Source: Pseudomonas aeruginosa PAO1 (GTDB lineage: Bacteria > Pseudomonadota > Gammaproteobacteria > Pseudomonadales > Pseudomonadaceae). Taken from it: a DNA stretch of 64,000 nt. The stretch lies in the NCBI RefSeq assembly GCF_000006765.1, contig NC_002516.2. One strand, written 5' to 3'. The notes beneath the pieces are model-generated. The model saw nothing but the letters and a program-made list of their open reading frames with translations. It did not search any database and was not told the DNA's origin. Positions 1 through 64,000 of the stretch are shown one piece after another (position 1 is the first letter of the stretch; each line of letters opens with the position of its first letter). Position numbers and translations under genes: made by a program.

Positions 1-2952
1 GCGCAACTCGGCGCTCCAGTCGCCATCGCTGAGCGGCTGTTGCGCCAGCGGAATGTAGTTGACTCCCTTGGCCAGCTCCAGGGTCTGGCTGCGCTGGCTG
101 CCAGGCGGCCCGCTGAGCAGCTCGGCCTTGACCGGCTGTTCGCCCTGGTTGAAGACGAACAGGCCGAGGTCGGGCTGGTCACCCTGGCGGAAGCGAGTCG
201 GCCCGCTCCACTTCAGGTACAGCGGCTTCTCCGAGCGAAGGAACTGCTTCTTCTGGCCGACCTGGCCGTTGTCGTCGATGGCCCGCGCGGTGATCCGCCA
301 GCGGGTCAGCGAGTCGGGCATGCGGAAGCTGAAGCTGGCCTTGCCCTGGGCGTCGGTGACCAGCTCCGGCTGCCAGGCGGCGGTGTCGACGTCCTCGCGG
401 CGCGGCCGCTCCAGTACCTTGACGCCGCGCTCGCTGCGGTTCGCCCGTCCGGGTGCGCTGGTGCTGCCGGGCAACGCCACGTCGTAGCTGATGAAGGCCA
501 GGCTGGCGCTGGTGCGCACGTTGTTGCGCCGCGGATGGTAGAAGAACTGGTCGATGCCGGGGGCGATCTCCGCCTGCAGGGCATAGACCATCTCATCCAC
601 CACGCTGACGGTCAGGTGGCTGGAAACCGGTTTGCCGGCGAAGCGCGTGGCCAGGGTCACGGTCACCGTCTCGCCCGGTTCGTAGCGCTCCTTGTCGGTG
701 GCGATGTCGATCTCTACCTGGGGCATGCCGACCTTGATCCCGGCGTTCTGGAAGCTGTAGTCGCCGCCCTTGGTGTAGAGCACCGAGAAGGTCAGGTTCG
801 GCGAGAACTCCTCGCGCACCGGGATCCACACGCGGTACTGGGTCGGATTGAGCTTTTCCAGGCGCAGCCAGTCGGCGCCCTTGGACAGCAGGGCGGTGGC
901 CTCGACCTTGTCGCGCTCCAGGGACAACAGCGCATCCTCCACCGGCTCGGGGAAGGTGATCAGTGCGGAGGCTTCCTCGCCGGTGCGGTACTCGGGCTTG
1001 TCGAACACCACCTCGACGGTGCCCGGCACCGACTTCACGCCCTCGCCGCTCACCGAGTGGCCGGTAGCGCCAAGGAGCTGGCCCTTGTCGTCGCGCAGCT
1101 CCACGGAATAGGTACCGGGGCGCTCGAAGGTCAGCGCGAAGCGGCCGTCGGCGACCGGACCGCTGTCGGTGGCGCGGTCCTCCAGGCGGATCCACTGGTA
1201 GCTGCTCGGCTTGAGCGGGGTCGGCTGTTCGCTGGCATAGCTGAACTCGACCTTCTCGCCGGCGGCGCTGAAGCGCTGCGGCGCGCTCAGGCGGTAGCGC
1301 GCGGCGCCGCGCTCGATGAGGATCTCCTTGCTGGTCTTGACCCGGTAGGCGGCGCCGTCGCTGGCGAAGATGGTCAGCATGTAGCGACTGGGTTTCTCGG
1401 CCGGCGGCAATTCGATGGCGGCGCGACCCTTGCCGTCGGTGGTCAGTTCGGTGCTGCTCAGTTCCACCGGGAACTGGCCGAGATACTGCAGTTCGTTGTC
1501 CACCATCGACAACTGCTGGGCGCGCAGGCTCAGTTGCAGGCGCGCGTTGGCCACCGGCTTGCCGTCCGGATAGAGCAGGACGATCTCGCCCTTCACCGGC
1601 TCGGCGGTCTTGAAGTCCGGCTTGGCCAGGTCGAGGGCGACTTCGAAGTGCGGCTTGATGTATTCGGCGACGCGGAAGGCGCTGCTGTAGGTCTGCCCGC
1701 GGTAGTCGAAGCGCAACTCGTAGCCGCCGGCGACGGCGTTCTCCGGCAGTTGGAAGCGGCCATTGGCGCCGCTCTTCGCGTCGAAGCGGAGGTCCAGGCT
1801 TTGCAATACCGTGCCGCTGGCGTCGATCACGCTCAGGCGCACCGGCGCGCTGGCGGCGGCCTGGGATTGCCGGGCGTCCTTGAACTCGCGGCCGACCATC
1901 TTCAACGAGACCCAGTCGCCCGGCCGGTACAGCGGGCGGTCGGTGAAGGCGTAGATCTTGGTGTCGTAGATCTCGCTGTCGTAATAGAAGTTCTCGGAGA
2001 CGAAGACCCCGCCCTCGCGGTCCTCGCCGATCACGTAGGAGCGCTCCGGACTGGCGTGCTTGAGCCGCAGCAGGCCGTCGGCGTCGGTATTGCCGCTGCT
2101 CATCACGCCCAGGCCGTCGGTCCACAGCACCTTGGTGTCGGGCACCGGGGTGCCTTCGTGCTTGCGTGCGGTCCAGACCAGCAGCTCGTCGCCGGCGACC
2201 TTGCTCACCGCCACGCTGTTGGAGACGAACACCACGGTGGTGGCGCGGTACTTGCCGACAAGCGCCTCGACCAGGTACAGGCCCGGCTTCAGCTTGCCCA
2301 GCGGGATGTAGACATTGCCCGGCACGACGTTGATGAACTCGCTGGAGGAACCGGCCAGCTTGACGTCCTGCGGCGGCTCGATGGGCTTGGCGTCCCACAG
2401 CGGATAGCGGAACTGGCTGACCAGCGGCAGGCCGGGAATCGGCGCGTATTGCGGCTGCGCGTCGTAGGGCGTCGGCGCGGTCATGGCGTTGCCCATCTTC
2501 AGCTCGGGCACCGCCTCGGTGACCTGTTGCCGCGACTCGTAGGAGAAGGCGCGCTGCATCACCCGGCGCGACTTGCGATACCAGTTGTCCCAGAGATAGG
2601 CCAGGGTGTTCGACAGGCCTTCGCCCTTGAACTGTCCCTCGGCCAGGACCCGGTGCAGGTTCTTCTGCCGCTTGAGGAACTCCAGCGGCTGTTCGATCCG
2701 GTACAGGCGCACGTCGACCCCGCCATAGGGCTCCATGCGGTAGCGCCGGTAGTCGCGGCCGGGCGCTTCGAGACGGACCCGCGCTTCCTCGTCGGTGGCG
2801 AAGCTGCTGTCGGCGAGCAGGAAGAAGGATTCGCCGGCCATCGGCGTGTAGCCGCTCGGTTCCACCGTGTCTTCCGCCTGGACGGCGGCGAACGGCAGCA
2901 GGACCAGGGCGGCGACCGCCAGGCTACGGCTGAAACGGCGCAGGTTGCTCAT
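1..2952 (-). CDS. magD: Alpha-2-macroglobulin-like protein MagD (PA4489), N-terminal 984 codons; continues past the left edge
   Basis: ATG at 2952 reads [26 protein letters not shown] (signal peptide) then MG-domain-type sequence. It is absent from the ORF track because its stop lies outside the window. It follows magABC. Confidence 0.93.
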
Positions 2953-2978
2953 TGCTGTGGTCTTCACTGGGACGCGAT

Positions 2979-3617
2979 TCATTGAGAGAGGAAAGCCAGC
3001 CGATAGATGCCGATAAAGTTGGGATTGGATTCGTCGGGGATCCATCGGGTGTCCTTCCATGTCATGAGTTGTTGCAGGCTGACCGAGCGCATGCCGTTAT
3101 CGGTCGGGGTGCTGCTGCCGGTGTGATAGGCGATGGAGCGGCCCATCCAGATCATCAGGTGCTGGTCGTCGCCCTGGTCGTAGAACATCAGGTCGCCGGG
3201 GCGCGCCTGGTTGAGGTCGCGACCGACCAGCCGGCTGTTGAACTGCACCAGCTTGATCGCATTCACGTAGGGCCCGACCTGGCCGCCACCCTGCTGCCAG
3301 TTCTGCGCCAGGCGCCGTTGCTCGGGACTGAGCGCCAGCTCCGGGGGCAGGTAGCGGTTGGACAGGCCGTTGGCGCGCAGCCACTTGCCATCGTGGACTT
3401 TCAGCGCCTCGTTGGCGGCGAAGCGCACCAGGCCGGCGCAGTCCTGCTGGTGCCAGCGCGGACTCGGCCCTTGGCGCAACTGTTCCTGGGCGATGCGCAC
3501 GAACCAGGCGCGGAATACCTGCGATTGCTGCGGGTCGAGCGTTACCGCGGGCTCGCCGCGGGCAACGCCGCTGGCCAGCAGGAGCAGCGCCAGGCCGAAG
3601 GCAGTCAGGCGTCTCAC
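2979..3617 (-). CDS. magC: DUF1175/YfaT-family protein with NlpC/P60-like DCxGL motif (PA4490)
   Basis: ORF 2979..3650. GTG at 3617 overlaps the magB stop (GTGA) and gives signal peptide [21 protein letters not shown]. Contains [17 protein letters not shown] and YHTG. Confidence 0.85.
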
Positions 3618-5383
3618 AGCGACCGCCATTCCAGCGGCAGCCATTGCCACGGTGCGTTGGCCTGGCTTCCGGCAGGCAGCCCGAGGGCGTAGCTGCCCTT
3701 GCCGGCGAGGGTTTTCAGGCGCGGCATCAGGTAGGTGTCGGCGGCATTGCGGAATACCGGCTCCATGTCCTGCGGCAGGCTGTCGAGGGTTTCCCGTTGC
3801 AGCAGTTCGGAGAGCGGCTGCGGCGCCAGGTAGGCCGGTACCAGCGCATCCTTCGGCAACACCTCGGCGAGCGGCGGATAGCGTTTGTCGAGGGTGTCCA
3901 GGGCCTTGCCGAGCAACTGGTCGTCGAGGGAGAACAGCAGGGTCTGGCCATGGCGCGCCATGCCGATGCGGAAGAACGCGCGGCCGCTGATGCTGTCCGG
4001 GTTGTCCGCCTGGCTGGCCGGATAGGCGCCGAAGTTCGAGCTGACCTGGCGGGTCCAGCGGCGGGTCTGGCCATCCACCCGGTCTTCCACCGGGAAGCTG
4101 CCACCCTCGACCTTGGCTTCCTTCGCGCCGATCACGCGACCGAACAGCTTGCCCAGCTCGTCGTCGAGTTCGGCACTGGCCGGCGCGCTCAACTGGCCCA
4201 CCAGCAGCGGCGAATGCAGCCGCGAACTGGCGTACCAGCAGAGACCGGCAGCGCCGCTGAGATGCTCGGAGAAGGCCTGGGCCATCTTCTGCTCGGCCCC
4301 CAGACGCTCCAGCATCACCCCGTACAGGCCAGGGGTGACCGGCAGCGCCACGCAGGCGCTGGCGCCCATCGGCATGGCCTGCCAGACCGGGGCGAAGTCC
4401 AGCGGCGGCTGGCGTTCCACCTCGTTCAGCGCCAGGTAGCTGCTCCAGCCCTGCTCGCCCTTCTCGAAGCGCACCCCGGCGAAGCTCGGGATGAAGCGCT
4501 GGTAACCCATGGCCAGGACGCTGGCATTGAGGGTGATGCGCTGGCGCAGCTCGCCGCGGCCCGGCAGGCCGAAGCGCTCGGGGAACAGTTCGTCGCCGTC
4601 GAGCAGTGCCTCCAGGTCTTCGCTGGCCGGAGCGTTCAGCGGGCTGTCGTCGCTTTCGCCACCATCGTCGAAGAGCATCCGTGGGTTCGACAGCAACAAC
4701 AGCCGGTCGCCCTTGGACAGGAACAGCATCGCCTTGTCGTTGCCGTAGCGCAGGCGATAGACCGAGGTTCCCGCCAACTCGCCGACCTTGCGCAACTGCT
4801 GGTCGTCGGCGGCGATATGGGCCAGCGGCTCGAGCACCCGCGCCAGGCCGCCGCGCTTGAGCACCACCACGAAGTCGCGCAGGCGGCCGTCGGCGCCGCG
4901 CCAGAGGGCGACCTGGGCCGGTTGGTCGAGCAGTTCCTCGACCAGGCTGTCCTTCAGGGTCAGGTCGTGCTCGTAGATGATCCGCCGCAACGTACCGGTC
5001 AGGCCGAGGCGGTCGCCATTGTTCTCGTAATAGAAGACGAAGTCCTCGGTCAGGGTATCGCGCAGCAACGGCACCTCGAGGATTTCCTTCGGCAGGCGGC
5101 TCAGCGACACGCTCTCGATCAGCGCGTCGGGCTTGCGCAGGTCACGGTAGGCACGTGGCGCGTCGGCGGCCGCGGGTGCCTGGGCGCCGATCGGCTGGCC
5201 GAGGTCCTCTTCGGCCGGGCGCCCTCCGCCGAGCCGCTCCAGCCAGCCCATCTGCCAGGCCAGCACACCGCCGGCGGCCAGCGCGGCGACGATCCCCAGC
5301 ACCGGCCACAGGGCGCTTCGGGTGCGCGCAGCGGCGGGCGCAGGGGTTCCGTTGGCAGGGCTGGGGGTGTTGTTCTCGCTCAT
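3614..5383 (-). CDS. magB: DUF2138/YfaA-family inner-membrane-anchored protein (PA4491)
   Basis: 589-aa ORF with a single N-terminal TM segment ([19 protein letters not shown]), within the mag operon. Confidence 0.85.
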
Positions 5384-5421
5384 GGTTCGCTAATCCCGTG
5401 TCATCCGTACGAGGGGATGCT

Positions 5422-6231
5422 TCAGTAGGTAAAGGTCTTGACCAGCACCAGGTCGCCGATGGTGCGCAGGGGCACGACGAAGGTCTCGTGCTTCTCGTCG
5501 ACGCTGTTTTCATTGAACACCAGGTTGACCTGCGCGGTGATCACGTCCTGTACGTTGCTGCCGGCCTGGAAGTTGTAGCCCTGGTTGTTGAGGTTGCCCC
5601 AGTAGTTCACGTAGATCAGGTAGGTGCCGTGCAGCGGCGCGCCCATGGTGAACATCTCCGGGCCGGGCCCGTCGACGCCGTCCGGATCGAGGCCGCCGCT
5701 GTTGCTCAGGCGCGGATGCGCCCAGTAGGCGTGCTGGCCATCGGGGGTGACGATATGCAGGTCAAGCTCGGCCTTCGGATCGTCCCAACCCAGCACCACG
5801 CGCACGCGCGGCGGCAGTTGGGAGCGATTGGCCTCGTAGAACTGTACGCGCTTGAGGATCTTGCCGTCGGCGCTGCCGACCTGGACGCCGTTGGAGCCGT
5901 GGCCGAACGCATAGGGGCGGACGAAGCGCCCGGCGCCGTCGGTATAGAGAGGGAGAGGATTGCCGTTGACCACCAGGCGCTGGGCGCGCTCGGTGCCGAC
6001 CAGTTCGCGCAGGTGTCCTTCGATCAGGCTGCGGCCGCGCTGGCCGCCGCGATCGATGGGCGGAGTCGGATAGGCGACACGCGGGGCATCGGGCTGCTCG
6101 AGCAGGCCGGAATAGCGCCAGCCTGCCGTCGGACCATCCAGGTCCACCGAAGGCTCGGCTAGTGCAGGCAGCCCGAAGGCCAGTCCGAACAGCACCGACA
6201 GGCAGCCGGCACTCGAACCGAAGATACGCAT
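5422..6231 (-). CDS. magA: DUF2135/YfaP-family exported protein (PA4492)
   Basis: ATG at 6231 preceded by AGGGA at 6-nt spacing. Has a signal peptide and the WD..DLDLHIVTPDG and DGPGPE motifs. Confidence 0.85.
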   Translation of the reverse strand: MRIFGSSAGCLSVLFGLAFGLPALAEPSVDLDGPTAGWRYSGLLEQPDAPRVAYPTPPIDRGGQRGRSLIEGHLRELVGTERAQRLVVNGNPLPLYTDGAGRFVRPYAFGHGSNGVQVGSADGKILKRVQFYEANRSQLPPRVRVVLGWDDPKAELDLHIVTPDGQHAYWAHPRLSNSGGLDPDGVDGPGPEMFTMGAPLHGTYLIYVNYWGNLNNQGYNFQAGSNVQDVITAQVNLVFNENSVDEKHETFVVPLRTIGDLVLVKTFTY

Positions 6232-6234
6232 GAT

Positions 6235-6245
6235 CAATCCCTGGT
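6235..6245 (-). promoter_or_regulatory. Candidate RsmA/CsrA site (CAGGGAU) overlapping the magA Shine-Dalgarno
   Basis: Minus strand reads ACCAGGGATTG, an ANGGA motif at the RBS. The mag operon is known to be under Gac/Rsm control. Confidence 0.5.
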
Positions 6246-6356
6246 CGTGCGATTCATGAAAGTTGCATCTTAACGATTGCGCTGTCCGCTGGATATCCCC
6301 GGCGACCGGCGGAATGTGCGAAATCCACCGCGATTCGACGGAAAGCGGAAAGTATA

Positions 6357-6378
6357 GGGGGCGCCATGCGGCGCCCCC
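6357..6378 (-). terminator. GC-rich hairpin downstream of roxR
   Basis: GGGGGCGCC-atgc-GGCGCCCCC, 9-bp stem, weak U-tract. Confidence 0.55.
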
Positions 6379-6393
6379 GTTGTCATTTACGCT

Positions 6394-6954
6394 TCAGCGC
6401 CGTACCGGCCGCTTCTGCAGCTTGCGCTGCAAGGTCCGTCGATGCATGCCCAGGGCGCGGGCGGTGGCGGAGATGTTGCCCTCGTGCTCGGCGAGCACGC
6501 GCTGGATGTGCTCCCATTGCAGGCGATCCACCGACATCGGGTTTTCCGGCACCAGGGTGTCCAGGTCGGCGTGCTCGGAGAGCAGCGCGGCCAACACGTC
6601 ATCGGCATCCGCCGGCTTGCACAGGTAGTTGCAGGCGCCGCGCTTGATCGCCTCCACCGCGGTGGCGATGCTGGAATAGCCGGTGAGGATCACCACCCGC
6701 ATGTCCGCGTGCAGCTCCAGCAGCTTCGGCAGCAGCACCAGGCCGGAGTCGCCTTCCATCTTCAGGTCGAGCACGGCATAGTCCGGCGTGTCCTGCTGGG
6801 CCAGCGCCAGGCCTTCCTCGGCGGAGCCGGCGGTGCTGACCCGCAGGCCGCGACGGCTCATGGCCCGCGCCAGGACCCGGGTAAAGGTGGGATCGTCGTC
6901 CACCAGCAGGAGATGGGGTTGTTCTTCCCCTTCGAAGAGCAGCTCTTCAGACAT
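6394..6954 (-). CDS. roxR: RegA/PrrA-family response regulator RoxR (PA4493)
   Basis: 186 aa; receiver domain (LLLVDDD, VLDLKM) and RegA-type HTH (WEHIQRVL..NISATARALGMHRRTLQRKL). Confidence 0.95.
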   Translation of the reverse strand: MSEELLFEGEEQPHLLLVDDDPTFTRVLARAMSRRGLRVSTAGSAEEGLALAQQDTPDYAVLDLKMEGDSGLVLLPKLLELHADMRVVILTGYSSIATAVEAIKRGACNYLCKPADADDVLAALLSEHADLDTLVPENPMSVDRLQWEHIQRVLAEHEGNISATARALGMHRRTLQRKLQKRPVRR

Positions 6955-6979
6955 AGGCAGGGCCTCTCAGACGGATCAC

Positions 6980-8248
6980 TCAAGCCATTCCGTAGCTGCG
7001 CGGCAAGCGCAGTTCGGTCAGAGTGCCGCCATCTTCGTGGTTATACAACTTCACCGTTCCACCAGCGCGGGTCACGCTGGCCTGACTGAGAAACAGGCCG
7101 AGGCCGAAGCCCTTGCCCTTGGTGGTGAAGAACGGTTTGCCGATCTGTTCGGCGATCGCCAGGGGCACCCCGACGCCGTGGTCGCGGATACTCAGGCAGA
7201 TACTGCTGCTGTCCCAGTCCAGGCGGATGTCGAGGTCGTCGGGACAGGCGTCCGCCGCATTGTTCAGCAGGTTCAGCAGAGCCTGGCTGAGGTCGGTCGG
7301 CGGGGTCAGGCGCGGCGCGGAGCCGAGGCCCAGGCACTGGTAGCGGTAGGAAGCCTCCGGACGCATCAGGTGCCAGCGGCGCAGCACCGATTCCAGCCAT
7401 TCCGCGGCGCTTTGCTCCTCGATCGCCTGACGACGGTCGGCCTCGGCCGCCCGTACCAGTTGCTGGAGGGTGTGCTTGCACTGCTTGACCTGTTCCTGGA
7501 GCAATGCCAGGTCTTCCTGCAGGGTCGGGTCCTGCGGGCGCTCCTGGCGCAGCTCGTTGAGCAGCACGCTCATGGTCGCCAGCGGCGTACCCAGTTCGTG
7601 CGCGGCACCGGCCGCCTGGGTGGCCACCGCGAGCAACTGCTGGTCGCGCATGCTTTCCTCGCGCCGCTCGGCCTGCATGTGCGCCTGCCAGCGCAGCGCC
7701 TCGGACATCTTCACCACGAAGAAGGTGATGAAGGCCGCCGACAGGGCGAAGTTCAGCCACATGCCGAACAGGTGCAGGTTGATCAGCATCGCCTCGTGCT
7801 GAACCGCCTGCAGGTGCAGCGGGTGGTACCAGATCAGCAGCAGGGTGTAGCCGGTCAGGGCCAGGCCGGAGAGCACCATGGAGTAGATCCAGGGCAGGGT
7901 CGCAGCGGCGATGGTCAGCGGTACCAGGTAATAGGAGACGAAGGGGTTGGTCGAGCCGCCCGAGTAATACAGCAAGGTGCTGTGGATGATCAGGTCGCAG
8001 GCCAGTTGTACCGCGTACTCCTGGTCGGTCACCGGCCACGGCGCGCGCAGGCGCAGCGCGGTGAACAGAATCAGGCAGGCGGACAGGCCAAGGGTCAGGC
8101 CGAGCGCCAGCCACGGCAGCGGCAACAGGTCGGAGAGCCAGGCGAAACCCACCGAGCCGGCCTGCGCGGCCAGCACGAGAATACGGATGAGGAGCAGACG
8201 GCCAAGGTTCTGGCGACTGGCGGAGAGCAGGAAAACCGGTGCGCGCAT
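6980..8248 (-). CDS. roxS: RegB/PrrB-family sensor kinase RoxS (PA4494)
   Basis: Probable ATG at 8248 (422 aa). Multiple TMs, GGSTNPF quinone-binding motif, H-box AAHELGTPL, G-box GFGLGLFL. Confidence 0.93.
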   Translation of the reverse strand: MRAPVFLLSASRQNLGRLLLIRILVLAAQAGSVGFAWLSDLLPLPWLALGLTLGLSACLILFTALRLRAPWPVTDQEYAVQLACDLIIHSTLLYYSGGSTNPFVSYYLVPLTIAAATLPWIYSMVLSGLALTGYTLLLIWYHPLHLQAVQHEAMLINLHLFGMWLNFALSAAFITFFVVKMSEALRWQAHMQAERREESMRDQQLLAVATQAAGAAHELGTPLATMSVLLNELRQERPQDPTLQEDLALLQEQVKQCKHTLQQLVRAAEADRRQAIEEQSAAEWLESVLRRWHLMRPEASYRYQCLGLGSAPRLTPPTDLSQALLNLLNNAADACPDDLDIRLDWDSSSICLSIRDHGVGVPLAIAEQIGKPFFTTKGKGFGLGLFLSQASVTRAGGTVKLYNHEDGGTLTELRLPRSYGMA

Positions 8249-8524
8249 GTTTTCTTCCGGAATAAGCGCGAGTATAGCCAAGACGCTGTCGGCAACTCTG
8301 CGGCAAAGTGACTCAGAAACCTCGCAGGTCGCCATCCTGCCCTGTTTCGCCGAGCGCTGTCAGGGCTCAGATCAGTAAATTTCACGTTTTTTCCGAAATC
8401 GCCTAACCCGTTCCGGGAAAAGCCTTCGTCTCATGGTCCAAGACTGGCGTATAGGCGTGTTTGCCGCGCCTGCCGGAACGATGCTCTACAGTGTGAATTC
8501 AGCCTTAGTACAAGGAGTTGCCCA

Positions 8525-9235
8525 ATGTCTGCGATTTCCCGCCTGGCCGCCGCCGTCACCCTCTGCGCCGCCAGCCTCTCGGCCGTCGCCGAGGAAGCGC
8601 CGCGCTACAACCAGGTCTCGCTGCACGCCGAAGTCAGCCAGCAGGTGGCCCACGACCTGATGCAGGTCACCCTCTACAGCGAAAACCAGGGCAGCGATCC
8701 GGCCAAGCTCGCCGCCGAGACCACCAGCGTCCTCAACGCCGCCGTCGCCGACGCGCGCAAGGTCAAGGGCGTGACCATCAGCCTGGGCAGTCGCAACAGC
8801 TATCCGGTCTACGACGACAAGGGCCAGAAGATCACCGGCTGGCGCGAGCGCGCCGAGCTGCGCCTGGAAAGCTCCGACTTCGCCGCCCTCGGCCAGCTTT
8901 CCGCCGACCTGCTGGGCAAGCTGAAGATGGGCGGCATGGACTTCAGCATCGCCGATGCGACCCGCAAGAAGAACGAGGACCAATTGATGAAAGGCGCCGT
9001 GGACGCGTTCAAGGAGCGCGCCCAGTTGCTCACCGAGGCGCTCGGCGGCAAGGGCTACAAGCTGGTCAGCCTGAGCGTGAACAGCGCCGGCGCACCGCGC
9101 CCGTACCCGGTGATGCGGATGGCGGCGATGAAGGCCGACGCCAGCTTCGGTGGCGCCCAGGCGCCGGAGATCGAGGCCGGGACCAGCCAGGTCACGGTCA
9201 ACGCCGACGGTGTGATCGAGGTGCAGATGCCCTGA
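8525..9235 (+). CDS. SIMPL/DUF541 periplasmic protein (PA4495)
   Basis: 236 aa, signal peptide, SIMPL-type C-terminus (EIEAGTSQVTVNADG), SD AAGGAG. Confidence 0.85.
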   Translation: MSAISRLAAAVTLCAASLSAVAEEAPRYNQVSLHAEVSQQVAHDLMQVTLYSENQGSDPAKLAAETTSVLNAAVADARKVKGVTISLGSRNSYPVYDDKGQKITGWRERAELRLESSDFAALGQLSADLLGKLKMGGMDFSIADATRKKNEDQLMKGAVDAFKERAQLLTEALGGKGYKLVSLSVNSAGAPRPYPVMRMAAMKADASFGGAQAPEIEAGTSQVTVNADGVIEVQMP

Positions 9236-9253
9236 TCCGGTCGGCGCGCACCA

Positions 9254-9281
9254 CAAGAGGCAGCCTCCGGGCTGCCTCTTG
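9254..9281 (+). terminator. Intrinsic terminator after the SIMPL gene
   Basis: CAAGAGGCAGCC-tccg-GGCTGCCTCTTG, 12-bp perfect stem. Confidence 0.75.
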
Positions 9282-9404
9282 CGTTTCCACTGTCTCTCGC
9301 GCAGCAAACGCGGCCTGCGTCGCGTTTGCGCAAATTCGAAAATGCGACATTCCCTTTCAAACGGATAACAACATCTACACTGAACCGACCTCGACGCTTG
9401 CGGC

Positions 9405-9420
9405 CGGCACATGCCCTGCA
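9405..9420 (+). promoter_or_regulatory. Candidate sigma54 (-24/-12) promoter of dppA1
   Basis: CGGCACATGCCCTGCA against consensus TGGCACGNNNNTTGCW, with exact GG-to-GC spacing, 68 bp before the ATG. Confidence 0.55.
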
Positions 9421-9487
9421 TAGCTTCGCGCAAGACAGCTCACGAGGCTGTCCCTCGCAGACAATCAAAATAACCAGAGGTCACTCC

Positions 9488-11101
9488 ATGCGTAGAAACG
9501 CCGTCATCCGCTCCGCGATCATTCCCTCGCTGCTCGGCGCAGCGCTGGTCGCCGCCGTTCCCCAGGCCTTCGCCAGCAACCTGATCTTCTGCTCGGAAGG
9601 CAGCCCGGCCGGCTTCGATCCCGCCCAGTACACCACCGGTACCGATTTCGACGCCGCGGCGGAAACCGTCTTCAACCGCCTGACCCAGTTCGAGCGCGGC
9701 GGCACCAAGGTCCTTCCCGGCCTCGCGGAAAGCTGGGACGTCAGCGACGACGGCAAGACCTATACCTTCCACCTGCGCAAGGGCGTGAAGTTCCACAGTA
9801 CCGACTACTTCAAGCCGACCCGCGAATTCAATGCCGACGACGTGCTGTTCACCTTCGAACGCATGCTCGACAAGGATCATCCGTTCCGCAAGGCCTACCC
9901 CACCGAGTTTCCCTACTTCACCGACATGGGCCTGGACAAGAACATCGCCAGGGTCGAGAAGCTCGACGAGCATACGGTGAAGTTCACCCTCAACGAGGTC
10001 GACGCGGCCTTCATCCAGAACCTGGCGATGCCCTTCCCATCGATCCAGTCCGCCGAATACGCCGCGCAACTGCTCAAGCAGGGCAAGGCCAGCGACATCA
10101 ACCAGAAGCCGATCGGCACCGGCCCGTTCGTGTTCAGCCGCTACCAGAAGGATGCGCAGATCCGCTTCAAGGGCAACAAGGACTACTGGAAGCCGGACGA
10201 GGTGAAGGTCGACAACCTGATCTTCGCCATCAACACCGACGCCTCGGTGCGCGCGCAGAAGCTCAAGGCCGGCGAGTGCCAGATCACCCTCAACCCGCGC
10301 CCCGCCGACCTCGACGCGCTGAAGAAGGACCCGAACCTGAACCTGCCGTCGCAGGCCGGCTTCAACCTCGGCTACATCGCCTACAACGTCACCCACAAGC
10401 CGTTCGACAAGCTGGAAGTACGCCAGGCGCTGGACATGGCGGTGAACAAGAAGGCCATCATCGACGCCGTCTACCAGGGCGCCGGCCAGTTGGCGAGCAA
10501 CGGCATGCCACCGACCCAGTGGTCCTACGACGAGACCATCAAGGACGCGCCCTACGATCCGGCCAAGGCCAGGGAGCTGCTGAAGAAGGCCGGCGTCGCC
10601 GAGGGCACCGAGATCACCCTGTGGGCCATGCCGGTACAACGCCCCTACAACCCCAACGCCAAGCTGATGGCGGAAATGCTGCAGAACGATTGGGCGAAGA
10701 TCGGTATCAAGGCGAAGATCGTCACCTACGAATGGGGCGAATACATCAAGCGCGCCAAGGGCGGCGAGCATGACGCCATGCTGATCGGCTGGAGCGGCGA
10801 CAACGGCGACCCGGACAACTGGCTCGGCACCCTCTACGGCTGCGACGCGGTGGACGGCAACAACTTCTCCAAATGGTGCGACGCCGGCTACGACAAGCTG
10901 GTCAAGGATGCCAAGCGCACCACCGACCAGGGCAAGCGCACCGAGCTGTACAAGCAGGCCCAGCACATCCTCAAGGAACAGGTGCCGATCACCCCGATCG
11001 CCCACTCCACCGTGTACCAGCCGATGCGCAAGACGGTACACGACTTCAGGATCAGTCCCTTCGGCCTGAACTCATTCTACGAGGTCAGCGTCGGCAAGTA
11101 G
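9488..11101 (+). CDS. dppA1: Dipeptide ABC transporter substrate-binding protein DppA1 (PA4496)
   Basis: ATG 9488 after AGAGG, 537 aa, SBP family 5 motifs ([28 protein letters not shown]). Confidence 0.93.
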
Positions 11102-11193
11102 TTCGCCTGCCAGCCGCGCCGCCCCGCCACGAGCGAGGCGGCGCCTCTCCCCGGGGCGGCCGACCCGGCCGTCCCGCTCCAGAGGAGTCATCC

Positions 11194-12792
11194 ATGCGAC
11201 CACGCTCTGCCCTGCGCTACAGCCTGCTGCTGCTCGCCCTCGCCGCCAGCGCCGCCATCCAGGCCCAGCCGAAGACCCTGGCGGTGTGCACCGAAGCGGC
11301 GCCGGAAGGGTTCGATCCGGCCCGCTATACCTCCGGCTACACCTTCGACGCCTCAGCCCATCCGCTGTACAACGCGCTGGCCGCGTTCGCTCCGGGCAGC
11401 GCCACGGTGATCCCGGCCCTGGCGGAAAGCTGGGACGTCTCCGCTGACGGCCTCGTCTACACCTTCCGCCTGCGCCAAGGCGTGAAATTCCACAGCACCG
11501 ACTACTTCAAGCCAACCCGCGAATTCGACGCCGACGACGTGCTGTTCAGCTTCCAGCGCATGCTCGATCCGCAGCACCCCGCCCACGACCTTTCGCCCAG
11601 CGGCTACCCCTACGCCGACGCCATGCAACTGCGCGACATCATCGAGCGCATCGAGAAGATCGACGAACATCAGGTGCGCTTCGTCCTCAAGCACCCGGAG
11701 GCGCCGTTCCTTGCCGACCTGGCCATGCCGTTCGGCTCGATCCTCTCCGCCGAATATGCCGGCCAGTTGATCGCCAGGGGCAAGGGCGACGAACTCAACA
11801 GCAAGCCGATCGGCACCGGCCCGTTCGTCTTCACCCGCTACCGCAAGGATGCCCAGGTGCGCTACGCAGCCAACCCCGACTACTGGAAGGGCAAGCCGGC
11901 CATCGACCACCTGGTGCTGGCGATCACCCTCGACCCCAACGTGCGCGTGCAGCGCCTGCGCCGCAACGAATGCCAGATCGCCCTGACGCCCAAGCCCGAA
12001 GACGTCGCCGCGTTACGCCAGGACCCGCAACTGACGGTGCTGGAAGAAGCGGCGATGATCACCTCACACGCCGCGATCAACACCCGGCACGAACCGTTCG
12101 ACGACCCGCGCGTGCGCCGGGCGATCGCCATGGGCTTCAACAAGTCGTCCTACCTGAAGATCGTCTTCGGCGACCAGGCCCGCCCGGCCATCGGCCCCTA
12201 CCCGCCGATGCTGCTCGGCTACGACGACAGCATCCGCGACTGGCCCTACGACCCCGAACGGGCCAAGGCCCTGCTGAAGGAAGCCGGCGTCACCCCGGAC
12301 ACACCCCTGAACCTCTACATCAGCACCGGCAGCGGCCCCGGCGGCAACCCGGCGCGAGTGGCGCAACTGATCCAGTCCGACCTGGCCGCCATCGGCATCC
12401 GGGTGAACATCCGCCAGTTCGAGTGGGGCGAGATGGTCAAGCGCACCAAGGCCGGCGAACACGACATGATGCTCTACAGCTGGATCGGCGATAACGGCGA
12501 CCCGGACAACTTCCTCACCCACAACCTCGGCTGCGCCTCGGTGGAGTCCGGGGAAAATCGCGCGCGCTGGTGCGACAAGGGCTTCGACGAAGCCATCCGC
12601 AAGGCGCGCATGAGCAACGACGAGAGCCAACGGGTAGCGCTGTACAAGGAAGCGCAGCGGATCTTCCACGAGCAGATGCCCTGGTTGCCGCTGGCGCATC
12701 CTTTGATGTTCGACGCGCAACGCAAGAACGTCAGCGGCTACCGCATGAGCCCGATGTCGGCGCGGGACTTTTCGCGGGTGAAGCTGGACTGA
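11194..12792 (+). CDS. dppA2: Dipeptide-binding protein DppA2 (PA4497)
   Basis: ATG 11194 after GAGGAG, 532 aa, SBP family 5. Confidence 0.92.
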
Positions 12793-12798
12793 TCGCTG

Positions 12799-12843
12799 CG
12801 CCGCACGCGGGAAGCCCTGGTCCTTGCCTTCCCGCGTGCGGCG
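12799..12843. terminator. 16-bp stem between convergent dppA2 and mdpA
   Basis: CGCCGCACGCGGGAAG ... CTTCCCGCGTGCGGCG perfect inverted repeat. Confidence 0.65.
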
Positions 12844-12859
12844 TTATCGTTCGGCCGGA

Positions 12860-14077
12860 TCAGCCGCCGAGGCCGAAGGGATCGTCGATGGACGGGCTCG
12901 GTTGGGTGAACCAGCGCGGTCCTTCCTTCGTCATGTAGAAGTGATCCTCCAGGCGAATGCCGAACTCGCCGGGCACGCAGATCATCGGTTCGTTGCTGAA
13001 GCACATGCCGACATCCAGCGGCGTGCGATCGCCACGCACCAGGTACGGGCCTTCGTGGACGTCCATGCCGATGCCATGCCCGGTGCGGTGCGGCAGGCCA
13101 GGCAGGCGGTAGTCCGGCCCCAGGCCGTTGGCCTCCAGCGAACGCCGCGCGGCGGCGTCCACCGCCTCGCAGGGCTGGCCCAGACGCGCGGCCTCGAAGG
13201 CCGCCAGTTGGGCGTCGCGCTCCATCCCCCAGAATTCGCGCTGGCGTGCGCTAGGCGTGCCGAACACATAGCTGCGGGTGATATCCGACTGGTAGCCGTG
13301 GACCTGGCAGCCGGTATCGATCAGCACCATGTCGCCATCCTTCAGCACCTGCGCATGCTTCACCCCATGCGGGAAGGCACTGGCGGCACCGAACAGGACG
13401 ATGCAGAAGGTCGAACCGGGCGCGCCCACCTTGCGGTGCGCCTGGTGGATGAACTCGGCGACTTCGGTGGTGCTGATGCCTTCGCGAAGAATGCTCGCCG
13501 CGGCCTTCTGCACTTCCAGGGTCATGTCCTTGGCCCGCTGCATCAGCGCCAGCTCCTCGGCCGACTTGCGCATCCGTCCCTGGTCGATCAGCGGCGCGGC
13601 GCTGACGAAGTTCCTGCCCGGCGCCTGTTGGCGCAAGCGCTCGAACATGCCGAACGGCAGGCTCGGACACAGTGCGACCGTGCTGCGCTCGCCCACGCCG
13701 AGCGCCTCCAGGCGATCGAGCAGCAGGCGATAGGGATCCTGGTGTTCCTCCCAGGTGTGGATGGCGCCATCGACCACCTGGAAGTCGCGCACCGTACCTT
13801 CCTCGAAGGCCGGCGCAAGGTATTCGAGGGCGCCCTCGGCGGGCAGTAGAGCACCCACCAGGCGTTCACTGGGGTGCCATTGCACGCCGCTGAAGTAACG
13901 CAGGTTGCTGCCTGCATGCAGGTACGCCGCGGCGATGCCATGCTCGCCCATCCACGCCTGGGCCGCGGCGATTCGCGCACGGTAAGACGCCAGGCCGATC
14001 GGCTGCGCGCCGTCCATCATGTTCCGCAGACGCTCCAGCGCCTGCGCAGGGGTACTCCCGCCAACACCCACGGTCAT
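12860..14077 (-). CDS. mdpA: M24 metallo-dipeptidase (Xaa-Pro peptidase family) MdpA (PA4498)
   Basis: 405 aa; M24 motifs DTG..SDITR, HRTGHGIGMDVHE, NEP, GIRLED. Confidence 0.92.
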   Translation of the reverse strand: MTVGVGGSTPAQALERLRNMMDGAQPIGLASYRARIAAAQAWMGEHGIAAAYLHAGSNLRYFSGVQWHPSERLVGALLPAEGALEYLAPAFEEGTVRDFQVVDGAIHTWEEHQDPYRLLLDRLEALGVGERSTVALCPSLPFGMFERLRQQAPGRNFVSAAPLIDQGRMRKSAEELALMQRAKDMTLEVQKAAASILREGISTTEVAEFIHQAHRKVGAPGSTFCIVLFGAASAFPHGVKHAQVLKDGDMVLIDTGCQVHGYQSDITRSYVFGTPSARQREFWGMERDAQLAAFEAARLGQPCEAVDAAARRSLEANGLGPDYRLPGLPHRTGHGIGMDVHEGPYLVRGDRTPLDVGMCFSNEPMICVPGEFGIRLEDHFYMTKEGPRWFTQPSPSIDDPFGLGG

Positions 14078-14107
14078 TTGTTGTTCTCCTCGTCTGGACC
14101 GGGCTGA

Positions 14108-14162
14108 AATTTAAGTCGAGCTTAAATTCAGGTCAAAACAAATTTTCAGTCACACTTAAAAA
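14108..14162 (-). promoter_or_regulatory. mdpA sigma70 promoter (TTGACC-N17-TAAATT) with two palindromic operator copies (14108-14128, 14142-14162)
   Basis: -35 at 14131-14136 and -10 at 14108-14113 on the minus strand. The perfect AATTTAAG-N5-CTTAAATT palindrome covers the spacer and -10. Confidence 0.7.
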
Positions 14163-14244
14163 TAGGGGTTCGGGTAGTTCATCTGTCAGACTTTATTGAC
14201 GCCCCGCGCTGGGTATACTGCGCCTTTCAACAAGAGTCTCCCCA

Positions 14245-14808
14245 ATGACCGTAGACCGCATCGGCGAACGCCTGCGTCGCTATCGCCGCGCCGCCAAGAA
14301 GACCCTGCACCAAGTCGCCAGCGAATCCGGTCTCACCGCGAGCTTCCTCTCCCAGGCGGAGCGCAACCTCACCGGTGTATCGATCTCTTCCCTGGCCAAC
14401 ATCGCCAAGTCGCTGAATATCCCGCTCAATGCCCTGTTCGACCAACCGGCACAACCCCAGCCCGACTCCCACGAAGGCGAGCGGGTACGCTACACCATCG
14501 AGGGCCAGCCGCTGGCCTACGAACGCCTGTCCAGCTCCTTCCCCGGCAACCTGATCAATGCGGTCAAGATGAACATGCCGGTGGGCTACCAGTCGGAGCT
14601 GATCTCCCATGAGGGCGCCGAGTTCTCCTACGTCCTGTCCGGGCAGATCGTCTACACCATCGAGGGGCGCCAGTACCCCCTCGGCGCCGGCGACTCGGTG
14701 CACTTCGACGCGACCAAGACCCATTGCCTGGCCAACGTCGGCAGCGATGTGGCGGAAGTCCTGACCATCACCACCATGGGCCTGTTCGACGACCATCCGA
14801 CGCCCTGA
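14245..14808 (+). CDS. psdR: XRE-HTH/cupin transcriptional repressor PsdR (PA4499)
   Basis: 187 aa; N-terminal XRE HTH (IGERLRRYR..SFLSQAERN) and C-terminal cupin (HEGAEFSYVLSG). Lies between mdpA and dppA3. Confidence 0.92.
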   Translation: MTVDRIGERLRRYRRAAKKTLHQVASESGLTASFLSQAERNLTGVSISSLANIAKSLNIPLNALFDQPAQPQPDSHEGERVRYTIEGQPLAYERLSSSFPGNLINAVKMNMPVGYQSELISHEGAEFSYVLSGQIVYTIEGRQYPLGAGDSVHFDATKTHCLANVGSDVAEVLTITTMGLFDDHPTP

Positions 14809-14861
14809 GCCAGTCCGTAGCGCACCTTCCCATCCTGTCAGGCAAACGTTTTCGCAAGAGA

Positions 14862-14914
14862 AATGTTAGTCGTGCTTAATTTTCGTTGACAACAATTTCA
14901 GCATGACTTAATTT
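14862..14914 (+). promoter_or_regulatory. dppA3 sigma70 promoter (TTGACA-N17-TAATTT) with two operator copies (14862-14882, 14894-14914)
   Basis: Perfect -35 at 14886-14891, -10 at 14909-14914. AATTTCAG-N5-CTTAATTT matches the mdpA palindrome at 14/16 positions. Confidence 0.7.
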
Positions 14915-15073
14915 CGGCATCAGCGAATCGTCGACCAACAACAAACGGACGATCGCTGTCGCCGCACAGGGTCCATGGCTGTCACCCGCCATCCATGGAA
15001 AGGCGAGAGTTGCCATGGCCCATAAGGCCGATCCTCAGACGATGCCCTTAGAAAAAGAAAAAATGAGGTTTGC

Positions 15074-16675
15074 ATGCGTAAGATCCTTCCCCTTCGGGCC
15101 TGGCTGGCAGCCGGTCTGATCCTCGGCTCCCCGTTCTCCCACGCCGCCAGCAACCTGGTGTTCTGCTCGGAGGGCAGCCCGGCCGGCTTCGATCCCGCCC
15201 AGTACACCACCGGCACCGACTACGACGCGACCTCGGTCACCCTGTTCAACCGCCTCGTCCAGTTCGAGCGCGGCGGCACCCGGGCGATCCCGGCCCTGGC
15301 GGAAAGCTGGGACATCGGCGACGACGGCAAGACCTACACCTTCCACCTGCGCAAGGGTGTGAAGTTCCACAGCACCGACTACTTCAAGCCGACCCGCGAA
15401 TTCAACGCCGACGATGTGCTGTTCACCTTCCAGCGCATGCTCGACAAGAATCATCCGTTCCGCAAGGCCTACCCCACCGAGTTTCCCTACTTCACCGACA
15501 TGGGCCTGGACAAGAACATCGCCAGGGTCGAGAAGCTCGACGAGCACAGGGTGAAGTTCACCCTCAACGAGGTCGACGCCGCCTTCATCCAGAACCTGGC
15601 GATGGACGTCGCCTCGATCCAGTCCGCCGAGTACGCCGGGCAGTTGCTCGAGGCCGGCAAGCCACAGCAGATCAACCAGAAGCCGATCGGCACCGGGCCT
15701 TTCATCCTGAGCCGCTACCAGAAGGATGCGCAGATCCGCTTCAAGGGCAACAAGGACTACTGGAAACCCGAAGACGTGAAGATCGACAACCTGATCTTCT
15801 CGATCAACACCGACGCCGCGGTGCGCGCGCAGAAGCTCAAGGCCGGCGAGTGCCAGATCACCCTCAACCCACGCCCCGCCGATCTCAAGGCCCTGCAGGA
15901 AGCGGCGAACCTGAAGGTGCCCTCGCAGCCAGGCTTCAACCTCGGCTACATCGCCTACAACGTCACCCACAAGCCGTTCGACCAGCTCGAAGTACGCCAG
16001 GCGCTAGACATGGCGGTGAACAAGCAGGCCATCATCGACGCCGTCTACCAGGGTGCCGGGCAACTGGCGGTGAACGGCATGCCGCCGACCCAGTGGTCCT
16101 ATGATGAAACCATCAAGGACGCCCCGTTCGATCCGGCCAAGGCCCGGGAACTGCTGAAGAAGGCCGGCGTCGCCGAGGGCACCGAGATCACCCTGTGGGC
16201 GATGCCGGTGCAGCGTCCCTACAACCCCAACGCCAAGCTGATGGCCGAGATGATCCAGGCCGACTGGGCGAAGATCGGCATCAAGGCCAGGATCGTCAGC
16301 TACGAATGGGGCGAGTACATCAAGCGCGCCCACGCCGGCGAGCACGACGCCATGCTGTTCGGCTGGACCGGCGACAACGGCGATCCGGACAACTGGCTGG
16401 CGACCCTCTACGGCTGCGACTCGATCAACGGCAACAACGTATCGAAATGGTGCGACGCGGCCTACGACAAGCTGGTCAAGGCTGCCAAGCGGGTCTCCGA
16501 CCAGGACAAGCGCAGCGAGCTGTACAAGCAGGCCCAGCACATCCTCAAGGAGCAGGTGCCGATCACCCCGATCGCCCACTCCACCGTCTACCAGCCGATG
16601 AGCAAGTCGGTCCACGGCTTCAAGATCAGTCCCTTCTCGCGGAACGCCTTCTATGGCGTAGCCAACCAGCCCTGA
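15074..16675 (+). CDS. dppA3: Dipeptide-binding protein DppA3 (PA4500)
   Basis: 533 aa, SBP family 5, close paralog of DppA1. Confidence 0.93.
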   Translation: MRKILPLRAWLAAGLILGSPFSHAASNLVFCSEGSPAGFDPAQYTTGTDYDATSVTLFNRLVQFERGGTRAIPALAESWDIGDDGKTYTFHLRKGVKFHSTDYFKPTREFNADDVLFTFQRMLDKNHPFRKAYPTEFPYFTDMGLDKNIARVEKLDEHRVKFTLNEVDAAFIQNLAMDVASIQSAEYAGQLLEAGKPQQINQKPIGTGPFILSRYQKDAQIRFKGNKDYWKPEDVKIDNLIFSINTDAAVRAQKLKAGECQITLNPRPADLKALQEAANLKVPSQPGFNLGYIAYNVTHKPFDQLEVRQALDMAVNKQAIIDAVYQGAGQLAVNGMPPTQWSYDETIKDAPFDPAKARELLKKAGVAEGTEITLWAMPVQRPYNPNAKLMAEMIQADWAKIGIKARIVSYEWGEYIKRAHAGEHDAMLFGWTGDNGDPDNWLATLYGCDSINGNNVSKWCDAAYDKLVKAAKRVSDQDKRSELYKQAQHILKEQVPITPIAHSTVYQPMSKSVHGFKISPFSRNAFYGVANQP

Positions 16676-16685
16676 TGCCGACGCC

Positions 16686-16710
16686 GCCCCGGTCGTGAAA
16701 CGACCGGGGC
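16686..16710 (+). terminator. Hairpin after dppA3
   Basis: GCCCCGGTCGT-gaa-ACGACCGGGGC, 11-bp stem. Confidence 0.6.
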
Positions 16711-16900
16711 GCAGAAGAACGGCACGACTTCGTACTTCATTTTTTTGCTTTTCCTGCCCGTGTTCCAGAACGGCGCTACGCGCGTTCCGCCAGGAACGCT
16801 CGCCGCGCCGTCTTCGACCGCCGCGCCCCGGCGCAGGCGAAACCGGCGCAAACCTGGTGGTGAAACAGGTGCCAACGACAACAATAAAGGGAGCAATCAG

Positions 16901-18355
16901 GTGATGAGAAACCAACGTGTGACCAGCGCTACGCTGGGACTGGCCTTGCTGGCTGCGAGCGCGCCGGGCTGGGCGGCCGACGAGCAGGAAAACCCGCCGG
17001 CCCCGGACAACCCGAGCTACGCCGCCGAAGTGCAGAGCATTCCCAGCGTGGCGAAGCCGATCAAGGGCCAGGCCGGCGCCACCGGGCTGGTCGAAGGCCA
17101 GAGCCTGACCCTGACCACCCGCAACTTCTACTCGCGGGAAAACATGAAGGACAGCTTCACCTTCCGCATTCCCAAGGCCGGCGGCGGCTCCCAGCGCATC
17201 CACCAGCGCAACGCCTGGGTCCAGGGCACCGTTCTCAAGTACAGCTCGGGCTACACCCAGGGCACCGTCGGCTTCGGTTTCGACGTCGCGGCATTCAACG
17301 AGATCGCCCTGGAGCGCGGCAAGGGCCGCATCGGCGGCGGCGGCAACCGGACCCTGGCGAACAGCGACGGAGAGGCGCTCGGCGAGTGGTCCAAGCTGGG
17401 CGTCGCCAACATCCGCCTGCGCGCCTCCAACACCGAATTCAAGGCCGGTCGCTTCCTGGTCAACACTCCGGTGTTCAGCTACATCGACAACCGCGCCCTG
17501 CCCTCCAGCTTCACCGGCTTCGCCGTGACCAGCGAGGAGCTGGACAACCTCAGCCTGCAGGCCGGCAGCTTCCGCAAGGTCAGCCCGCGGACCGGCTCCG
17601 GCGACGAGGACATGACCACCGAGTACGGCACCCGCCAGGTCAAGGGCGACCGCCTGAACTACCTCGGCGGCAACTACAAGCCGCTCGACGGACTGGAGAT
17701 ATCGCTCTACGGCTCGCACTTCCAGGACGTCTGGAACCAGTACTACCTCGGGGTCACCCACGACATCGGCGACCTCGAGAACGGCATCGCCCTGCGCACC
17801 GCCTTCAACGGCTACCACACCGGCGACACCGGCGCGCGCGAAGCCGGCTACATCGACAACGACACCTGGAGCCTGGCCTTCACCCTCGGCCATCGCGCCC
17901 ACGCCCTGACCCTGGCCTACCAGCAGGTCGACGGCAACGAATACTTCGACTACGTGCACGAGACCTCGGCGATCTTCCTCGCCAACTCGATGCTCGCCGA
18001 CTACAACAGCCCCAACGAGAAATCCGCGCAGATCCGCTACGAGACCGACTGGAGCTACTACGGGGTCCCCGGCCTGAGCACCGGGGTGTGGTACGTGAAG
18101 GGCTGGGACATCGACGGCACCCACTACGACGGCGACCGCAACGGCGCCTACGGCAACTATGCCGAGGTGCGCGCCCAGGACGGCGAGAAACACCACGAAC
18201 TGGGCCTGATGGCGGCCTACAAGGTGCAGAACGGCCCGATCAAGGACAGCACCTTCAAGCTCACCTACATGATGCACAAGGCCAGCCAGAACCAGATCGA
18301 CGGCAGCGTCAACGAACTGCGCCTGGTCAGCACCTTCCCCTTCAACCTGCTGTAA
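16901..18355 (+). CDS. opdP: OprD-family porin OpdP (also called OpdD; PA4501)
   Basis: GTG 16901 (or ATG 16904) after GGGAG. Signal peptide, OprD motifs (RNFY, WVQG...[20 protein letters not shown]), C-terminal Phe near the end. Confidence 0.9.
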
Positions 18356-18404
18356 ACCTGCGACAACCGGCGGCCCCGGCGACGGGGCCCACGAGGAGGA
18401 CCCC

Positions 18405-20000
18405 ATGCTCCATCCGTTGCTCCGACACCTGCCCCTGGCCCTGGCGCTATGCGCCGCCGGCGCGGCCCAGGCGAAGAACCTGGTGGTCTGCACCGAGGCC
18501 AGCCCGGAAGGCTTCGATATCGTCCAGTACACCGGCGCGGTGACCGCCGACGCCTCCGCGGAAACCGTGTTCAACCGCCTGCTCGCCTTCCGCCCCGGCA
18601 CCACCGAGGTGATCCCGGGGCTGGCCGAGCGCTGGGACGTCAGCGCCGACGGACTGAGCTATACCTTCCACCTGCGCCCCGGCGTGAAATTCCATACCAC
18701 CGACTACTTCAAGCCGACCCGGAGCCTGAATGCCGATGATGTGCTGTGGACCTTCCAGCGCGCCCTCGATCCGAAGCATCCCTGGCATGCCTCGGCGCTG
18801 CGCGGCTACGCCTACTTCGACGCGATGGGCATGGGCGAGCTGATCAAGTCGGTGGAAAAGGTCGACGAGCTCACCGTGCGCTTCGTCCTCAACCGTCCCG
18901 AAGCGCCGTTCCTGCGCGATATGGCGATGCCCTTCGCGTCCATCTATTCCGCCGAGTACGGCGACCAGTTGCTCGCCGCCGGCAAGCTGGGCCAGCTGAA
19001 CAACCAGCCGATCGGCACCGGGCCGTTCGTCTTCAAGCGCTACGCCAAGGACGCCCAGGTCCGCTACACGGCGAACCCGGACTACTACGCCGGCAAGCCG
19101 CCGATCGACAACCTGGTGTTCGCCATTACCCTCGATCCCAACGTGCGCATGCAGAAGGTCCGTGCCGGCGAGTGCCAGGTCTCGCTGTACCCGAAACCGG
19201 AGGACGTGCCGCGCCTGAAGCAGGACCCGAACCTGGCGGTGGACGAGATCGATGCCCTGCTGACCACCTACATCGCCATCAACACCCAACACAAGCCGCT
19301 CGACGACCCGCGCGTGCGCCAGGCGATCAACCTCGCGCTGGACAAGAAGGCCATGCTCGACGCGGTGTTCGGCCCCGGCGCGGCCAGTCCGGCGGTCGGT
19401 CCCTATCCCCCGACCCTGCTCGGCTACAACCATTCGATCCAGGACTGGCCGCACGATCCCGAACGCGCCAGGGCGCTGCTCAAGGAAGCCGGTGCGGAAA
19501 ATCTCAGGATCACCCTGTTCATTCGCAACGGCACCTCGCCTACCATCCCCAACCCCGCCCTGGCGGCACAGATGCTGCAAGCAGACCTGGCCAAGGCCGG
19601 CATCCAGCTGACCATCCGTTCCCTGGAATGGGGCGAGCTGCTCAAGCGTTCGAAGGCCGGCGAGCACGACCTGTCGCTGCTTGGCTGGGCCGGCGACAAC
19701 GGCGACCCGGACAACTTCCTCAGCCCGAACCTGAGCTGCGCCGCCGCCGAGTCGGGTGAAAACCAGGCGCGCTGGTGCGACAAGGACTTCGAGGCGCTGA
19801 TGCGCAAGGCCCGCGAGGTGAGCGATCCGGCCGAGCGGGCGAAACTGTACGAGCAGGCCCAGGTGGTATTCCACGAACAGGCCCCATGGATACCGCTGGC
19901 CTACCCGAAGCTGTTCAACGTCCGGCGGAACACGGTGCAGGGCTACGTGATCAATCCGTTGAGCAACAACAACTTCGCCACCACCTCGGTGAAGCCGTAG
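18405..20000 (+). CDS. dppA4: Dipeptide-binding protein DppA4 (PA4502)
   Basis: 531 aa, SBP family 5, SD GAGGAGG. Confidence 0.92.
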
Positions 20001-20067
20001 AAGAACAAGGACCACAGCCCCGCCGCCAGCGGGGCGCACGGTCCGCGATGAGGAGTTACCCGCCACC

Positions 20068-21078
20068 ATGCTTAGTTTCATTGCTCGACGACTGGGGCTG
20101 CTGATCCCCACCTTCTTCGGCGTGACCCTGCTCACCTTCGCGCTGATCCGCCTGATTCCCGGCGACCCGGTGGAAGTGATGATGGGCGAGCGCCGCGTCG
20201 ACCCGCAGATGCACGCCGAGGCCCTGCACCGCCTGGGCCTGGACAAGCCGCTGTACCAGCAGTACCTGGACTATGTCGGCAACCTCGCCCAGGGCAACCT
20301 TGGAAAATCCATACGCACACATGAGCCTGTCTGGAATGAGTTTCTCACGCTATTTTCAGCCACCCTGGAACTTTCATTCGCAGCAATGCTTTTTGCCGGC
20401 ACACTCGGCCTCCTAGCAGGAGTGGTAGCCGCACTCAAGCGAGGTTCGATTTTTGACCACGGAGTAATGACAATATCTCTAGCGGGCTACTCAATGCCGA
20501 TTTTTTGGTGGGGCCTGCTCTTGATCATGCTCTTTTCCGTTTCATTAGGCTGGACTCCTGTTTCTGACCGTATCGGCGTGCTGTATGAGGTGGAGCCGAA
20601 GACCGGCTTCATGCTCATCGACACCCTGCTCTCCGACGAGGAAGGCGCGTTCCTCGACGCCGTGCGCCACCTGATCCTGCCGGCCATCGTGCTGGGCACC
20701 ATCCCGCTGGCGGTGATCGCCCGCATGACCCGCTCGGCGATGCTCGAGGTCCTGCGCGAGGACTACGTGCGCACCGCCCGCGCCAAGGGCTTGTCGCCGG
20801 CCCGGGTGGTCTTCGTGCACGCCCTGCGCAACGCGCTGATCCCGGTGCTGACGGTGTTAGGCCTGCAGGTCGGCACCCTGCTCGCCGGCGCGGTGCTGAC
20901 CGAGACCATCTTCTCCTGGCCGGGCATCGGCAAGTGGCTGATCGACGCCATCAGCGCTCGCGACTACCCGGTGGTGCAGAACGGCATCCTGCTGGTCGCC
21001 ACCCTGGTCATCCTGGTCAATTTCGTCGTGGACATCCTCTACGGCCTGGCCAACCCACGCATTCGCCACCAACGCTGA
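20068..21078 (+). CDS. dppB: Dipeptide ABC permease DppB (PA4503), containing a compositionally atypical internal tract at ~20299-20586
   Basis: 336 aa; LIPGDP, EAA loop ([12 protein letters not shown]), [12 protein letters not shown]. Confidence 0.95.
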
Positions 21079-21089
21079 GGAGCGAGCCG

Positions 21090-22001
21090 ATGAACGCCAT
21101 GCACAACGCTCCCGCCAGCGACCCGAGCCTGGTCTACCCGTCCCCGCTGAAGGAATTCTGGCAAGCCTTTACCCGGAACAAAGGTGCCGTCGGCGGCCTG
21201 CTGTTCATGCTGCTGATCGTGTTCTGCGCGCTGTTCGCCCCCTGGGTCGCGCCCTACGATCCGAGCGAACAATTCCGCGACTTCCTGCTGACCCCGCCGT
21301 CCTGGCTGGAGGGCGGCCAGGCGCGTTTCCTGCTCGGCACCGACGAACTGGGCCGCGACCTGCTCTCGCGGCTGATCCACGGCGCCCGCCTGTCGCTGCT
21401 GATCGGCCTGTCCTCGGTGGTGATCTCGCTGGTCCCCGGCATCCTCCTCGGCCTGCTCGCCGGCTTCTCGCCGAACCGTGCCGGGCCGCTGATCATGCGC
21501 CTGATGGACATCATGCTGGCGCTGCCGTCGCTGCTGCTGGCGGTGGCCATCGTGGCGATCCTCGGCCCAGGCCTGATCAACACCGTGATCGCCATCGCCA
21601 TCGTCTCGCTGCCGGCCTACGTGCGCCTGACCCGCGCCGCGGTGATGACCGAGCTAAACCGCGACTACGTCACCGCCTCGCGCCTGGCCGGCGCCGGCAC
21701 CCTGCGCCTGATGTTCGTCTGCGTACTGCCGAACTGCATGGCGCCGCTGATCGTCCAGGCCACCCTGAGCTTCTCTTCGGCGATCCTCGACGCCGCCGCC
21801 CTCGGCTTCCTCGGCCTCGGCGTGCAACCGCCGACCCCCGAGTGGGGCACCATGCTCGCCTCCGCCCGCGACTACATCGAGCGCGCCTGGTGGGTGGTCA
21901 GCCTGCCCGGCCTGACCATCCTGCTCAGCGTACTGGCGATCAACCTGATGGGCGACGGCCTGCGCGACGCCCTCGATCCGAAACTGAAGAACGCGGCATG
22001 A
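21090..22001 (+). CDS. dppC: Dipeptide ABC permease DppC (PA4504)
   Basis: ATG 21090 after GAGGAG, 303 aa; [24 protein letters not shown]. Confidence 0.94.
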
Positions 22002-22053
22002 GGAGCACAACCATGAACAGCGCATCCGTATCCGCGCCACAGGAGACCGCCGC

Positions 22054-23028
22054 ATGAGCCTCCTCGATATCAAGAACCTCAGCGTACGCTTCGGCGACAC
22101 CACCGCCGTGCCCGTGGTCGACGGCCTCGACCTGAGCGTCGACAAGGGCGAGGTGCTGGCCATCGTCGGCGAGTCCGGCTCCGGCAAGTCGGTGACCATG
22201 ATGGCCCTGATGGGCCTGATCGACGCGCCCGGCTGGGTGTCCGCCGATCACCTGCGCTTCGACGGCCACGACATGCTCACCCTCAAGGGCCGCCAGCGCC
22301 GGCGTATCGTCGGCAAGGACATGGCGATGGTCTTCCAGGACCCGATGACCGCGCTCAACCCCAGCTACACCGTCGGCTACCAGATCGAGGAGGTTCTTCG
22401 CCTGCATCTCGGCCTGCGCGGCAAGGCCCTGCGCCAGCGCGCCCTGGAACTGCTCGAACGGGTCGAGATCCCGGCCGCCGCCAGCCGCCTCGACGCCTAC
22501 CCGCACCAACTCTCCGGCGGCATGAGCCAGCGCGTGGCGATCGCCATGGCCATCGCCGCCGAGCCCAAGCTGCTGATCGCCGACGAGCCGACCACCGCCC
22601 TCGACGTGACCATCCAGGCGCAGATCATGGAGCTGCTGCTGAACCTGCAGCGCGACCAGGACATGGCGCTGATCCTGATCACCCACGATCTCGCCGTGGT
22701 CGCCGAGACCGCCCAGCGCGTCTGCGTGATGTACGCCGGCGAAGCGGTGGAGATCGGCGGCGTGCCGGCGCTGTTCGACCGCCCGACCCATCCCTACACC
22801 GAGGCGCTGATCAAGGCGATCCCCGAGCACTGTGCCGGCGAAGCCCGTCTGGCCACCCTGCCCGGCATCGTTCCGGGGCGCTACGACCGCCCGCGCGGTT
22901 GCCTGCTGTCGCCACGCTGTCCCTATGCTCAGGAGCATTGCCGCCAGGAGCGGCCGGCCTTGGAGACGCACGAGCGCGGCGCGGTGCGCTGCTTCTATCC
23001 GTTGAACCTGCTGAACGAGGTGGCCTGA
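22054..23028 (+). CDS. dppD: Dipeptide ABC ATPase DppD (PA4505)
   Basis: 324 aa; [22 protein letters not shown]-terminal Cys cluster. Confidence 0.95.
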
Positions 23029-23999
23029 TGGAAACCGTTCTGACCGCCCGTGATCTGACCCGTCACTACGAAGTCTCCCGCGGCCTGTTCAAGGGCCACG
23101 CCCAGGTGCGCGCGCTGAACGGCGTATCGTTCGAACTGGAAGCCGGCAAGACCCTCGCCGTGGTCGGCGAGTCCGGCTGCGGCAAGTCGACCCTGGCGCG
23201 CGCCCTGACCCTGATCGAGGAACCCACCTCCGGCTCGCTGAAAATCGCCGGGCAGGAGGTCAAGGGCGCCAGCAAGGACCAGCGCCGGCAGTTGCGCCGC
23301 GACGTGCAGATGGTCTTCCAGAACCCCTACGCCTCGCTCAATCCGCGACAGAAGATCGGCGACCAGTTGGCCGAGCCGCTGCTGATCAACACCGCGCTGT
23401 CGCGCGAGGAACGCCGCGAAAAGGTCCAGCAGATGATGCGCCAGGTCGGCCTGCGGCCGGAGCATTACCAGCGCTACCCGCACATGTTCTCCGGCGGCCA
23501 GCGCCAGCGCATCGCCCTGGCCCGGGCGATGATGCTGCAACCCAAGGTGCTGGTGGCGGACGAGCCGACCTCGGCCCTCGACGTGTCGATCCAGGCCCAG
23601 GTACTGAACCTGTTCATGGACCTGCAGCAGCAGTTCCGCACCGCCTACGTGTTCATCTCGCACAACCTGGCGGTGGTCCGCCACGTCGCCGACGACGTCC
23701 TGGTGATGTACCTCGGCCGACCGGCGGAGATGGGGCCAGCGGACAAGCTCTACGAGAACCCGCTGCATCCCTATACCCGTGCGCTGCTCTCGGCGACCCC
23801 GGCGATCCACCCGGACCCGACGAAGCCGAAGATCCGCATCCAGGGCGAACTGCCGAACCCGCTGAACCCGCCGGAGGGTTGCGCCTTCCACAAGCGCTGC
23901 CCCTACGCCACCGAGCGCTGCCGCAGCGAGGTGCCCGAGCTGCGCCTGCTCGACCAGCGCCAGGTGGCCTGCCACCACGCCGAGCAATTCCTCGGCTGA
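23028..23999 (+). CDS. dppF: Dipeptide ABC ATPase DppF (PA4506)
   Basis: ATG overlaps the dppD stop (TGATG), 323 aa; GESGCGKST, FSGGQRQR. Confidence 0.95.
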   Translation: METVLTARDLTRHYEVSRGLFKGHAQVRALNGVSFELEAGKTLAVVGESGCGKSTLARALTLIEEPTSGSLKIAGQEVKGASKDQRRQLRRDVQMVFQNPYASLNPRQKIGDQLAEPLLINTALSREERREKVQQMMRQVGLRPEHYQRYPHMFSGGQRQRIALARAMMLQPKVLVADEPTSALDVSIQAQVLNLFMDLQQQFRTAYVFISHNLAVVRHVADDVLVMYLGRPAEMGPADKLYENPLHPYTRALLSATPAIHPDPTKPKIRIQGELPNPLNPPEGCAFHKRCPYATERCRSEVPELRLLDQRQVACHHAEQFLG

Positions 24000-24031
24000 G
24001 CGCCACGGGGCGCTCGCCGCCCCGCAGCCCT

Positions 24032-24664
24032 TCAGAGCTGGCGCAGCAGCGCCAGCCTTACCCCGAACCCTATCAACAACCCACCGAAGCCCCACTGCTG
24101 CAGGCGCTGTGCCCGCGGCCGGGACGCCAGCCAGCGGCCCAGGCGGCCACCGGCCAGCGCATAGGCGCAGTCGAAGGCCAGGCCAACCAGAACCAGGACC
24201 GTACCGAGCGCGGCGAACTGGACGGCCAGCGAACCGGCCTCGGGACTGACGAACTGCGGCAGCAGCACCGAACAGAACAGCAGGGCCTTGGGGTTCAGCA
24301 GGTTGGTCAGGAGTCCGCGCAGCAAGGCCCGGCGGTCGGCGTGAGGGACCACCGGCGCGGAGCCCGCGTCGCTGGTCGGCAAGGCCAGTCCGCCACCGCG
24401 CAGCATCTGCAGGCCAAGCCAGGCGAGGTAGACGGCGCCGAGCAGACGCACCAGGTCGAAGGTCCAGGGAGCGGTACGGAACAGCAGCGCCAGCCCGGTC
24501 GCGGCCATCAGCACATGGCAGGCCCGAGCCAGGGCCAGGCCGAGGGCGGTGACCAGCGCCGCGCGACGGCCCTGCCGGGCGCCGGTCTGGAACAGCAGGA
24601 GCATGTCCGGTCCGGGGACCAGGTAAACCACCGCCAGGGCAATCAGGAAAGCGCTCGTGTCCAT
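24032..24664 (-). CDS. LysE/RhtB-family amino acid exporter (PA4507)
   Basis: 210 aa; PGPD, G..TNLLNPKA motifs. Confidence 0.9.
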   Translation of the reverse strand: MDTSAFLIALAVVYLVPGPDMLLLFQTGARQGRRAALVTALGLALARACHVLMAATGLALLFRTAPWTFDLVRLLGAVYLAWLGLQMLRGGGLALPTSDAGSAPVVPHADRRALLRGLLTNLLNPKALLFCSVLLPQFVSPEAGSLAVQFAALGTVLVLVGLAFDCAYALAGGRLGRWLASRPRAQRLQQWGFGGLLIGFGVRLALLRQL

Positions 24665-24805
24665 CGTATCGGCTCCAGGAAGGTGACCCGGATAACGATT
24701 CTATGCCCGCAAGGCAGGGCAGGTGCTTGCGTTTTCCACCAGCCAACCCATTCTATTTGGCAGTAAATTCCACTCTCCGAAGACTATCCATCCGAATATG
24801 CCAAG

Positions 24806-25279
24806 ATGAAACTCGACGCCTATGACCACCGCATACTCGCCGCCCTCCAGCGCGACGGCCGCCTGAGCAACGTCCAACTGGCCGAGGAGATCGGCCTCTC
24901 CCCGTCCCCATGCCTGCGCCGCGTGCGCCTGCTGGAAGAGGCCGGGGTGATTCGCGGCTACCAGGCCAGCATCGACCGCGACGAGGTCGGCCTCGGCCTC
25001 ACGGTGTTCGTCGGGATCAAGGTGGAGCGCCACCGCCAGGAGCAGGCCGAGGCCTTCCACCGTGCGGTGGTCGATCTCCCGGAGGTGATCTCGGTGCACC
25101 TCGTCTCCGGCGAGTCGGACTTCCTCCTGCAAGTGGTGGTCCCCGACCTGCGCGCCTACGAACGCCTGCTCAGCGAGACCCTGCTGCGCCTGCCCGGGGT
25201 CAGCGACATTCGCAGCAACTTCGCGATCAAGACGGTCAAGGCGCCCGCGCCGCTGCCGCTCGGCCACCTGGCCGGCTGA
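24806..25279 (+). CDS. Lrp/AsnC-family regulator (PA4508)
   Basis: 157 aa; D..IL..LQ.DGRLSN..LAE.IGLS.SPCLRRV. Divergent from the LysE gene. Confidence 0.92.
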   Translation: MKLDAYDHRILAALQRDGRLSNVQLAEEIGLSPSPCLRRVRLLEEAGVIRGYQASIDRDEVGLGLTVFVGIKVERHRQEQAEAFHRAVVDLPEVISVHLVSGESDFLLQVVVPDLRAYERLLSETLLRLPGVSDIRSNFAIKTVKAPAPLPLGHLAG

Positions 25280-25283
25280 GCGC

Positions 25284-26213
25284 TCAGCCGCGAAAGAAGC
25301 GGTAGAAGCGCAGCAGGTCGGCCTGCTGCGTCGCCAGGTCGCTCTCGACGAAGGTTACCTCGCTATGCGCGGGGCTTTGCGCCAGGCGCGAGAGGTCCAG
25401 TGGATGGACGAAGCCCAGCAGCGGATAGCCGCCCATGCTCTGGCGGTCGGCCATCAGCACGATGGGTTGGCCATCGGGAGGAACCTGGATTGCCCCCTCC
25501 ACCACACCCTGCGACCAGGCGCGCGATGCGCCCCGCAGCGGCTCGCCGGCCAGGCGGACGCCCATGCGATCGGACCGAGGGCTGATCCGCCAGGCGCTGG
25601 CGAAGAAGGCTCGCCGGCTGGCTGCGTCGAAGGCCGCCGCATCGCCGCCGAGCAGCACGCGCAAGGGCCGCTGCTGCCGGTAGTCCGGCTGGAAGCGCCA
25701 GGGCACGCTGGCGTCCCACGGGCACGCCGCTCCCGCTTCGACGCACGGCAGGCAATCGCCCTCCGCCAGGATCCGGCCATCGCCCCGTAGACCGCCGAGC
25801 CCATCGCGAACCTGGCAGGCGATGCTGCCCAGTACCGGCTTGGCCCGGAAACCGCCGGCGCAGGCCAGGTAGGCACGCTGCCCGGCTTCGGCGAAGCCCA
25901 GTTCGATGCGTTGCCCACGGCGAACCCGGAAGCGACTCCAGGGTAGGCATTCGCGACCGTCCACCGTCAGCGCCAGGCGCGCTCCGGTCAACGCCAGCCA
26001 GGTCGCCTCCACCGTGCACTCCAGCACCAAGCCGCCGAAAGCGATTTCCAGCAATGGCGCTCCCCAGGGATTGCCGAGCAGGCGATTGGCCCAGGCTGCC
26101 GCCTGGCGGTCCAGAGGGCCGCCCGGGGATACGCCGAGGTGCTGCCAGCCGCGCCGGCCGTCGTCCTGCAGCAGGCTCTGCGGACCCGCCTTGACGACCC
26201 GCAAACCATTCAT
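25284..26213 (-). CDS. pxpC: 5-oxoprolinase subunit C (allophanate hydrolase subunit 2 family; PA4509)
   Basis: ATG 26213 overlaps the pxpB stop, 309 aa; QD.GR, SDRMG, GAIQVPPDGQP, GGYP. Confidence 0.87.
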   Translation of the reverse strand: MNGLRVVKAGPQSLLQDDGRRGWQHLGVSPGGPLDRQAAAWANRLLGNPWGAPLLEIAFGGLVLECTVEATWLALTGARLALTVDGRECLPWSRFRVRRGQRIELGFAEAGQRAYLACAGGFRAKPVLGSIACQVRDGLGGLRGDGRILAEGDCLPCVEAGAACPWDASVPWRFQPDYRQQRPLRVLLGGDAAAFDAASRRAFFASAWRISPRSDRMGVRLAGEPLRGASRAWSQGVVEGAIQVPPDGQPIVLMADRQSMGGYPLLGFVHPLDLSRLAQSPAHSEVTFVESDLATQQADLLRFYRFFRG

Positions 26214-26887
26214 TCGCGCCCGCCCAGGTCGAGGAAAGCCTCGCGCCCGATGGCGACGAAGCGCACCCGGTCGCCCAGCGCCAGTGGGCACGGAGGAGTG
26301 GCGGCCGGATCGAAGGGACGCCACGGACTGCGTCCCAGCAGGTGCCAGCCGCCGGGCGAGGCCTGCGGATAGATCGCCGTCTGCGCCTCGGCAATGGCCA
26401 GGCTGCCGGCCGGTACACGCGCCCGCGGGGTGGCCCGCCGCGGCAGGACCAGGCGCGGATCGAGGCCGCCGAGGTAGGCGAATCCCGGAGCGAAACCGAT
26501 CGCGCCGACCCGGTATTCGGCCGCGCTGTGCAGTTCGATCACCCCTTCGCCAGTCAATCCGCAGGCAACCGCTACCGTCGCGAGGTCCTCGCCGGCGTAC
26601 CAGACGGGAATCTCGTGCAGGCGCCCGGCATCCTCGGCGGGACGCCAGGCGTGCCACTCCGCCAGCAGCGGACCCAGGCGTTCTTCCAGTATCTGCGAGG
26701 CGATGCGGTAGGGGTCGTAATGCAGCATCAGGGTGGTCCAGCCCGGCACCAGATCCCTGACGCCTTCGCCGAGCCCCTCGCGCAGACGTCTGGCCAGCTC
26801 GGCCAGGCGCACAGACAGGTCCACTTCGGGCTCTTCGGCGAGCGTCAGCAGCAGGGCTTCGGCACCAGCGGGTTCGATGCGGATCAC
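26210..26887 (-). CDS. pxpB: 5-oxoprolinase subunit B (PA4510)
   Basis: 225 aa; [27 protein letters not shown]. Confidence 0.88.
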
Positions 26888-27639
26888 AGGCTGTCCAGGG
26901 CCGCGCGCAGGCGCCGGAGGACCGCGAGCGACTGCGGGTTATCGCCATGCACGCAAAGACTGTCGGCGGTCAGGCGCAGCGGGTTGCCGTCGTAGTCGGG
27001 GAAGGCTTCGCCGCGGGCGATGGCCAGGGCCTGTTCGATGATCCGCTGCGGATCGTGATGCACCGCGCCGCCAAGCCGCCGCGGCGCCAGCCGACCGTCC
27101 GGCAGGTAGGCGCGATCGGCGAAGGCCTCGAACAGCAGCGGCACGTCGGCCTCGTCGGCCAGTTCCAGCTCGCGGCCGTTGTCGGCCAGGGCCAGCACCA
27201 TCAGCGGCAGGCCCTTGCGATAGGCGGCGCAGGCGTCGAGCACGGCGCGCAGCAGCTCATCGTCGCCGACCAGGTCGTTGTACAGCGCGCCATGCGGCTT
27301 GACGTAGGCCACCTGGGTACCGAGGGAACGGCAGAAAGCGTCCAGCGCGCCGATCTGGTACAGCACCATGGCATGCACCTCTTCGGCAGAGCAGGCCAGC
27401 GAGCGCCGGCCGAAGCCGCTCAGGTCGGGATAGGCAGGGTGCGCGCCGATGCTCACGCCATGGCGTACCGCCAGCTCCACCGCGCGCCGCATGGTGAGCG
27501 GATCGCCAGCGTGGAAGCCGCAAGCCAGGTTGGCCTGGTCAACCAGCGGCATGCTGTGGACATCGTCGCCCATGCGCCAGGCGCCAAAGCTTTCGCCCAT
27601 GTCGCAGTTGAGCAGGATACGCCGGCCGGTGTCGTTCAT
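26884..27639 (-). CDS. pxpA: 5-oxoprolinase subunit A (LamB/YcsF family; PA4511)
   Basis: 251 aa; [35 protein letters not shown]. Confidence 0.92.
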
Positions 27640-27768
27640 TGTGCGTTCCTTTCGAGGCCAGGATTACGGAAAAATGAGCGCAGTGCTGGCGAATTAGCGT
27701 CAGGTAGCATACTCAGGCACTGAGAACAGGAGTAAATTCTCCTCTTTTGCACCGACGACCTTGCATTC

Positions 27769-28668
27769 ATGAAAGTTCTCATCCTGGCGGCCTATGCGCT
27801 GAGCATCCTCTATGTCCATTTTCGCGGCCGGGTACGCCACAAGCTGTCGCGCCAATTGAGCGACCACTCCAGCTTCCTCGCTCCGATCAACTGCCTGATG
27901 TACCTGTTCTCGAAGGTACCGAACCGCCCTTACCTGGCACCGCAGACCTTCCCCGAACTGCAGGTTCTGGTCGACAACTGGCAAGCCATCCGCAGCGAGG
28001 CGCTGCACCTGCACGACGCCGGCAACATCAAGCGTTCCGAACAGTACGACGATATCGGTTTCAACTCGTTCTTCAAGAGCGGCTGGAAGCGCTTCTACCT
28101 GAAATGGTACGACGAGGCCCATCCCTCCGCCGGACAACTCTGCCCGCAGACCACCGCCCTGTTGCGGCAGATTCCCTCGGTCAAGGCGGCGATGTTCGCC
28201 GAACTGCCGCCGGGCTCGAAGCTGGTGCGACACCGCGATCCCTACGCAGGCTCGCTGCGCTTCCACCTGGGACTGTTCACCCCCAACGACCCGGCCTGCT
28301 TCATCGAGGTGGACGGCGAGCGCTACCACTGGCGCGACGGCGAGGCGGTGGTGTTCGATGAAACCTTCATCCACTACGCGGAAAACGCCACCGAACACAA
28401 CCGCATCATTCTCTTCTGCGACATCGAGCGGCCGCTGACCCAGGGCTGGGCCACCGCCTTCAACCGCTGGTTCAGCCGCAACGTGATGGCTGCCGCGGCC
28501 GCCCCGAACAACGCAGGCGACCGGACCGGCGGACTCAATCGGATCTTCGACAGCCTCTACAAGATCCGCCTGCAGGGCAAACGTTTGAAGAAGCGCAACC
28601 GCAAGCTCTACTACCTGCAGAAATGGGGCTTCTTCGCCCTGGTACTGGCTTTCATCCTGTGGATCTGA
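27769..28668 (+). CDS. lpxO1: Lipid A 2-hydroxylase LpxO1 (PA4512)
   Basis: 299 aa; Asp/Asn beta-hydroxylase fold, HRDPYAGSLR, FDETFIH, TM at both ends. Confidence 0.9.
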   Translation: MKVLILAAYALSILYVHFRGRVRHKLSRQLSDHSSFLAPINCLMYLFSKVPNRPYLAPQTFPELQVLVDNWQAIRSEALHLHDAGNIKRSEQYDDIGFNSFFKSGWKRFYLKWYDEAHPSAGQLCPQTTALLRQIPSVKAAMFAELPPGSKLVRHRDPYAGSLRFHLGLFTPNDPACFIEVDGERYHWRDGEAVVFDETFIHYAENATEHNRIILFCDIERPLTQGWATAFNRWFSRNVMAAAAAPNNAGDRTGGLNRIFDSLYKIRLQGKRLKKRNRKLYYLQKWGFFALVLAFILWI

Positions 28669-28811
28669 GGCCCGGCGACGCAAGGCCCCGATAGCTCCGT
28701 GGGGCGCATGACGGCGTCATCCGCCGACACCCAGCCGAAATGGCGGATAACCGCTCTGCGGTTATTCGCCCTACGCCACGGAAAGCCCAGCAGTCCCGGC
28801 AGTTGGCAACG

Positions 28812-28836
28812 AAAAGGCTCCCTTGGGAGCCTTTTT
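28812..28836. terminator. Bidirectional terminator between lpxO1 and piuB
   Basis: AAAAGGCTCCC-tt-GGGAGCCTTTTT. Confidence 0.85.
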
Positions 28837-28847
28837 CATTCATCCGT

Positions 28848-31400
28848 TCAGTACACGTCGCGTCGGTAACGTCCTTCGTCGGCCAGGCGTTGCAAGGCCT
28901 CCTCACCGAGCACTTCGCGCAGCACCCGGTCGACACCGCCGGCCATGCCCTGCAGGCTGCCGCAGACGTACAAGGCCGCACCCTCGTCAATCCAGCGCCG
29001 CAGTTCATCCGCCGCTTCATGCAGGCGGTCCTGGACATAGATCTTCTCCGCCTGGTCGCGGGAGAAGGCCAGGTCCAGGCGTTGCAGCTCACCCCTGGCC
29101 AGGGCTTGCTCCAGCTCCGCACGACAGTAGTAGTCGTGGGCGAAATTGCGTTCGCCGAACAGCAGCCAGTTGCGCTTGCGCCCGGCGGCAATGCTGGCGC
29201 GCAACAGGCTGCGCAGGCCGGCGAGCCCGGTGCCGTTGCCGATGAGGATCAGCGGCACGTCATCTTCCGGCAGGTGGAAGCCCGCGTTGCGGCGCAGGCG
29301 CAGGGTCAGCGCGGCGCCGAGCGGCAGGTACTCGGTGAGCCAGCCGGAGCAGATGCCCAGGCTGCCGTCGGCATGCTGCTCCTGGCGTACGATCAGTTGC
29401 AGGTCGCCATCGCTCTGCAGCGACGCGATGGAGTACTGGCGCACGGAAAGCGGAATCAGCGCATCCAGCAGCGCCTGCGGGTGCAAGCCGACCAGGTGTT
29501 CGAAAGAGTCCGGCAGCAGGCGCCCAGCCAGGGCCTGCTCCAGGCTCTGCTCGACGCCCTCGACCGCCACCCGCGCCTGGCCGTCCAGGTTATGCCGCTG
29601 CAGCCATTCGCGGATGCGCACGGGCGCCTGGTGCGGGACGATCTCCAGCAGATCGCCGGCGCGCCATTGGATGGCGCTGTTGGCCGGCGCACGCAGGTCC
29701 AGCAGCCAGGTCGACTCGCCCTGGCTGCCAGGATTCAGGCACTCCCGCCGCGCTAGCGACCAGACCTCGAAGGCCGGCGCTTCCCAGGCCGCCGGGGCGG
29801 CACCGCCGGTCACCTCGGCCAGGCTTTCCTGCCATTGGCGCAGGGCCGCGGCGTCGCCATCATCGACCTCCACCGGGGCGAACAGGCTCCGCGCGCCCTG
29901 CCCCTGCAACCAGCCCTGCATGCGCCGGGCGAAGCCGCAGAACTGCTCGTACTGGCGATCTCCCAAGGCCAGCAGGGCGTAGCTCAGGCCATCGAGGCTG
30001 GCGGCCTGGCCAAGCACCTTGCGTTCGAAGCCGCGGGCGCTGTCCGGCGCCTCACCGTCGCCGAAGGTGCTGACCACGAACAGCGCCTTGCGCGCCTCGG
30101 CGAGTTGCCCGGCATCCAGGCGCGCCAGCGATTCGACCCGTACCGGCAACCCGGCCGCCTGCAACTGGCCGGCGCTCTGCCAGGCCAGTTGCTCGGCAAA
30201 ACCGCTCTGGCTGGCGTAGCCGATCAACCAGGGCTCGCCGCTGGCGCCGGCGCTGCCGCCCAGGTCGGCGCGGCTCGCCCGTACCGCGCGTTTCTTGCGC
30301 CGGCGGTCGAGGTAGAGCAGCCAGCCGGTGATGAAGAACAGCGGCATCGCCAGGCTGGCGAGCATCATCAGGATGCGTCCGGCCATGCCGAAATAGCTGC
30401 CTACGTGCAATGCATAGACGCTGGCCAGCAACTGGCTGCCGAAAGAACGGTCGCTATAGCGTTGGTCGCTTTTCACCTGGCCGTTGGCCGGGTCCAGGGT
30501 CAGGGTGTTGAAGGCACGCTCGTGCGGCGCGTCGGTCAGGCGATAGAACACTGTCGCCGGCTGGCCGCCCGCCGGCGGCAGGCGCAGGTTGTAGGCCTGC
30601 AAGCGGTCGCCGCCGGCCTGGCGGATGCTGTTCCATACCGCCGCGTAGTCGACCACCAGCGGAGCCGCATCGGCCGGGCGCTCGCCACGTCCGCCCGGCT
30701 TGCCGCGCTGCGCCTGCTGGCCGGCGGGCGCGTCGTCGAGCAGTTTGAACAGGCCGTTGCGGTACCACTCGTAGGACCAGTACAGGCCGGTCAGCGCAGC
30801 CAGCAGGTAGAGCGCCAGGCACCAGGTGCCGGCCACGGCATGCAGGTCCCAGTTGAAACTGCGGCCCTTGCGCGACCAGTCGAGGGTCAGCCAGGCGCGC
30901 CAGTCGAAAACCTTGCGCGGCCAGCGCAGGTAGAGACCGGACAGGCAGAAGAAGATCAGGATCAGGGTGCAGGCGGCGGTGACCTGCTTGCCGTACTCGC
31001 CCATGGCGAGGAACCGGTGCAGTTGCATCATTAGGTTGAAGAAACCCTCGCCGCGCGGCTCGCCGACGAAAGCCCCGGTGTAGGGATCAATCCAGCGCGA
31101 CTCGCCGCGGCGCTGTCCCGGCGGCGGGGTATAGAAGATCCGCCCGGCCTTGTCGCTGTCCATCTCGACCCAGACGAAGGCCACTTTCCGCCCCGGCTCG
31201 GCACCTTCGATACGGCGCACCAGTTCGTCCAGCGGCAGCACACCCTCGGGGCGCTTCTGCACCACCAGCACGTCAGGGTTGAGCGCGCGCATCAGTTCGT
31301 CCTGGAACGACAGGGTCGCTCCGGTGACGCCCATCAGCGCCAGCACCAGGCCAGCGCTGATGCCGAAGAACCAATGCAACTGGAACCAGACTTTCTTCAC
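28848..31400 (-). CDS. piuB: PepSY-TM / flavodoxin / FAD-NAD reductase fusion PiuB (PA4513)
   Basis: GTG 31400, 850 aa. N-terminal PepSY_TM (LHWFFG, LHRFL, LHVG) and CysJ-like C-terminus (SQSGFAE, GNGTGLA, YRRDVY). Confidence 0.9.
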   Translation of the reverse strand: MKKVWFQLHWFFGISAGLVLALMGVTGATLSFQDELMRALNPDVLVVQKRPEGVLPLDELVRRIEGAEPGRKVAFVWVEMDSDKAGRIFYTPPPGQRRGESRWIDPYTGAFVGEPRGEGFFNLMMQLHRFLAMGEYGKQVTAACTLILIFFCLSGLYLRWPRKVFDWRAWLTLDWSRKGRSFNWDLHAVAGTWCLALYLLAALTGLYWSYEWYRNGLFKLLDDAPAGQQAQRGKPGGRGERPADAAPLVVDYAAVWNSIRQAGGDRLQAYNLRLPPAGGQPATVFYRLTDAPHERAFNTLTLDPANGQVKSDQRYSDRSFGSQLLASVYALHVGSYFGMAGRILMMLASLAMPLFFITGWLLYLDRRRKKRAVRASRADLGGSAGASGEPWLIGYASQSGFAEQLAWQSAGQLQAAGLPVRVESLARLDAGQLAEARKALFVVSTFGDGEAPDSARGFERKVLGQAASLDGLSYALLALGDRQYEQFCGFARRMQGWLQGQGARSLFAPVEVDDGDAAALRQWQESLAEVTGGAAPAAWEAPAFEVWSLARRECLNPGSQGESTWLLDLRAPANSAIQWRAGDLLEIVPHQAPVRIREWLQRHNLDGQARVAVEGVEQSLEQALAGRLLPDSFEHLVGLHPQALLDALIPLSVRQYSIASLQSDGDLQLIVRQEQHADGSLGICSGWLTEYLPLGAALTLRLRRNAGFHLPEDDVPLILIGNGTGLAGLRSLLRASIAAGRKRNWLLFGERNFAHDYYCRAELEQALARGELQRLDLAFSRDQAEKIYVQDRLHEAADELRRWIDEGAALYVCGSLQGMAGGVDRVLREVLGEEALQRLADEGRYRRDVY

Positions 31401-31491
31401 AGGATCACCTTCACGGCCGCCGCGCGGCAACAACGGGACTACACCGACGCCAAGCGCCGGTCAGACGACACGAGGACGTCGGCGGGCAATT

Positions 31492-31510
31492 CTATTTGAT
31501 AATCAGTTGC
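31492..31510. promoter_or_regulatory. Fur-box-like site upstream of piuB
   Basis: CTATTTGATAATCAGTTGC, 11/19 match to GATAATGATAATCATTATC. Confidence 0.5.
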
Positions 31511-31561
31511 GATAAAGTCGAATTAACGTTCTTTACGCTCTATTTACCCACCTGGATGCGG

Positions 31562-31595
31562 GAAAGCCCCATCCCGCAGGGGGAATGGGGCTTTC
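31562..31595 (-). terminator. Hairpin after piuA
   Basis: GAAAGCCCCAT ... ATGGGGCTTTC, 11-bp stem. Confidence 0.6.
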
Positions 31596-31615
31596 GTGGG
31601 GAGCGAGAGCGGCAG

Positions 31616-33877
31616 TCAGAAGTGGAAGTTCACCCCGAGCAATGCCGTGCGGCCCGGAGCGACGTGGGCCATGTGCGTGCTGTAGACCTGGTCGAAGTAG
31701 CGCTTGTCGGTCAGGTTCTGCACGTTCAGTTGCAGGTCGACGTTCTTGCTCACCTTGTAGCTGGCCATGGCGTCATAGCGCCAGTAGGACGGGATATAGG
31801 TAGAGTTCGCAGTGTTGCCGTACTGCTTGTCCACATAGGTGGTACCACCGCCGATAGTGAAGTTCTGCAACAGATCGTAGGTGGTCCACAGAGTGAAGTT
31901 GTTCTGCGCGGTCTGCGGCATCTTGTTGCCTTCGTCGCTCTTCACCGTCGACTTGCGGATTTCGCTGTCGAGGTAGGTGTAGCCGCCGAAGACCTTCCAC
32001 TTCTCGGTCAGCTTGCCATTGAAGCCCAGCTCGACGCCCTGCACCCGCTGCTCGCCGTCCAGTACCTGAAGAGTGGAGACATCCGGCGAAGCGACCCGGG
32101 CATTGGTCTTGTCGGTGCGGAAAAGCGCGGCGTTCAGCGACAGAGCATCGTCGAAGAAGGCCCACTTGGTACCCAGTTCGAGGTTACGGTTACGCTCCGG
32201 ATCCAACCCGTTGTTGCCTACGCTGATATCCGCCTGGCCCTCGCCGCCGGTCTCGCCGGTGGGGTTGCTCGAGGTCGACCAGGCCAGGTAGATGCTGCCG
32301 TTGGGCGCCGGTTTGTAGACCAGGCCGGTCTGGTAGTTCCAGAAGTGGCTGTTGTTCTCGCGCTTGAAGTAGCCGGCGGGACCGTTGCGGCCAGCCGTCT
32401 GGTAGCCGCTGGACTTGGTATCGAAGTCGTCGTAGCGCAGACCGAGATTCAGCTCCCATTGTTCGCTTAGCTTCAGGGTATCGAACACATAAGCCGCGCT
32501 GGTCTTGGTGTCGGTATCGGTATAGGCCAGGCCGTCGGTGATGCTGCCGGTCCAGTTGTCGCCCGGAGTCGGGCGATTCAGGCTGGTGCAGTCGCCACTG
32601 GCGAGCAATCGTGCATTGCAGGTGTTGCCGGCGCCGCCACCGGAAGTAATGGCGTACGGACGGTTGTGCACGTCCTCGTAGCTGAACTCCAGGCCGGTCA
32701 CCAGGGTGTGCTTGATGAAGCCGGTTTCGAAGTTGGCCTTCAGGTCGGTCTGGTTGACCCAGCCCTTCGAGGTCGAATTGCGGCTTTTCGCCGAACGGTA
32801 GACGTAGCCGTTGGCAACGTTGCCACGGCTGTCGTCGGGGTTGCTGACGATGTAGTCGAGCGTCGTGCGCACCAGGCGGGTGCTATTCGACAGGGTCAGG
32901 TTGTCGTTCAGGTCATGCTCGATGCGGAAGGTACCGCTGTCGGTGGTGCTCTTGCGGTAGTCGCGGTCCTTCAGGCCATAGAAGTTATCGCGATCCACCG
33001 AGGCCGGCTTGCTCGGATTGGCTTTGCTGCGGTTGACGTTGGTCAGCGGCAGGCCGTAGTCCGGCATATCATCGGTGCTGAGATGGTAATAGGACAGGGT
33101 GGCGCGGGTCGGCGTGTCGAAGCCGAAGGTAACGGTCGGAGCCACGCCCCAGCGGCTGACGCTGACTTCGTCGCGCCCTGCGACGTGGGCATCGTGCTTC
33201 ATCAGGTTGAGGCGGAAGGCGGCGTTGTCGCCAATCATCCGGTTCACGTCGAGAGTAGTGCGGCGGGTCTGGTCTGAGCCCCAGGTGAAGCCGGCGTCGG
33301 TGAAGTTGTCCTGCTTGGCGGTCTTGCTGATCAGGTTCAGGCTGCCACCGGTGGAGCCGGCGCCGGTGTAGGCCGAGCCCGGGCCCTTGCTGACCTCGAT
33401 CTGCTCGACGTTGAACACCTCGCGGGTTTGCGAGGCGACGTCGCGCATACCGTCGAGGAACGTATCGCTCTCGGCGTTGAAGCCACGGATGAATGGCCGG
33501 TCGCCTGCGGGGTTGCCGCCCTCGCCCGCGCCGAAGGTGATACCCGGGGTGGTGCGCAGTGCGTCGGCCAGGGTCAGGGCGCCAGTGTCCTTGATCACCT
33601 GCTGCGGGATCACGGTCACGGTCTTCGGCGTATCCAGCAGCGGCGCGGTGTACTTCTTCGACGCCGAGCGGTCGACGTTATAGGTGGTTTCGTCCTGCTG
33701 CTCGCCGACGATGGTAGCCGCATCCAGCGACAGTACGCGGTCCTTGTCGGTCTTTTTCTGCCCGGCCTCGTCGGCCTGGGCTGCCTGCGGTGCGGCGATG
33801 GCGGTGATGGCGACACCGATGGCAGAAGCCAGCAGACGTTGCGAAGAAACGGCGGTATCCGTGGACTGACGCGACAT
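31616..33877 (-). CDS. piuA: TonB-dependent (catechol-)siderophore receptor PiuA (PA4514)
   Basis: 753 aa; signal peptide, plug ([20 protein letters not shown]), C-terminal NLTDKRY..GRT..F. Confidence 0.92.
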
Positions 33878-33924
33878 TCGAAACCCCTCCCCGGGAGCTG
33901 TGAAGGTCGCGGAATTTATTGCAG

Positions 33925-34075
33925 ATCAGAATTGTTATCAATTATTACGGATTCGCATTCGACAGGAATTTACATTCTTTACAATTTTCTCATTACATTT
34001 TTTCCCATCTCGCTCGTCTAAAACCTCTAGCGGTTTTACATGTCCAATGCAAATCAATATCATTGGCAATCATTT
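33925..34075. promoter_or_regulatory. AT-rich divergent piuA/piuC control region with Fur-box-like sites (~33929-33960 and 34049-34067)
   Basis: GCAAATCAATATCATTGGC (12/19) and a minus-strand ATAATTGATAACAATTCTG (11/19). Confidence 0.6.
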
Positions 34076-34094
34076 CGCCTTCGTGGACAGCGCC

Positions 34095-34775
34095 ATGTTG
34101 CTGCATATTCCCGCCATCTTCACCGCCGAGGAAGTCTCCCGGATCCGCGCAGCCCTGGAGCAGGCGGAATGGGCCGACGGCAAGGCGACCGCCGGCTACC
34201 AATCGGCCAAGGCCAAGCACAACCTGCAACTGCCGCAGGACCACCCGCTGGCCCGGGAGATCGGCGAAGCCATGCTGCAGCGCCTGTGGAACCATCCCCT
34301 GTTCATGTCCGCCGCCCTGCCGCTCAAGGTCTTCCCGCCGCTGTTCAACTGCTATACCGGCGGGGGCTCGTTCGACTTCCACATCGACAACGCCGTGCGC
34401 GACGTCCATGGCGGCCGCGAGCGGGTCCGTACCGACCTGTCCTCGACCCTCTTCTTCAGCGACCCGGAGGACTATGACGGCGGCGAACTGGTGATCCAAG
34501 ACACCTACGGCCTGCAACAGGTGAAGCTGCCCGCCGGCGATCTGGTGCTCTACCCCGGCACCAGCCTGCACAAAGTCAATCCGGTCACCCGCGGCGCGCG
34601 CTACGCCTCGTTCTTCTGGACCCAGAGCCTGGTCCGCGAAGACAGCCAGCGCACCCTGCTATTCGAAATGGACCAGTCGATCCAGCGACTCACCCGCGAC
34701 GTCCCCGACCATCCCTCGCTGATCCGCCTCACCGGTACCTACCACAATCTCCTGCGGCGCTGGTCGGAACTCTGA
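34095..34775 (+). CDS. piuC: PKHD-type Fe(II)/2-oxoglutarate hydroxylase PiuC (PA4515)
   Basis: ATG 34095, 226 aa; [24 protein letters not shown]. Confidence 0.92.
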
Positions 34776-34777
34776 AC

Positions 34778-35593
34778 ATGCGCCACCTGCTGCTTCGTCA
34801 CGACGCGCTGGACGCCGAAGGTTTCGCCGCACAACTGGCCGGTACCCCGGGCGAGGTTGCCCAGGCCATCCTTGGCGCTGCGCGCGAGGGCCTGACGGAA
34901 GCCCAGGCCCTGCTCGGACAGATCCTTCTGGACGGCCAAGGCATCCAGCGCGACCCGACCCTGGCGCGGACCTGGTTCACGATCGCCGCCGAACGCGGCC
35001 ACGCAATGGCGCGCAATATGCTCGCTCGCTGTCTTGAACATGGCTGGGGCGGCCCGGCGGATCCAGCCGCGGCAGCCGTCCACTATCGGATCGCCGCCCA
35101 GGCCGGCCTTGACTGGGCCCGCTACAACCTGGCCAATCTCCACGCCACCGGCCGCGGGGTGCCCCAGGACCAGCCGCGCGCCTATGCGCTGTATCGGCAA
35201 GCGGCCGAGCAGGGCCACGCGAAATCGATGAACCTGGTGGGGCGCTACCACGAAGAAGGCCTGGTGGTCGCTCGCGACCTGGCGCAAGCTGCGCACTGGT
35301 ATCGACGTTCCGCCGAGGGCGGCGATTTTCGCGGCCAGTTCAGCCACGCCGCGATGCTCAGCGCCTCGGGCCGCCATGCCGAAGCCGAAACCTGGCTCCG
35401 GCGTGCCCTCGAAGGCGGCAACCTGAACTTCCTGCGCAGTGCCCGCCATGGCCTGGAGCAGTCGGCCCACCCGCCATTCCGCAGCCTGGCGCTGGCCTAC
35501 TACCGACGCGCGGCGCAGTTGGGCGACGACATCGATCGAGAGGCTCTGGAACAGGCGCTCGAACGTCATGGGCACGCGCAACTGCCCGTCTGA
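34778..35593 (+). CDS. Sel1-repeat protein (PA4516)
   Basis: 271 aa with several Sel1 repeats (A..G...A...L...G.G...D...A..WY). Confidence 0.88.
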   Translation: MRHLLLRHDALDAEGFAAQLAGTPGEVAQAILGAAREGLTEAQALLGQILLDGQGIQRDPTLARTWFTIAAERGHAMARNMLARCLEHGWGGPADPAAAAVHYRIAAQAGLDWARYNLANLHATGRGVPQDQPRAYALYRQAAEQGHAKSMNLVGRYHEEGLVVARDLAQAAHWYRRSAEGGDFRGQFSHAAMLSASGRHAEAETWLRRALEGGNLNFLRSARHGLEQSAHPPFRSLALAYYRRAAQLGDDIDREALEQALERHGHAQLPV

Positions 35594-35625
35594 CGAACAA
35601 CGCCCAACCCTTTGTTCACACCCAC

Positions 35626-35641
35626 ATAACACTTTTTTGAC
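35626..35641 (+). promoter_or_regulatory. Candidate ColR box upstream of the pEtN transferase
   Basis: ATAACACTTTTTTGAC matches the recalled pseudomonad ColR consensus YYNASNNYTTTTTSAC at all but the first position. Confidence 0.55.
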
Positions 35642-35715
35642 AAGCCTTTCCCTACCCTCGCCGCTTCATCGAGGCGAGCGACGATCGCGCCTCCGGTCCA
35701 TCGTACGAGGCTATC

Positions 35716-37518
35716 GTGTCCCCCACTCCACCAAGCGTTACGCGCAATCGCATCGACTGGGCCGGCCTGGGCTGGCTGTTCCTGTTCTTCTGGTTCTTCT
35801 CCGGTATCACCCAACTGCTCCTGCTGACCTCCGGCAACAGCGGTTTCTCCGGTTTCCGCAACGCCATGGTGCTGAGCACCATCTGGCTTGCGCCGGTGTT
35901 GCTGTTCCCGCGCTGGACCAAGCCGCTGGCCGCCGTCATCGGGCTGGTGCTGTGGGCCGCCTCGCTGGTCGGCCTGAGCTATTTCGGCATCTATCACCAG
36001 GAATTCTCGCAAAGCGTGATCTTCGTGATGTTCGAGTCGAACACCGCCGAGGCCAGCGAATATTTCAGCCAGTACTTCAACCCCTGGATGACCCTCGGCC
36101 TGGTGCTCTACAGCCTGGTCGCCATCCTCCTCTGGCGCCGCCTGCGCCCAGTCTACCTGCCGCGCTTCAGCGCCCTGCCGGTGGCGGTGCTGCTGATCGT
36201 CGCGACCATCGGTTATCCGTTCTACAAGCAACTGGTCAGCCAGGGCCGGCCCTTCGACGAAGCCCTGGACAAGGTCCAGGCGCGCATGGAACCGGCGGTG
36301 CCCTGGCAATTGCTGATCGGCTACCAGCAATACCGCCAGCAACTGGGCAGCATGCAGGCGCTGTTGCAAAAGAACGCGGCCCTACCGCCGCTGAAGAACC
36401 TCGTCGATGCCAATGGCGATACGCCGCGCACGCTGGTCCTGGTGATCGGCGAATCCACGTCGCGCAAGCACATGAGCCTCTACGGCTATCCACGCGAAAC
36501 GACCCCGCAGTTGGACGCACTGAAGGCCGCGAACCGGAACCTCACGGTATTCAACAACGTGGTGGCGTCGCGGCCATACACCATCGAGGTGCTGCAGCAG
36601 GTGCTGACGTTCGCTGACCAGGAGCATCCCGACCGCTTCCTCACCGATCCGTCGCTGATGAACCTGATGAAGCAGGCCGGCTACAAGACCTTCTGGATCA
36701 CCAACCAGCAGACCATGACCAAGCGCAACACCATGCTGACGACCTTCGCCCAGCAGACCGATGCGCAGTTCTACCTGAACAACCAGCGCAGCCAGAACGC
36801 CAGCCAGCTGGACGGCGCGGTGCTGGCGCCCTTCGCCAAGGTGCTGGACGACCCGGCGCCGAAGAAGTTCATCGTGGTCCATCTGCTCGGCACCCACATG
36901 AACTACAAGTACCGCTATCCCGCCGACTACGCTCGCTTCGTCGACCGTCAGGGCGCCCCGGCGGCTCTCAGCGACGACCAGGTGGAGGTCTACAACAGCT
37001 ACGACAACGCCGTGCTGTACAACGACTACGTGGTCTCCAGCCTGATCAAGGGCTTCGCCAACAGCGATCCGAACGGTTTCCTGGTCTACCTCTCGGACCA
37101 TGGCGAGGAAGTCTTCGACGAAGCCCCGCACGACCGTCTCGGCCGCAACGAAGGCGACCCGACCCGCGGCATGTACACCGTGCCCTTCCTGGTCTGGACT
37201 TCGCCCAGCTGGCAGCAGACCCATCCGCGCGACCTGCAGGCCCTGGTCGACCGACGCTACAGCAGCGAAGACCTGATCCATACCTGGTCCGACCTCGCCG
37301 GCCTCAACTATGACCTCTTCGATCCGACCAAGAGCCTGGTGAGCAACGACTTCCGGCATGAAGTCCGCTGGATCGGCAACCCCTATGCCCACAATGGCTT
37401 GCGCGACTTCGACAAGCTGCCGCTGGACAAGGCCGACGCCGGGCAGCAGGTAGCCCAGGCCGGACGACCCGCGCCAACGACACCGCGCGCACCGTCCCGC
37501 CAGCCGAACGAAGGCTGA
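35716..37518 (+). CDS. cptA: CptA/EptC-type phosphoethanolamine transferase (PA4517)
   Basis: GTG start, 600 aa; N-terminal TMs, sulfatase-like domain GESTSR, HLLGTH, YDNAVLYND, SDHGE. Confidence 0.85.
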   Translation: MSPTPPSVTRNRIDWAGLGWLFLFFWFFSGITQLLLLTSGNSGFSGFRNAMVLSTIWLAPVLLFPRWTKPLAAVIGLVLWAASLVGLSYFGIYHQEFSQSVIFVMFESNTAEASEYFSQYFNPWMTLGLVLYSLVAILLWRRLRPVYLPRFSALPVAVLLIVATIGYPFYKQLVSQGRPFDEALDKVQARMEPAVPWQLLIGYQQYRQQLGSMQALLQKNAALPPLKNLVDANGDTPRTLVLVIGESTSRKHMSLYGYPRETTPQLDALKAANRNLTVFNNVVASRPYTIEVLQQVLTFADQEHPDRFLTDPSLMNLMKQAGYKTFWITNQQTMTKRNTMLTTFAQQTDAQFYLNNQRSQNASQLDGAVLAPFAKVLDDPAPKKFIVVHLLGTHMNYKYRYPADYARFVDRQGAPAALSDDQVEVYNSYDNAVLYNDYVVSSLIKGFANSDPNGFLVYLSDHGEEVFDEAPHDRLGRNEGDPTRGMYTVPFLVWTSPSWQQTHPRDLQALVDRRYSSEDLIHTWSDLAGLNYDLFDPTKSLVSNDFRHEVRWIGNPYAHNGLRDFDKLPLDKADAGQQVAQAGRPAPTTPRAPSRQPNEG

Positions 37519-37530
37519 CCGCCGCCAAAG

Positions 37531-37558
37531 AAAACGCCCCGCCGAGCGGGGCGTTTTT
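37531..37558. terminator. Bidirectional terminator
   Basis: AAAACGCCCCGC-cga-GCGGGGCGTTTTT. Confidence 0.85.
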
Positions 37559-37573
37559 CCATCCGTAGCGCCC

Positions 37574-37999
37574 TCAGGGCAAGACCAGGTTGCCCTGCTC
37601 GTCGAACGGCCAGAACGGGTTGTAGGCAATTTCCCAAAGGTGTCCATCCGGGTCGGCGACATATCCGGAGTAGCCACCCCAGAACACTTCCTGCGGCATC
37701 TTGGTCGCCTGCCCGCCGGCCGCCGTAGCTGCGGAGAACAGACGGTCCACCTCGTCCCGCGAGGCGCAGTTGCAGGCCAGGGTGATAGCCGCGAAGCCGG
37801 TCGGGCGATCTTCCACCTGCGCATCCTCGGCGAGGGCGCTGCGTCCGTAGAGGCCGAGGACTAGGTTGCGGCCCTTGAGAAATACCACCTGCTCGTTGCC
37901 GTCCGAAGAGGGCTGCCAGCCCAGCGCCTGGTAGTAGAGAGAGGAGCGGGCCAGATCGGCGACCCCGAGGGTCACCAGGGAAACACCATTGCCTGTCAT
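37574..37999 (-). CDS. VOC/glyoxalase-family protein (PA4518)
   Basis: 141 aa; VTLGVADL, FWGGYSGY.ADPDGHLWE. Confidence 0.88.
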   Translation of the reverse strand: MTGNGVSLVTLGVADLARSSLYYQALGWQPSSDGNEQVVFLKGRNLVLGLYGRSALAEDAQVEDRPTGFAAITLACNCASRDEVDRLFSAATAAGGQATKMPQEVFWGGYSGYVADPDGHLWEIAYNPFWPFDEQGNLVLP

Positions 38000-38068
38000 G
38001 TCGGCGTCCTTGTCATGGGTTGTCGAACAAGGCTGACACGAGCGCCGCGAGGCTTCCAGAGCGACATG

Positions 38069-38094
38069 AAAAAGCCCCGCCGAGGCGGGGCTCT
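38069..38094 (-). terminator. speC terminator
   Basis: Minus strand GAGCCCCGCCTCGGCGGGGCTTTTT. Confidence 0.8.
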
Positions 38095-38114
38095 TCGTAG
38101 CAGAGGCGACTGCG

Positions 38115-39278
38115 CTAGAGGTAGAACGCCTTCAGCGGCGGGAAGCCGTTGAACTCCACCGCACTGTAGCTGGTGGTGTAGGCGCCGGTAGACAGCCAGT
38201 AAAGGCGGTCGCCGCTCGCCAGGTTCAGCGGCAGGCCATACTTGTAGTGCTCGTACATGATGTCGGCGCTGTCGCAGGTCGGGCCGGCGATCACCACCTC
38301 TTCCATCTCGCCCTGCTTCTCGGTCCAGATCGGGAACTTGATCGACTCGTCCATGGTTTCGATCAGTCCGGAGAACTTGCCGACGTCGGCATAGACCCAG
38401 CGCTCCACGGCGGTCCGCGACTTGCGGGCGACCAGCACCACTTCGCTGACCAGGATGCCGGCATTGGCGATCAGCGAACGGCCCGGCTCGAGGATGATTT
38501 CCGGCAGGTCGTCGCCGAAGTCCTCCTTGAGGAAGCGGATGATCTCCTCCGCATAGGTTTCCAGGTCGTTGGTCTTGGTGATGTAGTTGGCCGGGAAGCC
38601 GCCGCCCATGTTGATCATCTTCAGGACGATGCCGTCTTCTTCCTTCAGGCGCTCGAAGATCACCTTGACCTTGGCGATCGCCGCGTCCCACACCGAGATG
38701 TCGCGCTGCTGCGAACCGACGTGGAAGGAAATGCCGTAGGGCTCCAGGCCCAGCTGGCGGGCCAGGATCAGCAGGTCCATGGCCATGTCGGTCTGGCAGC
38801 CGAACTTGCGCGACAACGGCCAGTCTGCGGTAGTCGAGCCCTCGGTGAGGATACGCACGTAGACCTTGGCGCCGGGAGCGGCCTTGGCGATGTTGCGCAG
38901 GTCGGCTTCGGAGTCGGTGGCGAACAGGCGCACGCCCTTCTCGTAGAAGTAGCGGATGTCCTTGGATTTCTTGATGGTGTTGCCGTAGCTGATGCGCTCC
39001 GGACCGACGCCGGTCTTCATCACCTTGTCCAGTTCGTAGATCGAGGCGATATCGAAGTTCGAACCCTTGTCGCGCAGCAGCTCGGTGATTTCGGTAGCGG
39101 GATTGGCCTTCACCGCGTAGTAGATCCTGGCGAAGGGGAAGCAGTCGGTCAGTTGGTCGTAGGCATCGGCGATGGTCTGCTTGTCGATGACTACAAAGGG
39201 GGTTTCCTGCTTGTCGGCGAAGGCCTTCATGCGCTGGAAGGTTTCAGGGGCGAAATAATCCTCGACCTTGATGGACAT
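38115..39278 (-). CDS. speC: Fold-type III PLP-dependent ornithine decarboxylase SpeC (PA4519)
   Basis: ATG 39278 after GGGAG, 387 aa; YAVKANP, FHVGSQ, GGGF, EPGR, GPTCDS, GAYT. Confidence 0.92.
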   Translation of the reverse strand: MSIKVEDYFAPETFQRMKAFADKQETPFVVIDKQTIADAYDQLTDCFPFARIYYAVKANPATEITELLRDKGSNFDIASIYELDKVMKTGVGPERISYGNTIKKSKDIRYFYEKGVRLFATDSEADLRNIAKAAPGAKVYVRILTEGSTTADWPLSRKFGCQTDMAMDLLILARQLGLEPYGISFHVGSQQRDISVWDAAIAKVKVIFERLKEEDGIVLKMINMGGGFPANYITKTNDLETYAEEIIRFLKEDFGDDLPEIILEPGRSLIANAGILVSEVVLVARKSRTAVERWVYADVGKFSGLIETMDESIKFPIWTEKQGEMEEVVIAGPTCDSADIMYEHYKYGLPLNLASGDRLYWLSTGAYTTSYSAVEFNGFPPLKAFYL

Positions 39279-39415
39279 GGTTGGGACTCCCAATGGCAAA
39301 ACACATGGATTCGTAGGGGTGAAGCTGAACGTCTAATCCGTTTCCCCACTTTGGTTCGCCTACTTCCCAAGGCATGTCGCCGAGTATCACCTGCCTGCCG
39401 GCAGCCACCGCCTGT

Positions 39416-39538
39416 TCATCCTGGTAGGTCGCGCGCGTGTCCCGCGCGACGACCTGGCCGCTTGAGCAGCGGACGTCGCCTTGCCACAAGGCGATCTCTC
39501 GTCGTCAGTACTTGAGCCGGATGGATCGTTTCCAGCAT
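39416..39538 (-). other. Putative 40-codon leader uORF upstream of speC (MLETIHPAQVLTTRDRLVARRRPLLKRPGRRAGHARDLPG)
   Basis: ATG 39538 to TGA 39416, about 10 nt after the predicted TSS. No SD. Confidence 0.35.
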
Positions 39539-39554
39539 GGACGTTCGGGCGCGA

Positions 39555-39583
39555 ACTTTAGGACCAAGGGGACGCGAGATCAA
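39555..39583 (-). promoter_or_regulatory. Candidate sigma70 promoter of the speC leader
   Basis: TTGATC-N17-TAAAGT with an upstream T-tract. Confidence 0.55.
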
Positions 39584-39729
39584 TAAAAAAATGCCGCGAT
39601 TTCGCCTCCGCCTGTCGCACCGCCGGATTGACCTGCTCAGCCTTTACCCCATGTGCATGACAGTGGGATGTCCCCGTCCGCCCAGCGTTCAATCGGATGG
39701 ACGAAAAACGTCCCGCGCAGGCCTTGCGC

Positions 39730-41751
39730 CTACACCCGGAACGCGCCGATCAGGCGTTTCAGCTGGGTCACCTGGGCGCCCAGTTCGCGGCTGGCCCGTT
39801 CGGTCTGGCTGGCGCCTTCCGCGGTGCGCTCGCCGGCCTGGTTGATCTCGACGATGTTCTGGTCGATATCGTGGGCCACGGCGGTCTGTTGCTCGGCGGC
39901 GGCGGCGATCTGCTGGTTCTGGTCGACGATCATGCCCACCGCGCCGAGGATATTCTCCAGTGCCTGCTGCACCTGCGCCGACTCGTTGACCGTGCCATCG
40001 GCGGTATGGTGGCTGCTGCCCATCGCCTTCACCGCCGCATCGACGCCGCCCTGCAGGCGCAGGATCATCTGTTCGATCTCGGCAGTGGATTGCTGGGTGC
40101 GCTTGGCCAGCGTGCGCACCTCGTCGGCCACCACCGCGAAACCGCGCCCCTGCTCCCCGGCACGAGCGGCCTCGATCGCCGCATTGAGCGCCAGCAGGTT
40201 GGTCTGTTCGGCGATGCCCTTGATCACATCCAGCACCTGGCTGATCGAGGCGCTGTCACTGGCCAGGCGATTGATCGCCGCCACCGACTGGTCGATCTCG
40301 CCGGCCAGGCGCTGGATGCTACCCACCTGCGACTCGACCAGGCTGCGCCCGCTGAGGGTTTCCTGGTTCACGCTGTTCGCGCTGCTCACCGCCATCGCCG
40401 CGCTGCGCGCCACTTCCTGGGCGGTAGCGGCCATCTGGTTCATCGCCGTGGCCACCTGCTCGATCTGGCTGCGTTGCCCGGCTACCGCCTGGTTGCTTTC
40501 GGCCGACACCGACTCGACGCGCAGGGTCTGCCGCTCGACCTCGCCGACGGTCTGGCTGACCCGCTCGATCAGGTCGTGGATCTTCGCCACCGATTCGTTG
40601 AACGATTGTCCCAGCTCGCCCAGCTCGTCACGGCTGCGGGCCTGGAAGCTGACCGTCATGTCGCCGCCGGCGACGCGCTCCATCATTCGCCCGAGATCCT
40701 TCAGGGTGGCACGGGTGGAAACGTAGAAACCGCCGTAGAGGTATAGGATCGCGGCGAAAACCACGGCCAGCGCGGCGACTAGCAACAGCATCTGCGTGCG
40801 CACCTGTTGCAGGCGCTTTTGCAACTGGGTATCGAGATAGCCGAGAACGGCGTCGTCGAGCTGGTAGGTCTTGTCCATCGCCACGCTGACCTGATCGTAG
40901 AACTGCGTCCACGGGGTATCCAGCGTCTCGGCCACGATCACCCGGTCCTCGAACAACTGCCCCAGGCTTTTCAGGGTCTCGCGACTGGCCTGGGCGGCCT
41001 CCTCGAGCAGCTGTGGGCTGCCGGCCAGGGACTCCTGCAGCTTCAGGCCATACTCGCCATGCAGTTTCTCGAACTCCAGCAGCAGTTCGTCGAGCCGCGC
41101 GCTGGAGGACGAATTGAGGAAACCCTGGCCCAGGGAGTAGGCGCCGATGGCGCGCCCCTTGCTGATGGCCGCCGTCACCTCCGGCGTTATCGAGCCGACC
41201 AGCTCGCTGAGCTGGCGCACCTGGCGCTGGCTGTCCTGGCTGAGCCCGGCCTGGGCGATGAGCAACTTGATGAATACCTGTGCGCTACCGAGCAGCTTCT
41301 CCGCCCGTGCGCCCTTGCCCTGCAGGGACCCTTCGGCCTCCACGGCCTGCAAGCCGTTGAGCAACCGGTCGCGCTGGGCCTCGAATTCGGCTACCGCCGC
41401 ACCATCCTCGCTGAGCGGCGCCAGCGCCTCGAGCCGCCCGCGCAGCCCCTTCTGGACGTCCGCGATGCGCGCTTCCAGATCGCCGGCCTTGCCGGACTGG
41501 CCGATGACCGCATTGATCTGCAACAGATCGTTGAGGGACTCCAGGCCACGCCGGATCTGAAGTCCGCTACCCAGCAGCGTCAAGCTCTGCAGTTCGATCC
41601 GGGTGTCGCTGAACTGGCGATAGGCATCGCGCACCAGATAGAAGCTGGTGATCAGCAGCGGCAGGAAGAACAGCACGCTGATCAGGCCGAACTTCATGCC
41701 GAAGCTGAGCCGGTTCATCAGCGCGATGGCGGGATAGAGTACGGTCTTCAC
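39730..41751 (-). CDS. Methyl-accepting chemotaxis protein (PA4520)
   Basis: GTG start, 673 aa; two TMs, HAMP, MCP hairpin [34 protein letters not shown]. Confidence 0.95.
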
Positions 41752-41874
41752 CCAGACGTCTCCTGATTGTTCTTATCGTTCTGAGAGATGCCGCCGCGTG
41801 GCGACATTGACGCACGGAGTCCGCTCGGTAGTGGCCTTTCGAAATCATGCGGACACGTTCACCTGTGTACCCGA

Positions 41875-41900
41875 TATCGGCCTGGTGTTCTGTAACTTAA
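41875..41900 (-). promoter_or_regulatory. Candidate FliA (sigma28) promoter of the MCP
   Basis: Minus strand TTAAG-N14-GCCGATA against consensus TCAAG/TAAAG-N14-GCCGATA. Confidence 0.7.
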
Positions 41901-41940
41901 GGTTAACGGGGAATCGCAGGCGGATTCCCCGTCGCTACGC

Positions 41941-42777
41941 TCAGAGGAACAGCGCGCAGAAGGCGAACACGGCATACCAGAGCACGGCCGCGCGCACCAG
42001 CAATTGCCAGAGCGCATCCAGGCTGGCGACGCCGGCGGCACCCAGTTCGACCGCTTCGACATCGCTGGCGACCCGTCCGGCCTTGCCCAGCAGCGCGGCC
42101 GCCGAGATGTCCCAGGCCAGCAGCCAGTGCAGCAGCACGCGGATAACCGCGAGGAAGTTGCCGACCAGGGCGAAGCTCAGCACCAGCGCACGCACCGGCA
42201 ACCAGTCGAGGATATGCCGGACGCGCGCCGCCTGTTCGCGCAACGCCGGCTGGCGGGCGTGCTCCAGCGCCAGTGCCAGCAGGCGATAGGCCAGGGCCGC
42301 CACCGGGCCGAGCAAGGCATACCAGAAGATCACCGCGAAGAAGCTCTGGTAGCCCTGCCAGAGCAGATGGCCGTGCACCCGGCCGATCAGTTCGCTCTCG
42401 CTGCCGCCCAGGATCCCCAGATCGCGTTCGGCGACATGGAAGGCAGCCTGGGCCTCCTCGCGCCGCCAGGCGTCGCGGAACGGCCCGAGGTCGGCCATGA
42501 CGTCGCCGCGGCCGAGACTGTAGACCACCACCAGAAGGTGCAGCGGAAGGCTCAGCCAGCCATAGGCCAACGACTGCAGCAATGTCAGCAACAGGGCCAG
42601 CGGCAGCAACGGCAGGACCACCGCGAGCAGCAGCCCCAGCCAGGAGCGGCGGGACACCGAGGGCAGATCCTCGACCAGGCTCAGCCAGGCGAGCCAGGCG
42701 CCATCGCGCTGGATACGCCGGCGCCAGCCGGAGAACTTCTCCAGCGCAAGGGCCAGCAGCAACACCAGGAACGTCAT
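41941..42777 (-). CDS. ampE: AmpE/CobD-like membrane protein (PA4521)
   Basis: ATG 42777 overlaps the ampD stop, 278 aa; YQSFFAVIFWY..LGP, LDWLPVR. Confidence 0.85.
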   Translation of the reverse strand: MTFLVLLLALALEKFSGWRRRIQRDGAWLAWLSLVEDLPSVSRRSWLGLLLAVVLPLLPLALLLTLLQSLAYGWLSLPLHLLVVVYSLGRGDVMADLGPFRDAWRREEAQAAFHVAERDLGILGGSESELIGRVHGHLLWQGYQSFFAVIFWYALLGPVAALAYRLLALALEHARQPALREQAARVRHILDWLPVRALVLSFALVGNFLAVIRVLLHWLLAWDISAAALLGKAGRVASDVEAVELGAAGVASLDALWQLLVRAAVLWYAVFAFCALFL

Positions 42778-43340
42778 GTTTCCTCCTTGGAATCGGTCAA
42801 TCCGGCGCGGTAGCGCGACCAGTCGAAAGCCTCGCCGGGATCGGTCTTGCGCTCCGGGGCGATATCGCAGTGGCCCTGGATGCGTTCCGGGGTGATCCCC
42901 GGGAAGGCCGCGCGCAACAGCCGCGTCAGCCCGGCCAGGGCAGTGTACTGCGCGTCCGTGTACGGTTCCGTGTCGGTCCCCTCCAGTTCGATGCCAAGGG
43001 AGAAGTCGTTGCACGCCTCGCGACCGTCGAAGCAGGAAACCCCGGCATGCCAGGCGCGGTCGTGACAGGAGACGAACTGGGTGATGGCGCCGTCGCGTTC
43101 GATGAGGAAATGCGCGGAAACCGTCAGGTGGCGGATCTCCTCGAAATAGGGATGTTCGTTCGGGTCCAGGCGATTCTGGAAGAACGCCTGGACCTTACCG
43201 GTGCCGAACTGTCCCGGCGGCAGGCTGATATTGTGGATAACCAGCAGCGACACCGCGTCCCCTTGCGGACGCAGGTTGAAATTCGGTGAAGGGCAGTGGC
43301 GGACGCCACGGACCCAGCCGGTAACGGAATCGAAATGCAT
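42774..43340 (-). CDS. ampD: 1,6-anhydro-MurNAc-L-alanine amidase AmpD (PA4522)
   Basis: ATG 43340, 188 aa; VIHNISLPPG, VSAH, AWHAG, SLGIELEG, GHCDIAPERKTDPG. Confidence 0.96.
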   Translation of the reverse strand: MHFDSVTGWVRGVRHCPSPNFNLRPQGDAVSLLVIHNISLPPGQFGTGKVQAFFQNRLDPNEHPYFEEIRHLTVSAHFLIERDGAITQFVSCHDRAWHAGVSCFDGREACNDFSLGIELEGTDTEPYTDAQYTALAGLTRLLRAAFPGITPERIQGHCDIAPERKTDPGEAFDWSRYRAGLTDSKEET

Positions 43341-43490
43341 ACGGGCTCCTGAACGAGCCCCCACTCTAATCCAGCGGCGCCGGAATGACGATCAGGCGGG
43401 CTCTGGATCGGCCGCTTCGACATGCTTCGAGGAAAGGTATTACCCGCAAGAAAGAAAAGACCCGGCATCCGCCGGGTCCTCGAGAAGCGG

Positions 43491-45746
43491 CTAGGCGCCC
43501 TTGAGGCGCCGCAGGTTGCCGATCACCGACTCCAGGGCCCGGTCGAACAGCAAGGCATCGTCCAGCAGGCGTACCGCCTGCCGGCGAAACTCCACCGCCA
43601 GGCCCATGCGGGTCTTTTCCAGGACCTTCATCCCGGTGCGATTGACGAAGATGTAACGACCGGTGGGCCGGATCACTGCCGCCAGCTTGCAGCGCAGCTT
43701 GTGCTCGGCGTCCTCCTGGATCTCCACCCAACTGCCGACACGCAGCGCATCGACCCGCAGCAGTGCCTCGTCGTTGTCCGGCAGGCGCACTTCGCTCTCG
43801 ACAGGCGCCGGTGCGGCGTCCGGCGAAGTCAGGACGATTTCCTCGACCACCCGCAGCATGACCGGCGCCCGGGGCTTTTCCGCGGCCGTGCCCAGGCTCG
43901 CTTCGTCGAGCAGGGGGCTGTCCGCGACCGCCGCCTCGCCGCGCTTGTCGCGCTGCAGGCCCTGGACATGCAGGGTTTCCAGCTGGCTGAAGAATTCACC
44001 GGTGGAAAACGGATCGAAGGCTGCGCTGGCCAATCCCTCGCGCAGCGCCTTGAGCAGGCCTGGCACACGCTCCAGCAACTGTTGGCGGGACAGCGGATCA
44101 TCATGCGGGCCGACGCTCCAGATCAGCTCGTCCATGGTATCCAGGGCCTCCCGCCACTCGGCCGAAGCCTTGCCATGCTTGAGGCAGATCAGCAGCATCA
44201 CCTTGCTCCAGGCATCCCGCAGCAGGCGCACCACCACCTCCGGCAGGACCTTGCCGAGCAGTCGCTGGTTCAGCACCTGCTCCACGTCCTGCCGAGCCAG
44301 TTCGGCCTTGGCGCGGCCTTCCTCGGCGTCGCGGGTGCGCTGCTCGAGGAGCTCGCTGCGGCGGCGCTCGTCGCCGGTGAAGGCAATGAAGTCCTCCAGC
44401 AACTCGGCGAAGATCGCCGGGTCGTCGACGAAGTCGTTCAACAGCCGCATCACGACCTGTTCGATCTTCTGGTACAGGCTGTCGCGCCGGGCATCATTGT
44501 GTTCGGCCCAGCCCAGCGACGCGGATGCGATCTCGTTGAGCAGGCGACGCGCCGGATGGCTACCGCGGCTGAAGAAGGTCTTGTCGAGCAGGGCCACCTT
44601 GAGCATCGGGATCTGCATCCGACCGATCAGGGCCTTCAGCGAATCAGGCAGGGTGCGGTCGTCGAGAATGAATTCGAACAGCATCGACACCAGGTTGATG
44701 ACGTCATCGTCCACCTGGCCGACCACCCGAGAACGGCCGCTCTTGTGGCTGACCCGCTGGAGCAGTTGGTCGACCCCGTCGCGGACGTCGAACTCCGCGG
44801 CGCCAGGGCCCGGCAAGTGCTGTTGCAGGTGGGAAAGCAGGCGCATCAGGTCGTTGCTGGAAATCGGCGCGGCATTCTCAGGCGTTTCGCGACGGTAGAA
44901 GGAAGGATTGTCGCGGACCTGCGCCAGCAGTTCCTGCAGCGCGCCGAAGACTTCCTGCTGACCGCCGTCGAGCAGCGCAGCCTGTGCCTGCAGGGTCCCG
45001 GCATCGCGTACCGCTTCGGGACGGACAGCGGGCTGACGCCGCGGCAGCGCGGATTTGAGTTCCGGCAGCACGCCCGCAGCGACCAGGATCTGGTTGGCCT
45101 CGGCGTACAACTGGTCGCAATGGGCCAGGACGTACTTCTCGAACAGCTTGAGAATGATCAGCTTGACCTTGATCTCGACGCCGAGCCCCTGGCAGGCATC
45201 GAGGAAAGCCGCGGTCAGCGGACGCGGAGCGAGGGGATTGCTCTTCTCGTCGACCTTCCGGCCGACCAGGGTGTTCAGGCGGGTGCTCAGGTGGGCCAGC
45301 GCGGTGGCATCGCGGCTCATCACCCGCGCCACCATCGCGTCCACCGCGACGGACTCCTCCAGTTCCTCGTTCTGTACCAGGCTGAGGCTGTCGAAGGACA
45401 CGGTATCCAGGGTCGGCACGGATTTGCCGGACTGTACCTGGTTGAGCGCCGAGAACTCCTCGAAGACCTTCTGCAGGTAGACCCGCTCGATACTCTTGCG
45501 CTTGAGGCGCAGGTCGCGCATGGCTTCGAAGAAAGCGTTCTGTTCGAGGTTGCTGGTGGCTCGGTCGGCCATTTCGAAGAGGGTGTCGTCGGCGTTGTCG
45601 AACAACGCCTGCAACGCCTGTTTCAGCTGCAACGCCGCCTTGTCGCGCACCTGCACGAGGATGACCGGCAGGCGCCCCGCTCCGGCGTTCGGCGACGGCT
45701 CGGAAGCGACCCTGGTCAGGTGCACCACATTGGCATCGTTCTGCAT
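43491..45746 (-). CDS. DUF1631-family protein (PA4523)
   Basis: Probable ATG 45746 after GGAG. Helical cytoplasmic protein with GSWVE...CKLAA...YIFVNR.G C-terminus. Confidence 0.8.
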   Translation of the reverse strand: MQNDANVVHLTRVASEPSPNAGAGRLPVILVQVRDKAALQLKQALQALFDNADDTLFEMADRATSNLEQNAFFEAMRDLRLKRKSIERVYLQKVFEEFSALNQVQSGKSVPTLDTVSFDSLSLVQNEELEESVAVDAMVARVMSRDATALAHLSTRLNTLVGRKVDEKSNPLAPRPLTAAFLDACQGLGVEIKVKLIILKLFEKYVLAHCDQLYAEANQILVAAGVLPELKSALPRRQPAVRPEAVRDAGTLQAQAALLDGGQQEVFGALQELLAQVRDNPSFYRRETPENAAPISSNDLMRLLSHLQQHLPGPGAAEFDVRDGVDQLLQRVSHKSGRSRVVGQVDDDVINLVSMLFEFILDDRTLPDSLKALIGRMQIPMLKVALLDKTFFSRGSHPARRLLNEIASASLGWAEHNDARRDSLYQKIEQVVMRLLNDFVDDPAIFAELLEDFIAFTGDERRRSELLEQRTRDAEEGRAKAELARQDVEQVLNQRLLGKVLPEVVVRLLRDAWSKVMLLICLKHGKASAEWREALDTMDELIWSVGPHDDPLSRQQLLERVPGLLKALREGLASAAFDPFSTGEFFSQLETLHVQGLQRDKRGEAAVADSPLLDEASLGTAAEKPRAPVMLRVVEEIVLTSPDAAPAPVESEVRLPDNDEALLRVDALRVGSWVEIQEDAEHKLRCKLAAVIRPTGRYIFVNRTGMKVLEKTRMGLAVEFRRQAVRLLDDALLFDRALESVIGNLRRLKGA

Positions 45747-46031
45747 CGGGACTCTCCTGCCACCCTCGCGGCCGCGCATGGAATGGCAAAAATCGGGCAC
45801 AGAGGATCGATTGGCGTCGTCCGTAACGTCAATTTCCAGGCGTCAAAAACAAGTATCTACATTCATTATAGAGATACTTTCAAATCTAGATAGAGGGTTT
45901 TCCTATAGACATGACTCTCTTCACACAAGCGAAGGCCGATGAATGGCGGCCGTCCCGACCGGCGCCCAGGCAGGCACAGACGCCGTCCGCTGCGCTCCGT
46001 ATAATCGCCCGATCTCGTACAGGAGCCCGCC

Positions 46032-46880
46032 ATGCCTAACCTCACCCTTGCCGACCTCCAAGGCGAAATCCAGGCCAACGTCCGCACCGCCCTGGCGGAA
46101 GACGTCGGCGGCGGCGACCTTACCGCTCAGTTGATCGATCCACAACGCGAGGCCGAGGCCCGGGTGATTACCCGCGAGCACGCGACGATCGCGGGCCGCG
46201 CCTGGGTCGACGAGGTCTTCCGCCAGGTCGATCCGCGAGTGCTGGTGACCTGGCAGGTGGAGGACGGCCAGCGAGTCGAGCCGAACCAGATGCTGTTCCA
46301 GCTAAAAGGTCCGGCCCGCGCGCTGCTCACCGGCGAGCGCAGCGCGCTGAACTTCCTCCAGCTGCTTTCCGGTACCGCTACCCGCAGCCAGCACTACGCC
46401 GACCTGGTCGCCGGCACCGCGGTGAAGCTCCTCGACACCCGCAAGACCCTGCCAGGCCTGCGCCTCGCGCAGAAGTACGCGGTCACCTGCGGCGGTTGCC
46501 ACAACCATCGCATCGGCCTCTACGATGCCTTCCTGATCAAGGAAAACCACATCGCCGCCTGCGGCGGTATCGACCGGGCAATTGCCGAGGCCCGGCGCAT
46601 AGCACCCGGCAAGCCGGTGGAAGTGGAAGTGGAGAACCTCGATGAACTGCGCCAGGCGCTGGAGGCCGGCGCCGATATCGTCATGCTCGACGAACTCAGC
46701 CTGGACGACATGCGCACCGCCGTCGCCCTCACCGCCGGCCGTGCCAAGCTGGAAGCTTCCGGCGGAATCAACGAGGGCACCCTGCGCAACATCGCCGAGA
46801 CCGGCGTCGACTACATCTCCATCGGCACCCTGACCAAGGATGTCAGGGCCGTCGACCTGTCCATGCGCCTCACCCTCTGA
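46032..46880 (+). CDS. nadC: Nicotinate-nucleotide pyrophosphorylase (PA4524)
   Basis: 282 aa; [31 protein letters not shown]. Confidence 0.97.
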
Positions 46881-46894
46881 ACGAATCGCAGGCG

Positions 46895-46925
46895 AAAAAA
46901 AGCCCCGCCGAAGCGGGGCTTTTTT
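46895..46925. terminator. Bidirectional terminator between nadC and tRNA-Thr
   Basis: AAAAAAAGCCCCGC-cgaa-GCGGGGCTTTTTT. Confidence 0.9.
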
Positions 46926-46932
46926 ATGCGAC

Positions 46933-47008
46933 TGGTGCCGGATAGAGGAATCGAACCCCCGACCTTCTCATTACGAATGAGCTGCTCTACCGACTGAGCT
47001 AATCCGGC
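46933..47008 (-). tRNA. tRNA-Thr(CGT)
   Basis: 76 nt GCCGGATTAGCTCAGTCGGTAGAGC...TTCGTAA...GGTTCGATTCC..TCCGGCACCA; anticodon CGT, encoded CCA. Confidence 0.96.
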
Positions 47009-47081
47009 GGCGCGGGGGAGCCTACCATTAGAGGAACCCAATCACAACGGAAGATGGCTAAACAAGCCACCTTCGATCACC

Positions 47082-47531
47082 TTAGTTATCACAACCTTTC
47101 GGAGTGAACATCGGATCCTGGGTAGATTTACAAGCCCAGACCCCATCCGCAGTACGGTTCAGAGTGATAACTTTAGTAGCATTCTTGGGACTAGAGGTAC
47201 CAGTCTGGAAGGTAAAGGTAATATCACCCGCACCACTATCTTCGATTGCTACAGCAATTACACCCAACTTGTTGGCATCCGGCTCGACGCCGACATATGT
47301 TTCGGTCGCAGTAGAAGCAGTAGTACCAATTTTAATTTTGCTACCAGCAATTCCACGCGACAGCGACTCTTCAACAGTGGTCTTCAGCGGGTTGATCGTC
47401 GCCAGCGCCGAAGCACCTTCCGAACGCGCAACATAGTTCTGATACTGGGGAATGGCAATTGCCGCCAGGATACCGATGATCGCAACCACGATCATCAGTT
47501 CGATCAAGGTAAAGCCTTTTTGAGCTTTCAT
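47082..47531 (-). CDS. pilA: Type IVa major pilin, group II PAO1-type allele (PA4525)
   Basis: [28 protein letters not shown] class III signal; C-terminal disulfide loop [14 protein letters not shown]; low GC3. Confidence 0.97.
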
Positions 47532-47579
47532 GAATCTCTCCGTTGATTATGTATAGGCCTAACGCCTGAACCTCAACAA

Positions 47580-47594
47580 GCACTTACCATGCCA
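47580..47594 (-). promoter_or_regulatory. pilA sigma54 promoter
   Basis: Minus strand TGGCATGGTAAGTGC, canonical -24/-12. Confidence 0.85.
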
Positions 47595-47660
47595 AATATC
47601 AAACCGCGCCACGATCAAGGAAACTGGGTTCCTTTCTCGATGAGAGTCAAACTTAAAACG

Positions 47661-47685
47661 GACAGGATGTGACATTTTTTGACAG
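47661..47685. promoter_or_regulatory. Probable PilR enhancer sites
   Basis: GACA at 47661, 47671 and 47681 (exact 10-bp phasing; TGTC on the pilA strand), ~70-90 bp upstream of the sigma54 site. Confidence 0.6.
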
Positions 47686-47762
47686 CTGGATTTCCTCGAT
47701 TTGGCAGCCCCTGTTATCTGCGTTATAAGGCACCTCAATAGCCCTTCTGCGATTCCTTCCCC

Positions 47763-49463
47763 ATGAACGACAGCATCCAACTGAGCGGCCTGTCCCGACA
47801 GCTCGTCCAAGCCAATCTACTCGACGAAAAGACCGCCGTGCAGGCCCAGGCGCAGGCGCAGCGCAACAAGCTGTCGCTGGTGACGCACCTGGTGCAGAGC
47901 AAGCTGGTAAGCGGCCTGGCCCTGGCCGAATTGTCCGCCGAGCAGTTCGGCATCGCCTATTGCGACCTGAATAGCCTGGACAAGGAAAGCTTTCCGCGGG
48001 ACGCCATCAGCGAAAAGCTGGTCCGCCAACACCGGGTCATCCCTCTGTGGCGGCGCGGCAACAAGCTCTTTGTAGGCATCTCCGACCCCGCCAACCACCA
48101 GGCCATCAATGATGTCCAGTTCAGCACCGGCCTGACGACCGAAGCGATTCTGGTCGAAGACGACAAGCTTGGCCTGGCCATCGACAAGCTGTTCGAAAGC
48201 GCTACCGACGGTCTCGCAGGCCTCGACGATGTCGACCTCGAGGGACTGGATATCGGTAGCGCGGACAAGTCCACCCAAGAGGATGCCAGCGCAGAAGCGG
48301 ACGACGCACCTGTAGTACGTTTCGTCAACAAGATGCTGCTGGATGCCATCAAGGGCGGCTCTTCCGACCTGCACTTCGAGCCCTACGAGAAGATCTACCG
48401 GGTGCGCTTCCGTACCGACGGCATGCTCCACGAAGTGGCCAAGCCGCCGATCCAGTTGGCCAGTCGTATCTCTGCTCGTCTCAAGGTAATGGCCGGCCTG
48501 GATATCTCCGAACGACGCAAACCGCAGGACGGACGGATCAAGATGCGCGTGTCGAAGACCAAGTCCATCGACTTTCGCGTCAACACCCTGCCGACCCTGT
48601 GGGGCGAGAAGATCGTGATGCGGATCCTCGACTCCTCCAGCGCACAGATGGGCATCGACGCCCTCGGCTACGAGGAGGACCAGAAGGAACTCTACCTGGC
48701 CGCACTCAAGCAGCCGCAGGGCATGATCCTGGTCACCGGCCCCACCGGCTCGGGCAAGACGGTATCGCTATACACCGGCCTGAACATCCTGAATACCACC
48801 GACATCAACATTTCCACCGCCGAAGACCCGGTGGAGATCAACCTGGAAGGCATCAACCAGGTCAACGTCAATCCGCGCCAGGGCATGGACTTCTCCCAGG
48901 CGCTGCGCGCCTTCCTGCGCCAGGACCCGGATGTGATCATGGTCGGCGAGATCCGCGACCTGGAGACCGCCGAGATCGCCATCAAGGCGGCGCAGACCGG
49001 GCATATGGTGATGTCCACCCTGCACACCAACAGCGCCGCCGAGACCCTGACCCGGTTGCTGAACATGGGCGTGCCGGCGTTCAACCTGGCGACCTCGGTG
49101 AACCTGATCATCGCCCAGCGCCTTGCGCGAAAACTCTGTTCGCACTGCAAGAAAGAACACGAGGTGCCGAGGGAAACCCTGCTTCACGAGGGCTTCCCGG
49201 AAGACAAGATCGGCACCTTCAAGCTTTATTCGCCGGTGGGCTGCGACCATTGCAAGAACGGTTACAAGGGCCGTGTCGGTATTTATGAAGTAGTTAAAAA
49301 CACCCCGGCCCTGCAGCGGATTATCATGGAGGAAGGCAACTCCATCGAGATCGCCGAGCAAGCCCGCAAAGAAGGCTTCAACGATCTGCGCACCTCAGGC
49401 CTGCTGAAAGCCATGCAGGGGATCACCAGCCTGGAGGAAGTCAACCGCGTGACCAAGGATTAA
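47763..49463 (+). CDS. pilB: Type IV pilus extension ATPase PilB (PA4526)
   Basis: 566 aa; GPTGSGKT, AEDPVE, LRQDPD, CSHC...CDHC Zn site. Confidence 0.97.
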   Translation: MNDSIQLSGLSRQLVQANLLDEKTAVQAQAQAQRNKLSLVTHLVQSKLVSGLALAELSAEQFGIAYCDLNSLDKESFPRDAISEKLVRQHRVIPLWRRGNKLFVGISDPANHQAINDVQFSTGLTTEAILVEDDKLGLAIDKLFESATDGLAGLDDVDLEGLDIGSADKSTQEDASAEADDAPVVRFVNKMLLDAIKGGSSDLHFEPYEKIYRVRFRTDGMLHEVAKPPIQLASRISARLKVMAGLDISERRKPQDGRIKMRVSKTKSIDFRVNTLPTLWGEKIVMRILDSSSAQMGIDALGYEEDQKELYLAALKQPQGMILVTGPTGSGKTVSLYTGLNILNTTDINISTAEDPVEINLEGINQVNVNPRQGMDFSQALRAFLRQDPDVIMVGEIRDLETAEIAIKAAQTGHMVMSTLHTNSAAETLTRLLNMGVPAFNLATSVNLIIAQRLARKLCSHCKKEHEVPRETLLHEGFPEDKIGTFKLYSPVGCDHCKNGYKGRVGIYEVVKNTPALQRIIMEEGNSIEIAEQARKEGFNDLRTSGLLKAMQGITSLEEVNRVTKD

Positions 49464-49466
49464 TCC

Positions 49467-50691
49467 ATGGCGGACAAAGCGTTAAAAACCAGCGTTTTCA
49501 TCTGGGAGGGCACCGACAAGAAAGGCGCCAAGGTCAAGGGCGAACTGACTGACCGGGCAGAATCCCATGCTGGTGAAGGCCCATCTGCGCAAGCAAGGCA
49601 TCAATCCGCTCAAGGTACGCAAGAAAGGTATCTCCCTGCTGGGCGCAGGCAAGAAAGTGAAACCCATGGACATCGCCCTGTTCACCCGGCAGATGGCGAC
49701 CATGATGGGCGCTGGCGTTCCCCTCCTGCAATCGTTCGACATCATCGGCGAAGGCTTCGACAATCCCAACATGCGCAAGTTGGTGGATGAGATCAAGCAG
49801 GAAGTGTCCTCGGGCAACAGCCTGGCCAACTCACTGAGAAAGAAACCACAGTACTTCGACGAACTCTATTGCAACCTGGTCGATGCCGGCGAGCAATCGG
49901 GCGCCTTGGAAAACTTGCTGGATAGAGTCGCGACCTACAAGGAAAAAACGGAATCGTTAAAAGCAAAGATCAGGAAGGCGATGACTTATCCTATCGCCGT
50001 CATCATCGTTGCCTTGATCGTCTCCGCCATTCTTCTGATCAAGGTCGTTCCGCAGTTCCAATCCGTATTCCAAGGTTTTGGCGCAGAGCTGCCTGCATTC
50101 ACTCAAATGGTCGTAAATTTATCCGAGTTCCTACAGGAGTGGTGGCTTGCCGTCATCGTTGGTGTGGGGGCGATTGGCTTTACCTTCAAGGAACTGCATA
50201 AACGCTCGAAAAAATTCCGCGACACACTCGACAGAACGATCCTCAAACTTCCCATTTTCGGAGGCATCGTCTACAAATCTGCGGTCGCCCGTTATGCACG
50301 GACCTTGTCCACGACCTTCGCCGCGGGTGTTCCCCTGGTCGATGCGCTCGACTCCGTCTCCGGAGCGACCGGCAATATCGTGTTCAAGAACGCGGTCAGC
50401 AAGATCAAGCAAGACGTTTCCACCGGCATGCAGCTCAACTTCTCCATGCGCACCACCAGCGTCTTTCCCAACATGGCGATCCAGATGACCGCCATCGGCG
50501 AGGAGTCCGGTTCGCTCGATGAGATGCTGAGCAAAGTCGCCAGCTACTACGAAGAGGAAGTCGACAACGCCGTGGACAACCTCACCACGCTCATGGAACC
50601 GATGATCATGGCCGTTCTCGGCGTACTGGTTGGCGGTCTGATCGTGGCCATGTACCTTCCGATCTTCCAACTCGGCAACGTCGTCGGATAA
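49467..50691 (+). pseudogene. pilC: Platform protein PilC disrupted by a 4-bp duplication (ACTG at 49544-49551) (PA4527)
   Basis: The N-terminal frame (MADKALKTSVFIWEGTDKKGAKVKGEL) shifts and stops at 49790. The rest is in another frame (49567..50691). Removing 4 nt restores a 406-aa PilC. Confidence 0.92.
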
Positions 50692-50694
50692 CTG

Positions 50695-51567
50695 ATGCCC
50701 CTCCTCGACTACCTGGCCAGCCATCCGCTGGCCTTTGTCTTGTGCACCATCCTCCTCGGCCTGCTGGTCGGCAGCTTCCTCAACGTCGTCGTGCATCGCC
50801 TGCCGAAGATGATGGAGCGCAACTGGAAGGCCGAGGCCCGCGAAGCGCTCGGGCTGGAGCCGGAACCCAAGCAGGCGACCTACAACCTGGTGCTGCCGAA
50901 TTCGGCGTGCCCGCGCTGCGGCCACGAGATCCGCCCCTGGGAAAACATCCCGCTGGTCAGCTACCTGGCGCTGGGCGGCAAGTGCTCGTCCTGCAAGGCC
51001 GCCATCGGCAAACGCTACCCCCTGGTGGAACTGGCCACCGCGCTGCTTTCCGGCTACGTCGCCTGGCATTTCGGCTTCACCTGGCAGGCGGGCGCGATGC
51101 TCCTGCTGACCTGGGGTCTGCTGGCGATGAGCCTGATCGATGCCGATCACCAACTGCTGCCGGACGTGCTGGTGCTGCCGCTGCTCTGGCTGGGCCTGAT
51201 CGCCAACCATTTCGGCCTCTTCGCCAGCCTCGACGATGCGCTGTTCGGCGCGGTGTTCGGCTACCTGAGCCTGTGGTCGGTGTTCTGGCTGTTCAAGCTG
51301 GTGACCGGCAAGGAGGGCATGGGCTACGGCGACTTCAAGCTGCTGGCCATGCTCGGTGCCTGGGGCGGCTGGCAGATCCTGCCGCTGACCATCCTGCTGT
51401 CGTCGCTGGTCGGGGCGATCCTCGGGGTGATCATGCTGCGCCTGCGCAACGCCGAAAGCGGCACGCCGATCCCCTTCGGTCCCTATCTGGCTATTGCCGG
51501 GTGGATTGCTTTGCTCTGGGGTGATCAAATAACCCGGACCTATCTGCAATTCGCCGGATTCAAATGA
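50695..51567 (+). CDS. pilD: Prepilin peptidase/N-methyltransferase PilD (PA4528)
   Basis: 290 aa; [29 protein letters not shown]. Confidence 0.97.
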
Positions 51568-52175
51568 CCCAACCCTGGATACTAGGCCTCACGGGCGGTA
51601 TCGGCAGCGGCAAGAGCGCAGCCGCCGAGCACTTCATCTCCCTCGGCGTCCACCTGGTGGACGCCGACCATGCCGCCCGCTGGGTGGTGGAGCCGGGGCG
51701 TCCGGCCCTGGCGAAGATCGTCGAACGCTTCGGCGACGGCATCCTCCTGCCCGATGGCCAGCTCGACCGCGCCGCCTTGCGCGAGCGGATCTTCCAGGCG
51801 CCGGAGGAACGGCGCTGGCTGGAGCAATTGCTGCACCCGCTGATCGGCGCGGAGATCGTCCAGTACCTGGCCAGGGCCGAATCGCCCTATGCCATCCTGG
51901 TCTCGCCGCTGCTGGTGGAGTCCGGCCAGCGCCAGATGACCCACCGCGTGCTGGTGGTGGATACCCCGGAACATCTGCAACTACAGCGCACCATGCTTCG
52001 CGACAAGGTCTCCGAGGAGCAGGTGCGCTCGATCCTCCAGGCCCAGGCCCGGCGCGACGAGCGCTTGAAGCACGCCGACGACGTGCTGGTCAACGACGGC
52101 GACCTGTCCCACCTGCAGCGTGAAGTCGAGCGACTGCACGCCTTCTACCTGACCTTGCGAGGAGGCCGAGCATGA
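51564..52175 (+). CDS. coaE: Dephospho-CoA kinase (PA4529)
   Basis: 203 aa; [17 protein letters not shown]. Confidence 0.97.
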
Positions 52176-52372
52176 GCCAGCCCCTGACCGTGGAGTGCCC
52201 GACCTGCGGCGCGCCCGTCGAATGGAAAAGCGACAACAAGTACCGCCCCTTCTGCTCCGACCGCTGCAAGCTGATCGATCTCGGCGCCTGGGCCGCCGAG
52301 GAACATGCGATCCCCGGCGACACCCTGGAAGACGACATCTTCTCCGCCGACCTGCCGCCTCGCGAGCATTGA
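52172..52372 (+). CDS. yacG: DNA gyrase inhibitor YacG (PA4530)
   Basis: 66 aa; CPTC...[16 protein letters not shown]. Confidence 0.96.
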
Positions 52373-52376
52373 ACGC

Positions 52377-52405
52377 AACGGGCCAGCCAATCCGGCTGGC
52401 CCGTT
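52377..52405. terminator. Hairpin between convergent yacG and PA4531
   Basis: AACGGGCCAGCC-aatcc-GGCTGGCCCGTT, 12-bp stem. Confidence 0.7.
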
Positions 52406-52408
52406 CCT

Positions 52409-52618
52409 TCAGGGGCGCATGAAAGCGTAGTCGCGCTGGTCGTCGAGATTCTCCGCAAGAAACTGCAGTTCGCTGGCCAGGTCGCCAGCATCGCGCTCCG
52501 CCCGGTTCAGTTCGACGATTGCGCTGAGCAACGCGCGCAGGCGCATTGCCCGGTCCGCCTCGTCGCTCTTCGACAGCAACTCTCGCAGGCCCTCTCGGGC
52601 CCATTCATGGACACCCAT
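52409..52618 (-). CDS. Small conserved hypothetical protein (PA4531)
   Basis: 69 aa, SD GAGGAG, typical codon usage, ends ..DYAFMRP. Confidence 0.75.
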   Translation of the reverse strand: MGVHEWAREGLRELLSKSDEADRAMRLRALLSAIVELNRAERDAGDLASELQFLAENLDDQRDYAFMRP

Positions 52619-52723
52619 GTTCCGCTCCTCACCTGGGAAAACGGCAGGATCGCGGCCGGCTTCGTCCGAAACACTGACGCAAGTCAGCCGCCGCCCGCCA
52701 TGAACCTGGCGAATGACTGGTCA

Positions 52724-53409
52724 TCAGGGCTTGCGCTCTTCGTCCTTCCAGGGCGCCTGCAGGTAGCGCGTGCGATTGAAGGTTTCCAGCCACTCCGGGT
52801 AGTAGACCACCAGGCCGGTGATCACCGTGCCGTTGATGAAGGCCTCGGGGAACATGATCAGCCACAGGTAACCGGCGAAGTCCTCCAGCCAGGGCGGCAT
52901 CGGGAAAAGGCCGTCGATCCAGACCACGCCAAGGCCGAGCAGCAGGACCACCACCGCGGTGAGGGCCGCCGGGAAGAAACCGCAGCAGAAGATGTAGACG
53001 AACAGGTTGCGCGGCTGGCGCTTTTCCACGAACAACGCCGCCAGCTCCGCGATCAGCGCGGGGATCGCCACCAGCAGCACGCCGTTGACGCCGATCGCCA
53101 GCCAATCCTGGCGGCCGAGCAGGCACAAGCCCAGTTGCGCCACCAGCCCCACCACGATCGCCAGCGGCCAGTCGAGCAGCAAGGTGACGGCGGTCATGCC
53201 GATGAAATGGAAGGACAGCCCCGATTCGAAGTCCCGGCGCACCAGCCAGAGCAGGAACAGCCCGAGCATGGTACCGAACACCAGGTGCTGGCGGCGGGTA
53301 TCGCTGACCAGCTCGACCCAGGGCGCGCGCCAGGCGGCGAGCAGCAGCACCGGCGCATAGATGGCCCAGCCCAGTTCCAGGCTTTCCGCCGACAGCAATT
53401 CGGCAGCGA

Positions 53410-53413
<4 letters not shown>
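52724..53413 (-). CDS. CbiM-like energy-coupling-factor S-component-type membrane protein (PA4532)
   Basis: GTG start, 229 aa, multi-TM; GLSFHFIG, PEAFING, PEWLETF. Confidence 0.75.
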
Positions 53414-55510
<2,097 letters not shown>

Positions 55511-55535
55511 CCGACATCGAAAACGGAGGCCTGCC

Positions 55536-55706
55536 ATGTCCAGCCGACTGAGCCCCGAAGACCAGCAGAAGGTCGAGCAGTACCTCGCCTCGCCGCTGCA
55601 CCAGGTCGAGCGTGCGCCGTTCCGCCCGTGGTTCCTGATGTTCGTCCTGCTCGCCGTGGTCATCGGCCTGGGCCTGCTCAGCCGCCTCCTCAGCTACCTG
55701 GCCTGA
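55536..55706 (+). CDS. DUF3094-family small membrane protein (PA4537)
   Basis: 56 aa, below the track cutoff: MSSRLSPEDQQKVEQYL..VERAPFRPW plus a TM; SD GGAGG. Confidence 0.8.
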   Translation: MSSRLSPEDQQKVEQYLASPLHQVERAPFRPWFLMFVLLAVVIGLGLLSRLLSYLA

Positions 55707-55769
55707 GTCGTCCGGTCGAGCCACGCTCCCGACGACCGCCTCACGGAATTCCCACTATGAGATATCCAC

Positions 55770-57077
55770 ATGTCCCATCGCATCGTGATCGTCGGCGGCG
55801 GCGCCGGCGGGCTGGAGCTCGCCACCCGTCTCGGCCGCACCCTGGGTAAACGCGGCAAGGCCCAGGTCACCCTGGTCGACGCCAACCTCACCCACATCTG
55901 GAAACCCCTGCTGCACGAAGTCGCTGCCGGCTCGCTCAACTCCTCCGAGGACGAGCTGAACTACGTCGCCCAGGCGAAGTGGAACCACTTCGAATTCCAG
56001 CTCGGCCGCATGCAGGGCCTGGATCGCGCCGGCAAGCGGGTCCGCCTGGCCGCACTGGTGGACGAGAATGGCGTTGAACTGGTTCCCGAGCGCGACATCG
56101 CCTACGACACCCTGGTGATCGCTGTCGGCAGCACCACCAACGACTTCGGCACCGAGGGCGCTGCGGAACATTGCATTTTCCTCGATACCCGCGCCCAGGC
56201 CGAACGCTTCCACCGACAACTACTCGGCCAGTACCTGCGTGCGCATACCGGGCACGACGCGAACAACAACGCAGTGAGTATCGCCATCATCGGCGCCGGC
56301 GCCACCGGCGTCGAACTGGCTGCGGAACTGCACCACGCCGCGCAGATGCTGGCCGCCTACGGGCTCGACCGGATCCGCCCGGAAGACCTGCACATCAGCC
56401 TGGTCGAAGCCGGCCCGCGGGTGCTGCCGGCGCTGCCCGAGCGTATCAGCCAGCCGGTACACCAGACCCTGAGCAAGCTCGGCGTACGGGTGATGACCGG
56501 CTCCGCGGTGAGCAAGGTAGATGCGGACGGCCTCTGGACCGGCGACGGCGAATTCGTCCCGGCGACGCTCAAGGTGTGGGCGGCGGGCATCCGGGCTCCG
56601 GCCTTCCTCAAGGAACTCGACGGCCTGGAAAGCAACCGTATCAACCAACTGGTGGTCCGCCCGACCCTGCAGACCACCCGCGACGACGACATCTTCGCCT
56701 TCGGCGACTGCGCCGCCTGTCCCCAGCCGGCGCAACCGGGAGAGCAACCGCGCAACGTGCCGCCACGCGCCCAGGCCGCGCACCAGCAGGCCTCGCTGCT
56801 GGTGAAATCGCTACGTGCCCGTCTCGAAGGCAAGCCGCTGGGCGAATATCACTACCGCGACTACGGTTCGCTGATCTCGCTGTCGCGCTTCAGCGCGGTC
56901 GGCAACCTGATGGGCAATCTGATGGGTAGCGTCATGCTCGAAGGCTGGCTGGCGCGGATGTTCTACGTATCGCTATACCGCATGCACCAGATGGCGTTGT
57001 ACGGTCCGCTGCGCACCGCGATGCTGATGCTTAGCGGCCGCCTGCGCAGCACCGAGCCACGCCTCAAGCTGCACTGA
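55770..57077 (+). CDS. ndh: Type II NADH dehydrogenase (PA4538)
   Basis: 435 aa; GGGAGG, GAGATGVE, WAAG, FAFGD, AQAAHQQ. Confidence 0.95.
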   Translation: MSHRIVIVGGGAGGLELATRLGRTLGKRGKAQVTLVDANLTHIWKPLLHEVAAGSLNSSEDELNYVAQAKWNHFEFQLGRMQGLDRAGKRVRLAALVDENGVELVPERDIAYDTLVIAVGSTTNDFGTEGAAEHCIFLDTRAQAERFHRQLLGQYLRAHTGHDANNNAVSIAIIGAGATGVELAAELHHAAQMLAAYGLDRIRPEDLHISLVEAGPRVLPALPERISQPVHQTLSKLGVRVMTGSAVSKVDADGLWTGDGEFVPATLKVWAAGIRAPAFLKELDGLESNRINQLVVRPTLQTTRDDDIFAFGDCAACPQPAQPGEQPRNVPPRAQAAHQQASLLVKSLRARLEGKPLGEYHYRDYGSLISLSRFSAVGNLMGNLMGSVMLEGWLARMFYVSLYRMHQMALYGPLRTAMLMLSGRLRSTEPRLKLH

Positions 57078-57116
57078 GCCATTACGCCCCGTTTGCCGTC
57101 GGCGCGGGGCGTTCCT

Positions 57117-58208
57117 TCAACAGCGAAGCTGGCGCAACTGCGCCAGCCGACTGGCGGTACGCTGCATGTCCGCAGGCAGGTCGCTGCCCTCGACCAGGTC
57201 CGGCAGCGCCTTTTCGGCACTCAGGAAAAAACGCCGGTCATTGTCGTAAAGGACGTCGACGAGATTGATGAAGCGCTGCTGGGCGGCGACCGAACAGCGC
57301 GCCATCGGCGGTACGCCCTCCAGCACCCAGGTAGAGAAGCGTTCGCCGAGGGCAAGGTAGTCCATCACCGCGGTTGGCGCCTCGCAAAGGTCGGCGAAGG
57401 CGAACCACACCAGGTCGCCGCACACCGCGCGCGCCTGCAACGTCCTCGCGCCGCTTTGCAGGGTCACGCGTTGCGAGGGCTCGGGCGCGGACAAGCCCAG
57501 CTCGTCCAGGCAAGCGCATGAGGCTGGCCAGCAATACCCGCCGCTGGCATAACCGGAAGCGATCTCCTGCCGCGGCGAAATCGTCCGGTAGTCCCGGGCG
57601 CCGGCTACTTCCAGCACTTCCATGCGCGTCTCGATCAACCGGATCGCCGGCAGGAAGCGTTCGTGGTAGAGCGGATTGGGCAGCAGTTGCCGCGGCGCGT
57701 AGTTGGAGGTGCAGACCAGGGTGATCTTCCTGCCGAACAGCTCCCTGAACAGGCGTGTTATCAGCATCGCGTCGCCAATGTCGTGGACATGGAATTCGTC
57801 GAAGCAAAGCAGCCGGCAATCTCCTAGCAGTTCATCGAGCGCACCGCCCAGGGCATCGGGCCGCCCCTGGCGGCGGAACATACCGTCATGAAGCCGGCGA
57901 AAGAACGCATGGAAATGCGTCCGGCGCAGGCCCTGCAAATCGGCGCTACGAAAGAAGCCATCCATCAGCCAGCTCTTGCCGCGCCCGACCGGCCCCCACA
58001 GGTAGAGGCTGCGCGGCGCTTGCCGGAATAGCGACGGACCTCGACGCAAGCGCTCCGCCAATCGATCGAGATGAAGAATGGCATTGCCTTGGGCTGCGTC
58101 CAGCACATAGCCGCGCCGTTGCGCCTCTTGGTGGAAATAGCGGGCTACGGGCGTTGTGGGCTTGGTGCCGGTCATGGGTGAACGCCACGAAAAAGAACCG
58201 AAAGACAC
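57117..58208 (-). CDS. AFG1/ZapE-family ATPase (PA4539); start uncertain (GTG 58208 or ATG 58175)
   Basis: Walker A YLWGPVGRGKSWLMD, HFHAFF, CFDEFHV, RFINLVDVLYD. Confidence 0.85.
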   Translation of the reverse strand: MSFGSFSWRSPMTGTKPTTPVARYFHQEAQRRGYVLDAAQGNAILHLDRLAERLRRGPSLFRQAPRSLYLWGPVGRGKSWLMDGFFRSADLQGLRRTHFHAFFRRLHDGMFRRQGRPDALGGALDELLGDCRLLCFDEFHVHDIGDAMLITRLFRELFGRKITLVCTSNYAPRQLLPNPLYHERFLPAIRLIETRMEVLEVAGARDYRTISPRQEIASGYASGGYCWPASCACLDELGLSAPEPSQRVTLQSGARTLQARAVCGDLVWFAFADLCEAPTAVMDYLALGERFSTWVLEGVPPMARCSVAAQQRFINLVDVLYDNDRRFFLSAEKALPDLVEGSDLPADMQRTASRLAQLRQLRC

Positions 58209-58630
58209 ACTCCGTTGATGCTCAGCCTGAGAGGGCCCTTAAACCGAGAACGGCATTCTAGCGCTGCGTCCTGCCCATGCTCCAGCCGCCAGACCGAACG
58301 GCGGGCGATAGTCGGACAGGCCCTTTGATCATGACCGCCACGGTCGCGATACGGAATCGCGCTCAGCCGCTACTTCCGCCCCACTGTTTCCGCCGCTTCC
58401 GCTGCCGAGCCCATTATCACCGGAGTTTTTTCCTACAGCAGTCCTCCCAGTCCCCTACGAAAACCAAGAAGTTCTACCGGCCAACGCCAGAAAACTACGA
58501 TTGTCGCCGTTTCAGCCTCGCCTCAGGCTATCGCCCACTCGATTCTCCGCCTTGAAACCGATCGTTCTGCACATGCCTGCGGATATCGGCTTCTTTTCCC
58601 TGCAAGAACCGCGCTCCGGGCCGATTGACC

Positions 58631-60394
58631 ATGCATCCAGCTTTTCCGCGTAACCAGGCTAGCCTTTCTTTCCCACCTCCGTCTCCAAAACCTTCCGGCA
58701 GTTCCACTCCGATCGTTCCATCCCTCAGGGCCGGACCGCTGCTCCGTACGGGCCTCATGGGAATGGCCATGTTGTCGTCCTGCCTTGCCAATGCCGCCCC
58801 GGATGCGGGGCAGGCGCTGCGTGACGTGGAAAGCCGACGCCTGAACCTGCCCGCGCCGGTGGAACTGGACGCCGAGCGCCCCAGCCCCGAGGACGGCGTA
58901 TCACGGGCTGCCGAAGAGGGCGGCCCGACGGTGCTGGTCAAGCGCTTCCAACTCAGCGGCAACAGGCAGTTCGACGATCGACGCCTGCTGGCGCTCCTGC
59001 ACGACCTGCCGGGCCAGGAACTCAATCTGAGCCAATTGCACGCCGCCGCCGCCCGCATCGGCGATTTCTATCAGGAAAAGGGATATGTGCTGGCGCGCGC
59101 CTTCCTCCCGGCACAGGAAATCCAGGATGGAACGGTACGCATCGAAGTGCTCGAGGGACGCTACGGCAGGATCGAACTGCACAACACGTCCCGAACGCTG
59201 GACCGCGTTCTACTCCGCCCCTTGAGCGCACTCGAACGAGATACCGCGGTCCAGGGCTCGGAGCTGGAGCGTGCGCTTCTGCTCCTGAGCGACATTCCCG
59301 GCCTCCAGGCCAAAGGCACCCTGCTGCCGGGCCAGGCGCAGGGAACCACGGACTTGCGCGTCGAGGCCCGCCCCGGCCCGCTGGTCGGCGGCAGGCTGGA
59401 GGCAGACAACTATGGCGGCCGCTACATGGGGGAATATCGCCTGGGAACCACCCTCGACTTCAACAGCCCGCTGCGACTGGGCGACCAGGCGAGACTGAGC
59501 CTGCTGGGCAGCGACCGGCACCAACGCTACTACCGTGCAGCCTATCAACTGCCCCTTGGTTCCCGAGGCACGCGCATCGGACTGGCCCACGCCGAGACGA
59601 CCTATCGACTGGTACGCGATTTCTCGCGCCTGGACGCCCATGGCCGGGCCATTACCGACAGTCTGTTCGTCAGCCAGCCCCTGCTGCGTAGCCGCAGCTT
59701 AAGCCTGTCCACCCAGTTGCAATATGAAAACAAGCGACTTCGCGATGACCAGGAGCGTACCGGGAGGCATAGCCGCAAGGAGATCCGCCTGTGGACCGCC
59801 AGCATCAGCGGAAACGCCCAGGACCGCTTGTTCGGCGGTGGACAGAGCGGCTTCTCGCTGGCCTATGCCCACGGCCAGCTCGCCATCGACTCCGGCGAAG
59901 AGCGGCTGCTGGACCGCTACACCATCGGTACCGCCGGCAGCTTCGACAAGATCATGCTCAACGCCGTACGCCTGCAGCACCTGGGCGACCGCCTGCAGTT
60001 GTTCGCCCAACTCAACGCCCAGTGGAGCGGCGGCAACCTCGACAGCGCGGAACAGTTCGACATGGGCGGCCCCTACGGCGTTCGGGCGTTCCCCCTGGGC
60101 AGCTACAAGGGCTACGGCGACGAAGGCTGGCAAGCCAGTGCGGAGCTGCGCTACAGCCTGGCTCCGGGCTGGCAGCTGAGTTCGTTCGTCGACCAGGGCG
60201 CGGTGAAATTCCTCAAGCACCCCAACACCACGGAAGGCAATCGCAACCGCATGGCCGCCGTCGGCAGCGGCGCAACCTGGTACGGAACGGATCACCAGGT
60301 CAGCCTGACCGCCGCCTGGCCCCTGAGCCAGGAAAACAACATCGAGCCCGAGCGCACTCCCCGGCTGTGGTTGCAAGCGACCCGCTACTTCTGA
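58631..60394 (+). CDS. lepB: TpsB/ShlB-family outer-membrane transporter LepB (PA4540); start uncertain (58625/58631/58757)
   Basis: Signal peptide ending CLANA, POTRA domains (Y..KGYVLARA..PAQEI..G.VRIEVLEG), VRAF motif, C-terminal F. Confidence 0.9.
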   Translation: MHPAFPRNQASLSFPPPSPKPSGSSTPIVPSLRAGPLLRTGLMGMAMLSSCLANAAPDAGQALRDVESRRLNLPAPVELDAERPSPEDGVSRAAEEGGPTVLVKRFQLSGNRQFDDRRLLALLHDLPGQELNLSQLHAAAARIGDFYQEKGYVLARAFLPAQEIQDGTVRIEVLEGRYGRIELHNTSRTLDRVLLRPLSALERDTAVQGSELERALLLLSDIPGLQAKGTLLPGQAQGTTDLRVEARPGPLVGGRLEADNYGGRYMGEYRLGTTLDFNSPLRLGDQARLSLLGSDRHQRYYRAAYQLPLGSRGTRIGLAHAETTYRLVRDFSRLDAHGRAITDSLFVSQPLLRSRSLSLSTQLQYENKRLRDDQERTGRHSRKEIRLWTASISGNAQDRLFGGGQSGFSLAYAHGQLAIDSGEERLLDRYTIGTAGSFDKIMLNAVRLQHLGDRLQLFAQLNAQWSGGNLDSAEQFDMGGPYGVRAFPLGSYKGYGDEGWQASAELRYSLAPGWQLSSFVDQGAVKFLKHPNTTEGNRNRMAAVGSGATWYGTDHQVSLTAAWPLSQENNIEPERTPRLWLQATRYF

Positions 60395-60442
60395 GCAAGC
60401 TCCCGCCCGCCATGCCGGCGGGCCCCACTGAAAGGAAAAGCC

Positions 60443-63400
60443 ATGAACAAGAGCTATACGCTGGTCTGGAACCAGGCCACAGGCTGTTGGAACGTCGCAA
60501 GCGAAGGTACCCGTCGGCGCAGCAAGAGCGGACGCGGCAAGGCGCTCGTAGTCGCCGGAGCGTCACTGCTCGGCCTGTTCTGCCAGGCCCCCGCCTTCGC
60601 CCTGCCCAGCGGCGCCACGGTCGTTTCAGGCGATGCCGGATTCCAGACATCCACCGATGGCCGGCATATGGTCATCGACCAGCAGAGCCACAAGCTGATC
60701 ACCAATTGGAACGAGTTCAGCGTCCGTGCCGATGAGCGGGTCAGCTTCCACCAGCCGGGCCAGGACGCCGTCGCCCTGAACCGGGTGATCGGCCGCAACG
60801 GCAGCGATATCCAGGGGCGGATAGATGCCAACGGCAAGGTCTTCCTGGTCAATCCCAACGGCGTGGTCTTCGGCAAGTCCGCCCAGGTCAACGTAGGCGG
60901 CCTGGTGGCTTCCACCCTGGACCTGGCCGACAGGGACTTCCTCGCCGGCAACTACCAGTTCTCCGGCGACTCCGGCGCAACCGTAAGCAATGCCGGCAGC
61001 CTGCAAGCCAGCGAAGGCGGCAGCATCGCCCTGCTGGGCGCCCGGGTCAGCAACGACGGCTTGATCCAGGCGCAACTCGGCGACGTGGCCCTGGGCGCAG
61101 GCCAGGGCATCAACCTCAATTTCGACGGCGACGGCCTGCTCAACCTGCAGGTGGACAAGGGCTCGGTCGACGCTCTCGCACACAACGGCGGCCTCATCCG
61201 CGCCGATGGCGGCCAGGTGCTGATGAGCGCCCGCAGCGCCGACAGCCTGCTCAAGACCGTCGTCAACAACCAGGGCACTCTCGAGGCCAGGACGCTACGC
61301 AGCGCGGAAGGACGCATCGTCCTCGACGGCGGCGAACAGGGTACCGTGCGGGTGGCCGGCAAGCAGGACGCCAGCGCCATCGGCGGAGGCAATGGCGGCC
61401 TGGTGCTGAACCAGGGCGCGAACGTCGAGATACAGCGAACCGCGCAGGTGGACACCCATGCCGACCAGGGCGCAACCGGCACCTGGAGGATTCTCTCGCA
61501 CGAGGTCAGCGTAGCCGCTGTCGGCCAGGCAAACGCTGCCGGTGATGGTTCCGGCCAGGTCCATGTAGCGCAGGGCCCAGCCGGGGCCAATGCGTCCGAT
61601 AGCAACGGCGTGACCATCGTTCAGCAGCAGCCGGCCGTCGACCTCGCCGCCGGCGCCAACGGTACCTCCGCAGTGCAGAGCCAGAGCGGCGCCAACATCG
61701 GCTCGGGCGCCAATGGCATCAGCGTCGTGCAAAGCCAGAACAGCCCCAATATCGGCTCGGGCGCCAATGGCATCAGCGTCGTGCAAAGCCAGAATGGCGC
61801 CAATATCGGCGCCGGCGCGAGTGGCATCAGCGTCGTGCAGAGCCAGAACAGCCCCAACATCGGCTCGGGCGTCAATGGCGTGACTGTCGTGCAGAGCCAG
61901 AACGGTGCCAATATCGGTTCGGGCGCAAGTGGCATCACCGTTGTGCAAAGCCAGAATGGCGCAAATATCGGTTCAGGCGCGAGTGGCATCAGCGTCGTGC
62001 AGAGCCAGAGCGGCCCCAGCATCGGCTCGGGCGTCAATGGCGTCACAATCGTGCAGAGCCAGAGCGGTGCCAACATCGGCCCCGGCGTCAGCGGAATCGA
62101 TGTCGTCCAGACCCAGACTCTCCCCAACCTGAGCCCAGGCGCCAATGGCTCCAGCATCGTCCAGGTCCAGACGCTACCCGATATCGCCGCCGACGCCGGC
62201 AATGTGCATGTCGTGCAGGTCCAGACCGGCGGTAACAAGGTCTTCGGCAACTCCGCCACCAACGTCAGGTCACGTACCGTTCAGGCCCGGAGCAACGAGA
62301 ATGTCGGTTCCGGCCTGGCGAATCCAAGCAGCGCGGGAAAAGGCTCGACGTTGCATGCCGATACCCTGGCCCGCAACCTTTCCACAAGCAACGTCGAAGT
62401 GGTCGCCACCCGGGGCAACGCGCATGTCGGCGCGCCGCTGTCCTGGGACAGCGGCAACGGCCTGACGCTAACCGCCGAGCGCGGGGACCTCAGGATCAAT
62501 GGCGCGCTGACGGCCCAGGGGGAAAACGCCAGCCTTACTCTCAATGCCGGGCAGCGCCCTCTCCGTATCGACGACAGCCTCTCTCTCACTGGCCAGGGAG
62601 CCCGGGTCGAATTCAATTCGGACAAGGGTTATGCCCTGGCCGAAGGCACCCGGATCACCCTGTCCGGCAAGAACGCAGGATTCCGCGCCAATGGGCGGGA
62701 CTACAGCGTGATCCAGGACCTGCAGCAGTTGCGCGGCATCGATAGGGACCTGGGCGGCAGCTATGTCCTCGGCAATCGAATCGCAGGCGGCAACTCCAGC
62801 TTCCTGTCGATAGGCAACGCGAGCGCCTTCGGCGGTACCTTCGACGGCCTGGGCAACACCATCGATAATCTCGCCGTCTACGGCACCGGCGCCTACTCCG
62901 GCCTGTTCAGCGTCAACCGGGGCACCCTCCGCAACCTGAACCTGGAACGCATTTCCGCCGATGGAGCACAGGCCACCCACTACAATGTCCAGGTCGGTAG
63001 CCTGGCCGCCGTCAACCTCGGTCGCATCGACAATGTGAACGCCAGCGACATCCGTATCGCCGCGGCCTCGAAGCTGAACAGCCTCGGCGGGCTGGTCGCA
63101 CTGAACCTGGGTAGTATCGACAACGCCAGCGCCAGCGGCACGCTGGTCGGCAACCGCCACACCTATGCTCTGGGCGGACTCGCAGCCGAAAACATCAGCA
63201 CAGCCAGGGGCGTGGCCAGCATCTCCAACAGCCGGGCCGATTTTGCCATCTCCGGCCAGTTGAAGGACCATGCCAGCCACTACGGCGCGGGGGGCCTGGT
63301 AGGCAGGAACCGCGGCGGCCTCATCCGCAGCAGCGGCAGTCAGGGAACGCTGTCGCTGAGCGGTCACGGAATGAACCTGGGAGGACTGGTCGGATACAGT

Positions 63401-64000
63401 TCCGCCGGCGGACTGGCGGACGTTTCCGCCTCCGTCGACGTCTCAGGCAACGGACAGCGCGGCCTGTACGGTGGGCTCATCGGCCTCAACGTAAACAGTG
63501 GTATTGCCCACGCCACGGCCAGCGGCAAGGTCCGGGGCACAGACGCGGAAGCACTGGGCGGGCTGATCGGCCGGAACCTGAACGCGGCCATCAACAACGC
63601 CAGCGCCCATGGCGATGTCAGCCTGCAAGCCGGTCGCTACCTGGGAGGCCTGATCGGCCACAACCAGGCAGGCAACCTGGCCAACGTCAGTACCAGCGGC
63701 AACCTGAGTGGTGGGTCGCTGCTCCAGGCCGGCGGCCTGATCGGTCTCAACGCCAATGCCTCGCTGGTCAATGCCTCCGCCAAGGGCAATGTCGCTACCC
63801 GCGGAGCAGAAGCGGTTGGCGGTCTGCTCGGAGAAAACCTGTACGGCTCCGTCATCAACGGTTCCGCCAGTGGCGAAGTCACCGACGGCAGCGGCAAAAC
63901 CCTGGGTGGCCTGATAGGGTCCAACCTCGGCGGCAATCATTCCAACCTGAAGGCCTCCGGGTGGGTAAACGCAGGGGCGAACAGTGACGTGGGAGGGCTG
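60443..64000 (+). CDS. lepA: TpsA large exoprotein LepA (PA4541), first 1186 codons; continues past the right edge
   Basis: ATG 60443 after AAAGGAA. ESPR extended signal (MNKSYTLVWNQ..W.VASE), TPS domain with NPNG, 18-aa repeats, GLUG repeats. Confidence 0.92.
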   Translation, partial: MNKSYTLVWNQATGCWNVASEGTRRRSKSGRGKALVVAGASLLGLFCQAPAFALPSGATVVSGDAGFQTSTDGRHMVIDQQSHKLITNWNEFSVRADERVSFHQPGQDAVALNRVIGRNGSDIQGRIDANGKVFLVNPNGVVFGKSAQVNVGGLVASTLDLADRDFLAGNYQFSGDSGATVSNAGSLQASEGGSIALLGARVSNDGLIQAQLGDVALGAGQGINLNFDGDGLLNLQVDKGSVDALAHNGGLIRADGGQVLMSARSADSLLKTVVNNQGTLEARTLRSAEGRIVLDGGEQGTVRVAGKQDASAIGGGNGGLVLNQGANVEIQRTAQVDTHADQGATGTWRILSHEVSVAAVGQANAAGDGSGQVHVAQGPAGANASDSNGVTIVQQQPAVDLAAGANGTSAVQSQSGANIGSGANGISVVQSQNSPNIGSGANGISVVQSQNGANIGAGASGISVVQSQNSPNIGSGVNGVTVVQSQNGANIGSGASGITVVQSQNGANIGSGASGISVVQSQSGPSIGSGVNGVTIVQSQSGANIGPGVSGIDVVQTQTLPNLSPGANGSSIVQVQTLPDIAADAGNVHVVQVQTGGNKVFGNSATNVRSRTVQARSNENVGSGLANPSSAGKGSTLHADTLARNLSTSNVEVVATRGNAHVGAPLSWDSGNGLTLTAERGDLRINGALTAQGENASLTLNAGQRPLRIDDSLSLTGQGARVEFNSDKGYALAEGTRITLSGKNAGFRANGRDYSVIQDLQQLRGIDRDLGGSYVLGNRIAGGNSSFLSIGNASAFGGTFDGLGNTIDNLAVYGTGAYSGLFSVNRGTLRNLNLERISADGAQATHYNVQVGSLAAVNLGRIDNVNASDIRIAAASKLNSLGGLVALNLGSIDNASASGTLVGNRHTYALGGLAAENISTARGVASISNSRADFAISGQLKDHASHYGAGGLVGRNRGGLIRSSGSQGTLSLSGHGMNLGGLVGYSSAGGLADVSASVDVSGNGQRGLYGGLIGLNVNSGIAHATASGKVRGTDAEALGGLIGRNLNAAINNASAHGDVSLQAGRYLGGLIGHNQAGNLANVSTSGNLSGGSLLQAGGLIGLNANASLVNASAKGNVATRGAEAVGGLLGENLYGSVINGSASGEVTDGSGKTLGGLIGSNLGGNHSNLKASGWVNAGANSDVGGL
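61673..62104 (+). repeat. Eight tandem 54-bp (18-aa) repeats, consensus VQSQNGANIGSGANGISV, plus degenerate flanking copies
   Basis: Units begin at 61673+54n, in frame within lepA. Confidence 0.92.
63085..64000 (+). repeat. GLUG-like (GGL[IV]GxN) repeats in LepA
   Basis: About nine copies, e.g. LGGLVALN, AGGLVGRN, YGGLIGLN, LGGLIGRN, LGGLIGHN, VGGLLGEN, LGGLIGSN. Confidence 0.8.

Follow-up and report, generated by a model that had tools for sequence, protein, structure and literature searches.

The locus lies within a window of 64,000 nucleotides from Pseudomonas aeruginosa PAO1 (the whole stretch of DNA that was analysed), and it comprises an operon in the order dppA-dppB-dppC-dppD-dppF, whose products carry, in that order, SBP_bac_5, BPD_transp_1 twice, and ABC_tran with oligo_HPY twice. 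The genes are:

18405–20000, plus strand: dppA-type substrate-binding protein, in the DppA4 position by gene order (NCBIfam DppA_dipep, E = 2.3e-175)
20068–21078, plus strand: dppB, inner-membrane permease of the DppBCDF dipeptide ABC importer, 336 amino acids (open reading frame)
21090–22001, plus strand: dppC, second permease subunit (NCBIfam DppC NF008160, E = 4.7e-134; a called gene in public copies)
22054–23028, plus strand: dppD, ATPase (NCBIfam dipeptide ABC ATP-binding protein, E = 5.3e-145)
23028–23999, plus strand: dppF, ATPase (placed from the gene calls in locus L001)

The best profile match of the dppB product is the NCBIfam DppB model NF008161 (E = 1e-155), with a score of 518 bits that lies below the equivalog cut-off of 590 bits of this model, which was built around enterobacterial DppB. 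The name DppB is therefore based on the operon context and on the genetic work on PA4503–PA4506 by Pletzer 2014, the study in which PA4502 is DppA4. Public copies of dppB carry the Pfam domains BPD_transp_1_N and BPD_transp_1 and stand in the dppA-BCDF gene order. In addition, E. coli DppB (PDB 8z1v) aligns with the window DppB over residues 1–335 (E = 5.9e-144), one to one up to residue 170, and the scoop motif E41/R42, the six-TM layout and the coupling-helix residues of the E. coli structures (PDB 8z1v–8z1z) are conserved in the window protein. DppBCDF is the functional di/tripeptide importer and also takes up phaseolotoxin (PMC4206461), and the entry of a P. aeruginosa CdiA-CT needs DppBC according to Allen et al. 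2020, as cited in PMC9086364, PMC9424206 and PMC9291907.

Within dppB and the start of dppC, the following features are considered here, the limits of the tract being set against L009, the dppB locus of P. paraeruginosa ATCC 9027, which serves as the native high-GC reference:

20068–20300, plus strand: unchanged 5' part of dppB, up to the left junction (0 differences from L009 over 233 bases)
20301–20592, plus strand: low-GC tract, read here as mosaic, codons 78–175 (first to last base unlike the native allele)
20857–20859, plus strand: TTA (Leu264), satellite codon that accompanies the tract (nine of nine tabulated low-GC carriers)
20956–20958, plus strand: GCT (Ala297), satellite codon in the TM5-TM6 periplasmic loop (in all low-GC carriers)
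21170–21189, plus strand: polymorphic patch, dppC codons 27–34, F-T-R-N-K-G-A-V versus F-A-H-N-K-G-A-L (8 differences in 20 bases)

The tract is sharply set off by its composition. Codons ending in A or T make up 48 of the 96 codons 78–173 (20299–20586), as compared with 16 of 240 in the rest of dppB (Fisher p = 3.9e-18); upstream they number 9 of 77, of which the first eight codons of dppB account for six, with 3 of 66 just before the tract, and downstream 7 of 163. The GC content of 20301–20580 is 50.4% (141/280), and taken as a 288-base window the tract has a GC of 0.500 against a mean of 0.651 for the 64 kb, which is 3.3 SD lower. Five places in the 64 kb, the tract included, fall to a GC of about 0.50 or less, and of the other four, the three that were inspected are intergenic DNA or the pilin gene. 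The codons ATA (twice), CTA (three times), TTA, TCA (four times), ACA (three times) and CGA, all rare, occur in the tract, and 29 of its 98 codons are ones that each have a share below 0.2% among 1396 reference codons taken from the operon. The counts of the first-pass annotation, which had been made by hand (48/96, 3/66 and 141/280), were all reproduced, as were its quoted peptides and rare codons. The tract is a same-length replacement within the coding sequence, in which the frame is kept and no stop is introduced.

Comparison of the window with L009 reveals a step change, from 0 of 233 bases upstream to 81 of 292 inside the tract and then to about 1% downstream, so that the tract holds 81 differences in 292 bases and the rest of dppB 10 in 716 (p = 1.6e-36); the flanks are 98–100% identical to L009. 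Over the matching codons, GC3 is 50% in the tract and 96% in L009. At the protein level, 19 of 98 residues differ, with a dN of 0.115, a saturated dS of about 3–3.8 and a dN/dS of about 0.03–0.04; by comparison, the dS between L009 and P. nitroreducens over the tract codons is 0.20. Third positions hold 60 of the 81 differences (74%). At four-fold sites that have G or C in both alleles, 17 are the same and 7 differ in the tract, as against 142 and 1 in the flanks, and the tract pattern resembles that of between-species pairs (70–85% the same) and is unlike that of the flanks. The silent-site divergence and the third-position excess thus point to a diverged homologue rather than to a burst of mutation in place.

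Such a burst, biased from GC to AT by error-prone repair or deamination in the resident dppB and then fixed, would account for the fact that 57 of the 81 changes from L009 to the tract run from G/C to A/T, and it would sit well with a donor that was not found in the collections searched. It would also suit the residues M107, T135 and L155, which are common to the tract and the native aeruginosa-group allele against nearly all other Pseudomonas, and the neighbour-joining grouping of the tract with that allele. However, selection cannot filter a burst, and yet most of the changes lie at third positions and dN/dS is low. Furthermore, 16 of the differences are G<->C transversions and 8 run from A/T to G/C, four-fold sites at which G/C is retained differ at 7 of 24 in the tract versus 1 of 143 in the flanks, and four of the 19 changed positions carry the general Pseudomonas residue, not a novel one, the aeruginosa-group allele being the derived one there. 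We therefore consider a mutation burst very unlikely. All base-change classes except A<->T are seen among the 81 differences, in agreement with the earlier argument that no single-type mutator was at work.

The tract is distant from all known relatives. At the nucleotide level it is 70–72% identical to every Pseudomonas allele tested, whereas the native alleles of different species are 85–92% identical to each other, and its amino acid identity to 51 Pseudomonas sequences is 77.5%, versus 85.9% for the native allele. Identity to non-Pseudomonas DppBs is 64.7% for the low-GC and 66.6% for the native tract region; the low-GC tract is thus slightly farther even from these proteins, which suggests that its divergence reflects in part a lineage-specific acceleration and not just phylogenetic distance. 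At several changed positions other than the four named above, the window residues are typical of other genera. In neighbour-joining trees, the tract stands on a long branch beside P. paraeruginosa, and the tract and flank trees, a comparison that the first-pass annotation had proposed, differ in branch length and placement, in line with the incongruent distances. The long-branch placement, together with the shared M107, T135 and L155, would also fit a very fast-evolving close relative.

We also weighed selection in place, at the level of DNA or RNA, for A/T-rich codons, whether by slowed translation for the insertion of TM2-TM3, by an internal promoter or RNA, or by binding of an H-NS-like silencer. 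In its favour, the tract covers two transmembrane helices, and the low-GC allele is the majority allele. By contrast, a search of the tract for promoter-like, terminator-like and Rfam features found none, and GC3 over the tract codons is 77–98% in the sister alleles and in every other Pseudomonas dppB compared. Selection of this kind would also leave unexplained the 19 amino acid changes, the silent-site G<->C changes, and a divergence of 28% while the flanks diverged by 0–1%, and we regard it as highly improbable.

The tract is widespread in public genomes. An index of public assemblies lists the exact window DppB protein in 6807 blocks, whereas the high-GC allele is rare, its top variants being found in 80 blocks and in 34 and 23 contigs; these frequencies are index-block and contig counts and do not come from a designed sample. 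The low-GC allele is now the common form in P. aeruginosa, and the native high-GC form is found in a minority. The first-pass annotation had held that the window allele is odd and that the common allele reads differently, and the reverse proved true. The tract DNA is base-for-base identical in eight independent P. aeruginosa assemblies, and four further loci (L091–L094) carry it with 2 SNPs relative to the window, as natural variants. The loci L001–L008 were picked by protein identity, and their low diversity is no evidence of a sweep. An artefact in the window genome could be contamination, a chimeric assembly or a segment recoded by engineering, the last two of which the first-pass annotation had left open. 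Such an artefact has the odd composition in its favour and nothing else, and it is refuted by the occurrence of the same DNA in many independent public assemblies, among them complete chromosomes from different projects, and by the natural SNP variants, leaving it a practically negligible chance.

Both alleles occur in both species backgrounds, so that the simple view of a tract carried by all P. aeruginosa and by no P. paraeruginosa was rejected. High-GC alleles were found in L089, L090 and L095–L097, genomes whose flanks differ by ~1% from the window. Between P. aeruginosa and P. paraeruginosa, the high-GC alleles differ by 4.4–4.8%, as vertical descent predicts, and those of both differ by 8–10% from P. 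nitroreducens. The low-GC allele, on the other hand, is near-identical (2 SNPs) in P. aeruginosa and paraeruginosa-like backgrounds and ~28% from everything else. A comparison of the paraeruginosa-like L009 and L092 over 6 kb shows near-identity everywhere but in the block 20000–21499. In a haplotype table, a single low-GC core is found on several flank types, and there are two allele classes only, with 2 SNPs within the low-GC class.

Two codons downstream of the tract travel with it. Codon 264, TTA in the carriers, reads TTC (Phe) in every high-GC allele and likewise in three outgroup species, and codon 297, GCT in the carriers, is CGC or CGT (Arg) in high-GC alleles, which amounts to 2–3 base changes in one codon, the outgroups having Ala (GCG or GCC). 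The small odd patches that had been remarked downstream of the tract are thus real, and TTA and GCT are linked to it in every carrier examined. In dppC, the run TTT-ACC-CGG-AAC-AAA-GGT was confirmed at 21170–21187. This patch is present in the window, L002, L003, L006, L008 and L092 and absent from the low-GC carriers L004, L007 and L091, and it is separable from the tract. TTT, AAA and GTC occur there in P. nitroreducens too, which makes the origin of the patch ambiguous.

These observations bear on the polarity of the exchange. If the low-GC tract were ancestral in P. aeruginosa and the high-GC alleles had been imported from neighbouring species, the much greater frequency of the low-GC allele would follow, and Ala297 as well as R29 and V34 of DppC in the low-GC haplotype do match outgroup species. 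The distances speak against this order of events: those among the high-GC alleles and P. nitroreducens form a pattern of vertical descent, whereas the low-GC allele is almost uniform across backgrounds and remote from all others. In addition, the composition of the tract is foreign to a genome of 65% GC. We hold this reversed polarity to be extremely unlikely.

Searches for a donor covered proteins, genomes and metagenomes. The closest non-self match to the tract has 83% amino acid identity in a region-limited protein search of 5.8 billion clusters, and a metagenome scan with the tract peptide gave 82% at best among the matches listed. Nucleotide comparison with 165 loci, low-GC ones included, reached 73%; a scan of GTDB species genomes returned, among the best 80 matches, nothing closer than other Pseudomonas DppBs; and E. 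coli genomes, plasmids (DNA and protein) and phages gave tract matches of at most 70% or none. An enterobacterial donor (about 50% GC) was rejected at a nucleotide identity of only 68%. Gene conversion from a paralogue or local template was likewise rejected, there being no second copy of the tract within the 64-kb window, and no P. aeruginosa protein except DppB itself exceeds 83% in the tract. Insertion of a genomic island or mobile element does not agree with a same-length replacement within the coding sequence that has no plasmid or phage match and no second copy in the window, nor does a target of a diversity-generating retroelement agree with the lack of a tract repeat in the 64 kb, the mixed base-change classes and the presence of two allele classes only. 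In the literature searched on dppB or PA4503 in connection with recombination, mosaicism or codon usage, the tract is not described. The donor lineage thus appears to be unsampled, and the case for a foreign origin is an internal one.

We then considered which parts of the permease are affected. According to the AlphaFold secondary structure and the alignment to E. coli DppB, the tract is predicted to run from the segment that follows helix alpha3 through TM2 and TM3 into the first part of the periplasmic loop between TM3 and TM4; the model, built from a 36-sequence alignment, has a pLDDT of 46, and only its secondary structure was used. In this predicted layout, 13–14 of the 19 substitutions fall in the two periplasmic stretches on either side of TM2-TM3. 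DppA is contacted, in the solved structure of E. coli DppABCDF, by the scoop motif with E41/R42 (PMC12136057). The corresponding residues of the window protein are encoded at 20188–20193, in the unchanged 5' part and outside the tract, and 'GERRV' at DppB residues 40–44 is invariant in 36 Pseudomonas sequences. The proposal that the face docking the substrate-binding protein was swapped therefore goes too far, since the main DppA contact is untouched, although most of the substitutions are periplasmic. S97 and D167 replace residues (P97 and G167) that are invariant in 79 other DppBs and conserved in E. coli, a difference of the window allele from E. coli DppB; the likeness of the tract region to other Pseudomonas is 80% for the native allele, or less. 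As judged from its sequence, the mosaic protein looks like a working DppB.

Taken together, the tract is very probably the remnant of an old import by homologous recombination, and the mosaic would then have spread by recombination among strains. The sharp junctions, the saturated dS with low dN/dS and the incongruent distances bear out the first-pass suggestion of an in-frame import from a donor of ~50% GC. In the course of events that we propose, a dppB(-dppC) operon fragment from an unsampled lineage, with a Pseudomonas-type DppB, a GC3 near 50% and its own long branch, would have recombined into the resident dppB and replaced codons 78–175 in frame. The donor-like codons 264 (TTA) and 297 (GCT) suggest that the heteroduplex was at first longer and covered about 660 bases or more, and most of it would then have been converted back to native by mismatch repair or later recombination. 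The mosaic haplotype would have become the majority P. aeruginosa allele on several flanking haplotypes by recombination among strains and would have crossed into paraeruginosa-like genomes, the native alleles surviving in P. paraeruginosa ATCC 9027 and in the P. aeruginosa minority. Directly on either side of the tract, the sequence is closer to the paraeruginosa-type dppB than to the haplotype of that minority; with moderate confidence, the mosaic may therefore have formed on a paraeruginosa-like gene before its introgression.

The spread may have been driven by selection or by drift and hitch-hiking. A CDI toxin that is reported to enter through DppBC and toxic peptides imported by Dpp, such as the phaseolotoxin named in the first-pass annotation, are candidate selective agents. 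A more specific reading is that the low-GC patch with Leu264 and Ala297 is an adaptive receptor-escape allele against such a toxin or peptide: a piece of DppB from a ghost lineage would alter periplasm-facing and membrane parts of the DppBC needed for toxin entry, a gene-specific sweep by recombination would have carried it through P. aeruginosa and into P. paraeruginosa, and frequency-dependent selection would have kept the old allele rare. We consider this reading rather doubtful.

The import, as we read it, matters for the biology of the transporter and for work on the genome. P. aeruginosa imports di- and tripeptides mainly through DppBCDF, which is also a route for peptide-like antimicrobials and a reported inner-membrane entry complex for a CDI toxin; most isolates would have a permease with 19–21 substitutions of probable foreign origin, and a minority the native one, and strains that are used interchangeably may thus differ at the Dpp transporter. 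The locus would illustrate short-patch introgression from an unsampled lineage into a genome of 65% GC, how little the patch has moved toward the host composition, and gene flow over the boundary between P. aeruginosa and P. paraeruginosa. The tract also provides a compact typing marker for the two allele classes and calls for caution in recombination-masking and codon-usage analyses of the core genome.

Mosaic genes made by homologous recombination between species include penA of Neisseria and pbp2x/pbp2b of Streptococcus pneumoniae. Similar to these, the dppB tract is an in-frame block of a few hundred bases with sharp junctions, in the range of 15–30% nucleotide divergence, within an otherwise native core gene, and the allele appears to spread between lineages and sister species by recombination. 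For penA and the pbp mosaics, unlike dppB, it is known that commensal species were the donors and that beta-lactams were the selective agent. The dppB tract further differs in the strong composition gap to its presumed donor (GC3 of 50% versus 96%) and in affecting an inner-membrane nutrient permease.

Inner-membrane permeases serve as entry receptors for CDI toxins, with the specificity set by the permease sequence, as for GltJK of Burkholderia (PMC9291907). The dppB substitutions are likewise clustered in defined regions of an ABC permease, and DppBC is the complex reported for CDI entry in P. aeruginosa. In Burkholderia GltK, the determinant is the C-terminus and the variation lies between species, whereas that of dppB occurs within one species and the link between allele and toxin is only a candidate.

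Divergent allele classes are also a feature of the pyoverdine locus, pilA and the oprD mosaics of P. aeruginosa, loci exposed to competitors, phages or bacteriocins. The dppB alleles resemble these in the occurrence of very divergent forms within one species and in their atypical composition. The former are whole genes or clusters for surface structures, whereas in dppB 292 bases and two codons of a cytoplasmic-membrane protein are involved, with one form near fixation. The pilA gene lies in the same 64-kb window, at 47082–47531.

The low-GC tract lies inside a gene of the dipeptide permease operon:

20068–21078, + strand: dppB (ORF call)

Of the 96 dppB codons that make up 20299–20586, 48 end in A or T, as compared with 9/77 upstream (3/66 in the stretch adjoining the tract) and 7/163 downstream (tract versus rest of dppB, p = 3.9e-18). 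G or C occupies 141 of the 280 bases of 20301–20580, and these counts reproduce those of the first-pass annotation. The tract GC is 0.500 (288-base window) against a mean of 0.651 (SD 0.046) across the whole window, and 29 of 98 tract codons are of types that each make up <0.2% of the operon's own codons (1396 counted). Promoter-like, terminator-like and Rfam features were absent from the tract, and no repeat or template copy of it was found within the 64-kb window. Six of the first eight dppB codons (20071–20091; CTT AGT ... ATT GCT CGA CGA) also end in A/T; this stretch is identical in P. paraeruginosa and probably represents an ordinary start region of low structure, separate from the import.

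The closest relative, in a one-genome-per-species scan with the best 80 listed, is P. paraeruginosa ATCC 9027 (locus L009), whose DppB is 100% identical to that of the window upstream of the tract, 82% within it and 97% downstream, and whose tract GC3 is 96%. At the DNA level, L009 and the window show no differences in 20068–20300, 81 in 20301–20592 and about 1 per 100 bases thereafter (81/292 in the tract versus 10/716 in the rest of dppB, p = 1.6e-36). The replaced segment keeps the length of L009 and an intact frame. The 81 differences fall at third (60), first (16) and second (5) codon positions, and comprise 36 G/C-to-A/T transitions, 21 G/C-to-A/T transversions, 16 G/C exchanges and 8 A/T-to-G/C changes. 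By the Nei–Gojobori method, the tract has a dN of 0.115 and a saturated dS of about 3.8, versus 0.008 and 0.03 in the remaining dppB; by comparison, dS between P. paraeruginosa and P. nitroreducens over the same codons is only 0.20. Four-fold sites with G or C in both alleles agree at 17 and differ at 7 in the tract (142 and 1 in the flanks), the level found between different Pseudomonas species (70–85%). A single local burst of mutation is therefore very unlikely, as selection could not have filtered one into this third-position bias, saturated dS and four-fold divergence. The tract is a diverged homologue, and its sharp limits, saturated dS, and preserved frame and length bear out the in-frame import proposed from the sequence alone.

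Over the tract, native alleles of different species share 85–92% identity with each other, against 70–72% between the low-GC version and every one of them. Mean amino acid identity to 51 Pseudomonas sensu lato is 77.5% for the low-GC tract and 85.9% for the native allele; to 28 other genera the values are 64.7% and 66.6%. The tract is thus a long-branched DppB segment of Pseudomonas type. Among the 19 residues differing between the window and L009, the window carries the general Pseudomonas residue at 4, where L009 is derived; L009 carries the majority residue at 12, and all three states are distinct at 3. S97 and D167 of the window replace a proline and a glycine that are invariant across the other 79 sequences. 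M107, T135 and L155, common to the tract and L009 against nearly all other Pseudomonas, count against a foreign origin, as does the neighbor-joining tree, in which the low-GC tract, itself long-branched, groups with L009; T135 is the sole clearly derived residue of the three, both M107 and L155 being frequent in other genera. No donor was found among 5.8e9 protein clusters (next-best tract match 83%), in metagenomes (≤82% for the tract peptide among the matches listed), by DNA among 165 loci (best identity 73%, third-position identity ≤45%) or on plasmids (≤70%), and the phages searched held no tract match. E. coli is rejected as donor, its dppB being only 68% identical. The proposed import of a diverged segment is supported, but none of the sequences searched matched a donor of about 50% GC.

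An exact copy of the window's DppB is recorded in 6807 index blocks of public assemblies. Eight P. aeruginosa loci, fetched for carrying this exact protein, have base-identical tract DNA but show differences from the window in other parts of the 7 kb compared. This excludes the assembly error and synthetic recoding that the first-pass annotation had left standing. That annotation also held the allele to be odd and another to be common, which is the reverse of what we find: by index block and contig counts, which do not come from a designed sample, it is the high-GC class that is rare, its three commonest proteins reaching 80 blocks, 34 contigs and 23 contigs. In a 756-kb P. aeruginosa record, one low-GC copy (protein P0134) carries a plasmid annotation; the record may represent a megaplasmid, a chromid or a mislabelled part of a chromosome.

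Protein clusters include "P. aeruginosa" DppB with a native-type tract and "P. paraeruginosa" DppB with a low-GC tract. Contigs of both discordant types were compared with the window:

L089, L090, L095–L097: high-GC tract (GC3 0.92, 81 differences from the window); P. aeruginosa-like, flanks about 1% different
L092–L094: low-GC tract, 2 SNPs; paraeruginosa-like, flanks 4–12% diverged
L091: low-GC tract, the same 2 SNPs as L092–L094; P. aeruginosa-like flanks

Across 6 kb, L009 and L092 scarcely differ, save for the block 20000–21499. Between the two backgrounds, high-GC alleles diverge by 4.4–4.8% in the tract, as would be expected for vertically inherited native alleles. Within the low-GC class, the only SNPs found are the two common to L091–L094, at 20404 (codon 113, CTC Leu versus GTC Val) and 20427 (codon 120, GTA versus GTG). 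The imported allele has therefore already started diversifying.

Downstream odd patches, noted in the first pass, are real. TTA (Leu264) is present in all nine low-GC carriers tabulated and TTC (Phe) in all others; GCT (Ala297) likewise occurs in all nine, with CGC/CGT (Arg) in high-GC alleles and GCG/GCC (Ala) in outgroups. A T-ending codon reached by two to three base changes fits a donor-derived island better than point mutation. Such donor-like codons suggest a heteroduplex that was originally longer and would then have mostly reverted to native by conversion. A further patch lies in dppC:

21170–21189: dppC patch, codons 27–34, F-T-R-N-K-G-A-V versus F-A-H-N-K-G-A-L, 8 differences in 20 bases

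This patch recombines independently of the dppB tract, because the low-GC carriers L004, L007 and L091 lack it. Its origin is ambiguous, since P. nitroreducens has the same TTT, AAA and GTC, and the window's version may be the older state, not donor DNA.

Divergence of 4–7% separates the window from the minority P. aeruginosa haplotype (L089/L095), but only across 20085–21347, and the window's dppB outside the tract is 98–100% identical to that of L009. Other low-GC carriers switch to L089-type variants at points of their own: L003 has them up to about 20215, and L091 up to about 20290 and again from about 21050. Such alignments suggest that the block 20085–21347 passed from a paraeruginosa-like lineage into P. 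aeruginosa, or in the opposite direction. It looks like a single incoming haplotype, a paraeruginosa-type dppB with the patch, which would have recombined into P. aeruginosa at varying segment lengths, a direction of transfer that we infer. Upstream of dppA4, the OprD-family porin gene (16901–18355) is strongly polymorphic among P. aeruginosa genomes, with about 40–45 differences per kb in 16000–17999 versus about 10 elsewhere; at its 3' end the window version is nearer to paraeruginosa-like genomes than to L089.

The window's DppB aligns collinearly with E. coli DppB (8z1v) to residue 170. In the E. coli complex, DppA is contacted by a scoop motif with E41/R42 between TM1 and helix alpha3 (PMC12136057); the window's E41/R42 (20188–20193) lie upstream of the tract. 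In a topology that combines the E. coli layout with secondary structure taken from a low-confidence model (pLDDT 46), the tract would begin just past alpha3 and cover a short periplasmic segment, TM2, a cytoplasmic turn, TM3 and the start of the TM3–TM4 periplasmic loop.

Substituted DppB positions by predicted region
First periplasmic segment: 80, 82, 83, 85, 86, 87, 90
Start of TM2: 97
TM2: 104, 113, 120
Cytoplasmic turn: 128
TM3: 151
Second periplasmic segment: 167, 169, 170, 171, 174, 175

The substitutions are thus mostly predicted to be periplasmic, but the documented docking element is unaltered, so that the suggested swap of the face that docks the substrate-binding protein is overstated.

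We conclude that a lower-GC, unsampled donor contributed the tract, a real and natural mosaic import with sharp boundaries, and that the low-GC form is now the majority dppB allele at a still polymorphic locus. The import adds a new example to a well-known class of events, is not described in the literature searched, and is noteworthy for its ghost donor, trans-species spread and possible link to toxin entry. DppBCDF with DppA1–A5 takes up di-/tripeptides and phaseolotoxin in PA14 (PMC4206461), and DppB/DppC are needed for P. aeruginosa CDI toxin entry according to passages citing Allen et al. 2020 (PMC9086364, PMC9424206, PMC9291907). In Burkholderia, CDI toxin entry is decided by the species-specific sequence of the permease GltK (PMC9291907). 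Phaseolotoxin or a CDI toxin could be a candidate selective agent for the altered permease; neutral spread with hitch-hiking is a possible alternative.

Comparably low-GC places in the window include the psdR–dppA3 intergenic region, the 5' end and upstream DNA of a TonB-dependent receptor gene, and pilA:

31616–33877, minus strand: TonB-dependent receptor gene
47082–47531, minus strand: pilA
47763–49463: pilB
49567–50691: pilC

A GC minimum (0.448, 33693–34270) covers the 5' end and upstream region of the receptor gene. One of the two lowest stretches is 46800–47940 (GC 0.45), the type IV pilin gene, a classic divergent-allele locus, and its surroundings; a further dip to 0.48 lies at 49635–50500, around the pilB–pilC junction.
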